Shown one piece after another: positions 1 through 64,000 of a DNA stretch of 64,000 nt. The position numbers were made by a program, and so were the translations under genes. Origin of the DNA: an uncultured Gemmatimonadota bacterium (lineage in GTDB: Bacteria > JAAXHH01); contig OX638340.1 in the NCBI GenBank assembly GCA_951812955.1, forward strand, positions 2,560,001 to 2,624,000, read 5' to 3'. Each line of letters starts with the position of its first letter. Within the stretch, counting starts at the first letter, position 1. The notes beneath the pieces are model-generated. The model was not told where the DNA came from. It worked only from the letters and a program-made list of their open reading frames with translations, and ran no database searches.

Positions 1-20
1 ATACACTAAGCATCGCGCGG

Positions 21-1061
21 ATGAGTATCGTTCCATCCGATACCGTCTATGCCTGGGCCAGCAGCCAGTACGCGAATATGATGGAGGGGACGCCGAATCT
101 GGCCGCCGCCCATACCGCCATGGCGATCGTGTACAACCAGGGCGGGTACCTCGACGAAGCGGTCCACCATTACCGGCAGGCTATTGAGGACGATTCCTCC
201 TACGTCGACGCCTATACCAATCTCGGCAAGGTCTATTCAGATACCGAAGAATACGAAATGGCGGCCGATGCCTACGAGAAGGTGCTCACCCTGTCTCCCC
301 CAGAGGACCAGTTGCCCAGGATCCATCTCAATCTTGGCGTCTCATACATGGGCATGGACCGCGTCGACGACGCGATCAGGGAATGGAAACGGGCCGTCGA
401 TCTTCAGCCGGACTACGTGGACGCCTACATGAACCTGGGAACCGCATTCCAGAATAAGAATCTGCCGGACAGCACGCGCGTCGTCTGGGAAAGAGCCCTG
501 GAGGTCGGCGGGCAGTCGGTCGTGCCTCGTATCGCATTGGGCCGCCTGGCGTTCGCCGAGGACCGCCTGTCAGATGCCCTGAGCTACTACGGGCAAGTAC
601 TCGAGCTGGGCGCGAGAGATCCCCGCATTTTCGTGGAAATCGCCATGGTACATGAACGGAGTGAAGACTTCGACCAGGCGATTGTCCAATACGAACAGGC
701 GCTCGCCCTGGCGCCGGACAACGCTCAGCTGAAAGCCGCGTTGAACCGTGTCAGGCGGATCGTGGAGGAACGGACGACGGCCATCGAGTCAAACAAGATC
801 CGCGTTCGCCAGATCGTCGTCGCCACGCAGGCGGAAGCGCAGGCGGCGATGAATCGGTTGCAGGCAGGCGCCGATTTCGTCGAACTGGCCCGGGAATTAT
901 CCATCGATTCGAGCAGGGACAGCGGGGGTGACCTCGGGTTCTTCGGCCCGGGAGAGATGATCCCGGAATTCGAGCAGGCCGCGATGGAGCTGAAGGTCGG
1001 TGAGTTAAGCGGGGTCGTTCAAACGCCCATGGGTTTTCACATCATCAGGCGAATCGAGTAG
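21..1061 (+). CDS. TPR-repeat protein fused to a C-terminal PpiC/parvulin-type peptidyl-prolyl isomerase domain; possibly 5' truncated by the window edge
   Basis: N-terminal helical TPR-like repeats (YRQAIEDDSSYVDAYTNLGKVY, YEKVLTLSP). C-terminal parvulin signature (VRQIVVATQAEAQAAMNRLQAGADFVELARELSID...GDLGFFGPGEMIPEFEQAAMELKVGELSGVVQTPMGFHII). No in-frame stop between position 1 and the first Met. Confidence 0.6.
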   Translation: MSIVPSDTVYAWASSQYANMMEGTPNLAAAHTAMAIVYNQGGYLDEAVHHYRQAIEDDSSYVDAYTNLGKVYSDTEEYEMAADAYEKVLTLSPPEDQLPRIHLNLGVSYMGMDRVDDAIREWKRAVDLQPDYVDAYMNLGTAFQNKNLPDSTRVVWERALEVGGQSVVPRIALGRLAFAEDRLSDALSYYGQVLELGARDPRIFVEIAMVHERSEDFDQAIVQYEQALALAPDNAQLKAALNRVRRIVEERTTAIESNKIRVRQIVVATQAEAQAAMNRLQAGADFVELARELSIDSSRDSGGDLGFFGPGEMIPEFEQAAMELKVGELSGVVQTPMGFHIIRRIE

Positions 1062-1110
1062 CGCGCCGCCGCGGGCAGCCGGTCGCGTCCACGGCATTGA
1101 AGGGAAACAG

Positions 1111-2055
1111 ATGGACAAGGAATCCGCTGAAACGAAACAGGTCGTCGTCATCGGCGGGGGGCCGGCGGGTTACACGGCGGCCCTGTATGCGGCCCGGGCG
1201 AACCTTTCCCCCGTCGTATTGACGGGCAGCACGGTCGGCGGACAGTTGTCGCTTACCAGCGAGATCGAGAACTTCCCGGGATTCCCCGAAAGCCTGGGAG
1301 GCATGGATCTCATGGACCGCATGAGGGAACAGGCCGAGCGTTTCGGCGCCGAGATGAAGTACGAGGAAGTCGTCTCGGTGGATTTTGAACCGGGAGCCCA
1401 CCGGATACGCACGGACCGGAGCGAATACACGGCGAAAACCGCGGTGATCAGTACCGGTTCGTCGCCCAGACTGCTCAACGTGCCTGGCGAGGATACCTTC
1501 TTCGGCCGGGGCGTTTCCACCTGCGCGACCTGCGACGGCGCCTTCTACCGGGACCGGAAGGTCGCCGTGGTGGGCGGAGGCGACAGCGCCATGGAGGAGG
1601 GACTCTTCCTGACGCGGTTCGCAAGCCAGGTCTGGATCATTCACCGCCGCAACGAACTGAGAGCGAGCCGGATCATGCAGGAACGGGCCCTGGAACATCC
1701 AAAGATAGCGTTCCAGTGGGGATCCGTGGTCGACGAGGTGCTGGGTGATGAAACCGCGGGCGTGACCGGGGTGCGCGTGCAGGAACTGGAAACGGACCGG
1801 GTACGGGTGCTGGACGCCGAGGGCCTCTTCATCGCTATCGGGCATACGCCCAATACCGGACTCTTCAGAGACAAGATCGACCTGGACGAACAGGGCTACA
1901 TCCTGACCGACAGGAGGCAGCGCACCAGCGTGCCCGGCGTGTTCGCGGGCGGGGACGTGCAGGACCACGTCTATCGCCAGGCGATTACGGCGGCGGGAAC
2001 GGGATGCGCCGCCGCCATGGAGGCGGAGAAGTATATCGCGGGGAACGGGGGCTAG
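1111..2055 (+). CDS. trxB: thioredoxin-disulfide reductase
   Basis: FAD-binding GGGPAGYTAALYAARA, redox-active CATCDGAFY, NADPH-binding VVGGGDSAMEEG; length 314 aa. Confidence 0.9.
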   Translation: MDKESAETKQVVVIGGGPAGYTAALYAARANLSPVVLTGSTVGGQLSLTSEIENFPGFPESLGGMDLMDRMREQAERFGAEMKYEEVVSVDFEPGAHRIRTDRSEYTAKTAVISTGSSPRLLNVPGEDTFFGRGVSTCATCDGAFYRDRKVAVVGGGDSAMEEGLFLTRFASQVWIIHRRNELRASRIMQERALEHPKIAFQWGSVVDEVLGDETAGVTGVRVQELETDRVRVLDAEGLFIAIGHTPNTGLFRDKIDLDEQGYILTDRRQRTSVPGVFAGGDVQDHVYRQAITAAGTGCAAAMEAEKYIAGNGG

Positions 2056-2060
2056 GCCGC

Positions 2061-2183
2061 CGGGTCAGGGCGTTCGATCAGGTCGTTCGGGTCAGGGCGT
2101 TCGATCAGGTCGTTCGGGTCAGGGCGTTCGATCAGGGCGTGCGGGCGTCGTTCAGGGCGTTCGTTCAGGCCGTTCGGGCGTCG
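2061..2183. repeat. 27-bp tandem repeat (gtcagggcgttcgatcaggtcgttcgg) x about 3 plus degenerate copies, between convergent trxB and cysE
   Basis: Direct reading. The units decay in identity toward the cysE stop codon; the last cysE codons lie in the degenerate part. Confidence 0.85.
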
Positions 2184-3085
2184 TGCTTTACCACGTCCAG
2201 CTTCGGGTTTCCGATGGTAACCTTGGAATGGGGCGGCACCGGTTCCGTCAGCCAGACGTTGGCACCGATCACGGAATCGTGTCCTATGGTCGTTCCGCCA
2301 CCCAGGATCGTCGCACCCGAATAAATGACCACGTCGTCTTCAATGGTGGGGTGGCGCTTGCCGCCCTTAACGAGACGTCCGCCCTCATCCTTCCTGAAAC
2401 TCAGCGCGCCCAGCGTTACGCCCTGGTATAACTTGACGTTGGCGCCGATCAGCGCGGTCTCCCCGATGACAACGCCCGTGCCGTGGTCGATGAAGAAGCG
2501 GGTGCCGATGGTCGCGCCGGGGTGGATGTCGATACCGGTGCGGCTGTGGGCGTGTTCGGACATGATCCGCGGGATGAGCGGCGTATTCCTCAGATAAAGT
2601 TCATGGGCGAGCCGGTATGTGGCGATGGCTGCCATGCACGGGTAGCTGAGTATGATCTCGTCATGACTTTTGGCCGCGGGATCCCCGTCGTAGGCCGCTT
2701 CCACGTCGCCCATGAGCAGCTTTCGGATCCCGGGAATCGTCTCCAGGAGTTCGAGGGTGATCCCGTCGGCGATTTCCTGGCAGGCCGCCGGATCCTCCTC
2801 CCGGCACGGGGCGTCGTGCATCAGGCTTCGGGCGATTTCCTCCCGCAGCCTGATATAGATGGCGTCCACCAGCCCGTCGACGAAAAAGGCCACGTTCTTC
2901 GTCATGAGCGGTTCGTTCCCGAAATACCCCGGGAAACAAAGGACCAGCAGGTCCCTCAGGATGCCGTAAATCCGTTCCCGCGAAGGCAGGTTATTTCCAT
3001 CTTTGCGGTTCAGGCCACCGACCGAGTCGTAGGATCGTACGATCTGGGATGCCAGCGCGCCGAGCTGGCTGCGCGTCTCCGACAT
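2165..3085 (-). CDS. cysE: serine O-acetyltransferase (start moved to internal MSETRSQ; track ORF extends to 3160)
   Basis: Left-handed beta-helix hexapeptide repeats (DIHPGATIGTRFFIDHGTGVVIGETALIGANVKLYQGVTLGA) and an N-terminal SATase helical domain. Confidence 0.8.
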   Translation of the reverse strand: MSETRSQLGALASQIVRSYDSVGGLNRKDGNNLPSRERIYGILRDLLVLCFPGYFGNEPLMTKNVAFFVDGLVDAIYIRLREEIARSLMHDAPCREEDPAACQEIADGITLELLETIPGIRKLLMGDVEAAYDGDPAAKSHDEIILSYPCMAAIATYRLAHELYLRNTPLIPRIMSEHAHSRTGIDIHPGATIGTRFFIDHGTGVVIGETALIGANVKLYQGVTLGALSFRKDEGGRLVKGGKRHPTIEDDVVIYSGATILGGGTTIGHDSVIGANVWLTEPVPPHSKVTIGNPKLDVVKHDARTA

Positions 3086-3405
3086 GGTGAGATTGCAGAT
3101 CGGCACCACCTTCTCACCCGAAGTCTCATCGCGCCTGGAACGTTTCATGATGCTCCGCATCGGTTTTCAGATACCGGTTTCCGCACAGGTCAGAATCGGT
3201 GCCGGGCTTCTCTTCCCGGCCCTTTCGCCGCTGTCTGAATTTCGAGGAACCATCGCGGTAAGTCAAGCGATTTCTTTTGTTAACGGCTGTGCCATGATCG
3301 TTCGGCAGACGCTACAAAGCAGTTGCCTGAGGAAGCGGTACGGCCTTATATTGCAGTAATTTCGCGTCGCGTTTCGATCCCCGGTACACCAGGCAGCGGT
3401 CCCCT

Positions 3406-5364
3406 ATGGATATCAAACGAACGCTCGTCGTTCTTTCCCTCTTTCCATGCCTGCTTGCAACCGGCTTGCCGGTCGCGGGCCAGTCTGCCGGCGGGTACAT
3501 GGCTATCACCGAGGTGCAACCGGGCATGCGCGGATACGGCCTCACAGTTTTTCAGGATGCCCGGATCGATACCTTCGAGATCGAAGTGCTGGGCGTCATG
3601 AAGAACATTTTCTACGCGAAACACGATATCATCATGGTTGGAGTTTCGGGTCCCTACGTCGACGATGCGGGTGTAATCGCGGGGATGAGCGGCAGCCCCG
3701 TGTACATAGACGGAAAGCTCGTCGGCGCGTTGGCGTACCGCTTCGGGACGTTTCCGATGAAACCCATCGGCGGCGTCACGCCAATCGGCCATATGCTGGC
3801 CATACGCGATGCCCTGGAGACCGAACCGGCGCGGGACCGCAGTGCGCCCGGAGGAAACCTGGGAGGGCAGGGCGAGTTCCGGGGTGAAACCGGACCGGGT
3901 GAACTGGGTGGAACGGGCGGACCGGACGGTCCGGACGAAGCATCCGCGGATCCGGTATTCCCCGGTTCGCTTTGGCCGGGTGAAGACGGCATCGAAACGG
4001 AGTACTCCGGGCAGCCGGGTATCCCTTCTGGTCCGTCCAACCTCAAACCCATCGCCGTGCCGATGGTGTTTTCGGGTTTCCATCCCATGACGGTCAGTCT
4101 GTTCGAAAACGACCTGCGCCGTCGCGGACTCGTACCCCTGGCCGGGGGCGCTTCCAGCGGGACGTCCGGCACGGTTCCAGCCGGCGACGACTCGGTTACG
4201 GAACAGGCCGGTCCGGCGTCCAGCGGTGGGAGATCCTCCCTGGAACCCGGCGCCGCCGTGAGCGCGCAGCTCATACGGGGCGATTACAATCTTTCGGGTA
4301 CCGGTACGGTCACCTGGCGCGATGAAGACGCCATACTTGCCTTCGGGCATCCCTTTCTGTGGACGGGCGCCCTGAACATACCGATGAACCGGGCCGATAT
4401 CATTACGGTCATTCCGGACCAGATCGGATCCACGAAAATCAGCAGCGTGGCGGATGAAGTCGGTTCGGTCCTGTGGGACCACACAAACGGGATTTACGGC
4501 CAACTTGGCGATACGGCGCGCATGATACCGGTGGAACTCTCCTACGACGATGCCACCGGCACGCCCCGTACCTACCTGTTCGACGTGATGATGGCGAACG
4601 GCTGGACGCCTCTGCTGGTAAACATGGCGGTGGCGAATACGATTATCGCGAACGGCAGGGCGGCCGGCGAGCGAACGATAACACTCGGCGGACGGATCGA
4701 GCTGCGGGGCCATCCGGATGTCGTCTTCGAAGACCAGTTTTCCGGACAGGGGTCCCTCTCGGCATTGGCCAGAGATGTGAACGGCGTGCTCGACTTCGTG
4801 CTCGACAACCGCTTCGTGACCCCGATGATCGAGTCACTGAGTATCGAGATACAATCGTCGAACGAGCGCAGGACGGCCGTCATCGAAGACGTCTGGTTCG
4901 GATCGGAAACCGTGAAGCCGGGCGACACGCTGGAGGTCAGGGTATTCCTTCGGCCCTACCGAGGCGACCGCGTGGTCAAGCGGCTCGACGTGACGATCCC
5001 CAAGACCATATCCAACGGACCGGTACAGGTACTTGTCGGTTCCTCCCAGGCCGTTCTCCGCCACGACCTGAATGCCGTTCCCCAGCGGTACAGGCCCACG
5101 GACGGTCCCCGGCTGATTGAACTGCTCAACAACCGCCGTACCGGAAACCGGGTATATCTGAAGATGTTCCAGGGCGGCGCGGGGGGCATGGTGAAGGGCA
5201 GGGAGATGCCCGGACTGCCTCCATCGGTCCTCGCCGTCATGAATTCAGAGCGGACGAAGGGCAGTTTCCTGCCGATCCGCGAGAAGGTGGTCGCCGAGGA
5301 AACGGTCCGAACGGACTATGTCATCGCCGGGCAGAACTGGAGCCGGCTGACCGCAAAGCGATAG
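3406..5364 (+). CDS. secreted SpoIVB-like peptidase S55 family serine protease with a Gly/Pro-rich internal linker
   Basis: Signal peptide MDIKRTLVVLSLFPCLLATGLPVAGQ. Ser-protease motif AGMSGSPVYIDGKLVG and His motif AFGHPFLWTG resemble SpoIVB/S55. Low-complexity GPG-rich segment in the middle. Confidence 0.55.
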   Translation: MDIKRTLVVLSLFPCLLATGLPVAGQSAGGYMAITEVQPGMRGYGLTVFQDARIDTFEIEVLGVMKNIFYAKHDIIMVGVSGPYVDDAGVIAGMSGSPVYIDGKLVGALAYRFGTFPMKPIGGVTPIGHMLAIRDALETEPARDRSAPGGNLGGQGEFRGETGPGELGGTGGPDGPDEASADPVFPGSLWPGEDGIETEYSGQPGIPSGPSNLKPIAVPMVFSGFHPMTVSLFENDLRRRGLVPLAGGASSGTSGTVPAGDDSVTEQAGPASSGGRSSLEPGAAVSAQLIRGDYNLSGTGTVTWRDEDAILAFGHPFLWTGALNIPMNRADIITVIPDQIGSTKISSVADEVGSVLWDHTNGIYGQLGDTARMIPVELSYDDATGTPRTYLFDVMMANGWTPLLVNMAVANTIIANGRAAGERTITLGGRIELRGHPDVVFEDQFSGQGSLSALARDVNGVLDFVLDNRFVTPMIESLSIEIQSSNERRTAVIEDVWFGSETVKPGDTLEVRVFLRPYRGDRVVKRLDVTIPKTISNGPVQVLVGSSQAVLRHDLNAVPQRYRPTDGPRLIELLNNRRTGNRVYLKMFQGGAGGMVKGREMPGLPPSVLAVMNSERTKGSFLPIREKVVAEETVRTDYVIAGQNWSRLTAKR

Positions 5365-5373
5365 GAGCGACTC

Positions 5374-7674
5374 TTGAACCAGGTCACGGGATGGCGCGTA
5401 CCACTCTTGGCTTCGGTCCTTCTGATGGCCGCGTTCGGCGCCCTCGCGTCGACGCCGGTAATCTGGAAACAGGCCGGACACGGGGACTTTCTCAGAGGAG
5501 AAACCCGCGGCGTTTCCATAACCGGAAAGGGCCGCCTGACCCTGTCACCGGTCCTGGATCCCGTTTTCGAGAGCGACGAACCGCTGATATGGAGTATCGC
5601 GACCGATTCCAGCGGTAATATCTACGCGGGTACGGGAAATGACGGCAGGCTGTACCGTGTGGATTCCTCGGGCCAGACCGAAGTGTTTTTCGACGCGGAA
5701 GAGCTTGAAATCCGCAGTGTCGCGATTGATGGCGACGACAGGATCTACGCAGCCACCTTCCCCGACGGCCGGATCTACCGGATCGACCCGGACGGGACCC
5801 ATACAGTGTTTTTCGATCCAGCGCGCGATGGCGGCTCGGACGACGGGAATGGCGGCTCGGACGACGGGAATGGCGGCTCGGACGACGGGAATGGCGGCTC
5901 GGACGACGGGACGGGCTACATCTGGTCGCTGGCGCTGGACGGGGAGGGCGGGCTTTACGCGGGAACGGGTGATCAGGGAAGGATATATCGTATCGACGAG
6001 CATGGCGACGCACACCTGCTGGCCGAGCTGGAGGAGGCCCATGTCATGGCCCTGGCCGTGGATGGATCGGGCCGACTGATCGCCGGCACCGAGCCGGGCG
6101 GAAGAGTCTACCGCATGGAATGGACCACGCCCGACGGCCCCCTTTCCCTTTCGGTCCTCCACGATTCTCCCTACGGCGAAATCAACGCCCTTCAGGTTGA
6201 CGCGGAGGGCGCCGTGTTCGCCTGCGCGCTGAGTGGACCGCGCCGGGGCGGCCGGGGCGGGGGAGCGATGTCTCCGCCATCCCGGAGCACTCCCGACGAG
6301 CCTGGCGGCGAATCCGCACGCAACACGGTCGAAGTGACGGCATCGGCGGATGGCGCGGACCGGCCGACAGTCCGCAGTTTCGCCGCGGGGGGCAGTGTGG
6401 TCTTACGGATAGATCCGGATGGACGGGTGGAAGAATGGTGGCGATCCCAGGCGGACGTATGCCTGTCTCTGGCGGTTCGAGGAGAAAAAGAACTGCTCAT
6501 TGGCACCGGGCAGCGCGGCCGGCTGTACAGCGTCCGGGAACGGGGCCGGGGCACGCTGCTGAACGAATTGCGGGATTCGCAGATCACGGCGCTGATGCCT
6601 GTCGCAACGGACGGGGTTTTGGTGGCGACGAGTAATCGCGGCAACCTGTACCGTCTGCTTTCCCGGCCCGTGCGCGAGGGCGAATACGAATCCGATGTCC
6701 GGGATACCCGGGGCATCGCGCGGTGGGGCCGTATACGATGGGAAAACGAGCAGCCCGCGGGGACGACGGTCCGCCTGTATGCGCGGTCGGGCAATACGGA
6801 TGCTCCCGACCAGACCTGGAGCGAATGGACCGGTCCCTACACCGACCCGGAAGGAGAAGCCCTGGCATGCCCGCCCGCCCGCTATCTGCAGTGGAAGGCG
6901 GTGCTGAACACGCGGAACGAGCAAACCCCCTCGGTCTCTTCCGTTTCGGCCTCGTACCTGACGCGAAACAATCCGCCCAGGGTGCACTCGGTCACGGTAT
7001 ACGAGCCGGGCGTCCAATTGCGGGACGCCGCGCCAGGTTCAGGCTTACAGACCGATCTTCCCCCGGGCATCGCAGCGCAGGTCGGTGGCCGTGGCAACGG
7101 CCGCGGCCAGAACGCATCGGCCGGCTCCCCCACCTACCGGAAGGGCATGCGGGCCATCGCGGTCCAGGCGAGCGATCCTGACGGGGACGGACTGTCCTTC
7201 GAAATCTATTTCCGGGGCGCGGCTGAAGAAACCTGGAAACTCCTGGAGTCGGAACGGCGCACCCCTTCCTATTCCTGGGATTCCGAGACTTTCCCGGATG
7301 GAGAATACGTCATACGCGTCGTGGTCAGCGACGCGTCGTCGAACCCGCCTGACCAGGCACTGGAGTCGGATCACCTCACCGAACCTTTTCTGGTGGACAA
7401 TACCGGTCCGCTGGTAACCCGGATCAACATATCAGACGGACTGTTGTCCTTTCTTGTCCAGGATAACGCCAGTCCCCTTTTTCGCGTGGAATACGCCATA
7501 GACGGGCGCGATTGGCGGGTGGTTCACCCCGTGGACGGCGTTACGGATTCGAAGACGGAGTCATTCGAGATCACCCTGGACGGACTGGAACCCGGCGAAC
7601 ACACCCTCGCCGTTCGCGCCAGGGACACATCAAATAACACGGGTACGGGGAAACGGGTCGTCAGGATCCCCTGA
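5374..7674 (+). CDS. secreted beta-propeller repeat protein with C-terminal Ig/FN3-like beta-sandwich region; contains in-frame GGSDDGN x4 repeat
   Basis: Signal peptide. Recurrent ~40-aa blade-like units (GNIYAGTGNDGRLYRVD, DRIYAATFPDGRIYRID, GGLYAGTGDQGRIYRID, GRLIAGTEPGGRVYRME). C-terminal beta-rich region. Immediately follows the S55 peptidase on the same strand. Confidence 0.5.
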   Translation: MNQVTGWRVPLLASVLLMAAFGALASTPVIWKQAGHGDFLRGETRGVSITGKGRLTLSPVLDPVFESDEPLIWSIATDSSGNIYAGTGNDGRLYRVDSSGQTEVFFDAEELEIRSVAIDGDDRIYAATFPDGRIYRIDPDGTHTVFFDPARDGGSDDGNGGSDDGNGGSDDGNGGSDDGTGYIWSLALDGEGGLYAGTGDQGRIYRIDEHGDAHLLAELEEAHVMALAVDGSGRLIAGTEPGGRVYRMEWTTPDGPLSLSVLHDSPYGEINALQVDAEGAVFACALSGPRRGGRGGGAMSPPSRSTPDEPGGESARNTVEVTASADGADRPTVRSFAAGGSVVLRIDPDGRVEEWWRSQADVCLSLAVRGEKELLIGTGQRGRLYSVRERGRGTLLNELRDSQITALMPVATDGVLVATSNRGNLYRLLSRPVREGEYESDVRDTRGIARWGRIRWENEQPAGTTVRLYARSGNTDAPDQTWSEWTGPYTDPEGEALACPPARYLQWKAVLNTRNEQTPSVSSVSASYLTRNNPPRVHSVTVYEPGVQLRDAAPGSGLQTDLPPGIAAQVGGRGNGRGQNASAGSPTYRKGMRAIAVQASDPDGDGLSFEIYFRGAAEETWKLLESERRTPSYSWDSETFPDGEYVIRVVVSDASSNPPDQALESDHLTEPFLVDNTGPLVTRINISDGLLSFLVQDNASPLFRVEYAIDGRDWRVVHPVDGVTDSKTESFEITLDGLEPGEHTLAVRARDTSNNTGTGKRVVRIP
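5830..5913 (+). repeat. perfect 21-bp tandem repeat x4 (ggcggctcggacgacgggaat), in-frame within propeller gene, encoding GGSDDGN x4
   Basis: Direct reading of the sequence; three identical units followed by one variant unit. Confidence 0.9.
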
Positions 7675-7683
7675 GGAGGCAAG

Positions 7684-8433
7684 GTGTCCGGGCATTCCAA
7701 GTGGAGCACGATCAAGCGGAAGAAGGAACAGAAAGACGCCGCTCGCGGGAAGATCTTCACCCGCGTCATCAAGGAGATCACCATCGCCGCGCGGCAGGGC
7801 GGCGGTTCGGTGAACGTCAACCCTCGGCTCAGGACGGCCATACTGGCCGCCAAGACGGAAAACGTGCCGCAGGCCAACATCGACCGGGCCATCGCGCGAG
7901 GCACGGGCGAACTGGACGGCGTTCATTACGAGGAACTGGTCTACGAGGGATACGGGCCATCGGGCGTTGCGTTGATGGTGGAAGCGGTGACGGACAACAA
8001 GAACCGCACCACCTCCGAGATGCGCCATGCCTTCACTAAGAACGGCGGCAACATGGGGGAGGCGGGCTGCGTGGCCTGGATGTTCGACCAGAAGGGCACG
8101 ATCGTCGTGGACAAGAATGGGGTCGACGAGGACGAGGTCATGATGATCGCCCTCGAAGCCGGCGCGGAAGACATCCTGGACGAAGGAGATACCCTGGACG
8201 TATACACCGCCGTTTCCGATTACGAATCGGTGCGGGCCCAGCTCGAGGAAAACGGGTTCGCCCCCCTGCGGGCTGAAATAGGCCGCATTCCGCAGTCGAC
8301 CGTGGCGGTCGAGGGCAAGGACGCGGAGCAGCTTCTCCGGTTGATGGAGGTTCTCGAGGACCACGACGACGTCCAGCACGTCTACGCTAATTTCGACGTG
8401 GACGACGGGATGCTGGAGAAGATGAACGGGTAG
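7684..8433 (+). CDS. yebC: YebC/PmpR family DNA-binding transcriptional regulator (GTG start)
   Basis: N-terminal MSGHSKWSTIKRKKEQKDAARGKIFTRVIKEITIAAR is the YebC signature; 249 aa; directly upstream of ruvC as in many bacteria. Confidence 0.9.
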   Translation: MSGHSKWSTIKRKKEQKDAARGKIFTRVIKEITIAARQGGGSVNVNPRLRTAILAAKTENVPQANIDRAIARGTGELDGVHYEELVYEGYGPSGVALMVEAVTDNKNRTTSEMRHAFTKNGGNMGEAGCVAWMFDQKGTIVVDKNGVDEDEVMMIALEAGAEDILDEGDTLDVYTAVSDYESVRAQLEENGFAPLRAEIGRIPQSTVAVEGKDAEQLLRLMEVLEDHDDVQHVYANFDVDDGMLEKMNG

Positions 8434-8442
8434 CGGGTATAC

Positions 8443-8961
8443 ATGATCATCCTCGGAATCGACCCGGGCAGCGTAATTACGGGATACGGCGTGATCGACA
8501 CCCGGGGCAGGAACACTCGGCTATTGGACTGCGGCGTGGTGCGGACGGGGTCGCGCAAGGCCCTTCCGGATCGGCTGAAGTTAATCTACGACGGCCTGTG
8601 CGAAGTAATCGACCGAAACCACCCGGAACTGGTGGCCGTCGAGTCCACCTTCGGCGGGCGGTTTCCCAAAGCGGCCCTCGTACTGGGACACGCCCGGGGG
8701 GTCGCCCTCCTGGCCGCGGCGAACCGGGGACTGCAGGTCTGGGAATACGCCCCGCGCGATGTGAAAATGGCCATTACCCGCGCGGGTGGCGCGTCGAAAC
8801 AGCAGGTTCAGTACCTGGTGCGCGCCATGCTGAACCTCGACCGGGACCCCGACCGAAAGCCCATGCCGGAAGACGCGTCGGACGCGCTGGCGGTCGCTAT
8901 CTGTCACTTTCACAGGATAACCGGAGGGATCCAGGCGGTTGATCGCATTCGTCGAAGGTGA
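8443..8961 (+). CDS. ruvC: crossover junction endodeoxyribonuclease RuvC
   Basis: MIILGIDPGSVITGYGVID N-terminus with catalytic Asp; 172 aa; operon position before ruvA. Confidence 0.9.
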   Translation: MIILGIDPGSVITGYGVIDTRGRNTRLLDCGVVRTGSRKALPDRLKLIYDGLCEVIDRNHPELVAVESTFGGRFPKAALVLGHARGVALLAAANRGLQVWEYAPRDVKMAITRAGGASKQQVQYLVRAMLNLDRDPDRKPMPEDASDALAVAICHFHRITGGIQAVDRIRRR

Positions 8962-9547
8962 ATTGGTCGACAAGCAACCCGACGGCATCACGGTGTCCGT
9001 CGGCGGGATCGGCCTTTACATGGACGTCCCCCTCTCCACGGTCCAGGCCCTCGGTGCCCAGGGTTCGCGCGTGCGCGTGGAAACGGTGCTCCACAGCCGG
9101 GAGGACGGCATGCAGCTCTATGGTTTCGCAACCGTGGACGAGAAGCGCCTCTTCGAAGTGCTGATCACGCTGCCTGGCATAGGGCCCGGCGTGGCCCTGA
9201 ACATCCTGTCCGGCGCGACGGTCGCCGAGTTTACCGCCGCGATCATTAACGAAGACGTGGGCAAGCTGGTCTCACTGCCGAAGATCGGCCGGAAGACCGC
9301 GCAGCGGTTAATCATGGAGCTACGCGACAAGCTCGCCTCCATGGATACCGGCAAGGGGGAAGCGCTGCCCGTGGCGCCTTCGGGAGAGGCCCCCGAAGTG
9401 GACGATGCGATCATGGGCCTGGTGGCATTGGGCTACGACCAGCCTGAAGCCCGTAAGCAGGTCATCCGGGTGATGTCCGATAGCGCGGAAACCCCTGCGG
9501 CGGAGGAGATCATTCGATTGGTGCTGCGGAACCAGGGAGGGCGGTAG
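8939..9547 (+). CDS. ruvA: Holliday junction DNA helicase subunit RuvA
   Basis: MIAFVEGELV start, HhH motifs LITLPGIGPGVALNILSG, ~200 aa; overlaps the ruvC end. Confidence 0.9.
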   Translation: MIAFVEGELVDKQPDGITVSVGGIGLYMDVPLSTVQALGAQGSRVRVETVLHSREDGMQLYGFATVDEKRLFEVLITLPGIGPGVALNILSGATVAEFTAAIINEDVGKLVSLPKIGRKTAQRLIMELRDKLASMDTGKGEALPVAPSGEAPEVDDAIMGLVALGYDQPEARKQVIRVMSDSAETPAAEEIIRLVLRNQGGR

Positions 9548-10582
9548 ATGGACGAACGGGACTACCCGTTGTCCGACCCGGACCGGTTCGACGAGGATAA
9601 CGAGTTCGACCGCGTGCTGCGGCCGGGCCGTTTCGATGAATTCCCCGGCCAGGAAAAGGCCAAGGCGGAGCTGCAGCTGTATATCGAGGCAGCGAAGACC
9701 CGCGGAGAGAACCACATCGACCACGTGTTGCTCCACGGACCGCCCGGATTGGGCAAGACTACGCTGGCCACCATTCTCGCCAACGAAATGGGCGTGGAGA
9801 TCCGTCAGACCGCCGGGCCCGTGCTGGACAAACCGGCCGACCTGGCGGGCCTGTTGACCAACCTGCAGCCGGGAGACGTGTTCTTCATCGACGAGATCCA
9901 CCGCCTGAACCACGTGGTGGAGGAACACATGTACGCCGCCATGGAGGACTTCAAGATCGACATCCTGGTCGACCGGGGGCCGAGCGCCCGTTCGCTCTCC
10001 CTTAACCTGGATCACTTCACGCTGGTAGGCGCGACGACGCGCACGGGCCTGCTTACGGCGCCGCTCCTGGCGCGTTTCGGCATCCCCATCCGCCTCGATT
10101 TCTACACGCCGGAAGAACTCTTCCTGATCGTAACGCGGGCGGCCGAAATCATTGGCGTGGAGACCGATAAAGGCGGGGCGATGGAGATCGCCCGGCGGTC
10201 ACGGGGTACGCCCCGAATCGCCAACCGGTACCTGAAGCGGGTGCGGGACTACGCCCAGGTCAAGCGCGACGGCCGTATTACCGGGGAGACCGCGACGGCC
10301 GCGTTCGACATGCTGGGCGTGGATCACATGGGTCTGGACGACATGAACCGCCTGATCCTCACGGCCATCATCGAGAAGTACGAGGGCGGTCCCGTGGGCC
10401 TGAACACGCTGGCCGTGGCCGTAGGTGAGGAGAGCGGGACGCTCGAGGAAGTATACGAGCCATATCTCATCGTCCAGGGCCTGATCAAGCGCACGCCCCG
10501 GGGCAGGGTGGCCACCGAGCTGGCATACGGGCACCTGGGATTCGACGCGAACAAGAGGCCGCGGCCCGGACTGTTCGACTGA
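9548..10582 (+). CDS. ruvB: Holliday junction branch migration ATPase RuvB
   Basis: AAA+ Walker [14 protein letters not shown], Walker [11 protein letters not shown], sensor motifs; 344 aa. Confidence 0.95.
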
Positions 10583-10709
10583 CGGCCTGCAGGCTTGCTA
10601 CCGGCGCGGCCGGCGGTCCCCTTAGCCAGCGCGGTCGGCGCAGCGCTTCAGTTTCGTCGCCCGCTCGGCACGGCGGACCCTGAATCCCACTCGGCCGGCG
10701 CGAAAGATC

Positions 10710-11921
10710 TTGCGAGCATCCGTGAATCTAGCCGCATACGATTTTAACCTGCCGGAAGACCTGATCGCCCAGCATCCGGCCGAACACCGCGACGCGTCCC
10801 GATTGATGGTGGTGCACAGGCGCGGCGGTATGATCGAACACCGAGCATTCCGGGACATTGTAGAATACCTGGCCCCGGCCGACGCGCTGGTGCTCAACCG
10901 GACGAAAGTGATGCCGGCGAGGCTGCTGGGGACGCGGCCGGAGACCGGCGGAAAGGTCGAAGTCGTGCTGGTCCGCCAGGTCCGCGAGTCCGCGCCCGCC
11001 CTCTGGGAAGCCCTGCTGAAGCCCGGCGCCCGGCTCGCGAGAGGGACGCGCTTGGATCTGGAGGGCGGCGTACTTACTGCCACGGTGGAGGACGACCCCG
11101 GTCCGGACATACGCCATGTTCGATTCGGCGGGAACGAGGACGTTACGCGGGTCATAGAGCAGGTTGGCCGCACGCCGCTGCCCCCCTACATACGCCGTTC
11201 GCCGGACGCGACCGACAGGGATCGGTACCAGACGGTCTACGCGGAGGAATACGGCGCCGTGGCCGCTCCCACGGCCGGGCTGCACTTCACGGCCCCCCTG
11301 CTGGACCGCATCCGGTCGCGGGGAACGGCCGTGGTGCCGATCCTGCTCCACGTCGGGCCGGGTACGTTCCAGCCGATCCGCTCTGCCGCCGTGGAAGACC
11401 ACGAAATGGACGCGGAATACTACCGTATGGAGGCGCACGAAGCGGAAGCGATCCTGAAAAAGCGTGGCGAGGGCCGCGTGGTCGCCGTGGGAACCACGGT
11501 CGTGCGCGCCCTGGAAACGATCGCGGCCGGGTCCTCCGCCGTCGACGCAGGATCCGGGCCCGATAGAGCATCCGCGGACGCAGGATCAGGGCCCGATAGA
11601 GCATCCGCGGCCGGTGGCGCGTCCGAAGGCGGAGGTGGGTTCGGCCCAGGCGGTCCACGCGATCCAGGCGGTCCAGGCGACCCAGGCGGACATGGACTCG
11701 TTCCGCGCCGGTACGAGGGGCGCACCCGGTGTTTCATCTATCCCCCCTACAATTTCCGGCTGGTCGACGCGCTGCTGACTAATTTCCATCTGCCGAAGTC
11801 GACGCTCCTCTTGCTGGTCAGCGCCTTCGCCGGAAGGGAACGGATCCTTTCCGCTTACGAGGAGGCGGTCAGGGAGAAATACCGGTTCTACAGCTATGGC
11901 GACGCCATGCTGATCGTATGA
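10710..11921 (+). CDS. queA: S-adenosylmethionine:tRNA ribosyltransferase-isomerase with a ~55-aa low-complexity insertion
   Basis: Conserved QueA blocks (DFNLPEDLIAQHPAEHRDASRLMVV, TAGLHFT, CFIYPPYNFRLVDALLTNFHLPKSTLLLLVSAF) interrupted by AVDAGSGPDRASADAGSGPDRASAAGGASEGGGGFGPGGPRDPGGPGDPGGHG. Confidence 0.85.
   Translation: MRASVNLAAYDFNLPEDLIAQHPAEHRDASRLMVVHRRGGMIEHRAFRDIVEYLAPADALVLNRTKVMPARLLGTRPETGGKVEVVLVRQVRESAPALWEALLKPGARLARGTRLDLEGGVLTATVEDDPGPDIRHVRFGGNEDVTRVIEQVGRTPLPPYIRRSPDATDRDRYQTVYAEEYGAVAAPTAGLHFTAPLLDRIRSRGTAVVPILLHVGPGTFQPIRSAAVEDHEMDAEYYRMEAHEAEAILKKRGEGRVVAVGTTVVRALETIAAGSSAVDAGSGPDRASADAGSGPDRASAAGGASEGGGGFGPGGPRDPGGPGDPGGHGLVPRRYEGRTRCFIYPPYNFRLVDALLTNFHLPKSTLLLLVSAFAGRERILSAYEEAVREKYRFYSYGDAMLIV
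11544..11609 (+). repeat. 33-bp tandem duplication (gacgcaggatccgggcccgatagagcatccgcg x2) inside queA, followed by a GC/Gly-Pro-rich tract to about 11700
   Basis: Direct reading; encodes DAGSGPDRASA x2. Confidence 0.9.
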
Positions 11922-12661
11922 GGAGGACAAAGGCCGTGAAATCCGCTATGGGCATCATCCCCGCGGCCGGTCTCGGCCAGCGTATGCGGTCGGATGAGGA
12001 GAAACCATACATCACGATCGGCGGAAGGTCGATCCTGGCCCACACCCTTTCGGCCTTCGAGGCGTGTCAGGCCGTGGAGGGTTACGTGCTGGTGGTAGAG
12101 CCGTCGCGCGTGCAATTCTGCAAGGCGCAGCTGACCGGGCCGTTCGGGCCGTCCGAGCCGTCCGGTCCGGGTGTTGCATATCCGAAGCTTGCCAAAGTGG
12201 TCGCCGGTGGAAGCACGCGCCAGGAGTCTGTATACCGCGGCCTGATGGCCCTGGACGACGAGACCGGGTACGTGCTGGTCCATGACGCGGCGCGCCCCTG
12301 CGTCGAGCCCGGCGCGCTCGAAGCTTCCGTCCTCGGTTGCGCCAGGCACGGCGCCGTGATCGCGGCCACCCCGTCGACGGATACGATGAAGATCATCCGC
12401 GACGGCGTGGTCGAGGCGACACCGGACCGATCGACGATCTGGCGGGCGCAGACGCCCCAGACGTTCGCGTACGGGATGCTCCGGACGGCACACGAACGGG
12501 CGCGGGAACAGGGATACGTCGGGACCGACGACGCCGAACTGGTGGAACGGGCCGGTTACGTGGTTCGGGTCCTGGAAGGCGCCCCAGACAACATCAAGGT
12601 GACCACGGCCGAGGACCTGGAAACCGCGGAGCGCATCTTGCGGCGGCAGGGGCGGATCTGA
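11918..12661 (+). CDS. ispD: 2-C-methyl-D-erythritol 4-phosphate cytidylyltransferase
   Basis: GIIPAAGLGQRM nucleotide-binding motif, VLVHDAARPCV; 247 aa; followed by ispF. Confidence 0.85.
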   Translation: MRRTKAVKSAMGIIPAAGLGQRMRSDEEKPYITIGGRSILAHTLSAFEACQAVEGYVLVVEPSRVQFCKAQLTGPFGPSEPSGPGVAYPKLAKVVAGGSTRQESVYRGLMALDDETGYVLVHDAARPCVEPGALEASVLGCARHGAVIAATPSTDTMKIIRDGVVEATPDRSTIWRAQTPQTFAYGMLRTAHERAREQGYVGTDDAELVERAGYVVRVLEGAPDNIKVTTAEDLETAERILRRQGRI

Positions 12662-12702
12662 CAGCGGATTAACCTGAGATTACATCATGAGGCTTTCTTG
12701 CC

Positions 12703-13194
12703 ATGGATGACATACGCGTAGGAACCGGCTACGACGTGCACGCCTTCGCGGACGACAGGCCCTGTGTACTGGGCGGCGTGACCGTTCCCCACGAACGCGG
12801 GCTGCAGGGCCACTCGGACGCGGACGTGCTTTCGCACGCCATCGGCGACGCCCTCCTGGGCGCAGCCGCGCTGGGCGATATCGGGATTCACTTCCCCGAT
12901 AACGAGTCCCGTTACCGTGGGATTTCCAGTCTCGTCCTGCTCCAACGGATTGTTGACGCACTGGGCGAATCCGGTTATACTGTATCGAATGTGGACGCCA
13001 CCGTCGTCGCGGAACGTCCGAAACTGTCGCCATTCGTGCCGCTGATGCGCCGCCGGATCGGCAAAGCCCTCGGACTGCCGGAAGACCGCGTGTCGATCAA
13101 GGCCACAACTTCAGAAAGACTCGGATTCACGGGACGGGAAGAAGGCATCGCGGCCCATGCCGTGGTATTGATCCGTTCCGATGGCGGCGGGTGA
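12703..13194 (+). CDS. ispF: 2-C-methyl-D-erythritol 2,4-cyclodiphosphate synthase
   Basis: GTGYDVHAF...HSDADVLSHAIGDALLGAAALGDIG metal-binding signature; 163 aa. Confidence 0.9.
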   Translation: MDDIRVGTGYDVHAFADDRPCVLGGVTVPHERGLQGHSDADVLSHAIGDALLGAAALGDIGIHFPDNESRYRGISSLVLLQRIVDALGESGYTVSNVDATVVAERPKLSPFVPLMRRRIGKALGLPEDRVSIKATTSERLGFTGREEGIAAHAVVLIRSDGGG

Positions 13195-13249
13195 GTTACG
13201 TTCCCGCGCGCGCACCGATTCTGCTTATGCGCGTCGTAGTGGGGTATTT

Positions 13250-14053
13250 ATGGGCAAGGTCATTTCGATCGCGAATCAGAAGGGCGGGGTGGGCAAGACG
13301 ACCACGTCCGTCAACCTGTCGGCCTGCCTTGGCGTCGCTGAGAAGAAGACGCTGCTGATCGACCTGGATCCGCAGTCGAACGCCACGTCGGGACTCGGCC
13401 TGCAGGACCGCACGCTGGACGTGACGATATACGAAGTCCTGCTGGACGAACGCAACATCGAGGAAGCCGTTCAGCAGACCGAGATCCCCGCGCTTCACGC
13501 AGTTCCGGCCCATCGGCGGCTGGTGGGCGCCGAAATCGAACTGGTATCGGCCATCGCCCGGGAACGGAAACTGGAAGAGGCAATCAAGCCCATACGCGAC
13601 GAGTACGATTACATCCTGATCGACTGCCCGCCTTCCCTGAGCCTGCTCACCCTGAACGCCCTCACGGCGGCCGACTCGGTGTTGATTCCCATACAGTGCG
13701 AGTATTATGCCCTCGAGGGACTCGGGCAACTGCTCAGTTCGATCCGGAAGATCCAGAAGCATCTGAACCGCAGCCTGAAGATTGAAGGCATCCTCCTGAC
13801 GATGTACGACAAGCGGCTCAATCTCACGAGACAGATCGAGGTGGAAGCCAAACAGTATTTCGCGGACAAAGTCTATCAGACTACCATCCCGAGAAACGTT
13901 CGTCTGAGCGAAGCGCCGAGCTTCGGCAGTCCGATCATACTGTATGATATTCTCTCGTCGGGAGCGGAAAGCTATATGAATCTAGCCAGAGAGGTAATTG
14001 CCAATGGCAGCCAGGAAAGTGCTGGGACGGGGGCTCGAAGCGCTGATTCCTGA
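13250..14053 (+). CDS. parA: chromosome partitioning ATPase ParA/Soj (start at internal MGKVISIA)
   Basis: Deviant Walker A KGGVGKTTTSVNLSA, DLDPQSNATSGLG, ParA family length. Confidence 0.9.
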   Translation: MGKVISIANQKGGVGKTTTSVNLSACLGVAEKKTLLIDLDPQSNATSGLGLQDRTLDVTIYEVLLDERNIEEAVQQTEIPALHAVPAHRRLVGAEIELVSAIARERKLEEAIKPIRDEYDYILIDCPPSLSLLTLNALTAADSVLIPIQCEYYALEGLGQLLSSIRKIQKHLNRSLKIEGILLTMYDKRLNLTRQIEVEAKQYFADKVYQTTIPRNVRLSEAPSFGSPIILYDILSSGAESYMNLAREVIANGSQESAGTGARSADS

Positions 14054-14864
14054 TCTTCCGGAAGATCAGGAAGACCGGCAAAGCGTGCTCCAGGTGCCGA
14101 TAGACCGGATTTCGGCCAATCCCTACCAACCACGGCAGTCGTTCGACCAGGCCAGGCTCGATGAACTGGCCCGGTCCATCCTCGAAAAGGGCGTTATTCA
14201 GCCGATCGCCGTCCGAAGGAAAAACGAAAAGGATGAATACGAACTGATCGCCGGGGAGCGAAGGCTCCGGGCCGCCCGTCAAACAGGCTACCAGACCATA
14301 CCGGCCATCGTCATGGCGGTTTCATCCCCCGAAGAAATGATGGAACTGTCGCTGATCGAGAACATCCAGCGGGACGATCTGAATCCGATCCACGAAGCCC
14401 GTGCATACCTTCGGTTGCAGGAAGAATGCCACCTCACGCAGGAAGAGGTCGCAACCCGCGTGGGAAAAAACAGGACGACGGTAGCCAACACGCTCCGGCT
14501 GTTGAAACTGCCGGCCGAAGTCCAGAAGTGCCTCCTGGCAGATGAGATCACCATGGGCCACGCGCGAGCGCTGCTCGGACTCGAAAACCGCGCGGAACAG
14601 GCCGATTTGTCCAAACAGATCGTAAAGAAGGGCCTGTCGGTGCGCAAAGTGGAAGAACTCGTGAAGAAACGCTACCAGGAGAAGCGGGAAAGCGCGCCGG
14701 CACACAAGCCTCACGACCTCTCGGCCGCCGAGACCATCATGCAGCGCATACTGGGAACGAAGGTGAACATCAACCGCAGGCAGCACAAGGGGAAGATCGA
14801 AATCGAGTTCTATTCCACCGATGACCTGAACCGCATCCTCGAACTGCTGAAAGTCCGGCTGTGA
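14004..14864 (+). CDS. parB: chromosome partitioning protein ParB
   Basis: ParB box GERRLRAARQTGYQTIPAIV, HTH region; follows parA. Confidence 0.85.
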   Translation: MAARKVLGRGLEALIPDLPEDQEDRQSVLQVPIDRISANPYQPRQSFDQARLDELARSILEKGVIQPIAVRRKNEKDEYELIAGERRLRAARQTGYQTIPAIVMAVSSPEEMMELSLIENIQRDDLNPIHEARAYLRLQEECHLTQEEVATRVGKNRTTVANTLRLLKLPAEVQKCLLADEITMGHARALLGLENRAEQADLSKQIVKKGLSVRKVEELVKKRYQEKRESAPAHKPHDLSAAETIMQRILGTKVNINRRQHKGKIEIEFYSTDDLNRILELLKVRL

Positions 14865-14927
14865 AGCCCGCCGAACCCCGTACACGTCCCTCGCCCGTCC
14901 AACCCCCGTTATTTTAACCGATATCCT

Positions 14928-14955
14928 TTGACATTTCGGCCCGGCGGCCTATATT
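14928..14955 (+). promoter_or_regulatory. sigma70-like promoter candidate: -35 TTGACA (14928-14933), 16-nt spacer, -10 TATATT (14950-14955)
   Basis: Near-consensus hexamers read directly; located in the parB to M23-peptidase intergenic region, oriented toward the downstream + strand genes. Confidence 0.5.
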
Positions 14956-14971
14956 TATGCCGTCGCGCCGA

Positions 14972-14994
14972 TTCCGTCACGAGACGTGACGGAA
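14972..14994. promoter_or_regulatory. 23-bp perfect palindrome ttccgtcacg-aga-cgtgacggaa, just downstream of the promoter candidate and overlapping the annotated GTG start
   Basis: Two 10-nt arms are exact reverse complements with a 3-nt spacer; operator-like position. Confidence 0.5.
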
Positions 14995-15891
14995 CAAGGA
15001 CGGATGTACGAATCCGGGGTGGTATCGGTCATGCCCAGAATGCACTGGATGTCACTGGTTTTCGTCTCTGACCGATCGGGCCGGGCGCACGAGTTGCGCA
15101 TGCCGAGGTTCCTGTTTGTCGCACTCGTCTCGATGTTGGGACTCGGCTTGCTCGCGCCGGTGGTTGCCCTGGTCCTCCCGGCGGGTATAGCCGAGGTTTC
15201 TTTCGGCCAAACCTGGAAAACACAGATAAAGTCGGTAGAGGAAAAGTCCATGGAGCTGACCCGGCAACTGGAGGAACTGAAGGACACCGCCAGGTCGATA
15301 CGCAGGCTGGCGGGCGTCGAGCGGTTCGATTCCGAATCCCCGGTACGCGTGGACGATGAAAACGGCCTCCTGTCCGCCAACCGGGACGGGTTGCCTTTTC
15401 TGACGGACGACGGCCTTCCGGCGAGGGTGGAAGCCGCCGCCGGGGAAAGCGCGGCGCTGTTACGATACGTGCCGTCCATATGGCCGGTCGCCGGCTGGGT
15501 GACGCGGGAGTACGAACATGGGGACGATCCCATCACCGGGACTCATTTCGGCCTGGACGTCGCCGCCCGTGAAAGCGCGCCGGTCAGGTCCGCCGCCGAT
15601 GGGACCGTGACCTTCGCGGACTGGGATCAGAACCTGGGCTGGCTGGTCGAGATAGACCACGGATACGATATGTCGACGCGTTACGGTCACAACGCCATGC
15701 TGCGGGTCGACCGCGGACAGACGGTCCGTCGCGGGCAGATCGTCGCCCTGGTCGGGAATACGGGCCGCAGCACGGCGCCGCATCTGCATTACGAGGTCTG
15801 GAAAGACGGCGTCCCCGTCGATCCTCGCGGCTACCTGCCCGAGGTCATCCACTGGGATGATCTGCTGTTGAGCCTGCGAACGCAGCGCTGA
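14986..15891 (+). CDS. M23 family metallopeptidase (LytM/NlpD-like) with N-terminal membrane anchor and coiled coil; start uncertain
   Basis: M23 catalytic motifs HFGLDVAA, DHGYDMSTRYGH, TGRSTAPHLHYEV. Confidence 0.8.
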   Translation: MTEQGRMYESGVVSVMPRMHWMSLVFVSDRSGRAHELRMPRFLFVALVSMLGLGLLAPVVALVLPAGIAEVSFGQTWKTQIKSVEEKSMELTRQLEELKDTARSIRRLAGVERFDSESPVRVDDENGLLSANRDGLPFLTDDGLPARVEAAAGESAALLRYVPSIWPVAGWVTREYEHGDDPITGTHFGLDVAARESAPVRSAADGTVTFADWDQNLGWLVEIDHGYDMSTRYGHNAMLRVDRGQTVRRGQIVALVGNTGRSTAPHLHYEVWKDGVPVDPRGYLPEVIHWDDLLLSLRTQR

Positions 15892-15892
15892 C

Positions 15893-16300
15893 ATGTTCGG
15901 ATCATCAGGTGCAGGACGTTTTCGGGAGCTCGGTATGACGATCATCGCCAAGGGCACTGAACTGAACGGATCGGTGGACGTTGAAGGCAATATCCGGGTA
16001 GACGGCACCGTGAACGGCGATGTCAAAGCCACCGACGGTGTAGAGGTCGGAAAGTCCGGCCGGATCGTAGGGTCGTCCATTGAGTCCAAGACGGCGGTCA
16101 TTCATGGTTACGTGGAGAGTCAGCTTATTGTATCGCAACACGTACTCCTGGGCGGCAAATCCATTCTGGTCGGTGACTTGAAGACCAAGTCCCTCGTCAT
16201 CGAAGAAGGGGCTGTCTTCCACGGGAATTCGTCCATGTCCGAAGAATACGCCGGAACGGACCGTGTGATGGGCGGAGACGACCGTACGGATGGGGCTTAA
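15893..16300 (+). CDS. bactofilin family cytoskeletal protein (alternative start at 15935 MTIIAKG)
   Basis: Beta-helical bactofilin core repeats (GTELNGSVDVEGNIRVDGTVNGDVKATDGVEVGKSGRIVGSSIESKTAVIHGYVES); ~120-135 aa. Confidence 0.75.
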   Translation: MFGSSGAGRFRELGMTIIAKGTELNGSVDVEGNIRVDGTVNGDVKATDGVEVGKSGRIVGSSIESKTAVIHGYVESQLIVSQHVLLGGKSILVGDLKTKSLVIEEGAVFHGNSSMSEEYAGTDRVMGGDDRTDGA

Positions 16301-16339
16301 AACCCGAACGAGCGTTGATTGAGCGTTGACTGATGGTAT

Positions 16340-16609
16340 ATGGCACGGGATACGCAGGGCAAATGGCAGTACATGAGGGAAGCCGGAGAGCTTGCCGTAA
16401 TCGGCCTGACCCTGGTTTTCGCCACGGCGATAGGATACTTTCTGGGTCACCAAGTCGAACTGGCCTGGCCTGAGTGGAATCCCTGGGGCGGCGTCGTCGG
16501 CGCCATGCTCGGCGTCGTGGCCGGGTTCCTGGAAATGGCGAGGACGCTGAAACGTCTGAACAGAAAGCTGGAAGCGGCGGAGCGGGAGAGCAATGGCACA
16601 AAGCACTGA
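16340..16609 (+). CDS. atpZ: AtpZ/AtpI-family small membrane protein preceding the ATP synthase genes
   Basis: 89 aa, two predicted TM helices, immediately upstream of the atp operon on the same strand; resembles the ATPase_gene1 family. Confidence 0.55.
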   Translation: MARDTQGKWQYMREAGELAVIGLTLVFATAIGYFLGHQVELAWPEWNPWGGVVGAMLGVVAGFLEMARTLKRLNRKLEAAERESNGTKH

Positions 16610-17126
16610 GCGTGACGGCGAAACATTGATCGGCGGCATGTCGACGGCCGGAACGGCGACGGACGCGGAATCTCCGTCCGGAAACAACGATGAACCGTTG
16701 CGGCGGTTCCTGCCCCGAGTCTACCGGATAAGCGCCGTGCTGACCGTGGTCGGCACCATCGCGTCGCGCGTAGCGGGCGCGGACCTGCTTGCCGTCAATT
16801 TCTTCACCGGATCGTTTATCGGACTGTTGCTGCTGTATGTCACGGCCTGGCTGGTCCGCCGTTACATGACGCCCGTCGCGCACATCAAGCGGAACCGCAA
16901 CCGGTTGTTCCTGCTTCTGATGGCCAAGCTGCCGCTGCTGGGAATCGTGTTGTATTTCGTGACTTCGGGGGACTGGTTCCACCCGATCGGGTTTTTGATG
17001 GGTGTGTCCTTGACGCCATTCACGCTGACCCTGTGCGGATTGATCCTGCTCACGAGGCAGGGCTCGGGGGATGGGCGGCCCGACTGGACCGCCGTACTGG
17101 ACAAGACGAAGCGGTCGTACCGGTAA
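16593..17126 (+). CDS. putative ATP synthase protein I-like integral membrane protein; start uncertain
   Basis: Hydrophobic 3-4 TM protein between atpZ and atpB; position matches atpI in many operons. Confidence 0.4.
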   Translation: MAQSTERDGETLIGGMSTAGTATDAESPSGNNDEPLRRFLPRVYRISAVLTVVGTIASRVAGADLLAVNFFTGSFIGLLLLYVTAWLVRRYMTPVAHIKRNRNRLFLLLMAKLPLLGIVLYFVTSGDWFHPIGFLMGVSLTPFTLTLCGLILLTRQGSGDGRPDWTAVLDKTKRSYR

Positions 17127-17138
17127 GGAGGTTTTCCT

Positions 17139-17951
17139 TTGACTACTCCGTGGTCGAGTGTCCTCTCTCTGAAGATGGCGTCGGAGGGAGGAAGCGGTGA
17201 AGCGCACTACTCGATACTACATGGGTTGTTTCTATTGCTGGGCCCGCTGGCCGAATGGATTCCCAGGCCGGTCAGGCAGCCGGATCTCCTGCTGAACACC
17301 CTGCTCGTCTTCGTAATCGTCCTCGTTCTCGTAACCATCGCGGTAAGAACGCTCAAGCGTATTCCCGAAGGCTCGATCCAGGCCCTTTTCGAAATGGCCG
17401 TCGAAGGGCTGACCGATTTCTTCCTCAATATCGTAGGGGAGCGCGGCAGGAAGTACATTCCCTTTTTCGCCTCCTTTTTCATCTACATCTGGTTCATGAA
17501 CATGCTGGGCGTCATACCCGGCATGCAGTCGCCCACCGCCGATCTGAACACCACGCTCGGATTCGCCCTCATCTCCGTCGTCGCGGCCCATCTCATCGGC
17601 CTGCGCGAGATAGGGATCAAGGCCTATCTCTGGCATTTCTGGGGTGAGCCCAGGTGGATGGGCGTGCTCATGTGCCCGCTCCATATAATCGGCGAGTTCG
17701 CCAAGGTCGTCTCGCTTTCGATACGGCTTTTCGGGAATGTGTTCGGGGAGGAAATGATCCTCCTCGTGCTGGCCGGCCTGTCCCCGGTGCTGCTTTTAGG
17801 CGCCCTGGAAGTGCCCTTCGTGCCGCTGCAGGTCCCGATGTTGATGTTCGCGGTGTTTTCCGGGACGATTCAGGCGATGATCTTCTCGGTGCTCAGCGCC
17901 GTGTACGTAGCCCAGTTCCTGGATCATGGTCACGGGGAAGAAGACCACTGA
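17139..17951 (+). CDS. atpB: F0F1 ATP synthase subunit a
   Basis: Conserved essential Arg in LSIRLFGNVFGEE; multi-TM; operon position. Confidence 0.9.
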   Translation: MTTPWSSVLSLKMASEGGSGEAHYSILHGLFLLLGPLAEWIPRPVRQPDLLLNTLLVFVIVLVLVTIAVRTLKRIPEGSIQALFEMAVEGLTDFFLNIVGERGRKYIPFFASFFIYIWFMNMLGVIPGMQSPTADLNTTLGFALISVVAAHLIGLREIGIKAYLWHFWGEPRWMGVLMCPLHIIGEFAKVVSLSIRLFGNVFGEEMILLVLAGLSPVLLLGALEVPFVPLQVPMLMFAVFSGTIQAMIFSVLSAVYVAQFLDHGHGEEDH

Positions 17952-17977
17952 CGTGCTGTAGGTGCGTATGCTGTGTA

Positions 17978-18018
17978 ACGAGTTCAGAATGTTTCAAAAC
18001 GAGTTCAGAATGTTTCAA
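17978..18018. repeat. two direct copies of acgagttcagaatgtttcaa in the atpB-atpE intergenic region (relatively AT-rich)
   Basis: Direct reading; 20-nt units separated by 2 nt. Confidence 0.85.
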
Positions 18019-18073
18019 TATGACGTTATGATGCTGCTGTAATTCGTTCTCCATTCCGAAAGGAGTTTGCTTC

Positions 18074-18346
18074 ATGCTGTACTATATGGGTTTGGGACTA
18101 GGCGTGGCCCTTGCTGTTTCCGTCGCCGCCATCGGCGCCGGCGTTGGACAGGGTATCGCCACCGGTCTGGCCTGCCAGGGCATTTCCCGTCAGCCCGAAG
18201 CCGCCGGCCGCATTCAGCTGGTGATGATCATCGGCCTGGCGTTCATGGAATCGCTGGCTATCTACGGCCTGCTGGTTTTCTTCATGCTCCAGGGCCGGTT
18301 GCCTTCATTCGAGCAGGTCATGCAACTGACTCAGGTCGGACAGTAG
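18074..18346 (+). CDS. atpE: F0F1 ATP synthase subunit c
   Basis: Hairpin of two TM helices with GxGxGxG glycine motif and conserved carboxylate ([10 protein letters not shown]); 90 aa. Confidence 0.9.
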
Positions 18347-18421
18347 GATGCAAACGGACTGCATGGCTTGCGGCGCGCGTCCATCCGGCGCGTGTTGCCG
18401 GCGTTCGAAGGAGCATAGCGC

Positions 18422-18931
18422 GTGTTAGATATCTTGCACGATCTTGGCATTGACCTGAGCACCCTGATCATCCAGATGATCGGGTTCGCCATCCTGTTCT
18501 TCGTCCTGAAGAAGTACGTTTTCGGCATGATCGCCCAGGCCATCGAGGACAGGAAACGGGATATCCGCGACCGCATGGCCGGACTGGACGCGGACCGGGC
18601 GGAACTGGACCGTCTCCACGATGAAGCCAGGCGGCGGCTCGAGGAAATAGAGGCCGAGGCCCGTGAGAAGGTGCAGGCCGCGGTCGACCAGGCCAACGCG
18701 GAGCGCGGCCGGATCCTCGAGCTGACCCAGCAGGACACGGAACGCGAACTGGAGAAGGCGCGCAACACCATCCGGCGCGAGAAGGAACACGCGGTGGCCG
18801 AACTGCGCGCGCAGGTGGGCGACCTGGCGGTGGAGATCGCGGGCAAAGTCCTGAACAGCACACTGGACGCGGCGGAACATCGTAAGGTCGTGGACGAATT
18901 CATCGCACAGATACCCTCTGCGAAGGAATAG
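18422..18931 (+). CDS. atpF: F0F1 ATP synthase subunit b
   Basis: N-terminal TM helix followed by long charged coiled coil; 169 aa; operon position. Confidence 0.8.
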   Translation: MLDILHDLGIDLSTLIIQMIGFAILFFVLKKYVFGMIAQAIEDRKRDIRDRMAGLDADRAELDRLHDEARRRLEEIEAEAREKVQAAVDQANAERGRILELTQQDTERELEKARNTIRREKEHAVAELRAQVGDLAVEIAGKVLNSTLDAAEHRKVVDEFIAQIPSAKE

Positions 18932-18940
18932 CGGGGAACC

Positions 18941-19480
18941 ATGGCCAGTATGAAAGACATCGCACACAGGTATGCCGGGGCGTGGCTGGAAGCCGCGGCG
19001 GAAAGGGAATTGCTGGAACCGGTCCGCGGCGAAATCGCGGCGTTCGAGCAGCTGTGCCGGGATTCCGAACCCTTTGTGGAATTCATCACGGACAAGGTCA
19101 TACCGGCTGACGTAAAGCAGCGCATTCTGGGCGAATTGTTCGAAGGCAAAGTCCAGGACATCACCCTCAATTTCCTATACCTGCTGGCTACCAGGCGGCG
19201 GGCACGCCTCATGCCGGAGATCCTGGAATCGTGTCGGGAGATCCTGGATGAGTGGGACGGAATCGTAAACGCGGACGTCTCGAGCGCGGTATCGCTTTCA
19301 GAGACGCAGGAGAGCGGCCTGAGGTCGAGCCTTGAAGCGCTTACGGGCAAGCGGATACGGATGAAGACTGGCGTGAACCCGGAACTGATCGGCGGTTTCG
19401 TGGTCCGCGTGGGCGACCAGGTCTTTGACAGCAGCCTGGCCACCCAGCTCCAGCGGGTTCGCCAGTCGCTTGCTTCATAA
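18941..19480 (+). CDS. atpH: F0F1 ATP synthase subunit delta
   Basis: 179 aa helical protein between atpF and atpA; OSCP-like N-terminus. Confidence 0.8.
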   Translation: MASMKDIAHRYAGAWLEAAAERELLEPVRGEIAAFEQLCRDSEPFVEFITDKVIPADVKQRILGELFEGKVQDITLNFLYLLATRRRARLMPEILESCREILDEWDGIVNADVSSAVSLSETQESGLRSSLEALTGKRIRMKTGVNPELIGGFVVRVGDQVFDSSLATQLQRVRQSLAS

Positions 19481-19489
19481 TGAGCATCG

Positions 19490-21034
19490 ATGGAGAAGAC
19501 AATGGCGTTTGATGAAATAGCAATTCGTGCGGACGAGGTCTCCGAACTCCTGAAGCAGCAGGTCCTGGACTTCAAGAGAGAGGTCGACATCTACGAAACG
19601 GGTACCGTGCTCCAGGTGGGCGACGGGATCGCCCGGGTGCAGGGCCTTTCCAACGTGATGGCGAACGAGCTCGTCGAGTTTCCCAATGACGTGGTGGGCA
19701 TGGTGCTCAACCTGGAAGAAGACAACGTCGGATGCATTCTCTTCGGGGACGACCAGTTGATCAAGGAAGGCGATCAGGTCAAACGGACGCAGCGGATCGT
19801 CGAGTGCGCCGTGGGCGACGGCATGCTGGGCCGCGTGGTGGACTCCCTGGGCCGGCCTATCGACGGCAAGGGGTCCGTCATCGGAACGGAGTCGCGCCCG
19901 ATTGAGACGAAGGCGCCCGGCGTGGTGCAGCGACAGCCCGTAAATGAACCCATGTATACCGGTCTCAAGGTGATCGACAGCATGTTCCCCATCGGAAGGG
20001 GACAGCGCGAGCTGATCATCGGCGACCGGCAGACCGGTAAGACGGCCGTGGCCCTGGACGCGATCATCAACCAGAAGGGCCAGGACGTGGCCTGCATCTA
20101 CGTGGCCATCGGACAGAAGGGTTCGACGATCGCCAAGACGGTCGCGATTTTGGAAGAACACGGCGCCATGGAATACACCACGGTGGTCGTGGCCGCGGCC
20201 AGCGCGCCGGCGCCCATGCAGTTCCTGGCCCCTTACGGCGGGGCGACTATGGGTGAATTCTACCGCGACAATGGCAAGCACGCCCTGGTCATCTACGACG
20301 ACCTGACCAAGCACGCGGTGGCCTACCGTCAGTTGTCGCTGAACCTGCGGCGTCCGCCCGGCCGCGAGGCCTACCCCGGGGACGTGTTCTACCTGCATTC
20401 CCGGCTCCTGGAACGTGCAGCCAAGATGAGCGACGAATACGGCGCCGGCTCGCTGACCGCGCTGCCTGTCATCGAAACCCAGTTCGGCGACGTGTCTACG
20501 TACATCCCGACCAACGTGATATCCATCACCGACGGCCAGATCTACCTGGAGTCCAACCTGTTCTTCGCGGGACAGCGGCCGGCCGTCAACGTGGGCCTGT
20601 CGGTATCCCGCGTGGGTGGCGCCGCGCAGATCAAGGCGATGAAGTCGCGCCAGGTGGCCGGTCTGCTCAGAACGTCGCTCGCCCGCTACCGGGAGCTGGA
20701 AGCCTTTGCCCGGTTCGGCACTTCGGGCCTGGACCAGACCACGCAGCGGGAACTTCACTTGGGCGAAAGGCTGGTCGAACTGATCAAGCAGCCGCAGTAC
20801 CGGCCCATGGCGGTCGAAGAGCAGATCATTTCGCTGTATGTGGGCGTCAACGGCATGTTGAACGACCTGTCCGTGGACCAGGTGCAGCCCTTCGTGGCGG
20901 CCTTTCTCCAACACATGGAGACACATCATTCGGACGTGGGCCGTGAAATCAGGGAAACCGAACAGTTGTCCGAGGATGCGGAACAGCATATCCGGGACGC
21001 GGCCAAGGAATTCAGCAAGACGTTCAACGGTTAG
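19490..21034 (+). CDS. atpA: F0F1 ATP synthase subunit alpha
   Basis: Walker [12 protein letters not shown], alpha subunit signature regions; 514 aa. Confidence 0.97.
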
Positions 21035-21045
21035 AAAGGGTACCA

Positions 21046-23334
<2,289 letters not shown>

Positions 23335-23337
23335 ATC

Positions 23338-23739
23338 ATGGCGGGCGAATTTCCTTTAGTCATCGTTACGCCTTCCTGCATGGCCTATGAAGGCGAAGTG
23401 CGCAACGTGCTGGCGCCGGGCACCGATGGATACTTCGAGGTGCTGATCGGCCATGTGCCCATGCTCACCTCACTGCGGCCCGGAATCCTCTCCATCCGGA
23501 ACGAAGACGGCCGTACCAGGTACGCCGTGTCCGGCGGATTCGTCGAAGTGCTGCGGTCCCAGGTTACCATCCTGGCCGAAACCATCGAAGCGGAAGGCGA
23601 CATCGACGTGGAGCGTGCGCAACGGGCCGAGAAACGGGCGCGCCAGCGCCTGGAATCGGATGAAGACGGCGTCGACGTCGAACGGGCCATGTCCTCGCTG
23701 GACCGGGCGCTCAACCGCATCAAGGCGAGCCAGCAGTAG
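23338..23739 (+). CDS. atpC: F0F1 ATP synthase subunit epsilon
   Basis: 133 aa, beta-sandwich plus C-terminal helices, last gene of operon. Confidence 0.9.
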   Translation: MAGEFPLVIVTPSCMAYEGEVRNVLAPGTDGYFEVLIGHVPMLTSLRPGILSIRNEDGRTRYAVSGGFVEVLRSQVTILAETIEAEGDIDVERAQRAEKRARQRLESDEDGVDVERAMSSLDRALNRIKASQQ

Positions 23740-23860
23740 GACTCTCTGCGGCGAGTCCCTCTGCCGCGAGCTCCTATTCGGCGTGTCCCACTGTCGTGAG
23801 TCCCACTGCGGCGAGTCCCTCTACTGCGGGTTCCTCTGTCTCGAGTCCCTTCGCTGCACC
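23740..23860. repeat. degenerate ~15-nt tandem repeat (consensus ctgcggcgagtccct) x about 8 immediately after the atpC stop
   Basis: Direct reading: ctctgcggcgagtccct / ctgccgcgagctcct / tcggcgtgtcccact / gtcgtgagtcccact / gcggcgagtccct / ctgcgggttcctctg / tctcgagtccct. Confidence 0.8.
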
Positions 23861-23874
23861 AGGCTTAACTTCTC

Positions 23875-24870
23875 ATGAATCCCAAAGGCAGCGGTGTCGA
23901 ACTTGACCTGATTCCAGTCGCATGCGCAATGTGCGGAAGCGCGGAGACCGAACCGCGTCCTGTGTTCGAGGGATACGACTACGAGTACCGGTCCTGCGAA
24001 AACAGGTTCAGGTTCGTCGCGTGCTCGGATTGCGGACACGTGTATCTGTCGCCGAGGGTTCGGCTGGAGGACATCGATCGCATCTATCCGAGCAACTACA
24101 CGCTTCGCATCACGGAAACCGAGTACCCCACCTTTGCTCCGTTCAGGTGGCTGAAGCTTAACATACTCGACCGGGGATGGAACAGGAAAGTGATCTCGAA
24201 TCTCCGGCCCGGTGCCCGGGTGCTCGATATCGGCGCGGGATTCGGAGGGAATCTGACCTTCCTGGCAGAACTGGCGCCTTTTCCGCTCAAACTCTTCGCC
24301 AATGACTTGAAATTCGAGCCTGAAGCCCGGTCATACCTTTCCGATCGCGGCGTAACCCTAATCGAAGGCCCTGTCGAAGACGTCGCATGCGGAGAACGGT
24401 TCGATGCCATCATCTGCCAACAGGTTATCGAACACGTACCCGATCCCGGACGGATGATCCAATGGATTTCGGATCATCTCGCGCCGGGAGGCGTCGTATA
24501 TCTCGAAACGCCCGATCTGAGCGGGCTTTCCCGTTACTTCTTCAAGAACCACTGGCTTGCCTTAAGTATCCCTCGACACTTCCATATGTTCTCTCGAAAG
24601 GCGTTTGCGGCCTGCGTCGGTAAAGTCGACCTGGAGATCGAGTTCCACGGTGCCATCGTCGAAGCGAGTCATTGGCCTGCAAGCCTCCGGATCAAACTGG
24701 GCATGGATCCGCACGCACCCCGCTCGGCCGGTTTCATGTACAGCCTGATCAGCTACGAAAACTTTCTTATCAAGTCGATTAGCTGCATGATCGATCTGTC
24801 GGCCATCCTGCTGGGAATGTCCACGGTGAGCCAGGCGTTGATTGCGCGGAAACCGGACGCTTCAGCTTAA
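23875..24870 (+). CDS. class I SAM-dependent methyltransferase with N-terminal Cys4 zinc-ribbon
   Basis: CAMCGS...CSDCGH zinc-ribbon pairs; SAM-binding motif I VLDIGAGFGGNL; acidic motif II. Confidence 0.7.
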   Translation: MNPKGSGVELDLIPVACAMCGSAETEPRPVFEGYDYEYRSCENRFRFVACSDCGHVYLSPRVRLEDIDRIYPSNYTLRITETEYPTFAPFRWLKLNILDRGWNRKVISNLRPGARVLDIGAGFGGNLTFLAELAPFPLKLFANDLKFEPEARSYLSDRGVTLIEGPVEDVACGERFDAIICQQVIEHVPDPGRMIQWISDHLAPGGVVYLETPDLSGLSRYFFKNHWLALSIPRHFHMFSRKAFAACVGKVDLEIEFHGAIVEASHWPASLRIKLGMDPHAPRSAGFMYSLISYENFLIKSISCMIDLSAILLGMSTVSQALIARKPDASA

Positions 24871-24926
24871 TTTCTACTACGGCCGACGATCGCGAATGAC
24901 TGTATGAATCGATAGGCCGGATTGGC

Positions 24927-25712
24927 CTATCGGTCCTTCCGCAGGAATCCAAGTTCTTGCACCGCCCGCCGAAACCCGTCCTTCAAGACCGGCTCATCGC
25001 CGCCAACGAGAAGCAGACGCACACCTTCTTCTATCTGGCGGCGAACGTTCTCCTCGTCATCTGGTGAGCCGAGCAGGGGGTGTCCCACGGGCTTTCCCGT
25101 TCGCTGGCCGGCTTCCCGCACGCGGCGGAGCGCGTCGAGGTACTTTGGATGGTCGAACCGGAATGGAACTCCGAGGGAAATACACAGGTCCACCGGACCC
25201 ACGATACAGCCATCCACCCCCTCCACGGCCATGATGTCGTCGATGCGCTCGACGGCTTCGGCCGACTCGATTATCGGGAGATAGACCACGACGTCATCGA
25301 TCCCGGCGGTGTATTCCTCTTCAAACAACCCGTATCCCGCGGCTCGGTGCGGTCCCCACCCCCGCGTGCCCCGCGGAGGATAGCGGCAGGCGTCCGCCCC
25401 CAGCTTCGCCTCTTCCGGGGTGTTCACGAAGGGGACGACAATTCCCACTGCGCCCATGTCGAGGTATAATTTGATCAGGTCGGGATCGGTACGGGTAATC
25501 CGAACTATCGGCGCGGCTGGCGTACAGCCCGCCGCCTGGATCTGGGCCTGCACGGTAACCGGCGTTTGCGGCGCGTGCTCCGTGTCGATCAGGATCCAGT
25601 CGAAACCGGCCAGTCCGGCCAGTTCCGCGATGGCGGGGGATCCGAATCGAAGCTGTATGCCGAAGGCGGGCTTGCCTTCGGCCATCAGGTTCTTGAGGTG
25701 GCTGTGAATCAT
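24927..25712 (-). CDS. HpcH/HpaI family aldolase (2-keto-3-deoxy acid aldolase or citrate-lyase beta-like fold)
   Basis: Family-typical blocks GIQLRFGSPAIAELAGLAGFDWILIDTEHAP and RYPPRGTRGWGP. Confidence 0.7.
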   Translation of the reverse strand: MIHSHLKNLMAEGKPAFGIQLRFGSPAIAELAGLAGFDWILIDTEHAPQTPVTVQAQIQAAGCTPAAPIVRITRTDPDLIKLYLDMGAVGIVVPFVNTPEEAKLGADACRYPPRGTRGWGPHRAAGYGLFEEEYTAGIDDVVVYLPIIESAEAVERIDDIMAVEGVDGCIVGPVDLCISLGVPFRFDHPKYLDALRRVREAGQRTGKPVGHPLLGSPDDEENVRRQIEEGVRLLLVGGDEPVLKDGFRRAVQELGFLRKDR

Positions 25713-25725
25713 GGATCGTCTGCGG

Positions 25726-26520
25726 TCATGTCCTGGTCACGTCCTGGTAGAATCCCAGCTCGAAGAGGCGGTCGAGCCATCGCTGCCGTTTTGGCCTGCC
25801 ATCGGGATTGGCAAGCCAGTACGGATCGACCAGGGGATCGCCGGGTCGGTTGTACTTGGCTGTGGCCTTGCCGTTGTTCGCCCCCTGCTCGCGCGTGGTC
25901 TCGACTTCCTCCGGCGTCCTCGGATTGTTGTAGTACACGCAAGTGCACATGCGCCGGTCGCTGGATCCTCCGTAACTCGCATGCCACAACCGGAGGTCGA
26001 ATCCCACTACGTCGCCCGGTTCCGATACGCAGACATGTGACGGCACTTCCGCGACGGACAGGCCCAGACCGGGCATCACCTTTCTCAGTTCGCCATGGTA
26101 AGGATTTTGGTGCGAACCCGGGATGACGCGCAGCGCGCCGGTCTCCGGTCCCACGGGTTGGAGGTAGAAGGCGAACTTGATGCCGTACTGGTGGATACTG
26201 TGTGTATCCGGATGCCATCCCGTGTTGCCGACGTAACGGTTGGCGTCGGTCGCGATCCCCAGCGCATCTTCGCCGTAGAGCTGTTCGGCGACACCACATA
26301 ACCGGGGATCTTCCATGAGACTCGCGAAGAAGGGCGTGGATTTCCCCATCATCGTGACCCAGTGCCGGACCGAGCCGTCGAAAGGCAGGTGACGGTAAGC
26401 CATTTCCAGCCCGTGGTCGAACTCCCCGTTGATCTGGTCCAGTTCGTCCGGCGTGAAGACCTGGCGCAAGACGACAAAACCAAATGTCTTATAGTGTTGA
26501 TATTGTTGTTCGGTCAACAT
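25726..26520 (-). CDS. phytanoyl-CoA dioxygenase (PhyH) family Fe(II)/2-oxoglutarate oxygenase
   Basis: PhyH-like N-terminal block LTEQQYQHYKTFGFVVLRQVFTPDELDQI, HxD...H facial triad candidates (HPDTH ... PGSHQ). Confidence 0.65.
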   Translation of the reverse strand: MLTEQQYQHYKTFGFVVLRQVFTPDELDQINGEFDHGLEMAYRHLPFDGSVRHWVTMMGKSTPFFASLMEDPRLCGVAEQLYGEDALGIATDANRYVGNTGWHPDTHSIHQYGIKFAFYLQPVGPETGALRVIPGSHQNPYHGELRKVMPGLGLSVAEVPSHVCVSEPGDVVGFDLRLWHASYGGSSDRRMCTCVYYNNPRTPEEVETTREQGANNGKATAKYNRPGDPLVDPYWLANPDGRPKRQRWLDRLFELGFYQDVTRT

Positions 26521-26554
26521 GCCGGGCTCCCCTCCATCTCCAGGTTGAAGCGTG

Positions 26555-27271
26555 TCATATGCGGCGCAGCAGGCGCTGCAGGCGCAGCCACCAGACGATC
26601 CATACCGCCTCGTTGATCACGCCCTGGGAGAGTTTCGATGTGCCTGATCGCCGGTCTACGAAGATAATGGGGATTTCACGCAGGCGATATCCCTTTCGCC
26701 AGCACCGGAAATTCATCTCGATCTGGAAGGCGTATCCGTCGGACCGGACTTCATCCAGCTCGATGTGTTCCAATACTTCGCGGCGGAAGCACTTGTATCC
26801 GCTGGTGGTGTCCCGGATCGTCATCCCCGTGACCAGTCGAGTGTAAATGTTGGCGAAGTAGCTGAGCAGTAACCGGGACATGGGCCAGTTTACCACGTTG
26901 ATGCCGCTGATGTACCGGGATCCGATCACCACGTCGCAGGACGCGATCTCTTCGATGAACCGCGGAACCATGGCGGGATCGTGGGAAAAGTCCGCGTCCA
27001 TCTCGAATACGCAGTCCACGTCCTGTTGGATAGCGTACCTGAAACCCGCAACGTAAGCCGATCCGAGTCCGAGTTTGCCGGGTCGATGCAGGACGCTGAT
27101 CCGTTCATTCTCCGCGGCAAGTTCATCGGCCAGTTTCCCCGTCCCGTCCGGCGAGTTGTCATCCACCACGAGCACGCGGATATCCGGACTCAATGCCATT
27201 AACTCGGGCAAAAGCCGGCGGATGTTCTCGAGCTCGTTGTAGGTGGGGACGATGATCAGGGTTTTCATCAT
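26555..27271 (-). CDS. GT2 family polyprenol-phosphate sugar synthase (Dpm1/ArnC/GtrB-like)
   Basis: IIVPTYNELENI...VLVVDDNSPDGT...ISVLHRPGKLGLGSAY, the DxD-containing Dpm1-like signature; 238 aa. Confidence 0.8.
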   Translation of the reverse strand: MMKTLIIVPTYNELENIRRLLPELMALSPDIRVLVVDDNSPDGTGKLADELAAENERISVLHRPGKLGLGSAYVAGFRYAIQQDVDCVFEMDADFSHDPAMVPRFIEEIASCDVVIGSRYISGINVVNWPMSRLLLSYFANIYTRLVTGMTIRDTTSGYKCFRREVLEHIELDEVRSDGYAFQIEMNFRCWRKGYRLREIPIIFVDRRSGTSKLSQGVINEAVWIVWWLRLQRLLRRI

Positions 27272-27286
27272 TTTACGGTTCCGGTG

Positions 27287-29746
27287 TCAGGCCCGGGCCT
27301 TCAGGCGTTTTCTGATGTGCATCGCACCCGCTGAAATCAACCCGGCGAGGATCAGTGCGCTGGCGATCCGGCTTATCAGGAGGCCCGTGGCGAAGGAAGC
27401 GGGGGCGAAAGTCATCACCACGTCATGACGGCCTTCGGGTACGGCCACGGAGCGAAGGACGTAGTTGGTCTTGTGTATTTCCGCCGGCTGGCCGTCAATC
27501 TCGGCGCTCCATCCTGCCGGATAATAGATCTCGCTGAGCACCAGCAAACAAGATGAGGCCGCATCCACTGCCATCTCGATACGGTGCGGTGAGTGCAGGG
27601 TGATCTCCACGGACGAGTCGCCCGCCGGACCGAGCCGTTCCTGGAGAGGTTCTTCCACGATTGCGTATTTGCCGGGATTGAACCCCGGGTCGCTCAGCGC
27701 TTCGAAGATGGCGTCCTTCCCGGCAATGACGCGCACACTGTCCACCAGGAAGGCCCGCGGCAGCGCGTCGTCGTTCCGATACAGGTATCCACCGTCGGTT
27801 TCGGCCACGGGTGCGAGCGCGGCTTCAGGGAGCGGCTGTCGAGACACCAGGTAACGGGTATTCAGCATGTTCAGAACCGGAAAGGAACTGAGTCCCACCT
27901 GGTCCATGAGTTCCTGGTAGATGCCCAACTTGGCGGCGTGGTAGCCGCCAATACTGGATATCCCGAAGTATCCGTATTCATTCGAAGAGAACTCGGAGAG
28001 CGGCAGGATGCGGTACAGGCTTGTGTCGTCTTCCAGGGCTTTCACAATTTCGTTGTCTCGGGCGGTGTAATAGGCTTCGATCCGCGCGGGATCATCTTGG
28101 GGGTTCACGATCCGCGAGGCCACGAGCGATAGATCGATGGAGACGAGTATGCATACGCCCGCGGCAAACAGTGACGGGCTCATCTTTCGGGTGGCGAAAA
28201 GCAGCGCCGCAGCCGCGCAGAGGAACAATGCCATGGTCCACAGATCGCCCATGAACAGGTCGAATCGCATGGCGTTGAGCCTGGCATGGTAGTCCACGTT
28301 GTCCAGGAGGGCCGCGCGCGAACCATGGGCCGCATCCGCCTGCGAATAGACGCCCGTCATGAAGGACTGGAAGGAGGACTCGAATACGGTCAGTACCAGG
28401 ACCAGCAGGAGGACTCCGCCGGCTACGCAGCACAGTTTTTTCGCGAAGCTCCCCAGGCTGTCCCGGCCGGCACGTATCCGTTCGATCACCGCGTGCACGC
28501 CGTATCCCGCCAGCAGGGCTGCCGCGAACTGCAGGATCACCAGGATCATGACCGGCGCGCGGAACTTGCCGAAGAAGGGGACGAAGTGGAGCATGACGTA
28601 GGACAGGGGAGGCAGGTGCCGTCCGAAGGAGACCAGAAGGGCCAGCACGGCCGCCAGGACGAGAAACAGGGTCATGCGCGAACTTCGCAGCAAGAAGCCC
28701 GCCAGGGCCAGGACAACGACGACGACGCCCAGGTAGTTCGGGAAATCCGTGAAGGGCATTTCTCCCCAGTAGAAGAGACCGCCGAACCCGGCGAAGGAAG
28801 GGATGATGAAGGTCAGTACTTCGATGGGAGGGAACGACCAGCTCGTGGCGAAGGGGACGTTGACGCCGCTACCGCCGACTGAGAGGCCCCGAGCGGAATA
28901 CTGCGCGTATTCCTGCATGGGAAAGACCAGCACCGCCGCGACGGCGACGGCCAGGACGATACCGCCCACAAAGAGACCGGATTTTCGCAGTATCTCGCGT
29001 GCAGGAGTCCTGTCCCTCCATTCATTGATTACGGCGTATGCGGCGTACAGGCCGATCAGCATGGCCGTGTAGAAGGCGATCTGGGGATGAAAGGAACACA
29101 ACTGCGAGCCGAACGCGCCTCCGAGCAATACCATGTCGAACACCCCGCCGCGATCAAATACGCGGTAGGCTGCCAGGAAGACGAGGGGGACATGCATGAA
29201 GCAGATGAACCGGTTCGCGTGTTCCGTGGCCATCATGTGGGTGGAAAACACGAAGGCCGCCGCCGCGACGAAAGACGCGGGCCTGGAGAGCGACAAGGTT
29301 CGCGCCAGAAGAAACATGGAAACCGCGCCGAGGAGCAGGTGGAAGAAGAAACGGCCGTGCAGCGCGCTGACGAGCCGGTCCGGCAGGACGGCATTGACCA
29401 GGGCTTCGTAGCTGTATTGTAGATGGTGGTACGTGCCGCTGGCCTGGAAGGGCATGCCGCCGAAGATGTGGGGGTACCAGAGGGGCGTTTCGCCGGATCC
29501 GCTTTTAAAGTCCTGCGCGAAGCGGTCGAAGGGAATGGCCTGGCCAATGAAATCGGGCCTGATGTCCATCTTCCCGTCGATGATATAGCCGCGGTACACG
29601 AATACGGCCAGCACCGCGATGATCAGGCAGAACAGGGCGTCCTGGACCAACGGATGCAGGCTTCGGTCCGCGCGCTCCCGACGGCTATCGTCCCGTCCGC
29701 GGATTCGGCGCTGTTCAGATCGTGGTGGGTTTCGCTGCTTCGCCAT
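27287..29746 (-). CDS. large polytopic membrane protein, YfhO-like GT-C family glycosyltransferase candidate
   Basis: 819 aa; more than 12 predicted TM helices in the first ~520 aa plus a ~300-aa C-terminal soluble domain; adjacent to a Dpm1-like GT2, as in CsbB/YfhO, ArnC/ArnT and GtrB/GtrC pairs. Confidence 0.5.
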   Translation of the reverse strand: MAKQRNPPRSEQRRIRGRDDSRRERADRSLHPLVQDALFCLIIAVLAVFVYRGYIIDGKMDIRPDFIGQAIPFDRFAQDFKSGSGETPLWYPHIFGGMPFQASGTYHHLQYSYEALVNAVLPDRLVSALHGRFFFHLLLGAVSMFLLARTLSLSRPASFVAAAAFVFSTHMMATEHANRFICFMHVPLVFLAAYRVFDRGGVFDMVLLGGAFGSQLCSFHPQIAFYTAMLIGLYAAYAVINEWRDRTPAREILRKSGLFVGGIVLAVAVAAVLVFPMQEYAQYSARGLSVGGSGVNVPFATSWSFPPIEVLTFIIPSFAGFGGLFYWGEMPFTDFPNYLGVVVVVLALAGFLLRSSRMTLFLVLAAVLALLVSFGRHLPPLSYVMLHFVPFFGKFRAPVMILVILQFAAALLAGYGVHAVIERIRAGRDSLGSFAKKLCCVAGGVLLLVLVLTVFESSFQSFMTGVYSQADAAHGSRAALLDNVDYHARLNAMRFDLFMGDLWTMALFLCAAAALLFATRKMSPSLFAAGVCILVSIDLSLVASRIVNPQDDPARIEAYYTARDNEIVKALEDDTSLYRILPLSEFSSNEYGYFGISSIGGYHAAKLGIYQELMDQVGLSSFPVLNMLNTRYLVSRQPLPEAALAPVAETDGGYLYRNDDALPRAFLVDSVRVIAGKDAIFEALSDPGFNPGKYAIVEEPLQERLGPAGDSSVEITLHSPHRIEMAVDAASSCLLVLSEIYYPAGWSAEIDGQPAEIHKTNYVLRSVAVPEGRHDVVMTFAPASFATGLLISRIASALILAGLISAGAMHIRKRLKARA

Positions 29747-29878
29747 GAATATCCTTTAGCGGACTGTTTCTGCGCTTCGCAATGAATACCCTATAACGGC
29801 CTGTTGCTGCGATATGAATGGCGGGAACATCCGATTAAATCAATCGATTAAAGCAAACGGTAAATTCTGCTGGTTAAA

Positions 29879-30802
29879 TCAACGAGTATTCGAGGTGATC
29901 GGGGTAGCGAAGCCTTCCCAAATCCCTCGATGGAGCGCGCCCAGGTGGCCCCACCTGCGACGGATGACCAAGATAGCCGCCGACCGAAGATAACGATACA
30001 GAAAAAGGTAAGGCAGGAACGCGAACAGAAACTGCGGAAGCGGCACGTGTTTTCTCGCAAACAGAATCCTGCTGCGTATCATGTGACGCATATAGAATGG
30101 ACTGTTGAAACCGGCCGTCCGTGACCCCTTGTGGTGGACAACGGCCTTTGGCTCCAAAAGCAATCTATATCCGGCTTCCCGCACCTTCATTCCCCAGTCG
30201 AAGTCGTCGAAATAGCAAAAATAATCTTCGTCCATCAGTCCGACCTTCTCCAGGACAGCGCGCTTGACGAGGAGTGCAGTTCCCGTGATGTACGGCATCT
30301 CGGTCGAGGAATCGAACTGCCCCCTGTCCTCTTCCCCGTGACCCAGAAGAAACCCCTGCGCCAGCCACGGGATGGTGCGTGTACCTGCCGAGTCGAGCAC
30401 GCGTTCCTCTCCATACTTGTAGATCTTCGGTCCGGCCATGCCTATATCGCTGGAGCGTTCCGCCGCTCGAACAAGGTTGGCCAATACGTCTGGCTCCACG
30501 ACGGTGTCGTTGTTCAGCAGGAACACGTAATCGGCGTCTTTTGAAAGGGCATGGCGCATGCCCTGGTTGCTACCACGGACGAATCCCCTGTTTTCGGCGT
30601 TACGAATCAGCGTCAAAGGGAGGTTTTCACGCCCCCACCGCTCGATGGCATCAGGCGAGCCGTCTGTCGATCCATTGTCCACAACAATGACCGAAAAGGA
30701 CGGGTAGTCTATACGCGCCAGTGATTCGAGGCACTCCAGCGTATCCGCTTCCCGGTTCCAGTTGAGTATGACGATGGCGACGTGGGGAAGTGATAGACTC
30801 AT
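29879..30802 (-). CDS. GT2 family glycosyltransferase
   Basis: VAIVILNWNREADTLECLESL...VIVVDNGSTDGS...DYVFLLNNDTVV GT2 motifs; 307 aa. Confidence 0.75.
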   Translation of the reverse strand: MSLSLPHVAIVILNWNREADTLECLESLARIDYPSFSVIVVDNGSTDGSPDAIERWGRENLPLTLIRNAENRGFVRGSNQGMRHALSKDADYVFLLNNDTVVEPDVLANLVRAAERSSDIGMAGPKIYKYGEERVLDSAGTRTIPWLAQGFLLGHGEEDRGQFDSSTEMPYITGTALLVKRAVLEKVGLMDEDYFCYFDDFDWGMKVREAGYRLLLEPKAVVHHKGSRTAGFNSPFYMRHMIRSRILFARKHVPLPQFLFAFLPYLFLYRYLRSAAILVIRRRWGHLGALHRGIWEGFATPITSNTR

Positions 30803-30811
30803 AATCCAGGT

Positions 30812-32275
30812 TCAATCCGATGATTGGTGCGGAATGCCCAACTTCCTAATCCAGCCGCGAACGTATTCCTTCTCCGGCTGATCCAGCAACCGGAACGCGT
30901 ACCAGAGGTAGAGCGCCATACCCAGAATCACCAGGGCGACGCTGACCTCGATCCGATCGAAGGTCCACCTGGCCGCGCCGAAGGAGGCTGCTGAAAGGAC
31001 GATCAGGAGAATGTAGGGTTTCCAGGGGAAAAGCCGTCCTACGGTCGTGTCGAGCAGCCGGGCGTACCGGCCCAGATAGTAGATCCATCCGGCGGCGGTT
31101 CCGCACAGGGTGGCGAGTGCCGCGCCCCAGAGGCCGAAGGCCTTGATGAAGACCAGGTTGCCCGCGACGTTGACGATCAGCATGGCGGTCGCTGCCTGGA
31201 CGATGATCGCGTTGCGGTTCAGGGCCCTCGCGAGGACGTCCGGACTGTTGAAGCGGAGCAGGAGGAGCAGCGCGTAGATGCCCAGGACCCGGTGGCCCTC
31301 GAAGTAGGCGTCGGGCAGGATGATGCGGTACAGCACGTCGGAGAAGAGAAAGACGAAGATCCCCGCCGGTATGATGGCGATCATGCCGCAGGTCGAGCAC
31401 TTGTGCCACAGGGCCGCCATGGACGGATGGTCGCCGCCTTCGGCGTACCCCACGTAGGTGGAAAAGAGCACCGACCCGAACACGCTCATCAGGATGCCGG
31501 CGATGGGCAGTTCGATGGCCGATACGCTGTAGATCGCGAAGCTGGATGCGCCCAGGAAGGCGCTGATCATGATCTTGTCCAGGCTCCCGTTGACGAACGG
31601 AATGAACCCGGCGATACCCAGTCCCAGGGCGTAACGGTACTGGCCCTTGTTGTCGATACTCCGCACCCGGAAGGACAGCAGCTTCCTGTTGAGCAGGACG
31701 AGTCCGTAGAGTAGGGACTGAAAGGCCTCCAGGAGCACGATCAGGACGATGAGTTCGAAAACGGCCGTAATCAGCCCCGAAAACAGCGCGCCGGCGATGG
31801 CCGCGATGCGCAGCAGGTACTGAAACACGCGAAGACCGCTGGCCGCGGCGGTGTGTTCAGTCCCCACCAGGGCGTTGTGTGCGGCCATGTTTACGAATAA
31901 AAACAGGGCGATCAGGAGATAGGCGCCGATCTCCCGTAGATAGGGTCCCAGTTCCGTGTGAACGAGCAGGTAGGGCTTGATGAGAAGATGGAACAGCAGG
32001 AGGAGGGCCAGGAAGATCACCGCACAACTGGCCAGCGTGTTTCCCACGTATCTGCGTGCGTCCGCCGCGTATTTCCCCGATATGAAGTAGAAGACGCTCT
32101 CGATCAGCCCGGCGGCGAACAGGTACGCGAATCCGGCGGTCAGAATGCCGTACCTGTAAGGCGCCAGGTATTCCGGATCGAAGAAATGGGCGACGACGAT
32201 CGACTGGAGTACCTGGAGCGCGCTCGCACCGAGCAGCGCGGTATAGAGTATGACCGCCGCGTTTCGTTTAGACAT
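30812..32275 (-). CDS. polysaccharide/oligosaccharide flippase, MOP superfamily (Wzx-like)
   Basis: 487 aa with about 12-14 hydrophobic segments; Wzx-like N-terminal organization; operon context with GT genes. Confidence 0.6.
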   Translation of the reverse strand: MSKRNAAVILYTALLGASALQVLQSIVVAHFFDPEYLAPYRYGILTAGFAYLFAAGLIESVFYFISGKYAADARRYVGNTLASCAVIFLALLLLFHLLIKPYLLVHTELGPYLREIGAYLLIALFLFVNMAAHNALVGTEHTAAASGLRVFQYLLRIAAIAGALFSGLITAVFELIVLIVLLEAFQSLLYGLVLLNRKLLSFRVRSIDNKGQYRYALGLGIAGFIPFVNGSLDKIMISAFLGASSFAIYSVSAIELPIAGILMSVFGSVLFSTYVGYAEGGDHPSMAALWHKCSTCGMIAIIPAGIFVFLFSDVLYRIILPDAYFEGHRVLGIYALLLLLRFNSPDVLARALNRNAIIVQAATAMLIVNVAGNLVFIKAFGLWGAALATLCGTAAGWIYYLGRYARLLDTTVGRLFPWKPYILLIVLSAASFGAARWTFDRIEVSVALVILGMALYLWYAFRLLDQPEKEYVRGWIRKLGIPHQSSD

Positions 32276-32313
32276 GGTCCCGTCAGGCGGTGGACCTGCA
32301 CCGGCGGTAAGGC

Positions 32314-33696
32314 TCAGACCCCGTCCCTCAGTATCTCCGCGACGGCGGCGACGGCGCGGTCCGCCTCGTCGAGCGTGTTATAGATATGTGGGGAAAGCCG
32401 GACGTTGGGCCCCATGCCCGCGCCGGCCACATGGTACGTGTCGTAGAGCTTTGCGAAGACCTTGCGCGGGTCGAGATCACCTGGTTTGAAGATGACCACG
32501 CCGCCGGAGAGCGCGGGGTCCATGGACGTGGAGAGTGTCACGCCGGGCAGTTCGGTAAGGCCTTCCTTGATGGCCGTGGCCACCTGCCGCATGCGGGCCT
32601 CCACGCGGTCCGGTCCGATCTTCTCGTGGAAATCGACCCCCCGGCCCGTGGCCGTCAGCGCGGCGTCGTCCCGCTGGCCGAGAACTTCGTACTTTCGGGC
32701 GCTATCCACGTCGTCCCGCCATCCGGCGCTCACGATACTGGGCCAGACGGCGTCCTGGCTGTCTTTCCGGACGTACAGCACGCCGACTTCCTTAGGCCCC
32801 ATGAACCACTTGTGGGCGCTTCCGGAGTACGCGTCGCAGCCCATGTCGGCGAGATCGATCTTCAGGGCCCCGAAACTCTGGGCGCCGTCGACGAGGGAAA
32901 ACACGCCCCGTTCCCGCGCCGTCGCACAGAGCTGCCTGGCCGGCATGGAAAGTCCCGTCGTGTTGGACACGTGGGTGAAGGACATCACCTTCGTCGCCGG
33001 GGTGTACGCCCGTTCGAAGGCATCGATGATTTCGTCCTCGCCGCCTGGAATCAAGGGAACCGACACGTAGTTGATCTTAAATCCGTAACGTCTGGACTTG
33101 ACCTCCCACGCCGATTTGTTCGAGGGATGGTTCAGGTCGGACAGGAGCACCTCGTCACCCGTCTGGAGGTGGTAACCGGAACTGATGGCGTTGTTGGCTT
33201 CGCTCGTGTTCCGCACCAGTGCGATTTCATCGGGATGAGCACCCAGGAGCCGCGCCATCTTCTCGCGGGTATCCTCCCGGATCTGCCGGTATTTGATCCT
33301 GTTCTGGAAGGACGCGTCGTAATCCAGGTCGCGGGTATACTTGAAGACCGCTTCCATCACGGGAAAGGGTGACGGGCAAAGGTTGGCGGCGTTCATCAGG
33401 GCCAGGTTGTCCCGGAGGAGGAACTGGTTCCGGACCGCGTGCCAGTACCGTTCGTCGCCGGGGTCTGTGCCGGAGACGGCCGTGTCCAGGTCCTGTGGAG
33501 GCGAAGCGGCGGTGGAGGTGCCGTAACCGGCGACGAGGGCGCCGCCCGCGGCGATACCGCCGGCCAGCCGTTTCATGAACGATCGGCGGGATTCCTGCCA
33601 CGCCGACTCTGGAATACTCTCGATTTTCAATTCGTCCTGGATCATCCTTAAGCCTCCGGATGTGAGGGATAGGGACGCCGCGGAGCGGGATCCCAT
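32314..33696 (-). CDS. class V (fold type I) PLP-dependent aminotransferase/desulfurase-like enzyme with predicted Tat signal peptide
   Basis: Twin-arginine motif SRRSFMKRLAGGIAAGGALVAG near the N-terminus; PLP-lysine motif SGSAHKWFMGP; isopenicillin-N-epimerase/cysteine desulfurase-like blocks. Confidence 0.65.
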   Translation of the reverse strand: MGSRSAASLSLTSGGLRMIQDELKIESIPESAWQESRRSFMKRLAGGIAAGGALVAGYGTSTAASPPQDLDTAVSGTDPGDERYWHAVRNQFLLRDNLALMNAANLCPSPFPVMEAVFKYTRDLDYDASFQNRIKYRQIREDTREKMARLLGAHPDEIALVRNTSEANNAISSGYHLQTGDEVLLSDLNHPSNKSAWEVKSRRYGFKINYVSVPLIPGGEDEIIDAFERAYTPATKVMSFTHVSNTTGLSMPARQLCATARERGVFSLVDGAQSFGALKIDLADMGCDAYSGSAHKWFMGPKEVGVLYVRKDSQDAVWPSIVSAGWRDDVDSARKYEVLGQRDDAALTATGRGVDFHEKIGPDRVEARMRQVATAIKEGLTELPGVTLSTSMDPALSGGVVIFKPGDLDPRKVFAKLYDTYHVAGAGMGPNVRLSPHIYNTLDEADRAVAAVAEILRDGV

Positions 33697-33714
33697 CGCT
33701 AGAAATCCACTTGG

Positions 33715-34572
33715 CTAGAAATCCACCGCAATTCCGAGGTGGGCTGTAATGAGATCGGTGGTCGACTTGGTTATGTTGAGTTCGGCCGTACCCGACCTGC
33801 GGACGATGTCGCCCCGCTTCAGGTAGTCGGCCTCGGACCCGTCATGGTAGCGCATCCTGACATCCAGGGATACGGACCGCACGGTGCGGTTCTGCGACGT
33901 CCGGTCTTCGCCGGCTCCCCACACCTCGATCAGCACCCCGCCGCCCACACCCTTGGTAAATGCGAAATCATCGAGGTTCGTGGAACTGGCGATCTCCTCT
34001 CCGCTGAGACGGGGAAGGTTCTCGATCGCCGTACTCGTGAAAAGGTAGTGGAAGCCCACGACGCCTTCTACGTAGAAACGCAGTGGGGCGGTGGTACCGG
34101 TCATCAGACGAAGAAAGGCGTTCATCGAAAAGATGTTGTTCTCGGTGACCACGTCGACGAGGACGTCGGGGATGGTAAGGCTGAATTGCTCGGTGCGCCG
34201 CTCGTGGCCGTAGATCATGTAACCCAGGTCTAGGCCAATCACGGCCGGTGTACGGGGGATTATGTAGCCCACGAACCCGGACACGCCGATCCCCGGGTTC
34301 TTGACATTGTCGCCGAATTCGCCCGTCGGAAATCCGCCGAGGATGCCGATCCCGGTGATAACGACGGGGGGCACGTCCGCGGTTTCCCCTTCCTGCGCGT
34401 TGGCCGGCGCCGGACGCGCCAGGAGTACCAGTCCGACAAGGGCCGCTATGAACGTGGGATAGGTTGCGCGTCGAGTTATTCGGCTAAATATCCGGCGGAA
34501 AATGCGCTGCATTGGGAAGGTGTGTATTCGAGGTTGTGATTTATGCATGGCAGTTCGGGCCTTCCTGATCAA
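33715..34572 (-). CDS. putative outer-membrane beta-barrel protein; start uncertain
   Basis: Signal peptide ending ...LLARPAPANAQ, alternating amphipathic beta-strands, C-terminal ...GIAVDF aromatic terminus typical of OMPs. Confidence 0.35.
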   Translation of the reverse strand: MIRKARTAMHKSQPRIHTFPMQRIFRRIFSRITRRATYPTFIAALVGLVLLARPAPANAQEGETADVPPVVITGIGILGGFPTGEFGDNVKNPGIGVSGFVGYIIPRTPAVIGLDLGYMIYGHERRTEQFSLTIPDVLVDVVTENNIFSMNAFLRLMTGTTAPLRFYVEGVVGFHYLFTSTAIENLPRLSGEEIASSTNLDDFAFTKGVGGGVLIEVWGAGEDRTSQNRTVRSVSLDVRMRYHDGSEADYLKRGDIVRRSGTAELNITKSTTDLITAHLGIAVDF

Positions 34573-34585
34573 CCGCTTGTCGGAC

Positions 34586-35119
34586 TCAGGACGGTAGCTC
34601 TCCGATTTTGGCGAACACGGCGGACCACCGCGTTCGGTGACTGTCCTCTATAAAGTCGGGTACGAATCCCAGGCCGAGATAGGTCCTGATGGCCGGCACG
34701 CGAAAATCATCCGTACCCAGAAAGGCGGCCTGGTAACCATGATCACGCATATAATGAAGCACGGCCAGGGTTACGAGGCGCCCCAATCCCCGCCCCCGGT
34801 GGGCGGGTTTCGCGCATACCATGTGAACCTGCGCGGCGTTGACCCCTTCGGGTGGATTGTCGTAGGCGCAGGCCGTGGCCACGCCCTCCTCGGATTTCGT
34901 TACGAAGAAGCAGCCGTCCGGCAGAAACGGTTCCCGGCCGGTCACTTCCTCCCGGCACTTCTCGACGGTCCAGCCCGTGCCGATGCCCGTGTTCATGATC
35001 TCGCACCAGGCTGCTTCGTCGCCGGGCCGGTAGGTCCTCAGCGCATACCCCGCCGGCACGCCGATTCCCGGAAGGTTATTCAGGTCGGGGCGTACCATCC
35101 GAAGCTGACGTTCAGGCAT
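34586..35119 (-). CDS. GNAT family N-acetyltransferase
   Basis: Acetyl-CoA binding motif AHRGRGLGRLVTLAVLHY; 177 aa. Confidence 0.7.
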   Translation of the reverse strand: MPERQLRMVRPDLNNLPGIGVPAGYALRTYRPGDEAAWCEIMNTGIGTGWTVEKCREEVTGREPFLPDGCFFVTKSEEGVATACAYDNPPEGVNAAQVHMVCAKPAHRGRGLGRLVTLAVLHYMRDHGYQAAFLGTDDFRVPAIRTYLGLGFVPDFIEDSHRTRWSAVFAKIGELPS

Positions 35120-35133
35120 GGACGCCCCGTCCT

Positions 35134-35901
35134 CTACACGTCACATCCGACGCTCCGCAGGTGCGCCACCGAATCCGCCACGCGCCGGCAGGTCTCGTCC
35201 TCGTCAAGCGATTCGCCTTCCACGCCTTCGATTTCCATGGTGAAAGGCCCATAGAACCCGTGGCCGTTCAACCGGTCGAAAACCGCCTTGAAATCGACGA
35301 TTCCCACGCCGAAGGTCGGGAAACACCAGGTCTTGTAACTGCCGTCCGTATCCTTGAGATGCATGCTGCCGATGTAGTCGATGACCTTAACCATCTCGTC
35401 GACGTGGTCCACGTCCCGGTTGTAGTAGTGGATGTTGGCCGTGTCGTAATTCACTCGGATGTTGGGGTGATCGACGCCGCGCATGGTCTCCACCGCGACA
35501 GCCGCGTTGGTGATCAGGTCGGGATGGGTTTCCATGCCGATGGTGATCCCGTACTCGGCGGCCTTTATCCCCGCGCGGTGCAACCGCTCGTAGACCACTT
35601 TCTTGTCCAGTTCCCCGGCCTGCACGCTCACGAAGAGCAATCCGGCGCCCAGGGCCGCGGCGGCATCCAGGTGCGGGGTCAGCCGCGCGTCCACGTCGTC
35701 GTGCTCGACTTCCACCGGACACTGCAGACTGCTGGCCGACAGACCGTGACGTTCGAGCCTGGCCTTGACCTCGTCTATCCGGTCCGGCGCGGGCGCGTCG
35801 ATTTCCACGTGATGAACACCGATCGTGGGCAGATGGGCATAGGCGGAATCGCTGAATTTTCCGTAGCTTGCCGTTCGGCACGCAAGCAGGTTGGCGGGCA
35901 T
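35134..35901 (-). CDS. sugar phosphate isomerase/epimerase (xylose isomerase-like TIM barrel)
   Basis: 255 aa; the alpha/beta barrel pattern of the AP endonuclease 2 / xylose isomerase-like family. Confidence 0.6.
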   Translation of the reverse strand: MPANLLACRTASYGKFSDSAYAHLPTIGVHHVEIDAPAPDRIDEVKARLERHGLSASSLQCPVEVEHDDVDARLTPHLDAAAALGAGLLFVSVQAGELDKKVVYERLHRAGIKAAEYGITIGMETHPDLITNAAVAVETMRGVDHPNIRVNYDTANIHYYNRDVDHVDEMVKVIDYIGSMHLKDTDGSYKTWCFPTFGVGIVDFKAVFDRLNGHGFYGPFTMEIEGVEGESLDEDETCRRVADSVAHLRSVGCDV

Positions 35902-35998
35902 AAGGATCCTTCTTTCGGGAAGCGTTACGTGTGCGGACGGGATGCGTACCTTTCAAAATATAACCGAAGGGTACGAGGGGGTCAAGATATCGTACCGG

Positions 35999-37474
35999 TC
36001 AGATGCCCCGATTTCCCGCTAACCATTTCATCAGGCCTTCAGCGGGCAATTCGGATTTCAGGATGGGCGTCCGTACGCCCTGGGTCCGCAGCAGGGCTTC
36101 GGCGCCCTGGTAACCGCTGCGCACCGCGCTTTCCATGGTAGCCGGCCAGCCCGTCTGTACCCAGTCGCCGGCGAGGAAGAAATTGGAAAGGGGACTGGAT
36201 GGACCGGGGCGCAGTGCGTCGCAACCGGGGTTGGGCGCGAACGTCGCCCTGCCCTCCTTGACGACGATGGCCTTGAGCAGTTCTGCCTGGCGTACGGCGG
36301 GCAGCAGGGACCTGAGATCTTCCATGGCCTGATCGATGATCATCTGTCGCGGCATTTTCATCCATTCATCGGAAGCACTGACTACGAGTCCGAGATAGGC
36401 TCCGTCGTTTTCCATGGCGTTGGTCCCGTCGTTTTCCACGGAGTTGGCTCCGGAGTGCCGATTGGACTGGTTGAATATCCACTGTATCCTCCTTCCGATC
36501 ACCGCGGCGTAGTCCAGTTCCGTCACGGGCCGGTCGAACCAGACGTGGACGGCCGTGATGGGAGAAACCGACAGCCCGGCAAGCATCGCGAAGTAGGGAT
36601 TCGAGGCTTGGCTTTGCGGCAGCAGCCGGCACAAAACATCGAATGGCAGGGCCGAAAGGTATGCCCCGGCCTCGACGGTCGAACCGTCCTGCAGCGAGAT
36701 GGAAGCCACCTTGCCGCCGTGGACGGCAATGCCGGTAACGCCCCGGTTGAACACGACGCGGCCGCCCCGCCGTTCGATGTAATCTATGCACGGCGCGTAC
36801 AGGTCTCCCAGCGGAACGGCGGGCAGCCCCACCTCGTACCCTCGGCGATTGATCAGAAAGGCCCGAACGGCCGTCCCGATTCCGTAATCGGCATCGATGT
36901 CGTCCAGTTCATCGTTGAGCGCACTGATTAGAAAGGGTTTCCAGAAGGCTTCGATGGCCCGCTTCGTTGCGCCGTGGGCTAGAAGCCAGGCAGACATGGA
37001 AACCGGAGACGGTGCTTCGGCGGCCTGATGTGTTTCCGGATAGCCGGTATTCCGTGATCTCATGACGTGGCGGACCATGCCGGCCACGGTGCGGACGATC
37101 GACAGCTTGTCCCGGATTCCCATCGTTTTAAGCCGGAGGAACGATGGAAGCAGGTGCAGGGGCGCGGGGAGACCCGAGGGCCCGATGACCGAAACGCGGT
37201 TGGACTCGTCGATGAATGGAATGGTCTCGTGAAAGTCGATATGGTTCGCGACGCCGAGACGGTCGTAGAAGTCCAGGAGGTTAACACAGCAGCCCAGGAG
37301 CACGTGCTGGCAGTTGTCCACCCGCTCGCCGCTTGACGGGTGTATGAAGGAGGTGGCGCGGCCGCCCAGGATTGGACGTCTTTCGTACAGTTCGACCTCG
37401 AAACCGGCATCGGCCAGCGCAACCGCGCCGGCCAGTCCAGCCAGCCCGCCACCGATTACGATTACCTGGCTCAT
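35999..37474 (-). CDS. hpnE: hydroxysqualene dehydroxylase (FAD-dependent amine-oxidase fold); start at MSQVIVIGGG, overlapping the hpnD stop by 4 nt
   Basis: FAD dinucleotide-binding VIVIGGGLAGLAGAVALADAGFEVELYERRPILGGRA; phytoene-desaturase-like length; directly downstream of two squalene/phytoene-synthase-family genes. Confidence 0.7.
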   Translation of the reverse strand: MSQVIVIGGGLAGLAGAVALADAGFEVELYERRPILGGRATSFIHPSSGERVDNCQHVLLGCCVNLLDFYDRLGVANHIDFHETIPFIDESNRVSVIGPSGLPAPLHLLPSFLRLKTMGIRDKLSIVRTVAGMVRHVMRSRNTGYPETHQAAEAPSPVSMSAWLLAHGATKRAIEAFWKPFLISALNDELDDIDADYGIGTAVRAFLINRRGYEVGLPAVPLGDLYAPCIDYIERRGGRVVFNRGVTGIAVHGGKVASISLQDGSTVEAGAYLSALPFDVLCRLLPQSQASNPYFAMLAGLSVSPITAVHVWFDRPVTELDYAAVIGRRIQWIFNQSNRHSGANSVENDGTNAMENDGAYLGLVVSASDEWMKMPRQMIIDQAMEDLRSLLPAVRQAELLKAIVVKEGRATFAPNPGCDALRPGPSSPLSNFFLAGDWVQTGWPATMESAVRSGYQGAEALLRTQGVRTPILKSELPAEGLMKWLAGNRGI

Positions 37475-38406
37475 ACGCGCTTTCGGATCAGCGCCCGGGC
37501 CGTGATGGAGATTTTCTTCCATGGGGACAGGCCGATGCGCTGGCTATACACGTCGTACTGGCGACGGGGGATTTCTTCAAGGCACGCCCGGTAGATGCCG
37601 ATCATGGCCGCCAGACACGCCCTGCTTGAGAACTGAACCTTCGGAAGGAGCGGCAGCGCTGCGTCGTAGTAGCTTCTGGCGCGTTCCACCTGGAATTCCA
37701 TCAGTCGCCGGAACGAATCGTCTAAAAGTCCGTTCCGCAGACGTTCCTCCGGGTACCCGAAGGCGTCAAGGTCCTCCTGCGGCAGGTAGATACGGCCCAT
37801 CCCCGCGTCCTCCCTCAGGTCGCGCAGTATATTTGTCAGCTGAAAGGCGATGCCACAGGACTCGGCGTGTTTTTTGGCTTCCGCGCCATTGAATCCGAAG
37901 ATGTGTATGCACACCAGTCCGACGGCGGAAGCCACGCGGTAGCAGTACTGGTAAAGTTCTTCGAAGGTGGCGTAACGCGTCACCGTAAGGTCCATTTGCG
38001 CGCCGTCGATAATGGCGTCGAAGTACGCTCTCGGGATGTCGTATCTCCCCACCGTGTCCCTGAATGCCGGCAACAGCCCGCGGACGTCGGGCGGTGTTTC
38101 GCCATAGGCGTCGGCCGGTGGTCCGTCATATGCGTCGGGCGGTGGTCCGTCATAGGCGCGGTCCAGGGACTCGCGGCAGGCGTTCAACCGGTTTTCCTTG
38201 TCCGCCTCCCCGGCCTCCTCGTCGACGATGTCGTCGCAGTAGCGCATGAAGGCGTACACGGCGCACATGGCCCGTCGCCGTTCAGCCGGCAGGACGATAA
38301 AGGAATAGTAGAAGTTCTTAGCCCTCGATTTCGCGATTTCGCGGCAGAAATCATAGGAGCGCTTCAACGATTCCGGATCGGCAGATTGTTTTTTCACAGG
38401 GTTCAT
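37471..38406 (-). CDS. hpnD: presqualene diphosphate synthase (squalene/phytoene synthase family) with an in-frame proline-rich insertion
   Basis: Trans-isoprenyl diphosphate synthase head-to-head motifs (YSFIVLPAERRRAMCAVYAFMRYCDDIVDE, second Asp-rich motif). Insertion AYDGPPPDAYDGPPADAYGETPPDV. Confidence 0.75.
   Translation of the reverse strand: MNPVKKQSADPESLKRSYDFCREIAKSRAKNFYYSFIVLPAERRRAMCAVYAFMRYCDDIVDEEAGEADKENRLNACRESLDRAYDGPPPDAYDGPPADAYGETPPDVRGLLPAFRDTVGRYDIPRAYFDAIIDGAQMDLTVTRYATFEELYQYCYRVASAVGLVCIHIFGFNGAEAKKHAESCGIAFQLTNILRDLREDAGMGRIYLPQEDLDAFGYPEERLRNGLLDDSFRRLMEFQVERARSYYDAALPLLPKVQFSSRACLAAMIGIYRACLEEIPRRQYDVYSQRIGLSPWKKISITARALIRKRV
38086..38157. repeat. 24-nt tandem repeat x3 inside hpnD (gtcggccggtggtccgtcatatgc and variants) encoding a DAYDGPP(P/A) repeat on the minus strand
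   Basis: Direct reading. Confidence 0.85.
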
Positions 38407-38475
38407 GACAACGGCGTTCCATCGTTACGTACAACGAGCACGGTTCGACGAGTACGGTTCGACGCGCACGACCCA

Positions 38476-39435
38476 CTAAGGGGTCGCGGACGGTCCGGTC
38501 CGGTTCCAGATCCGTTTCAGTGCGTATTTCACAAACAGGCTGGTCTTTCGGGCGGGCGACAGGGTGGGCCGACTGGACAGCACGTCGTAACGCCGTCTTT
38601 CGATCTGGTCGAGCAGGGCGGAGCCACAGCGGTTGAACAGTTCGATGTCCAGCCGGACCCGCCCGTCCAACATCCCGCACAACCCGAGCCCCTCATCGAA
38701 CAGCGCTCGCGTCCTGTTCACCTGGTACGCCATCAGTCTCCTGAAACGCTCGTCGACGACCCCGGCCTCGAGGTCCGCCTCGGTGTAATGGTACCGATCC
38801 AGGTCCTCCTGGGGCAAGTAGATCCTGCCTTTTTCCAGGTCCACCCTGACGTCCTGCCAGAAGTTGGCCAGCTGGAGCGCGGTACACGTAGCGTCGGAAA
38901 GGACCTGGCGTTCATTGTCCCGGTGGCCGCACAGGTAGAGCACGAGGTGGCCCACCGGATTGGCGGAGTACCGACAGTATTCGAGCACATCCGCGTAGGT
39001 CCTGTAACGCGTTACGACCTGGTCTTGCCGGAACGCGGTCAGCAAGTCTCGAAACGGGGTTATGGGTATCTCGAATCGGTCGATCGTCTCCCGGAGGGCG
39101 ATGAATACCGGATGCCGGGCGCTACCGTCGTAACAGGCCTGCAACTCGGCGTCCCACCAATCGAGCAGTTCCAGGGAAAGGCCGGTATCGCCGGTTTCGT
39201 CGGCGAGGTCGTCGGACCACCGGCAGTAGGCGTAGACATGGTAGAAGTGCTGCCGCAGCGCGGTGGGCAGGAACCGGGAAACGACAATGAAATTCTCGTA
39301 GTGCTGGCGTGCGAGGTGGCTGCAGTACCGGGTAGCGGACGCCAGGGAGGCGTCGCCGGCGCCGGGCAGCGCGTCGAGGGCGAGGTGATCGAACCGGCGC
39401 ATGGCTTCAGGCAGGTAGTCGGGTAGCTGGGACAT
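38476..39435 (-). CDS. hpnC: hydroxysqualene synthase (squalene/phytoene synthase family)
   Basis: ENFIVVSRFLPTALRQHFYHVYAYCRWSDDLADE and downstream Asp-rich motif; 319 aa; first gene of the hpnCDE trio. Confidence 0.75.
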   Translation of the reverse strand: MSQLPDYLPEAMRRFDHLALDALPGAGDASLASATRYCSHLARQHYENFIVVSRFLPTALRQHFYHVYAYCRWSDDLADETGDTGLSLELLDWWDAELQACYDGSARHPVFIALRETIDRFEIPITPFRDLLTAFRQDQVVTRYRTYADVLEYCRYSANPVGHLVLYLCGHRDNERQVLSDATCTALQLANFWQDVRVDLEKGRIYLPQEDLDRYHYTEADLEAGVVDERFRRLMAYQVNRTRALFDEGLGLCGMLDGRVRLDIELFNRCGSALLDQIERRRYDVLSSRPTLSPARKTSLFVKYALKRIWNRTGPSATP

Positions 39436-39495
39436 GGCCGGTTCGCGTACCCCTCGTTCTCGTTCCGGCCATGGTTCAGCCGGGATTACGCCGCT

Positions 39496-40143
39496 CTATC
39501 CGCCGCTGCAGGCGAATTCCAGTACGAGTTCCTCTTCGAGACGGTATTCGATGAGGTCCTTGATTGTGGCGATCTTCAGATGATGCTCTTCGGCGATTTC
39601 GATCAACCGGGGAAGACGGGCCATGGAGCCGTCCACATCCAGCACCTCGCACAGGACGCCCGCGGGGTAAAGGCCGGCCAGCCTCATCAGGTCGACCGTG
39701 GCCTCGGTGTGTCCGTCCCTTTCCAGCACGCCTCCGTCCCGTGCCTGCAACGGGAAGAGATGTCCCGGCCGTTCGAAGTCTTCCGGCGCCGTATCCGGGC
39801 TCACGAACAACTGGGCGCTGATCGCCCTGTCATGGGCGGAAATGCCGGATGTCACGCCGTTTACGGCATCTACGGACACCGTGAAGGGCGTGTCCGCGAT
39901 CGACGTCTTTCCGTTGACCATGATCGGAATATCCAGCTCTTCAAGCCGCTGCTTCGTGGTGGGCAGACAGATCAGTCCCCGTCCATGCCTCGCCATGAAG
40001 TTGATGATTTCGGGCGTGACTCTCTCGGCGGATACCATGAAGTCGCCCTCGTTCTCGCGGTTTTCGTCGTCGATGACGATCAGTACACGTCCCGCCCTGA
40101 CTTCTTCCACGGCTTCGGGAATGGTACAGAAATGGGATAACAT
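39496..40143 (-). CDS. ribB: 3,4-dihydroxy-2-butanone 4-phosphate synthase
   Basis: RVLIVIDDENRENEGDFMVSAERVTPEIINFMARHGRGLICLP is the DHBP synthase signature; 215 aa (no GTP cyclohydrolase II domain). Confidence 0.85.
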   Translation of the reverse strand: MLSHFCTIPEAVEEVRAGRVLIVIDDENRENEGDFMVSAERVTPEIINFMARHGRGLICLPTTKQRLEELDIPIMVNGKTSIADTPFTVSVDAVNGVTSGISAHDRAISAQLFVSPDTAPEDFERPGHLFPLQARDGGVLERDGHTEATVDLMRLAGLYPAGVLCEVLDVDGSMARLPRLIEIAEEHHLKIATIKDLIEYRLEEELVLEFACSGG

Positions 40144-40350
40144 GCTCCTACCCCCCTTTTCTCGGGTTTAATAAAACATGAACGATACGGTCTCACAATC
40201 GGATTCGCAACCTGGTGGAAGATTAGACTTATGCTCATAGGGGGATTATATTCATTACTGGTATGGAATGCATGAGGTCCCAGTGAGTATTCTGTGAGCA
40301 ATGTGTGAATACTTCGATTTTCGCTACGAAATTCATCCACTGAGCCCCGA

Positions 40351-43104
40351 ATGACGCAACAGACCGCCGCCAAAGGCTTCCGATTCGACGACTTTGTGCT
40401 GGACGTCCAGAACCGCCAGGTTCGACGGAAAGATTCCGTGCTGCCCTTGAGTTCCAGGTATTTCGACGTATTGGTGCTGCTGGTATCCAATGCGGGGCAG
40501 TTGGTGGAGAAAAACCGCATCTTCGACGAAGTCTGGGAAGACGTGATCGTCAGCGATACGGCGCTGACCCAGTGTATCAAGTCGATCCGAAAACAGTTGA
40601 AGGACGACGCGTCGAACCCCAGATACGTCAAAACGGTGCCCAAACACGGATACGTCTTCATCGGCGACGCGGTGGAGATCCCCGAAGAACTTTCCGCGCC
40701 GTCCGTTCAAGGCAAGCCGCCCCGTCCGTACAAGTTCCTCGACTACTATACCGAAAACGACCAGGGCCTGTTCTTCGGCCGCGAGGAGGAGATCGAGAAC
40801 ATCTGCTCCCGCATCCTTGCCCGGCGCTCGTTTCTCCTCTACGGCCGTTCCGGTGTCGGTAAGAGTTCGATTCTACGAGCCGGCGTTATCCCCCGGTTGC
40901 ACGGCCAGGGACATAAAGCGTGTATCATCCGGAGTTTTACCGACCCGTTGCAGCACATGCAACGCATGGTCCGGCGGCTCGTCACCGGTAACGGCGAGGG
41001 CGACGTTGATCCGGACGGTGATGCTCTCGGGGACTTGCTTCACCGCCGATGGTCCGATTCATCGTCCCGGATCGTCGTCATGCTGGACCAGTTCGAAGAG
41101 TTTTTTCTCCTGCTCGATGACGGGGGCCGGCAGGCGTTTATCGATGAACTCGGTGCGATCATGGAGGACGACGAGCTGCCGTTGCAGTTCGTATTCGTGA
41201 TGCGTGAGGACATGCTGGCGGAGATGAGCCGACTCAAGCCGGTGGTACCGGAGATCTTCCACCATGAGTGCCGGCTCGGCCGACTGACGCCCGAACAGGC
41301 CGCCCGGGCCATAACGGGTCCTGCGTGGCGGGTAGGATGCCGGTTTGAAGACATGCTCGTCGACCGCCTGTTGGAGGATCTCTCCGACCAGGACTCTGTC
41401 GACCCGCCCCACCTGCAGATCGTGTGCGACACGCTGTACGATCAGCGCGATGAGAGAAACCTGATCACGGAATCGGCCTATGACCGTCTGGGCGGCGCTT
41501 CACAGATCCTGGCCGACTACCTCTCCCGGGTGCTCCGCCGGTTTTCAGCGGCCGACCTGTCCGTGGTGCAGCAGGTGCTTCTGGCGCTCATTTCCGCGGA
41601 CGAACGGCTCATCGTGGTGCGGGAGGCCGAATTGCTTTCGCGAATCCGGACCGGCGACCGGTACGACGACAATGCCCTAGAAAAACTGCTCGGCGAACTG
41701 GTTGACGCCCGTATCGTCAGGCGTCGAAACCAGGAAGGTGAAGGATGGCTTGAACTCGCCCACGAATGCTTGATTCCGGAGGTGTCCCGCTGGCTGACCA
41801 ATAGCGTTTACGAAGCAAAACAGGCCCGCAGCCTGCTCGAGCGGTCGGTGGAGAATTACCGTACCTACCAGCTCATCATGGACCGTGAAAGTCTGGATCT
41901 GCTTTCGCCCTACCTGGAAGAAATCGGGGTTTCCGGCCATGAAGCGTACCTGCTTTGCATCAGTCTGCTCAACAGGGACCGGCCGGTGCCGGGCTGGCTG
42001 GTTGAAAGGGTGCCGGACGCGCTGAACGTGATCCTGGATGCCACGTACAACGATCGCCAGGAAGTACGCCAGCGGGCGGTGGAGTCCTCCCGGCCCGTGC
42101 GCTGCGCGGCGCTGAACAACCGGCTGAGACACCTTGCGTTGCGGGATCACGAGCTGAAGGTACGCAGGGCGGCCAGCATCGAGCTGGCGGACTGGTTCGG
42201 CTCGGCCGTGGAATCGATTCTGACCCGTCCCACGGGCAACGAGTCCGTGAGCCGCCTGCAGCGCGCGGTCAGCCTGGCGTTTCTGAGGGAACAGAACCGT
42301 TCATTCAAACTTTCCCGGCTGTACCGCGTTATGGTGATGGTCGGTTTCATACTGATGCGCCTGCAACAGGGCGGGATCGACATCATGCAACAGGGGATCG
42401 GCGGAACATTCGGCGGCGCCGTGTCCGGCCTGCTTGGCGGGCTTCTCCTGGGAACCGCACTCGCCGCGGCCGGTTCCGGCCTGCCGTCGGAAGCCCTCTC
42501 ACCCATTTTCGTCCTGGCGGGCCTGGGCCTGTTCGGCGGCGTTTTCGGCGGCGCGGGCGTATCCTTCGGCATGGTCGCGCTGCGGCGCGTATCGAGGATT
42601 TACAGCCGATGGCTCGGCGTATTGGGCGGCGCGCTGGGCGGCGGCCTGGTAGGCGCCGCATTCAATCTCTTCAGTTCCGATACCCTGGAAACCCTGTTCG
42701 GCCGACATCCCGCGGGTCTTACCGGTGGCCTCGAAGGCGCCCTGATCGGGACGGGGGTAGCCCTTGGTCCGGTCGTCACGTATTACCTGGCCGGGCGGTC
42801 CGGGCAGTGGCGAAGCTTTCTCAACATCGTCTTCGGCGCACTGGGAGGCATGATCGCCAGTATCGTCCTGACCGTGATGGGAGGCAGCATGTTCACGGCC
42901 AGCCTGGAGACGCTGCGGCAGTCCTTCGATGCGTCGCAGATACGGCTCGAAACCATCGCGACGATCTTCGGAGAAGGCGAATTCGGCCGCACCACACAGG
43001 TCGCCCTGGGCGCCCTGGAGGGACTGCTCTTCGGTGGCGGCGTTTCGGCCGGCATCGAAACTTTCACCCGCTCGAGGGAGCGGGTCGAGAGACGGTACGA
43101 GTAA
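40351..43104 (+). CDS. multidomain signalling protein: N-terminal OmpR/CadC-type winged-helix DNA-binding domain, STAND-like P-loop NTPase, helical (HEAT-like) repeats, C-terminal glycine-zipper multi-pass membrane domain
   Basis: wHTH block FRFDDFVLDVQNRQVRRKDSVLPLSSRYFDVLVLLVSNAGQLVEKNRIFDEVW...KTVPKHGYVF. hhGRExE motif FFGREEEIENI preceding Walker A LLYGRSGVGKSS. Walker B IVVMLDQFEEFF. HEAT-like LRHLALRDHELKVRRAASIELADW. The last ~270 aa are a run of Gly/Ala/Leu-rich hydrophobic helices (GGTFGGAVSGLLGGLLLGTALAAAG...). Confidence 0.6.
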   Translation: MTQQTAAKGFRFDDFVLDVQNRQVRRKDSVLPLSSRYFDVLVLLVSNAGQLVEKNRIFDEVWEDVIVSDTALTQCIKSIRKQLKDDASNPRYVKTVPKHGYVFIGDAVEIPEELSAPSVQGKPPRPYKFLDYYTENDQGLFFGREEEIENICSRILARRSFLLYGRSGVGKSSILRAGVIPRLHGQGHKACIIRSFTDPLQHMQRMVRRLVTGNGEGDVDPDGDALGDLLHRRWSDSSSRIVVMLDQFEEFFLLLDDGGRQAFIDELGAIMEDDELPLQFVFVMREDMLAEMSRLKPVVPEIFHHECRLGRLTPEQAARAITGPAWRVGCRFEDMLVDRLLEDLSDQDSVDPPHLQIVCDTLYDQRDERNLITESAYDRLGGASQILADYLSRVLRRFSAADLSVVQQVLLALISADERLIVVREAELLSRIRTGDRYDDNALEKLLGELVDARIVRRRNQEGEGWLELAHECLIPEVSRWLTNSVYEAKQARSLLERSVENYRTYQLIMDRESLDLLSPYLEEIGVSGHEAYLLCISLLNRDRPVPGWLVERVPDALNVILDATYNDRQEVRQRAVESSRPVRCAALNNRLRHLALRDHELKVRRAASIELADWFGSAVESILTRPTGNESVSRLQRAVSLAFLREQNRSFKLSRLYRVMVMVGFILMRLQQGGIDIMQQGIGGTFGGAVSGLLGGLLLGTALAAAGSGLPSEALSPIFVLAGLGLFGGVFGGAGVSFGMVALRRVSRIYSRWLGVLGGALGGGLVGAAFNLFSSDTLETLFGRHPAGLTGGLEGALIGTGVALGPVVTYYLAGRSGQWRSFLNIVFGALGGMIASIVLTVMGGSMFTASLETLRQSFDASQIRLETIATIFGEGEFGRTTQVALGALEGLLFGGGVSAGIETFTRSRERVERRYE

Positions 43105-43175
43105 AGCGGATCGGCGGATGGTGGGTAGGAGGATGGCACCGTAAGAGACAGCTTCGAGGATTGTGCATGGATTCG

Positions 43176-43275
43176 CACGTCGCGCCCGCGCGAGAACGAA
43201 TGGATAAACCGTGAGACCTGGATACGTGCGTCACGGCCACGCGAAAAGGAATGGATGAACCGTGGAGAACCGGAA
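43176..43275. repeat. imperfect ~35-nt direct repeat x2 (gcgcgagaacgaatggataaaccgtgagacc / acgcgaaaaggaatggatgaaccgtggagaacc) between the regulator gene and thiL
   Basis: Direct reading. Confidence 0.7.
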
Positions 43276-44305
43276 GGAAGGCAAGGGCCTTCCCACCGAA
43301 TTCGAGTTGATCCGCCGAATCGGGCATGCGCTGCCCGAGACGGATCCGAGCGTCATTTTAGGGATCGGCGATGACGCCGCGGCCGTAGAACCCGGACCCG
43401 GTATGACGACCCTGCTGACGACCGATACCTTCGTGGAAGGCGTGGATTTCGACGTTGCCTTCTCGTCCTGGCGGCAGATCGGATGGAAATGCATGGCCGC
43501 CAACTACAGCGATATCGCGGCCATGGGCGGCGTTCCCCGGCACGCGCTGACGACGCTCTGCCTTCCCGCTCATCGCACTGCGGAAGACGTGGAGGCGCTG
43601 TACGCGGGCATTCGCGACTTGACGCAACACACAGGCCAATCGGTGTCCATCGTCGGAGGCGATCTGAGTTCCACGGACGGACCGACCGTCGTCTCCATCA
43701 TGGTAAGGGGAGAAGCGGCAGAGGAACGCATCACGGCGCGCCGCGGCGCCCGTGTGGGAGATGTTCTCTGCGTCACCGGACACCTGGGCGGAAGCGAGGC
43801 CGGTCTTCGCCTGCTCAAATCGGCGCGGGCGCATCCGGAACCGGGGAGACTGGCGGACCGTTTCGAAGGCGCGCTGCGCCGACACCGCACGCCCGTTCCG
43901 CGTGTCCGAGAAGGCGGCATACTGGCATGCAGCGGTTGGGTACACGCCATGATCGACGTAAGCGACGGGCTCAGTTCGGATGCCCTGCACCTGGCTCGTA
44001 GCAGCGGAGTTGGTTTGAAACTGGATGGGAACGCACTGCCAGTCGCGGATGAGACCAGGCAGGTTATGGAGGAGCTTGGGATCGATCCCGTAGAGACTGC
44101 GCTGGAAAGCGGAGAGGAATTCGAACTGCTGTGCGCCGTTGCGCCGGAGAAGGTGGATCGCCTGGCAGCCGAACTCGGGGAACGTACCGGAACGCCCCTG
44201 ACCCCCATTGGCGAATGCGTGTCCGTGGATCGCGGATGCACCTTTTCGGACCACACCGGACCCCGGCCCCTGCGTCCGGGAGGGTACGAACATTTCAGAG
44301 ACTGA
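43262..44305 (+). CDS. thiL: thiamine-monophosphate kinase
   Basis: PurM-like/AIR synthase-related fold blocks LGIGDDAAAVEP, TTDTFVEGVDFD, ANYSDIAAMGG; 347 aa. Confidence 0.85.
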   Translation: MENRKEGKGLPTEFELIRRIGHALPETDPSVILGIGDDAAAVEPGPGMTTLLTTDTFVEGVDFDVAFSSWRQIGWKCMAANYSDIAAMGGVPRHALTTLCLPAHRTAEDVEALYAGIRDLTQHTGQSVSIVGGDLSSTDGPTVVSIMVRGEAAEERITARRGARVGDVLCVTGHLGGSEAGLRLLKSARAHPEPGRLADRFEGALRRHRTPVPRVREGGILACSGWVHAMIDVSDGLSSDALHLARSSGVGLKLDGNALPVADETRQVMEELGIDPVETALESGEEFELLCAVAPEKVDRLAAELGERTGTPLTPIGECVSVDRGCTFSDHTGPRPLRPGGYEHFRD

Positions 44306-44308
44306 CGG

Positions 44309-44614
44309 CTAGACTTCTATTTCTACGGCATCGCCGGTCACCCGGACCGGGAAGCAGGTGAGATTCTCGTAGGCCGGCGGCGAAAGCACGTCACCCGTAG
44401 TCACGTCAAAAGACGCGCCGTGGAAGGGACACCAGAGATCGGTGCCGTCCAGTTCCCCTTCGCTCAGGGGCGCGCCCATGTGGGGGCAGAAATTATCGGC
44501 GGCATAGTACTTCCCATCCACATTGCACAGGACGATCTCTTTCCCATCGATCGAGACCATTTTCATCTTGCCCGGACTCAATTCATCCAGGTCCGCCGCC
44601 TTGACGTATCCCAT
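44309..44614 (-). CDS. Rieske [2Fe-2S] domain protein (NirD-like small ferredoxin)
   Basis: CPHMGAPLS ... CPFHGASFD Rieske CxH...CxxH boxes; 101 aa. Confidence 0.75.
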   Translation of the reverse strand: MGYVKAADLDELSPGKMKMVSIDGKEIVLCNVDGKYYAADNFCPHMGAPLSEGELDGTDLWCPFHGASFDVTTGDVLSPPAYENLTCFPVRVTGDAVEIEV

Positions 44615-44753
44615 GTAAGGATTCTCCTTTCTCGGAATTTCGATCTCCTGGTCCCGGGGTGCCGGACGGTCGCTACGGCCCTCGGTCAGCCTGGTATGAT
44701 GATCTGCCTGGAGTGATAATCGGCTTGGTTCATTGATTAGCCTGAAATCCTGG

Positions 44754-46496
44754 TCAGCCTGGTATGATGATTCGTTGGCCGATCCTCAACCGGTTGGCCT
44801 GTACATCGGGGTTCGCCCGCATAAGGGCCGCTACGGTAACCTTGAAGACCCGCGCGATACGTGATAGCGTATCCCCCGAGCGGATGTCGTAGGTCACCGG
44901 ACTGCCGACCGTTCCCCTTCCGCCGATCCCGTTCCCAGTAAGGCGAAGCACCTGGCCGGGGCGGATGATGTCTCCCCGCAACCCGTTCGACTGCTTTAGC
45001 GCGGTAACGGATGTCCCGTAATACCGGGCGATGCGGGTCAGTGTGTCGCCGCGCCGCACGGTATGCGAAGTAGCGTTCTTCGGTGTACCGTACGAAGGCC
45101 CCTGGCCTACCCATGTCTGGTTATTGTAGCTGCGCCCGGGCACGCGGAGCATCTGGCCAATGCGGATCAGGCTGCCCCGTATCCGGTTCATGCTCCGGAT
45201 TCTGCTGACCGACGTCCGGAATCTGCGGGCGATATGGCCGAGGGTATCGCCTCGCCGCACGCGGTACCTGCTTACCTCGGGAGGGGGTCTGAAATTCGAC
45301 TCCGGCAGCTCGTCGAGACTGCCGAGCAGGGTCGAGCCTGCGCCGAGGGGCACGCGCAGCGCGTAACCGGTGGGCGGCGTCACGCCGTAACGAATGTCGG
45401 TATTCAGGGCCTTGAGATCGTCCTGCGGCATGTCCAGCATTTCGGCGACGTGCTGCAGCGTGACCGACTTGTCGAGAAGCACCTCTTCGAAGAGGTGGGG
45501 ATGATGGGTCTCCGGCCATTCGACGCCGTATTTCTCGGCGTTCTCGATGATATGCACCACCGCGAGGAATTTGGGTATGTAGTTCCGGGTCTCCCTGGGC
45601 AGCCGCATTTTCCAGTAGTCCCGGTTCCCCGTCCGGTTGATCTCGCGGAGTACGCGATACTCGCCGCAGTTGTATGCCGCGAGGGCGAGAAACCAGTCGT
45701 CGAACATGCCGTACAGGTCCTCCAGGTAGGCGAGTGCGGCCGGTGTGGCCTTGTGGGGGTCAAAGCGGTCGTCTACCCAACCGGATCGGCGGAGTCCGTA
45801 CCGCTTGCCGGTATCGAAGATGAATTGCCACATGCCCGCCGCGGCCGCCCATGAGTACGCCCTGGGCTTGAAGCCGCTTTCGACGATCGGAAGCCACTGA
45901 AGCTCTCCAGGCATTCCGCGGGCGGCGAGCTCCTCACGGATCATGGGTGTGTATCGCCCGGACCGCTGGTACGCGGCCTTGAGTATGTCCAGGCTCCTGC
46001 CCTTGAGAAACTGATTGATTTGCAGGGTGACGCGGCGGTTGAGTTCTCTGGGAATCGAACCCCTGACTTCGGCGGCCGCGCGGTGTCTGTCCTGGATGCG
46101 GTCCACCAGCAGGCCGAGTTGCCTGAGCAGGTCGGCCTGCGCGGGAGTCGCGGCGTGTTTCTGGTCGTCGCTCAGGAGGATGAGCAGCCCGAGCACTTCG
46201 TCGACCGCGTCGCGCGCGGACGTGGTATCGGAACGCTCCAGCGCCGCGAGCGCCGCGTCATAGCGCAGCCTGGCATCGGCGAGAAGACGATCCGGATCCT
46301 GTGTCACCAGGGAGTCGGCCAGGGTGACGTGATCGAGGGTAAGATCCTGACCCGGCATTTGCTCCACCGCGACGGCCGTTCCGGTGGTGTCCGCCGTCTC
46401 GGGAGAGGCCGTGGCGCGCGAGCCCGGTTCAAGGGACCGGTGTCCGGCGCAGCCGGCGAGGATAACAAGGCCTATGAGCGGGAGGTATCTTATCAT
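44754..46496 (-). CDS. mltD: membrane-bound lytic murein transglycosylase D-like (SLT domain plus three C-terminal LysM domains)
   Basis: SLT catalytic region (...GMWQFIFDTGKRYGL...AYNCGEYRV) and three LysM repeats (YRVRRGDTLGHIARRF, HTVRRGDTLTRIARYYG, YDIRSGDTLSRIARVFK); lipoprotein-like N-terminus. Confidence 0.8.
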   Translation of the reverse strand: MIRYLPLIGLVILAGCAGHRSLEPGSRATASPETADTTGTAVAVEQMPGQDLTLDHVTLADSLVTQDPDRLLADARLRYDAALAALERSDTTSARDAVDEVLGLLILLSDDQKHAATPAQADLLRQLGLLVDRIQDRHRAAAEVRGSIPRELNRRVTLQINQFLKGRSLDILKAAYQRSGRYTPMIREELAARGMPGELQWLPIVESGFKPRAYSWAAAAGMWQFIFDTGKRYGLRRSGWVDDRFDPHKATPAALAYLEDLYGMFDDWFLALAAYNCGEYRVLREINRTGNRDYWKMRLPRETRNYIPKFLAVVHIIENAEKYGVEWPETHHPHLFEEVLLDKSVTLQHVAEMLDMPQDDLKALNTDIRYGVTPPTGYALRVPLGAGSTLLGSLDELPESNFRPPPEVSRYRVRRGDTLGHIARRFRTSVSRIRSMNRIRGSLIRIGQMLRVPGRSYNNQTWVGQGPSYGTPKNATSHTVRRGDTLTRIARYYGTSVTALKQSNGLRGDIIRPGQVLRLTGNGIGGRGTVGSPVTYDIRSGDTLSRIARVFKVTVAALMRANPDVQANRLRIGQRIIIPG

Positions 46497-46634
46497 AATC
46501 TGCGTTTAGCGAATCAGAAACCGATTCGGCTTCCGAACGTCGATCCATCGATCGGCACCGGTCACCGCAGCCGTCTGAAATATATCCTTAACCGTCGAGT
46601 AGGCAAGGGTTTTTAAAAAACCTCAGCCTGGTTC

Positions 46635-46691
46635 GTCGGCCATTCGTCGGGCAGTCGGCCATTCGTTAGGCAGTCGGCCATTGGTCGGGCA
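46635..46691. repeat. 19-nt tandem repeat x3 (gtcggccattcgtcgggca) between queG and mltD, adjacent to an AT-only palindrome ggtttttaaaaaacc at 46608-46622
   Basis: Direct reading. Confidence 0.85.
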
Positions 46692-46737
46692 AAGGTTCGG
46701 GCGCGGCACCGGCAGGTACGTATGAGTCAGCCATTCG

Positions 46738-47901
46738 TCACGACGCTTCGCATTCCGTGAGCGCCTGGTCTATTTCCTTGATTACCCACTGATCTACTTC
46801 GGATTTCTTCGCCTGCTCCAGTACCGCGAGCGCCCGGCCGCCGCCGACGTTCCCCAGCGCCCAGGCCGCATGCCCCCGGACCAGCGGCTCGTCGTCGACA
46901 AGCGAATCGGCGAGCGCGGGTATCGCCTCGGGGTCCTTCGTGTTGCCCAGGGCAACCGCGGCGTTCCGCAGCAGGCCCCGCCGCTTGGTCCGTTTTACGG
47001 GACTGCCCCGGAATCGCGTCCTGAATTCCTCCGGCGTCAACCCCAGCATTTCGATCAGGCCCGGCGCTTCGTTCCACGGACGGGAAACGAACGCCGAATG
47101 GCCGGTTTCCGGTGCGCGGCGGTTCCAGGGACAGACATCCTGGCAGTCGTCGCACCCGAACACGCGGTCTCCCATCGCCGCGCGGTACTCCAGGGGGATG
47201 GCGCCTTTCAGTTCGATGGTGTGGTAGGAAATGCAGCGACGCGAATCGATCACGTAGGGCTCGACGATGGCTTCCGTGGGACAGGCCTCGATGCACCTCG
47301 TGCACGTGCCGCAGTGGTCGGCGGCAGGCCGGTCCCCGTCCAGGTCGATGTCCAGGAGAATCTCCCCGATCAACAGCCACGAACCCACGCGCTTGTGTAT
47401 GAGATTGGTGTGCTTCCCGAACCACCCCAGGCCGGCGCGGACGGCGAACTCACGTTCCAGCACGGGCCCCGTGTCCACGTACACCCTGCCCTCCACGGGA
47501 CGTCCGGCCCTTTCCCGGATGAATCCGAGCAGTTCCTGCAGCTTCTCCTTCATTACGTCATGATAGTCGTCGCCCCGGGCGTACCGGGCGATCTTTCCGC
47601 GGTACGTGTCTCCAGGCGTTCCTCGTTGCGTGTCTCCAGGCACGCCGCTGGGGACGGGGTCCGGGTCCGGACACCGGTAGTTCATCGCGACTACGACGAG
47701 GGACCGCGCGTTCGGCAGGATCTGTCCCGGGTCCTGCCGTTTCTCGATCTGCCGGCCCAGGTAGGCCATCTCGCCGGCCATGCCCTGCTCGATCCATTTG
47801 GCGTAATATTCACCGTGACGAGGTGGCTCGGCAGTGGTTACGCCGGATAGATCGAAACCGAGATACGCGGCGTGCGCCTTGATTTCTTCGGTAAGAGACA
47901 C
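46738..47901 (-). CDS. queG: epoxyqueuosine reductase
   Basis: 4Fe-4S ferredoxin motif CGTCTRCIEACPTEAI, cobalamin-binding core, C-terminal HEAT/PBS-lyase repeats (DEPLVRGHAAWALGNVGG); 387 aa. Confidence 0.85.
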   Translation of the reverse strand: MSLTEEIKAHAAYLGFDLSGVTTAEPPRHGEYYAKWIEQGMAGEMAYLGRQIEKRQDPGQILPNARSLVVVAMNYRCPDPDPVPSGVPGDTQRGTPGDTYRGKIARYARGDDYHDVMKEKLQELLGFIRERAGRPVEGRVYVDTGPVLEREFAVRAGLGWFGKHTNLIHKRVGSWLLIGEILLDIDLDGDRPAADHCGTCTRCIEACPTEAIVEPYVIDSRRCISYHTIELKGAIPLEYRAAMGDRVFGCDDCQDVCPWNRRAPETGHSAFVSRPWNEAPGLIEMLGLTPEEFRTRFRGSPVKRTKRRGLLRNAAVALGNTKDPEAIPALADSLVDDEPLVRGHAAWALGNVGGGRALAVLEQAKKSEVDQWVIKEIDQALTECEAS

Positions 47902-47923
47902 GGGTATCCACTACGCGGCGAAG

Positions 47924-49603
47924 CTATCCCGCCGCTTGTCCGCTGGGCGTCGGAGAATGACGCCGGTTCCGGTTTCGTCCGTACGACCTTCGACGTCCGC
48001 CCTGTTGCTGGTCGTCCCGCTTGTTGGTCATCCTGTGCGCGATTTTCTCCCGGATGACGGTCACCTTGATGTGCCCGGGATAGGTCAGATCGTTGCGGAT
48101 CTTCTGGGATATTTCGGAGGCCAGTAAGTGCGTCCGGTCGTCGTCTACCTGGTCCGGCCGGACCATGACCCGGATCTCACGGCCCGCGTTGATGGCGTAG
48201 GCGTCGGCCACCCCGTCGAACGCCCGGGCGAGTTCTTCAAGCTCCACCACCCTGCGGACATAGTCTTCAGGGTCATTCCTGCGGGCGCCGGGCCGGGCAC
48301 CCGAAATCGCGTCCGCCGCGGCGACAAGAAACGTGATCGGCGAGGTGATTTCCTCGTTCTCGTCGTTGTGATGGGCGATAATGGCGTTCTTGACTTCCTC
48401 GGGTTCGCCATACTTCTCCGCGAAGGCCAGTCCGATTTCAGGGTGGGATCCCTCCATCTCGTGGTCCAGGGCCTTGCCGACGTCGTGAAGGAGTCCGCAG
48501 CGCCGGGCGAGCAACTCGTCCAACCCGATCTCAACGGCCATCATACCGGTAAGGAACGCCACCTCCTTCGAGTGATCCAGGGCGTTCTGGCCGTAACTGG
48601 ACCGGAACCGCAGCCGGCCGACCAGTTTCATCATCTCGGGATGCATGGGTTTCAATTTAAGCTGGTTGACGGTCTGTTGCCCTTCCGATAGCAGACGGCT
48701 GTCGATCTGTTCCCGTGCCCGCGTGATGATTTCTTCTATTCGGCTCTGGGTGATCTTGCCGTTGGATACGAGATCGGCCATGGCCGTCCGTGCGATTTCC
48801 CTGCGGATGGGATCGAAACAGGAGATGACCACGGCTTCGGGTGTATCGTCCACCATCACCTTGACTTCGCTGGCCGCCTCGAAAGTCCGAATGTTACGGC
48901 CGTCTTTTCCGATTATACGGGCTTTGATCTGGTCGTTGGGCAGGGGAACCACCGCGACGCTCGTCTGCGTGGACTGATCCACCGCGCACCGGCTGATCGC
49001 CAGCGTGACGACATTTCTCGCTTCCCGGTTGGCATTGGTCTGCGCGGTTTTCAGTATGTCCCTTACCCTGTGCTCCGCTTCCTGCTTCACGTCGTGGATG
49101 AGCTCATCGTGAAGCTGTTGCTTGGCTTCTTCCGCGGTCAGCCGGGCCAGGGATTCCAACCGGTTGCGGTATTCAGAGGCCGCTTCCTTCAGCCGGACTT
49201 GCTGCGTGTTAAATTTCTCTTCCAGCTTTTCCAACTCTTCTTCCCTCAGGCCGGCCTGATCTTCCCGATCCTTCAGGCTGTCGAGTCGCTGTTCGCACTC
49301 TTTCTCCCGGACCATCATATCCTGCTCCTGGTTGTCCAGGGCAGACTGCCTGCTGTTGATTTCTACCTCCTGCGCCTCCCGCGCATCATGCCATTTTCTC
49401 TTTTCCTCGAGCAGTTCAGCCCGGCGCTGCACTTCCATTTCCTTGAAAAGGCGCTGCGCGCGTTTCTGAGCTTTTTCCTCCATTTCGCCGGCTTTGCTGC
49501 GCCGCCAGAGCATGCCGATTGCCAGCCCGACAAGACCGGAAATCACGGCCAGCGCGGCCAGAGGCAGCAATAAATCGTTCAGGTTTTCCAATGGGAATTC
49601 CAT
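47924..49603 (-). CDS. rny: ribonuclease Y
   Basis: N-terminal TM anchor, long coiled coil, KH domain, HD domain (HSKEVAFLTGMMAVEIGL...LLHDVGKA); 559 aa. Confidence 0.9.
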   Translation of the reverse strand: MEFPLENLNDLLLPLAALAVISGLVGLAIGMLWRRSKAGEMEEKAQKRAQRLFKEMEVQRRAELLEEKRKWHDAREAQEVEINSRQSALDNQEQDMMVREKECEQRLDSLKDREDQAGLREEELEKLEEKFNTQQVRLKEAASEYRNRLESLARLTAEEAKQQLHDELIHDVKQEAEHRVRDILKTAQTNANREARNVVTLAISRCAVDQSTQTSVAVVPLPNDQIKARIIGKDGRNIRTFEAASEVKVMVDDTPEAVVISCFDPIRREIARTAMADLVSNGKITQSRIEEIITRAREQIDSRLLSEGQQTVNQLKLKPMHPEMMKLVGRLRFRSSYGQNALDHSKEVAFLTGMMAVEIGLDELLARRCGLLHDVGKALDHEMEGSHPEIGLAFAEKYGEPEEVKNAIIAHHNDENEEITSPITFLVAAADAISGARPGARRNDPEDYVRRVVELEELARAFDGVADAYAINAGREIRVMVRPDQVDDDRTHLLASEISQKIRNDLTYPGHIKVTVIREKIAHRMTNKRDDQQQGGRRRSYGRNRNRRHSPTPSGQAAG

Positions 49604-50026
49604 AGAACACCCCCTGCTATGAAAACAGCTTATCCCTCAGTAGCGTCGAACCAGGGCTTGATTTCGATAAGCTGGCCGCTGCCGATCCGGAGCGTGGCCG
49701 GGTCGGCGTATGCCGGCAGGGGAGTGTTGCTTACGGGCGAGGAAGGTATGGCACCCGTGTTTTTCGAACCGTTCCGCCGCGGTGGTGTTTATGTGCGTGT
49801 TCCCGACGAGCTGCCGTCGAGCGTCTCCAGAGTTGTCCGCTCAGAAATACCTTAGACCTTTCAGCGTCGAGTAAATACATGCACGTTTCCGCGAATCTCA
49901 ATCTGTATTTGAACAGAACCGGATACCACCTGTTTGCCTGGAACGGAGTCGGCCATATGTTGTGCTTGCCATATTGTTTTCCAAGGCGCCCGGACTTCCT
50001 CGGGAGCGCCCCCACCCTGCCTATCG

Positions 50027-50067
50027 AGTTACTAAATCAGGTCGTACAGTTACCAAATCAGGTCATG
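50027..50067. repeat. direct repeat gttac(t/c)aaatcaggtc x2 within the 580-bp rny-ccmF intergenic region
   Basis: Direct reading; the surrounding region is less GC-rich than its flanks. Confidence 0.8.
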
Positions 50068-50181
50068 CATTGTTAAAACACCGGTGCATGATCCGGGTTA
50101 GAGCGTTGCGACATTCGACGCGGATAATTCGACTGACCCTGATGGTTGTGGGTGCCGCGTCCATGATACACACATGGTCTT

Positions 50182-52191
50182 TCAAGCGATCGAATCCCGG
50201 GTCCCGGGCACTTGCGTGCGAGGTTCGCCACGCCCATCTCGAATGCCGGTTTTCCTTCCGAATCGATCCGGGAGCAAGAGGATAATCGTCCCCAGCATGA
50301 GCAGCGCCGTACCGATCCAGACCCAGTTTACTAATGGATTAATGTAGACCTTAAATGTAGCTACGTCAAGCGTTTCGTTCAGTTCGGCGAGGACCACGTA
50401 CAGGTCTTCATTCAGCGTCGACCAGATGGACACTTCCGATGTCACCTGGTCCTGAATGGGGTAGATACGTTTCTCCGGAGCCATCATGACGACGGGCTCG
50501 CCATCCACGGAAAGTCGAAGCAGGCCGGCGTAGGACACGTACTCGCCCATGTTGGTCTCGGTGAGGGAATCGAAGTCCAGCGTGTAGTTCTTGATCTGGA
50601 ACGACTCGCCCTCCCGGACCGCGAAGTTCTCTTCCCGGTCGAAGGCGGCCCCGGTAAATCCCACGAACAGAAGTACGATTGAGATATGAACGACGTAACC
50701 GCCGTACCGGCGCTTGTAGCCCATGACCAGGCGGTAGAAAGCCGCGGGGTAGGATTCATCGTTCGTCGAACGGCGTGCGCGGACGCCGCGGTAGAACTCC
50801 AGTCCGATGGCCCCTACGACGAAGGCGCACATGCTGAAGGAAAGCAGGGCGTAGACGTGCCGGATGCCGATAGCGAACAGGATGCCGGCCACGGCGAGGA
50901 AGCAGGCAACGGGTACGGTGAAGTGCCGTTTCAGGCTTTGCACGGACGTCTTGCGCCAGGCGAACAGGGGCCCCGCTCCAGTAAGGAAGAGGAGGAAGAT
51001 GCCCAGCGGTATGTTGATCTGGTTGAAGTACGGTGCGCTCACCGTAATCTTTTCGCCGCTGACCGCTTCGGAAAGCACGGGGAAGATCGTTCCCCAGAGG
51101 ATGGCGAAACATATGCCCACGAGCGCCAGGTTATTCAGCAGGAAGCTGCTTTCCCGCGAGACGAAAGAGTCGAGTTCGTTGCGGGCCTTCAAGGCGCGGC
51201 GCCGGCTGATCAGCAGGCCGAAGGACAGTACCATCGAGACGATGACGAAACCCATGAACATGGGTCCGATGCCCGAAGTGGTGAAGGAATGCACTGAGGA
51301 AACGACACCGCTTCGCGTGAGAAAGGTACCGAAGTAGACCAGGCCGAAGGTCAGGATGATCAGCGTGAAGTTCCAGATCTTCAGCATGCCCTTCTTCTCC
51401 TGGATCATCACGGAGTGGAGAAAGGCGGTGATGGTCAGCCAGGGCATGAGTGCCGCGTTCTCCACGGGATCCCAGGCCCAGTATCCGCCCCATCCCAGTT
51501 CAACGTAAGCCCACCGGCCGCCCAGTATCAGGCCGAACCCCAGGAAGAACCACGCGTAAAGGGTCCATCTGCGGATCGTCCGGATCCAGGTGTCCCCCAG
51601 TTCGCCGGTCATCAGCGCGGCCATGGCAAAGGCGAAGGGAACCACGGTCCCCACGTACCCCTGGTAGAGTATGGGCGGGTGAATGATCATCAGCGGCATC
51701 TGCAGCACCGGGTTCAGGCCACGGCCTTCGCTGGGCACGAAGGGCAGCAGCTCGAAGGGGTTGGCCACGAAAATGAGCAGGGCGATGAAGAACAGGACCA
51801 CCGACATCATCACCGCATGAACGTACGGGATCAGCGTCTGGTTGCGGTCCCGGTTGGTCAGGTGCACCAGCAGCGCGAAGAGGCCCAGGGTCCATACCCA
51901 CAGGAGCAGGGACCCACTCTGACCGGCCCACAGCGCGGTGATGCGGTAGAATTCGGGCAGGGTGCTGCTGGTGTAGGAGGCGACGTATTCCACCTGGAAG
52001 TTGCCGGTGTACAAATGGTACACCAGCACGACGGAAGCCAGCGTCAGCAGGCCGAAAGTGGCGATGACGCCGTGGGCGCCGCTGGCGATCATCTGCGGGT
52101 TCCGCGCCCGGGCGCCGACCACGCTGGTCACGCCGCCGTAGGTCGCCGTCATGAAGGCGAGCAGCAGGCTGAAGTATCCGATTTCGTTCAT
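50182..52191 (-). CDS. ccmF: cytochrome c-type biogenesis heme lyase CcmF/NrfE family
   Basis: WAYVELGWGGYWAWDPVENAALMPWL tryptophan-rich WWD-type motif, about 15 TM helices; 669 aa. Confidence 0.85.
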   Translation of the reverse strand: MNEIGYFSLLLAFMTATYGGVTSVVGARARNPQMIASGAHGVIATFGLLTLASVVLVYHLYTGNFQVEYVASYTSSTLPEFYRITALWAGQSGSLLLWVWTLGLFALLVHLTNRDRNQTLIPYVHAVMMSVVLFFIALLIFVANPFELLPFVPSEGRGLNPVLQMPLMIIHPPILYQGYVGTVVPFAFAMAALMTGELGDTWIRTIRRWTLYAWFFLGFGLILGGRWAYVELGWGGYWAWDPVENAALMPWLTITAFLHSVMIQEKKGMLKIWNFTLIILTFGLVYFGTFLTRSGVVSSVHSFTTSGIGPMFMGFVIVSMVLSFGLLISRRRALKARNELDSFVSRESSFLLNNLALVGICFAILWGTIFPVLSEAVSGEKITVSAPYFNQINIPLGIFLLFLTGAGPLFAWRKTSVQSLKRHFTVPVACFLAVAGILFAIGIRHVYALLSFSMCAFVVGAIGLEFYRGVRARRSTNDESYPAAFYRLVMGYKRRYGGYVVHISIVLLFVGFTGAAFDREENFAVREGESFQIKNYTLDFDSLTETNMGEYVSYAGLLRLSVDGEPVVMMAPEKRIYPIQDQVTSEVSIWSTLNEDLYVVLAELNETLDVATFKVYINPLVNWVWIGTALLMLGTIILLLPDRFGRKTGIRDGRGEPRTQVPGTRDSIA

Positions 52192-52248
52192 TTTTGGACT
52201 CGGATCGTCTGTGTGTTCGGTCTCTTGCTATGCCGCGAACCGCGGCGT

Positions 52249-52330
52249 CCATTGGACTGAGGCGGCCGACCATAGCCCCCCGGCGGCCATCCATAGCCCC
52301 CCGGCGGCCATTGGTCTGAGGCGAATGGCC
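52249..52330. repeat. nested repeat between ccmF and rpiA: ccattggactgaggcg - catagccccccggcggccat x2 - ccattggtctgaggcg
   Basis: Direct reading. Confidence 0.85.
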
Positions 52331-52339
52331 TTACCGACT

Positions 52340-53050
52340 TCAGCTCCTTCGATCCACTTCGATTCGTCCCTCGCCGGAGATGCTCCCGATCAGAACTTCG
52401 GTGGCCAGTCCGACGAAAAGACCGTTTTCCAGGATGCCGGGTATGTTGTTGAGCGTGCTTTCCATTCCGACGGGGTCGTCGATACCATCGAATCGGGCGT
52501 CTACGACCATGTTCCCCTGGTCCGTGATGACCGGTCCGTCCTTTTGAGCCGCCATGCGCAGCACGGGTTCCCCGCCCAGCGCTTCGACGGCCCGCAACAC
52601 GGGTCGTACGGCCATGGGAAGGACTTCCAGCGGCACGGGGCACTTCGATCCCAGCCGGTCGACCAGTTTCGATTCGTCCACGATGACGATGAACCGATCG
52701 GCCATGCCGTCCACGATCTTCTCGCGAAGATGGGCGGCCCCGCGGCCCTTTATCAGGTTCATATCGGGATCTACCTCGTCCGCGCCGTCCACGGCGATAT
52801 CGACCCGGTCCACATCGTCCGGCGTGAACGTGGGAATGGCGTTTTTTCGGGCCTGCACCGACGCGTCGAAGGAGGTGGGAATGCCCTGGATTCGAAGGTC
52901 CTCGTCCCGCACGCGCCGTCCCAGTTCCTCGATCATGAACACCGCCGTCGAGCCCGTGCCCAGTCCGACCACGTCCCCGTGCCGGACCATCCGGGCGGCC
53001 TCGACGCCAACGGTTTGCTTCATCTTACGGGTCAGTTCTTCGGATGGCAT
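52340..53050 (-). CDS. rpiA: ribose-5-phosphate isomerase A (start at internal MPSEELTRK)
   Basis: [30 protein letters not shown] catalytic blocks. Confidence 0.85.
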
Positions 53051-53256
53051 GGCCTGGTTCCCGGGATTCGAGCCGCGTGAACGACAGCGTCCCAAGATAA
53101 GCGGGAACGCCGGGTAAAGTCAACTGATTCCCGTTCTCCTGGAGTCGAGTCCGAATGTCGGCTGGCAGGAATGCACGGGATGGGTCGGCTGGTGATACCC
53201 GGCTTTGCAGGAGCCCGTCCGTGATGCTGGACGGGAAACAGGGCGCGGCGCTTCAT

Positions 53257-53796
53257 TCAGTCGGAACTGCGTCGGAAGGCCATCTGGTTACCGCTGGGGA
53301 AGAAGATCGTGAGAAGGTCTTCTTCGATGGTAATGGTGCAGGGCTCGGAAGGCGCGTCCTCGGCGTCCTTCGGTCTCACCTTCATCGACAGGTCGCTGGC
53401 CTCGAAACCTTCGACCGCATGGCCGCCGGAGAGGTTGTACAGGTGCCGGAAGGTCAGTTTGTCGCCGTCCAGGGTGTAGGTTCCCCCTTCTCCCGAACCC
53501 CGCCGGGGTCCTTCGTCGGTGAAGATGAAGAAGAGGACCGACCAGTCCTTTTTGGTGAACGTGATCAGGCCGGTCAATTCGTGGACCGGTCCGGACTTGA
53601 GCCGGTACGTTTCCGGTTGCCAGGAGCCGCGGATATCAAGCGGTCCGGCCGCGGATTGTGCAGGCGTGTTCGCGGTAGCGTTCGTTTCGGCCGCGGATTG
53701 TGCAGGTGTGTTTGCGGCGGCGGTCGTTACGGCGGCGCCCAGTACCAGGAACGCGGCCAGGGAAATAAGTAGACTCCAGCGCATGGTTGTCCTCAC
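53257..53796 (-). CDS. small secreted protein of unknown function with duplicated ANTPAQSAA motif
   Basis: Signal peptide MRWSLLISLAAFLVLGAAVTTAAA; 42-nt tandem duplication at 53647-53730; no recognisable catalytic motif. Confidence 0.4.
   Translation of the reverse strand: MRTTMRWSLLISLAAFLVLGAAVTTAAANTPAQSAAETNATANTPAQSAAGPLDIRGSWQPETYRLKSGPVHELTGLITFTKKDWSVLFFIFTDEGPRRGSGEGGTYTLDGDKLTFRHLYNLSGGHAVEGFEASDLSMKVRPKDAEDAPSEPCTITIEEDLLTIFFPSGNQMAFRRSSD
53647..53730. repeat. 42-nt tandem duplication inside the secreted protein gene
   Basis: ggccgcggattgtgcaggcgtgttcgcggtagcgttcgtttc / ggccgcggattgtgcaggtgtgtttgcggcggcggtcgttac. Confidence 0.85.
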
Positions 53797-54680
53797 GATT
53801 TCCCGGCCAGGTCTATTCCCGACCGATTCAGATAGTCTTCGATGTACGCGAGAAGGTCCGCCTGGGCGTTTCCCTGGTCCTGGAAACGCCTGAGGATCTC
53901 CTCGACCACAGGGCCGAGTTCCAGCGGGACGTCGAGCGTCCTGGCCAGATCGACGCCCAGGTGCATGTCTTTCACGCCCAGGTCAACGGCCGAATACAAC
54001 GGTTTGCCGTCCAGGAACCGTTTCAGGCACCGTTCCATCATCCGGCTCTGGCCCATGCTGGGCCGGATGGCGTCGATCAACGCATGTGGATCGATGCCCG
54101 CCCGCGCGCCGATGGCCATCCCTTCGCACGCGCCGATGAAATTGATGAACATCATGAAATTGTTGACCAGCTTGGTCGCGACGCCGCTGCCGCTGCCTCC
54201 CATGCGGACCACCGTCTTGCCTACGCCGCGCAAGAGGGGTTCGTACCGGTCGAATACGGCCTGCTCGCCTCCGACGAACACGGTCAGGGTGGCGTCCCTG
54301 GCGCCGAAGACGCCGCCACTGATGGGTGCGTCGAGCACGTCGATCCCCCTCGCAGCGCCTTCCCTGGCGATCCGCCGGATGTGTGCCGGATCGCCGGTGC
54401 TCGTGTCGATGTAGACCGCACCGTGGGCAAGTCCTTCGAACACGCCGTCGCCGCCCATGACCACCTCCTCCACGGCGGACGGCCCGGGCAGCGAAGTGAC
54501 GACCGCGTCGGCGTCCGCGGCCGTCTCCCGGGGAGATGCAGCCCACGAAGCTCCGGCGTCCAGCAGGTTGGCGGCCTTATCCTCGCACAGGTCATGGACC
54601 TGCAGGTCGTGCCCTGCCCGCAGCAGGCTCGCGGCCATGGGATTGCCCATGTTGCCCAAGCCGATGAATCCCACGTTCAT
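53793..54680 (-). CDS. NAD(P)-dependent beta-hydroxyacid dehydrogenase (3-hydroxyisobutyrate / 2-hydroxy-3-oxopropionate reductase family)
   Basis: Rossmann N-terminus MNVGFIGLGNMGNPMAASLL, 6-phosphogluconate-dehydrogenase-like NAD-binding and C-terminal helical domains; 295 aa. Confidence 0.8.
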   Translation of the reverse strand: MNVGFIGLGNMGNPMAASLLRAGHDLQVHDLCEDKAANLLDAGASWAASPRETAADADAVVTSLPGPSAVEEVVMGGDGVFEGLAHGAVYIDTSTGDPAHIRRIAREGAARGIDVLDAPISGGVFGARDATLTVFVGGEQAVFDRYEPLLRGVGKTVVRMGGSGSGVATKLVNNFMMFINFIGACEGMAIGARAGIDPHALIDAIRPSMGQSRMMERCLKRFLDGKPLYSAVDLGVKDMHLGVDLARTLDVPLELGPVVEEILRRFQDQGNAQADLLAYIEDYLNRSGIDLAGKS

Positions 54681-54688
54681 GGCCGGTC

Positions 54689-55111
54689 CTAACGTGTTTC
54701 GTCGATGGTGGGGAAATCACCCGGTATGGTGATTTCAATCACTTCAAAGTCGTCCGAGAATTCCATCAGTTCATGCTTGACGCCGGGCGCCTGGTACCAC
54801 GCGTCGCCCGCGTTCACCTCGATCTCGCCCACGTCCTCCAGATCGATGCGCGCCCAGCCTTTGAGCAGGTAGTTCATCTGGAATTCGAGTTCGTGGGAAT
54901 GATAGCCCATGGGACCGTCGCAGGACTGTGCCGCGCGGATGACGTGGGCCATGACCCTGCCTTCCGTCGCGGTCTTCATGCCCAGGTCGCGGTACACGAA
55001 ATAGGGCCGTAGTCCCTTGACCCATTCGGCGCCGTCGGACGGGGCCGCGAAGGATTTGGATGTTTTGTCAGCCATGGTGATGCTCCCTTCGATTGAGGAT
55101 TGCAGATTCAT
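54689..55111 (-). CDS. cupin domain protein
   Basis: 140 aa small beta-barrel with His-containing cupin motifs (YHSHELEF ... GVKHELMEF). Confidence 0.6.
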   Translation of the reverse strand: MNLQSSIEGSITMADKTSKSFAAPSDGAEWVKGLRPYFVYRDLGMKTATEGRVMAHVIRAAQSCDGPMGYHSHELEFQMNYLLKGWARIDLEDVGEIEVNAGDAWYQAPGVKHELMEFSDDFEVIEITIPGDFPTIDETR

Positions 55112-55182
55112 TCAGGTCCATTCGAGTTCATTTCGGGTTCATTGAGGTACATTTCTGGTTGTATGATTCGGAACAGGGATGT

Positions 55183-55971
55183 TCAAGGAATGCCCCTTCT
55201 CCCGCCGCCATCCATGTAGACCGCAGTACCGAAGACGTAAGAACAGGCTTCCGATACCAGGAAAGTCGCCACGTCGGCGATCTCTTCCGGTTCCGCGATG
55301 CGTCCGGCGGGAAGCCCTTCGCCGGCTTCGCGAAGCAGGGCCTCGACGTCGCGGCCCTGCCGGTCGGCCTCCGCCTGCTGCACGTCCCGGGCTCTCTGCG
55401 TGTTCGTCAGCCCGGGACAGATGGCGTTGACCAGGATGCCGTCTCCGGATACGGCGTCGGACAGGGCCCGGGTGCAGTTCAGGACGGCGATGTTGGCCAG
55501 GCTCAACGGGATGTTGACGCGGTCTGGACTCGTTCCCGCGCTGCCGGCGATATGGACGATGCGACCCCACCTGTTCTTCTGCATATACGGGATCACCAGT
55601 TGCGACATCCGCAGGTATCCGTGGGCCTTGAGCGCCATCCCGTCCTCGATCTGCTCAGTGGGCAGCGCCAGGATGTCTCCACCCCGGGCGGCCCCGGCGC
55701 TGTTGATGAGCATGTCGATACCGCCGAAGGTGTCAACAACCTCCTGGACCACCCTTAGGCAATCATCCGGCGAAGTCAGATCGGCCGCGACCGCAAAACC
55801 TTCGCCACCCGCCGCGTTTATGTCGCGGACCGCCTCGTCGAGCAAAGGACGGTTCCGGGCCGTGACGCATACGCGGGCGCCTTCCCGCGCCAGGGCCAGC
55901 GCGCAGCACCTCCCGATGCCCCGGCTTCCGCCGGTGACGATCGCCCTTTTTCCCTGGAGTTTGAGGTCCAT
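55183..55971 (-). CDS. SDR family oxidoreductase (start at MDLKLQGKRAIV)
   Basis: TGGSRGIG cofactor motif, catalytic YxxxK region; ~260 aa. Confidence 0.85.
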   Translation of the reverse strand: MDLKLQGKRAIVTGGSRGIGRCCALALAREGARVCVTARNRPLLDEAVRDINAAGGEGFAVAADLTSPDDCLRVVQEVVDTFGGIDMLINSAGAARGGDILALPTEQIEDGMALKAHGYLRMSQLVIPYMQKNRWGRIVHIAGSAGTSPDRVNIPLSLANIAVLNCTRALSDAVSGDGILVNAICPGLTNTQRARDVQQAEADRQGRDVEALLREAGEGLPAGRIAEPEEIADVATFLVSEACSYVFGTAVYMDGGGRRGIP

Positions 55972-56034
55972 GGTTTCAGCGTCCCGATTGATAGATACGC
56001 GTGGCCGCGGTCCGGTCACAGATATTCGGTTCGA

Positions 56035-57017
56035 TCAAAGTCCAAGCAGCCGGATCGCATTCCCCCCGAGTATGGCGGTCCGGTCGCTCTCCGACAGATC
56101 CATCGCGTTGATGCTCTCGATCATCTTCGGCATGCTCCCGATCTGGTGGGGATAGTCGCTCCCGGCGAGGATTCGGCCGGCGCCCGCGAAGCCCAGGGCG
56201 AAGTGCAGCGCGTCCACGTCGAAGTTCACCGTGTCGTAGTAGAACTGGCTCTTCAGGTAGTCGGTGGGATGGCGCTCCAGGTTGGCGCGGCACTGGGGAA
56301 AGGCCTCGTAGCACCGGTCGAAGCGTTCGGCGAGGTAAGGCACGGCGCCGCCCAGGTGACCCAGTACCCAGCGAATGTTCGGAAACCGCTCCACCACGCC
56401 GCTGAACAGCAGGCTCGCCGTGGCCAGGGTCGTATCCATCAGGAACCCGACCGCGGGCATGAGCATGTAGTCCTTCATGGCCTCCACGCCCAGGGGGAAG
56501 GTGGGATGGATGAAAACGACCATTTCGCGATCGTCCGCCACCTCGTACATGGGCCAGAACCTCGAATCGCTCAGGGCCACGCCGTTGGCGTTGCTGTACA
56601 CACAGGCCCCCTTCAGGCCCAGCGAGCCTACGGCCCGTTCGAGTTCGGCGGCGCAGGCTTTCGCATTGTTAAGCGGAAGGGTGGCCAGTGCGGGGAAACG
56701 GTCGGGATGTTCGCGCTGAATTTCGGCGAAGAGGTCGTTGACCTTGCCGCTCAGCTCGGCGGACCGTTCCGGCGTCTCGATGAGCGTGCCGGGCGCCGTG
56801 AAGGTGATGAGATGGGTGTCGACCCCGGCTTCCGCCATCACTTCCAGGCGCACGTCCATGAGCCGGTGACCAGGTACGAGGATGTTGTAGTCGCCGGGAG
56901 AATGCAGGACCGGATTGCCGTCCTCGTCGTCCGTCACCGTGTAAGCGCTCGGTCCATTCCGGATTTCCTCGACGTAGGCTGGTGGATAGACGTGGTTGTG
57001 AAAGTCTACGATGGGCA
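56035..57017 (-). CDS. amidohydrolase-2 family metal-dependent hydrolase/decarboxylase (ACMSD-like); start moved to MPIVDFHNHVY, so the Arg-rich N-terminal extension of the track ORF is excluded
   Basis: VDFHNHV metal-binding His pair at the N-terminus, further His/Asp ligands (HPTFP, GSDYPH); TIM-barrel length ~327 aa. Confidence 0.75.
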
Positions 57018-57047
57018 TGGGGTGTTCTCCGGTCCGCGCACTCAAGA

Positions 57048-59594
57048 TCAGGCGCCGTACAGCGCGTTGAATAGCAGCTTGAAGGTGCCGTGGGTCTGGT
57101 TGCGGAAGTTTACCTGGAACCCGTAGAGCACGATCCGTCCCTCGCCGTGACGCACGCTGATCATGGCGGGCTTGCCGGCGATGTGTTCCTCGCCGATCAG
57201 CCACCCGCTCTCGAGCACGTCTTCTTCGGGATAGGCGGCGATCACTTCGTACAGGTCGTTGTAGTGTGACGGGTTGATCGAATATACGGGGCTGGTGCGG
57301 TGCATGGCCAGGGCCTGGTCCGGCATGCCGAATCCGAGGCGGTGGGAATTGTCGACGCGGATCCGCAGCATGGAACCGGGACAGAAGAATGCGCTTTCCG
57401 GCAGGCCGGCGGATACGTCCGTGATATGCAGGCCGAACTTCTCGATGGGTAGCCGGCACGCGCGGCCGACGGCCACGAGCGTCCCGCCCTTTTCCACGAG
57501 GTCCCCAATGGCTTCGATTTCCGGATCGCCCAGGGCGCTCCGGTACGCTTCGGGCTGGGACATGGTCTTCAGGCGACTTTCGATCTCCTGTTCCGTGCCG
57601 GCCATCATGTCCATCGTGTCGTCGGGCAGGATGAGCACGTCACAGAGGTCGCGAAGGCCGCCCCGGATATCGGCGTCCCGCACGCTGCGGTAGGGGAACC
57701 CCGCTTGTTCCAGCGTCATGCGGGTCCATCCCTCGGGCATGTTGCCGCCCCAGTACCGCTGATACATGGCTATGCGCGGCTTCGAGAGCGGTTCTCCTTC
57801 CACCTGCTCCTCGAGTCGATAGCCGATTGCGCCGGTATCGCGTATGATCTGCTCGGCCCGTTCCAGGTCGCCTTCCCTGACGATAAAAGCGCCGGCCGGC
57901 AGTTCGCGGTCGCCTACGGAAAGGGGTCCCGCGGTCCGGCCGATTTCAGCGCCGGTCTCCAGCAGTTCGTTGACCGCGGAGAAAGCGGCGTTGTGCCGGG
58001 GATCGACGGCCATTCCGTGCTCCCCGTCGCCGGTCACGGAGCCATTCACCGGCACAGACTCGATCACCGGATCGAGGTTCAGCGAGCCGATGTCCAGTGC
58101 GGTGTGGGGCACCTCCGAGGGTTCCGCCACGACGCCCATCATCTCCGCCAGCGTGTCCGTCGTCGTATCGAAGATCCGCGTGGGCGAGCCATCGGCCTTT
58201 CTTGCCCAGGCGTCGTCGGGCCAGATGGTCCGTTCAAGCAGCGTCTTGACCACGCCCCGTTTGGGCTGCGCGTTGGAAATGAACCAGGTGCCCGCGGGAT
58301 AAACCCGGGTTCCCACTGTAGCGCGTGTCCGGGTCCGCTGCACGTCGATCCCCTGTCGCACCAGGGCGTTTACCAGGCCGGCCGCGACGGGGGCGTCGTG
58401 CTGATCGGGACGTATGAAGAAACCCGCCGAATCGTCCTCCTGGCCCCTGCCGGTCTGGTGCAGGGCCTTCTGCGCGGCGTTCCGCAGCACGGTATCCCGG
58501 CACCGCGCCGCGATGTCCATGAGACCGATGGCCGCGACGCGCTGCTGGTCCACCATGTCGCGCAACCGCCACCATCCCCCAGGCCACGGGTTTGGAAAGT
58601 TCGTCTGGGGCTTGTAGTGGGGCAGCGTGTGGAGCGTGTCGCCGTCCTCCCCCCTGAGCTGATGGGGATGGACGTAAAGGGGACTGGCCAGTTTCGCCTG
58701 GGCAGTTTCAGTCAGCAGACTCGCTATGTTGTGGTAGTTGCCGAGCCAGTGGAAGCCCATGTGGTACCATGCCGGGAACATGGCGCCGCTGATCACGCCC
58801 TGTTTGCCCGCTTCCTCCAGCTTGTAGACCATGTGCGCCCCGTACCAGTTGATCTCGCGCCAAATGAGCGGATCGGCGTGGGGATGAATGGGTTCGCAGT
58901 ATGGGCAGACGAACAGCCGGGGCTGGTATCCGCCCATTTCGTGGTGGTCCTGGAAGACGTGGGGGTGCCAGTCATTGAACATGATTTTGGCCATGTACCG
59001 GGACTCTACAAGGTTCAACATGAAGGCGTCCCGGTTGTTGTCGTGTCCGCAATACTTGTGATACAGCCACGGTAGTTCGCATCCCTCGTATTCCGTGCCA
59101 AGGTGCTCGTTGTACCAGTCCGACACCATGATCTGGCCATCGGGATTGAAGCACGGAACCATCAGGAATATGACGTTCTCCAGGATATTCTTCGTGGTCT
59201 CGTCGTCGCCCGTGACCAGGTCGTAGGCGAACTGGGGCGCCATCTGGGTCGCGGCGATCTCGCTGGCGTGAAGACCCATGGACTGGCAGACGATGACCTT
59301 TCCCCTGCCGACAAGACCGTCGATTTCGTCGTCCGAAAGGCCCCGGGGATCGCAGATTCGCCGGTTGGTCTCCCGCAATTCTTCCAGGTCGGCCAGGTTT
59401 CCGGCCGAAGTGATAATGGCCAGCAGGAAGGGGTTGTTCTCCGTCGTGGGACCCAGATTAACCACGCGGATGTTTTCGCTCTGCTGGTTCAGCAGGTAGA
59501 AGTACTCCGAAATGCGGTCCCAGCGGGCCATTTTGCAGTCGTCGCCGAGCCGGAAGCCGAAGAAAGATTCCGGACGCTCAACGCGGTCGGTCAT
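57048..59594 (-). CDS. M14 family zinc carboxypeptidase-like protein with long C-terminal extension, no signal peptide
   Basis: HxxE zinc motif GLHASEIAA, PCFNPDG, second His region HHEMGG; 848 aa. Confidence 0.6.
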   Translation of the reverse strand: MTDRVERPESFFGFRLGDDCKMARWDRISEYFYLLNQQSENIRVVNLGPTTENNPFLLAIITSAGNLADLEELRETNRRICDPRGLSDDEIDGLVGRGKVIVCQSMGLHASEIAATQMAPQFAYDLVTGDDETTKNILENVIFLMVPCFNPDGQIMVSDWYNEHLGTEYEGCELPWLYHKYCGHDNNRDAFMLNLVESRYMAKIMFNDWHPHVFQDHHEMGGYQPRLFVCPYCEPIHPHADPLIWREINWYGAHMVYKLEEAGKQGVISGAMFPAWYHMGFHWLGNYHNIASLLTETAQAKLASPLYVHPHQLRGEDGDTLHTLPHYKPQTNFPNPWPGGWWRLRDMVDQQRVAAIGLMDIAARCRDTVLRNAAQKALHQTGRGQEDDSAGFFIRPDQHDAPVAAGLVNALVRQGIDVQRTRTRATVGTRVYPAGTWFISNAQPKRGVVKTLLERTIWPDDAWARKADGSPTRIFDTTTDTLAEMMGVVAEPSEVPHTALDIGSLNLDPVIESVPVNGSVTGDGEHGMAVDPRHNAAFSAVNELLETGAEIGRTAGPLSVGDRELPAGAFIVREGDLERAEQIIRDTGAIGYRLEEQVEGEPLSKPRIAMYQRYWGGNMPEGWTRMTLEQAGFPYRSVRDADIRGGLRDLCDVLILPDDTMDMMAGTEQEIESRLKTMSQPEAYRSALGDPEIEAIGDLVEKGGTLVAVGRACRLPIEKFGLHITDVSAGLPESAFFCPGSMLRIRVDNSHRLGFGMPDQALAMHRTSPVYSINPSHYNDLYEVIAAYPEEDVLESGWLIGEEHIAGKPAMISVRHGEGRIVLYGFQVNFRNQTHGTFKLLFNALYGA

Positions 59595-59628
59595 GAAACG
59601 CTCCTGTCTGGGGATGGCCTGCGGGTTT

Positions 59629-60270
59629 TTACCTGGTTTTTCTCATCACGCTGGTAATCACGACCGGCGGTGTGAGACGCTGGTTTTCGCGGGGAGACTT
59701 CTGGATCTTCCGGATCACGTCCATGCCCCGGGTCACGCGGCCGAAAGCGGCGAATCCCTGTCCGTCCGGGTTGCGTTTGCCGCCGTAATCGAGCTCGGGC
59801 TGATCGCCTATGCAGAAGAAGAAACCCGAGGTCGCCGTGTCCGGTCCCATGCGGGCCATGGAAATGGCGCCGTCCACGTGCCTGATCTCGGTCGAGGTGG
59901 TCCGTTCCAGTGGAATCGGATCGAATCCGCTGTTTGGCGGATAACTGTCATCCCGGAAATCGGGGTTCACGGCGCCCTGTATCACCTCGATCTTCACGTC
60001 GTTGTTCGGCTGGTTGTCCATGGTCACCGTCCGGTGGAAGACTCCGCCGTTGTATTGCCCGGCGTCCACGTATCGCATGAAATTCGATACCGTAACCGGT
60101 GCCCGGACCGGGTCGAGCACGATTTCGATGACCCCCGCTTCCGTAGTCATTTCCAGGGTGATTTCTCTTTCCTGGGCCTGGCCCGGTCCGGCCGGCATGC
60201 CCAGGAGGCCGAAGAGCAGCAGGCCGGACAGGATGCGAATCATTTTCGTCGCCGGATTTCTCATGTGCAT
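59629..60270 (-). CDS. secreted cyclophilin-type peptidyl-prolyl cis-trans isomerase (start at internal Met; signal peptide MIRILSGLLLFGLLGMPAG)
   Basis: Cyclophilin blocks VSNFMRYVDAGQYNGGVFHRTV and FGRVTRGMDVIRKIQ. Confidence 0.8.
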   Translation of the reverse strand: MHMRNPATKMIRILSGLLLFGLLGMPAGPGQAQEREITLEMTTEAGVIEIVLDPVRAPVTVSNFMRYVDAGQYNGGVFHRTVTMDNQPNNDVKIEVIQGAVNPDFRDDSYPPNSGFDPIPLERTTSTEIRHVDGAISMARMGPDTATSGFFFCIGDQPELDYGGKRNPDGQGFAAFGRVTRGMDVIRKIQKSPRENQRLTPPVVITSVMRKTR

Positions 60271-60448
60271 GCTCCCAGCGCAGTAATCGACGCGGTGGCT
60301 GCCGGTAGGGGCCGAATCGTATGACCCGCCCGACCACCAGGATCGGCCGCGACGCGAATGTATGGAAATAGAAGTGGATGGCCGGTTTGACCGGCATGCG
60401 GGACGAACCGCAAAACGTATGGCATGATGAAACCTGGGTAGTTCCCTG

Positions 60449-60540
60449 TCAAGCGTTTTATGGCTGCGCCGGACGGGGTCGCGGGACTTCTGCGTCAAGC
60501 GTTTTGTGGCTGCGCCGGATGAGGTTGCGAAGTCCCTGCG
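60449..60540. repeat. 46-nt direct repeat x2 (tcaagcgttttatggctgcgccggacggggtcgcgggacttctgcg / tcaagcgttttgtggctgcgccggatgaggttgcgaagtccctgcg) in the divergent cyclophilin/tonB intergenic region
   Basis: Direct reading; about 80% identical copies, followed by ttgaca at 60555. Confidence 0.85.
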
Positions 60541-60654
60541 ATACAGCCAAAGACCTTGACAGCACACCCCGCGCGGTGGAACTTATGACCATTGACAGCG
60601 ACGCAAGTTTCCTGCCGGACCGGCCTCCGTGACCGGTCTCCGAGTAGAACTACC

Positions 60655-61521
60655 ATGAACGGTGAATTCGGACAAATCGCGTACCGGGTCGGACGCTTCC
60701 TGGAAAGACTCGAAGCCGATGAACTGGTGCCCCACCCCCTTAAGAGATTCTCGCGTCGTTTTCTGGGCGCCGGAATCTGGTGCGCCGCCTTCGTGCATTT
60801 TTTCGTGGTCGGCGGGGTCTACCTCTACAACGAGATCGAATTCGAACCCATGGTGGAAATCGAGATCATGCCCTATCCCGATCACTTGATCGACCTCATC
60901 GATCCGAGCAGGCTGCTCACATCGGAGCGGGGCGGCGGCCGTCCCGGCCGGCTCGAGCCGCCGGAGGATCCCGGGGACGATATCATGAGCAAGGGCGTGC
61001 CCGTTCCCGTGGTCGTGGGGATACCCGAACCGATAGACGACAGCCTGATCGCCGAGGAGCACGAGATCGCTTCCCAGGAAGAGATGGAAAGTGCCGTGGC
61101 CGTCGCCATGGAAACCGAGGATGAAGTGGGAGACGAGGCAGGGATGGGAGGAGCGGGCTCGGAAGGCGGCGTCGAAGGGGGAAGCGGGACTGGTGGTACC
61201 GGCGGCCTGGGCGAGGGGGGCGATGGTACCTGGAAATACGACACGCCGCCCATTCCCCGGCGCCTCAACATGAGTATTTCCCGGAAGGAGATCCCGCGGA
61301 ATCTGCGCAAAGTAAAGGAGAGCATCGTCCGGTTCGAGTTGCTGATCGATGAACGGGGCAAGGTCGTGGATGCCGCCATGATCGAATCGACCGGATATGC
61401 CGAGATCGACGATCTGCTCCTTCGGAAGATATTCGCTTCCCTGTATCATCCCGCCACCTTGAAACAGCAGCCGGTCAAGGCGTGGATCGCCGTGGGCTAC
61501 GGCTACAAGGTAGGCAGATAG
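60655..61521 (+). CDS. TonB family energy transducer (start at MNGEFGQ)
   Basis: N-terminal TM anchor, Pro/Glu-rich linker (EPPEDPGDD...), C-terminal TonB domain (VRFELLIDERGKVVDAAMIESTGYAEIDDLLLRKIFASLYHPATLKQQPVKAWIAVGYGYKV). Confidence 0.65.
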   Translation: MNGEFGQIAYRVGRFLERLEADELVPHPLKRFSRRFLGAGIWCAAFVHFFVVGGVYLYNEIEFEPMVEIEIMPYPDHLIDLIDPSRLLTSERGGGRPGRLEPPEDPGDDIMSKGVPVPVVVGIPEPIDDSLIAEEHEIASQEEMESAVAVAMETEDEVGDEAGMGGAGSEGGVEGGSGTGGTGGLGEGGDGTWKYDTPPIPRRLNMSISRKEIPRNLRKVKESIVRFELLIDERGKVVDAAMIESTGYAEIDDLLLRKIFASLYHPATLKQQPVKAWIAVGYGYKVGR

Positions 61522-61575
61522 ACTCGCTTCCCGCCGGCGGCCAAGCCCCGGCAGGACCAGGCGGACCAGGATTCC

Positions 61576-62799
<1,224 letters not shown>

Positions 62800-62897
62800 G
62801 CCCGATAACCACGTGCCCCGAAAACTGCGCGGCAGGGCAACTGTGCGGCATATCAGGATTGCAACGAAAGGAACGGCGTCCGGGATCCGGAGGAGAC

Positions 62898-63986
62898 TCA
62901 GGCTTTCCGGAACCAGATCAGGTACACGACGGCGCCCAGCCCGAGGCATCCCAGTCCGGGCAGCGCCTGCAGGAAGTTCTGGGTGACAACCGTCACCACC
63001 ACCCACGCAACCACCACCAGGAACAGGATCGGTACGTAGGGGTAGCCAGGAACCTTATAGGGCCTCCGGGCGTCCGGGAACTTGCGCCGAAGCACGATGA
63101 GGGCGAGGACGTTGAGCCCGTAGTAGAGGTAGACGATGTAGACGAAGGCGTTGATGATAGACTGAAAGTCGCCCAGGAAGGTCCACACGAAACCCATGAC
63201 CGACATGGCAACGATGGCGCGGGATGGCGTCCGGTACCGTGGATGCACGTGGGTGAACCACTTGAAGAACAACCCCGCCCTCGCCATGGCGTAGGGGATC
63301 CGGGGCGTGATGATCATGGTGCCGTTCATGGTTCCGAAGGTCGAGATCATGACGGCCGCCGAAATCAGCGACGCCCCCACGGGACCGATCAGCCTGCTGG
63401 CCGCGTCGGCCGCCACGCGCTCGGAAGCCGCGATTTCGCCGATGCTCAGGACGTAGAGGTAGGACCAGTTGACCGCAAGATATACGAGGGTACAGAGTCC
63501 GAGACCGAAGAAGATCACCCGGGGCAGGATACGCTGCGGATCCTTCACTTCCCCCACGACCATGTTGGTGTTGACCCAGCCCTGATAGGCGAATAGCCCA
63601 CCGATCATCGCGGGCCCCAGCACTGTAAGGATGCTCGTGTCGAGATCCGGAGGAACCAGTGGTTCGAAATGGCTGACGTTCCCGCCGATCCAGGCTGCCA
63701 GCAGCGCCAGGCCGACCAGGGCGGTCACCTTGGCGAAGGTGGTCAGGTTCATTAGGAGGCCGCCGAAACGGACGCCCACATAGTTGACGAAACAGAGGAA
63801 CAGGATCAATGCCCAGACGGCGACCTGCTGGGAAGAGATGGCGAGGGGCCCCAGCGAAAATACGGTGATGTGAGACGAAATCTCCGGGATGAAATAGCCC
63901 ATGTAGCTGGTGCAGATGGCGCCGATGGCGGCCATGCCGGCGCTCTGCAGCAGGATGAACTCCACCCAACCGTAGAGGAAGGCCAC
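62898..63986 (-). CDS. APC superfamily amino acid permease, N-terminally truncated by window edge
   Basis: Polytopic membrane protein with APC-like TM pattern; ORF runs to the end of the window without a start. Confidence 0.7.
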   Translation of the reverse strand: MAFLYGWVEFILLQSAGMAAIGAICTSYMGYFIPEISSHITVFSLGPLAISSQQVAVWALILFLCFVNYVGVRFGGLLMNLTTFAKVTALVGLALLAAWIGGNVSHFEPLVPPDLDTSILTVLGPAMIGGLFAYQGWVNTNMVVGEVKDPQRILPRVIFFGLGLCTLVYLAVNWSYLYVLSIGEIAASERVAADAASRLIGPVGASLISAAVMISTFGTMNGTMIITPRIPYAMARAGLFFKWFTHVHPRYRTPSRAIVAMSVMGFVWTFLGDFQSIINAFVYIVYLYYGLNVLALIVLRRKFPDARRPYKVPGYPYVPILFLVVVAWVVVTVVTQNFLQALPGLGCLGLGAVVYLIWFRKA

Positions 63987-64000
63987 GATCGGTGGAAAGG

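Follow-up and report, generated by a model that had tools for sequence, protein, structure and literature searches.

The window analysed here is a 64,000-nucleotide stretch of contig OX638340.1 from an uncultured Gemmatimonadota bacterium. As reported in a preliminary description, it carries six closely packed genes on the minus strand at positions 53257-59594; all six open reading frames (ORFs) are present there, and Pfam profile matches agree with the domain families then named. In order of transcription they encode an M14-type metallopeptidase, an amidohydrolase-2 (AH2), a short-chain dehydrogenase/reductase (SDR), a cupin, a beta-hydroxyacid dehydrogenase (HIBADH-like), and a small lipocalin-like protein, separated by spacers of 29, 63, 107, 8 and 8 nt, the last of which becomes -4 nt if the small protein starts at GTG. 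The co-directional run far exceeds six genes. The close-spaced string begins 34 nt upstream of M14 with a gene outside the originally described set, encoding a periplasmic cyclophilin-type peptidyl-prolyl isomerase with a signal peptide (59629..60270, minus strand, 213 aa; PF00160, E 2.9e-31), and its downstream boundary is marked, after a 206-nt gap, by the housekeeping gene for ribose-5-phosphate isomerase A (RpiA; 52340..53050, minus strand; PF06026, E 9e-65); CcmF, RNase Y and QueG are also encoded on this strand. Co-directionality and tight spacing are thus background properties of the region. A scan for promoter- and terminator-like sequences gave no matches above chance, including a promoter-like site in the 206-nt gap (53123-53094, 9/12 match), and no convincing terminator was found on the gene strand. 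A single transcript may run all the way from the cyclophilin gene to that of the lipocalin-like protein, and if so, this could point to a functional link peculiar to the lineage. None of the genes has a characterised orthologue and no NCBIfam equivalog cut-off is reached.

The M14 protein (57048..59594, minus strand, 848 aa) is cytosolic: it has no signal peptide, and an upstream start codon is impossible. Its match to PF00246 (E 6.6e-13) covers residues 33-168 only, and the protein as a whole runs from this N-terminal catalytic domain through middle domains to a ThuA/class-I glutamine-amidotransferase-like domain at the C-terminus. The motifs invariant in 16 homologues, HxxE (H109, E112), NPDG, NNR (N186-R188), DHH (216-218), and TE (295-296), may serve in zinc binding and catalysis. 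The AF2 model is of low quality (pLDDT 63) and leaves the catalytic half unmodelled, but its C-terminal part matches ThuA-like and GATase folds (E 4e-7), and no sequence relative was found in the PDB. Relatives are encoded at more than 500 genome loci, and in other lineages M14 is a standalone gene. The next gene encodes an ACMSD/LigW-class amidohydrolase (56035..57018, minus strand, 327 aa), which matches PF04909 over its full length (E 4e-40). The listed ORF extends to 57459 and overlaps M14, but translation actually begins at the ATG at 57018, which has GGAG upstream. The best PDB matches are LigW (3e-34) and ACMSD (4e-31), together with gamma-resorcylate decarboxylase and IDCase, and the N-terminus carries a DFHNH motif; the protein is probably a hydratase or a non-oxidative decarboxylase that depends on a metal. 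Conservation is high among its orthologues (67-74% identity), which span several phyla and occur in Anaerolineae, Caldithrix and others.

The SDR (55183..55971, minus strand, 262 aa, ORF extending to a GTG at 56019; adh_short, E 1e-43) belongs to an atypical, AerF-like subfamily. It carries the NAD(P)-binding TGGSRGIG motif and lacks the classical Ser-Tyr-Lys triad: in an alignment with FabG and 37 orthologues, G143, L156 and N160 occupy the respective positions, with L156 variable and N160 invariant among the orthologues, as are K115 and Y119. The nearest PDB entries, 2z1n and 6JH7 (AerF), likewise have no Y-x3-K there, and AerF, an NADPH-dependent C=C reductase working with a cupin isomerase, is the closest functionally characterised solved relative (PMC13256417). 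The spacer that follows (55076..55182) contains a 10-11-nt tandem repeat (55107-55143, TRF) and the cupin ribosome-binding site; in 21 loci of the sponge/marine clade described below it is hypervariable (44-174 nt, with differing repeats), and only the AAGGAG-type ribosome-binding site is conserved. The cupin itself is a small monocupin (54689..55075, minus strand, 128 aa, ORF extending to 55111), which scores 26.7 bits against Cupin_2, slightly below the 27.2 cut-off, and matches PDB entry 2o8q, a protein of unknown function (E 1e-27; 4e-32 in a profile search). Its metal motif H59-x-H61-x4-Q66...H101 is invariant and the protein is a probable isomerase; comparison with AerE and BacB gave no match at E values up to 10. 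The 8 nt between the cupin stop and the start of the HIBADH-like gene are fixed in all 21 clade loci, so translation of the latter is probably coupled to that of the cupin. This dehydrogenase (53793..54680, minus strand, 295 aa) belongs to the HIBADH/tartronate-semialdehyde-reductase family by its matches to PF03446 and PF14833 (NAD_binding_2, E 7e-47, and NAD_binding_11, E 6e-26); all NCBIfam equivalogs fall below their own cut-offs, and in the PDB the protein best matches 2-hydroxymethylglutarate dehydrogenase (5e-50) and TSR (1e-48). In the HIBADH-like proteins an Asp ends beta-2, which by a general rule suggests the NAD type, and the SDRs have TAR[D/N/T]R after beta-2, which suggests the NADPH type.

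The last gene (53257..53784 from ATG, 175 aa, or to GTG 53796, 179 aa; minus strand) was initially described as encoding a secreted repeat protein, and indeed the N-terminus of its product is hydrophobic and signal-like, and a tandem repeat of 42 nt x 2.2 (53646-53737, TRF) encodes a linker of 14 aa x 2.2. The linker is accompanied by a barrel at about residues 45-175, and the AF2 model (pLDDT 87.7 overall, about 97 in the barrel) is matched in Foldseek by 5byp and 4qrl, both lipocalin-like, and by VtrC; the similarity to Lipocalin_4 (E 0.012) is under the cut-off. The product is a secreted lipocalin-like beta-barrel protein. The family is rare, with only 127 representatives in 1.8 billion proteins.

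Neighbourhood comparison with the M14 and amidohydrolase genes as anchors, the test put forward in the preliminary description, speaks against a six-gene unit. We examined 80 genome loci with M14 homologues, 22 with at least 71% identity and 58 with 51-63%. The whole string is kept in only about 22 of the 80, in close relatives represented by sponge/marine metagenome-assembled genomes under the labels Gemmatimonadetes, Latescibacterota or "bacterium". Within this clade the arrangement PPIase-M14-AH2-(SDR)-cupin-HIBADH is held by 20 loci, the order from M14 to HIBADH persists down to 71% M14 identity (L014, L098), and one locus (L029) lacks the SDR. Spacers are short (21-149 nt), except in three genomes with 0.95-1.6 kb of unrelated DNA, including an ion-channel gene, between M14 and AH2. 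Most clade loci also retain the small protein-RpiA-CcmF segment, as well as divergent genes of the TonB-like and nucleoside-symporter types; the cyclophilin gene lies upstream of M14 in all clade loci, as it does in L025 with its 58% identical M14, and RpiA-CcmF lie downstream in the clade and likewise in the more distant L162. Since these unrelated housekeeping flanks (cyclophilin, RpiA, CcmF) are equally deeply conserved, conservation of the string amounts to plain synteny. The AH2, cupin, HIBADH and small-protein genes occur in none of the 58 loci with distant M14, whose hosts include Poribacteria, Bathyarchaeia, Zixibacteria and Opitutales, and whose neighbours are lineage-specific (gamma-glutamyltranspeptidase in 17, Gfo/Idh/MocA in 13). 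For the amidohydrolase the sample from outside the clade is small: in its four independent contexts, from Anaerolineae, Caldithrix and two further lineages, the surroundings are unrelated, with no SDR, cupin or HIBADH nearby. L162 contains AH2 (74%), other genes, the small protein (53-57%) and RpiA-CcmF in that order, with M14 and the SDR-cupin-HIBADH trio both absent; the place between the amidohydrolase and lipocalin genes, filled by the trio in the clade of the window, is taken by other genes in this relative.

The cupin as anchor gave 65 loci outside the clade (32 lineages after de-replication at 90% identity, 36-70% GC), all of them without M14, the AH2 orthologue and the small protein. 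Flanks of 2 kb or more on either side are available for 29 of these loci, and 21 of the 29 carry an orthologue of the HIBADH-like gene (47-61% identity), of the SDR gene (65-74%) or of both immediately next to the cupin and on its strand. Counted by lineage, an adjacent partner is present in 19 of 32, both partners in six, and the HIBADH-like orthologue adjoins the cupin in 15, with seven different orders of cupin (C), HIBADH-like (H) and SDR (S) genes: CH, HC, CS, SC, CHS, SCH, and SHC. The other 13 lineages have no partner, five of these for want of flank, and the module is therefore facultative. Only these three genes stay adjacent across lineages, which identifies them as the real unit. 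Elsewhere the trio is spread over metagenome contigs from the deep ocean in catabolic-looking surroundings, near genes for heparinase II/III-like proteins, Gfo/Idh/MocA, 3-keto-disaccharide hydrolase, the AP_endonuc_2 family, HpcH/HpaI aldolase, aldo-keto reductases, GMC oxidoreductase, and PhyH; these neighbours hint at a carbohydrate-derived acid as the substrate.

A single catabolic operon specific to this lineage, made up of the six genes or of seven if the cyclophilin is counted, is unlikely. In such an operon M14 would cleave a peptide or pseudo-peptide to free a modified acid, which the amidohydrolase would decarboxylate or hydrolyse; the cupin, SDR and dehydrogenase would finish the conversion, with the lipocalin-like protein binding the substrate outside the cell. 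The tight co-directional layout without a clear terminator and the gene order held to 71% M14 identity are consistent with such an operon, and ACMSD-class products, which are unsaturated aldehydes or acids, could potentially be accepted by an AerF-type ene-reductase. MlrC (M81) peptidase-like genes and AH2 paralogues (about 29% identical) a few kb from the trio in L089, L090 and L158 provide a faint echo of the peptidase-plus-hydrolase idea, but about three paralogues in roughly 35 long loci are close to the approximately one that we roughly estimate by chance. The operon is further contradicted by the equal depth of conservation of the housekeeping flanks, by the two gene sets never being combined in the 58 distant M14 and 65 cupin loci, by AH2 orthologues occurring alone elsewhere, by the foreign insertions tolerated between M14 and AH2, and by L162, which has the AH2 and lipocalin genes but neither M14 nor the trio. 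The one-pathway reading of the preliminary description is therefore partly supported: its gene identities and layout are correct, but only the SDR, cupin and HIBADH-like genes form a conserved module, and we abandon the six-gene unit; release, decarboxylation and reduction of an acid is unsupported as a whole, but reducing or oxidising a substituted acid is still reasonable for the trio.

For the trio, a uronate-processing module of the KdgF/KduD/DEH-reductase type appears improbable. Here glycosaminoglycans or alginate would be the source of 4,5-unsaturated uronates that the cupin linearises, and the keto-uronate would be reduced to 2-keto-3-deoxygluconate by the two dehydrogenases; however, a KduD-type carbonyl reductase is expected to carry the classical catalytic triad, which our SDR lacks. 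The three His and one Gln of the cupin metal motif are as in KdgF (PMC11381880), which is among its weak PDB profile matches (E 0.02), but this similarity is only at the generic-cupin level, with oxalate decarboxylase and sugar isomerases scoring better, and the KdgF catalytic Asp-x-Phe-x3-Arg (PMC11381880) is unmatched, the nearest segment in an alignment by eye being D108-x-F110-x3-E114 with an invariant Glu. Heparinase II/III-like, 3-keto-disaccharide hydrolase and HpcH/HpaI aldolase genes lie near the trio (L158, L160, L161), sulfatase genes are found in the related genome loci L025 and L162, and a Bacteroides alginate locus has KdgF beside two oxidoreductase-like genes (PMC11381880), but neither a kinase nor a KDPG aldolase is a recurrent neighbour of the trio, while in 98% of cases isomerase-reductase clusters are accompanied by kdgK and kdgA (PMC12838403). 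A biosynthetic role in a Choi/tetrahydrotyrosine-like route (AerD/E/F or BacA/B/G logic), yielding a non-proteinogenic amino-acid precursor for a sponge-symbiont natural product, is very improbable. It would fit the kinship of the SDR with AerF (PMC13256417) and the cupin-plus-SDR adjacency that mirrors AerE/AerF and BacB/BacG (PMC10143770, PMC9147277) and the aeruginosin-family compounds known from sponges (PMC10143770). Against this, the characterised genes beside the trio include no prephenate decarboxylase, NRPS, aminotransferase or ligase, the cupin does not match AerE or BacB, and the trio is dispersed over catabolic-looking deep-ocean contigs of widely differing GC content.

We thus favour, as the probable explanation, a mosaic co-directional string around a three-gene module over a dedicated six-step pathway. 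The genes encoding M14, the ACMSD-class amidohydrolase and the lipocalin-like protein are independent, and only in the sponge/marine clade are they neighbours; the region is an ordinary patchwork around one small uncharacterised enzyme module. This functional unit, comprising an AerF-like atypical reductase, a small metal-binding cupin, and an NAD-type beta-hydroxyacid dehydrogenase, would act as an isomerase/ene-reductase/dehydrogenase module on an unsaturated acid of the keto or hydroxy type. The cupin would isomerise a double bond or keto-enol system of the carboxylic acid, the triad-less SDR would reduce the activated C=C with NADPH, and the dehydrogenase would interconvert hydroxyl and carbonyl with NAD(H). 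As the cupin has no discernible sequence kinship with AerE or BacB, it is the SDR and the adjacency that carry the analogy with the AerE/AerF pair, to which the cupin isomerase BacB and the reductase BacG are themselves analogous (PMC9147277). In both of these pairs a cupin isomerase is followed by a reductase, and we propose the same succession, from cupin to SDR, for the module described here.

The minus strand of the window (GC about 62%) carries seven closely spaced genes between 60270 and 53257. The run opens with a periplasmic cyclophilin (PPIase, 59629-60270), which the preliminary description had left out, and continues with an M14 peptidase-like protein of 848 aa without a signal peptide (57048-59594), an Amidohydro_2 protein of 327 aa (hereafter AH2, 56035-57018, with the true start at the ATG at 57018 as opposed to the ORF limit at 57459), an SDR (55183-55971), a cupin of 128 aa (54689-55075), a HIBADH-family dehydrogenase (53793-54680), and a small protein carrying a signal sequence at its N-terminus (53257-53784). 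The spacers from the cyclophilin to the small protein are, in order, 34, 29, 63, 107, 8, and 8 nt; together with the ORFs and domain matches they confirm the six minus-strand genes that had been described between 53257 and 59594. The string continues on the same strand with RpiA, CcmF, RNase Y, and QueG, while a TonB-like gene and a nucleoside symporter are divergently transcribed upstream of it, and the six genes are part of a longer co-directional run that contains housekeeping genes. A consensus scan for promoters and terminators returned 4 and 9 sites against 2.7 and 8.5 expected, i.e. chance level. A tRNA scan found no tRNA genes and no Rfam family passed the gathering thresholds in the whole 64-kb window, which thus offers no riboswitch or RNA landmark.

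The M14 protein matches PF00246 with an E-value of 6.6e-13 (49.3 bits, cut-off 21.6), over profile positions 6-121 of 286 only; this match and the missing signal peptide agree with its earlier assignment as a cytosolic zinc carboxypeptidase-like protein. The motifs H109-x-x-E112, N186-N187-R188, D216-H217-H218, and T295-E296, as well as an NPDG motif, are invariant across 16 homologs; judged by motif, the first four may correspond to residues of carboxypeptidase A. From its sequence, the protein is probably an active cytosolic metallocarboxypeptidase. The AF2 model calculated from 16 sequences is poor (pLDDT 63, residues 156-342 below 35, the catalytic half not modelled), and the only part of it that could be placed is the C-terminal domain, which has a ThuA/GATase1-like fold. 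This domain (57048-57800, residues ~600-848) contains an invariant F-x-C-P-G-S motif (C738); the motif is similar to a nucleophile elbow and may point to a catalytic, as opposed to a structural, function of the domain. We found no sequence relatives of the M14 protein in the PDB, an exact-sequence look-up matched no contig, and a literature search on Latescibacteria, sponges, and carboxypeptidases returned nothing specific. The protein shares its architecture over the full length with ~850-aa proteins annotated as "M14 family metallopeptidase" in Poribacteria (52-59% identity) and in Acidobacteriota, Streptomyces, and Bacteroidota (32-34% in the cultured bacteria); among the members retrieved none is characterised and none has a solved sequence relative. 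Compared with the window protein, the homologs from cultured organisms have ~33 additional N-terminal residues, and their genes lie with those of TonB-type receptors, an S9 peptidase, or an amidase.

The preliminary description had proposed that the six genes form a single catabolic operon that releases an acid from a peptide and then processes it. We carried out a genome scan anchored on the M14 gene, which gave 518 confirmed loci, and the 80 that were kept were compared with all window proteins by tblastn. The string PPIase-M14-AH2-SDR-cupin-HIBADH is present only in 22 of the 80, namely those with an M14 protein of 71% identity or more; the small protein, RpiA, and CcmF usually come next, and the divergent TonB-like and symporter genes are also kept. 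These 22 loci, which constitute the window's clade, come from sponge or marine MAGs of ~3.7-3.9 Mb labelled as Gemmatimonadetes, Latescibacterota, or simply "bacterium", and one genome of the clade lacks the SDR. Because unrelated housekeeping flanks are conserved equally deeply, the conservation of the string is synteny by descent, and at the level of the clade it is silent on functional coupling. In the other 58 loci (M14 at 51-63% identity; Poribacteria, Bathyarchaeia, Zixibacteria, Opitutales, Krumholzibacteria, and other Gemmatimonadota), AH2, the cupin, the HIBADH-like gene, and the small protein are absent throughout, so that with the M14 gene as anchor the partner genes are co-located in the 22 close loci and in none of the distant ones. 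The neighbors in the distant loci vary by lineage, e.g. a Gfo/Idh/MocA oxidoreductase in 13 of them, or, in a locus with M14 at 58% identity (L025), a cyclophilin still close by, followed by sulfatases and an enolase-superfamily gene. In 17 loci of Poribacteria (L042-L077) a divergent gamma-glutamyltranspeptidase gene (PF01019, E-value 2e-124) lies ~0.5 kb upstream of the M14 gene, an adjacency that hints at a role of the M14 family in the turnover of gamma-glutamyl or glutathione-type peptides.

Two variable segments were seen within the string. Foreign-looking DNA of 0.95-1.6 kb lies exactly between the M14 and AH2 genes in three loci (L005, 12551-13501; L006, 12551-14149; and L038, at the same position); in L006 it encodes an Ion_trans_2 channel and contains a 119-aa ORF for which Pfam gave no match. 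The spacer between the SDR and the cupin (55076-55182, with a repeat at 55107-55143) spans 44-174 nt among close relatives (L002-L039), and its short tandem repeats differ by genome, e.g. GAAATGAACC-like in the window and GGGCACGCCCTGAAGCC-like in L018. The spacer between the cupin and the HIBADH-like gene is exactly 8 nt in 21 of 21 loci of the clade.

AH2 matches PF04909 over its full length (E-value 4e-40, profile positions 1-289 of 289) and contains the segments DFHNH, FIHP, GHLGG, and GSDYPH, which would supply the metal ligands (H-x-H, His, and Asp). Like ACMSD, LigW, gamma-resorcylate decarboxylase, and IDCase, which are its best PDB matches (E-values 1e-34 to 1e-26), it possesses a full-length PF04909 domain with an N-terminal H-x-H, and the earlier label of an ACMSD-type amidohydrolase-2 is borne out at this level. 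It is an ortholog of none of the characterised ACMSD-class decarboxylases, as its best PDB scores (122-111 bits) are at the level of paralogs, and no NCBIfam model matches it at E-values up to 1e-3. The family to which it belongs (~326 aa; retrieved sequences P0121-P0240) is uncharacterised and keeps 67-75% identity across very different phyla, with orthologs in Anaerolineae (Chloroflexota), Caldithrix (Calditrichota), Nitrospinota, KSB1, Rhodothermales, and others, where it is mostly a lone gene. None was found on plasmids, the best match there being 38% identical.

We looked at four independent neighborhoods of AH2 outside the clade. In Anaerolineae its neighbor is an Amidohydro_3 gene, the Caldithrix copy overlaps the gene of an amino-acid permease, and the third copy is isolated on a 92-kb contig. 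The fourth, L162, is a more distant relative of the window locus, in which RpiA (62%) and CcmF (70%) are still found downstream; the order is AH2 (74%), an Amidohydro_3 gene, a response regulator, and a homolog of the small protein (53-57%), and neither the M14 gene nor the SDR-cupin-HIBADH trio is present. Thus AH2 adjoins Amidohydro_3 in two lineages, the Amidohydro_3 proteins being mutually 27% identical. In L162 the homolog of the small protein (12809-13205) is split across two reading frames, which means either a pseudogene or an assembly error. None of the four contexts contains an ortholog of the SDR, the cupin, the HIBADH-like gene, or the M14 gene, so the proposed linkage finds no more support with the amidohydrolase as anchor than with the peptidase. 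Because L162 keeps AH2 and the small gene without the trio, the simplest reading is that these two have long been present at this site and that only in the window's clade does the trio lie between them.

The small protein comprises a signal peptide, a linker of 2.2 copies of a 14-aa repeat, and a lipocalin-like barrel, and had rightly been called a secreted repeat protein. Pfam Lipocalin_4 matches it with an E-value of 0.012 only; the AF2 model, with a pLDDT of 87.7 and nine strands, matches 5byp and 4qrl (E-value ~3e-4, TMt 0.60-0.64) and VtrC in Foldseek searches. The protein is thus confidently modelled as a secreted lipocalin-like beta-barrel. Its family (window positions 53257-53796) is rare, with 127 representatives at 50% clustering among 1.8 billion proteins.

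A different picture emerged when the cupin was used as the anchor. Orthologs with 56-73% identity are common, and a metagenome scan with a profile of 20 sequences added 65 loci. Overall, 65 cupin loci lie outside the window's clade, and none of these contains the M14 gene, an ortholog of AH2, or the small protein. In contrast, in 21 of the 29 outside loci flanked by 2 kb or more on either side, an orthologous HIBADH-like gene (47-61%) and/or SDR gene (65-74%) directly adjoins the cupin, always on the same strand. The arrangements include SDR (66%)-HIBADH (59%)-cupin (70%) in L089, cupin (65%)-SDR (68%) in L090, cupin-HIBADH (58%) in L158, and SDR (70%)-cupin in L160 and L161. When the cupins are clustered at 90% identity, the loci represent 32 lineages with 36-70% GC; a partner is present in 19 and both partners in six, in seven gene orders. 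Genes that stay adjacent in such divergent genomes while their order is shuffled classically mark a functional module, and the conserved three-gene module of SDR, cupin, and HIBADH-like dehydrogenase is therefore real. Co-location beyond the synteny of the lineage holds only for these three genes and fails for the M14 gene, AH2, and the small protein, so that one part of the single pathway proposed previously stands as a conserved unit, and the six-gene route from peptide to acid is unsupported.

Besides the trio members themselves, no neighbor family was seen in more than ~6 loci. The other neighbors belong mostly to carbohydrate and oxidoreductase families, such as heparinase II/III-like proteins, Gfo/Idh/MocA oxidoreductases, 3-keto-disaccharide hydrolase, an AP_endonuc_2 family protein, an HpcH/HpaI aldolase, aldo-keto reductases, a GMC oxidoreductase, and PhyH. 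MlrC-type peptidase-like genes (DUF1485 and MlrC_C, family M81) occur in one related group, i.e. L089 and two loci of like layout, and in L090. Together with an acetoacetate-decarboxylase-family gene and an Amidohydro_2 paralog (29% identical), they are found a few kb from the trio in L089 (117-2506) and L090 (1181-3765), differently arranged. Two unrelated genomes (L090, 3780-6931; L158, 3625-6703) have tandem paralogous proteins of ~505-524 aa directly beside the cupin; the pairs are weakly related (23-29% identity) and lack significant matches in Pfam as well as sequence matches in the PDB.

The SDR (adh_short, E-value 1e-43) has the cofactor motif TGGSRGIG at residues 13-20, but Y-x3-K does not occur anywhere in the protein. 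In an alignment with FabG, the Ser, Tyr, and Lys positions correspond to G143, L156, and N160, and among 37 distinct orthologs G143 and N160 are invariant while L156 is variable. K115 and Y119, located one helix before the classical sites, are invariant in the same 37 orthologs (L089, L090, L099-L152, L160). To our knowledge, the studied relatives of this small triad-less group are all C=C reductases of natural-product pathways. The closest solved relatives, 2z1n and 6JH7, likewise lack the classical Tyr and Lys; K115/Y119 are shared with 6JH7 but not with 2z1n. Only the uncharacterised 2z1n is closer among solved proteins than 6JH7 (E-value 2.4e-39 over 1-256), which makes the latter the closest solved relative with a characterised function. 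The positions K...GY..R, WGRIV, and N...N-x-T align between the SDR and 6JH7, and neither has Tyr-x3-Lys. PMC13256417 identifies 6JH7 as AerF, which acts in Choi biosynthesis with the cupin isomerase AerE (PMC13256417; PMC10143770, refs 58 and 59).

The HIBADH-like protein contains both domains of its family, NAD_binding_2 (PF03446, E-value 7e-47) and NAD_binding_11 (PF14833, E-value 6e-26), and a GSGVATKLVNN segment with the lysine that is catalytic in beta-hydroxyacid dehydrogenases. In the PDB it is closest to 2-hydroxymethylglutarate dehydrogenase and tartronate semialdehyde reductase. The NCBIfam equivalogs for TSR, HIBADH, L-threonate dehydrogenase, and sulfolactaldehyde reductase all score below the cut-off (231/341, 215/292, 178/350, and 174/348, respectively). 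Threonate, tartronate, and sulfolactaldehyde routes were dropped for want of any supporting match. A TAR[D/N/T]R motif after beta-2 is a fingerprint of NADPH use and an Asp at the end of beta-2 one of NAD use; the SDRs have the former and the HIBADH-like proteins the latter, which suggests that the SDR uses NADPH and the dehydrogenase NAD.

In the cupin the metal motif (G57, H59-x-H61, Q66, G73 ... H101) is invariant in 20 orthologs and conforms to the two-motif pattern G-x5-H-x-H-x3,4-E/Q-x6-G ... H, although the Cupin_2 score (26.7 bits) is slightly below the cut-off of 27.2. Among solved proteins its one strong relative is 2o8q, from structural genomics and listed as "Hypothetical protein" (profile E-value 4e-32, residues 14-124); the literature found on it consists of papers on phasing and crystallographic methods, with no published function. 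Plasmid-borne homologs (39-46% identical) have no SDR or HIBADH-like neighbor and adjoin aromatic-catabolic or efflux genes. A DMSP-lyase-type cupin and a route via 3-hydroxyanthranilate dioxygenase and ACMSD were dropped, as neither had a supporting match.

We propose that the cupin would isomerise a double bond or a keto-enol system in an unsaturated keto/hydroxy carboxylic acid, that the AerF-like SDR would reduce the activated C=C with NADPH, and that the beta-hydroxyacid dehydrogenase would use NAD(H) to convert a hydroxyl or a carbonyl. Judging from the surroundings of the trio elsewhere, we lean towards a carbohydrate-derived acid as the substrate. No trio member is characterised. As the comparative evidence indicates a patchwork, the six-gene pathway as such matters little, and the case warns that synteny confined to one clade should not be taken for operon logic. 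The part to retain is the trio, recurring among 32 cupin lineages (with a partner in 19), mostly of uncultured marine bacteria. Once identified, its substrate would assign a function to the "hypothetical oxidoreductase/cupin" entries that recur in metagenomes from oceans and sponges, and show if AerF-type chemistry serves catabolism.

The short spacers and the 22 conserved loci are compatible with another, less likely reading, in which the whole string is co-transcribed in the window's clade and has acquired a joint role specific to that lineage. It is unlikely that the trio is a widespread unrecognised marine catabolic module in which a triad-less SDR of the AerF type serves as an ene-reductase on an abundant unsaturated keto/hydroxy acid, and that the sponge-associated clade recruited it behind an ACMSD-class decarboxylase, possibly with the M14 protein too, as a new route for a host-derived conjugate. 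A uronate module of the KdgF/KduD type is suggested by the KdgF-KduI/KduD and DEH-reductase clusters, which also combine a small cupin with three His and one Gln with NAD(P)-dependent reductases (PMC11381880, PMC12838403), and by the polysaccharide-lyase-like genes beside some trio loci. This version is weakened by the KdgF profile match, with an E-value of only 0.02 (Yersinia KdgF 0.024, Halomonas KdgF 0.17, both poorer than oxalate decarboxylases). The catalytic signature that follows the third His in KdgF, Asp-x-Phe-x3-Arg (PMC11381880), is unmatched in the cupin, which by-eye alignment shows to have SDDFEVIE after H101, with the invariant E114 in place of Arg. In addition, the SDR lacks the triad of carbonyl reductases, and the trio has no adjacent kdgK or kdgA, genes that go with 98% of the isomerase-reductase clusters known (PMC12838403).

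A biosynthetic, Choi-like route is the other rival, as in both AerE/AerF and BacB/BacG a small cupin is encoded beside an SDR. The Bac and Aer pathways follow the logic decarboxylase, cupin isomerase, reductase, dehydrogenase (PMC9147277, PMC10143770), and in bacilysin formation BacB (cupin isomerase) and BacG (reductase) act after the decarboxylase BacA (PMC9147277). Against such a route, a prephenate decarboxylase, a transaminase, and an NRPS are all missing near the trio, whose surroundings look catabolic as opposed to the biosynthetic Aer and Bac clusters. A sequence relationship of the cupin to AerE or BacB is not detectable: the profile of 20 orthologs, searched against all PDB sequences at E-values up to 10, retrieved no entry so labelled. 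The third partner also differs, being a beta-hydroxyacid dehydrogenase in the trio versus BacC or BacF in the Bac system. The trio is best regarded as an uncharacterised isomerase-reductase catabolic module, i.e. a system of a known kind, in which a noteworthy detail is that the AerF-like SDR dispenses with the classical triad.
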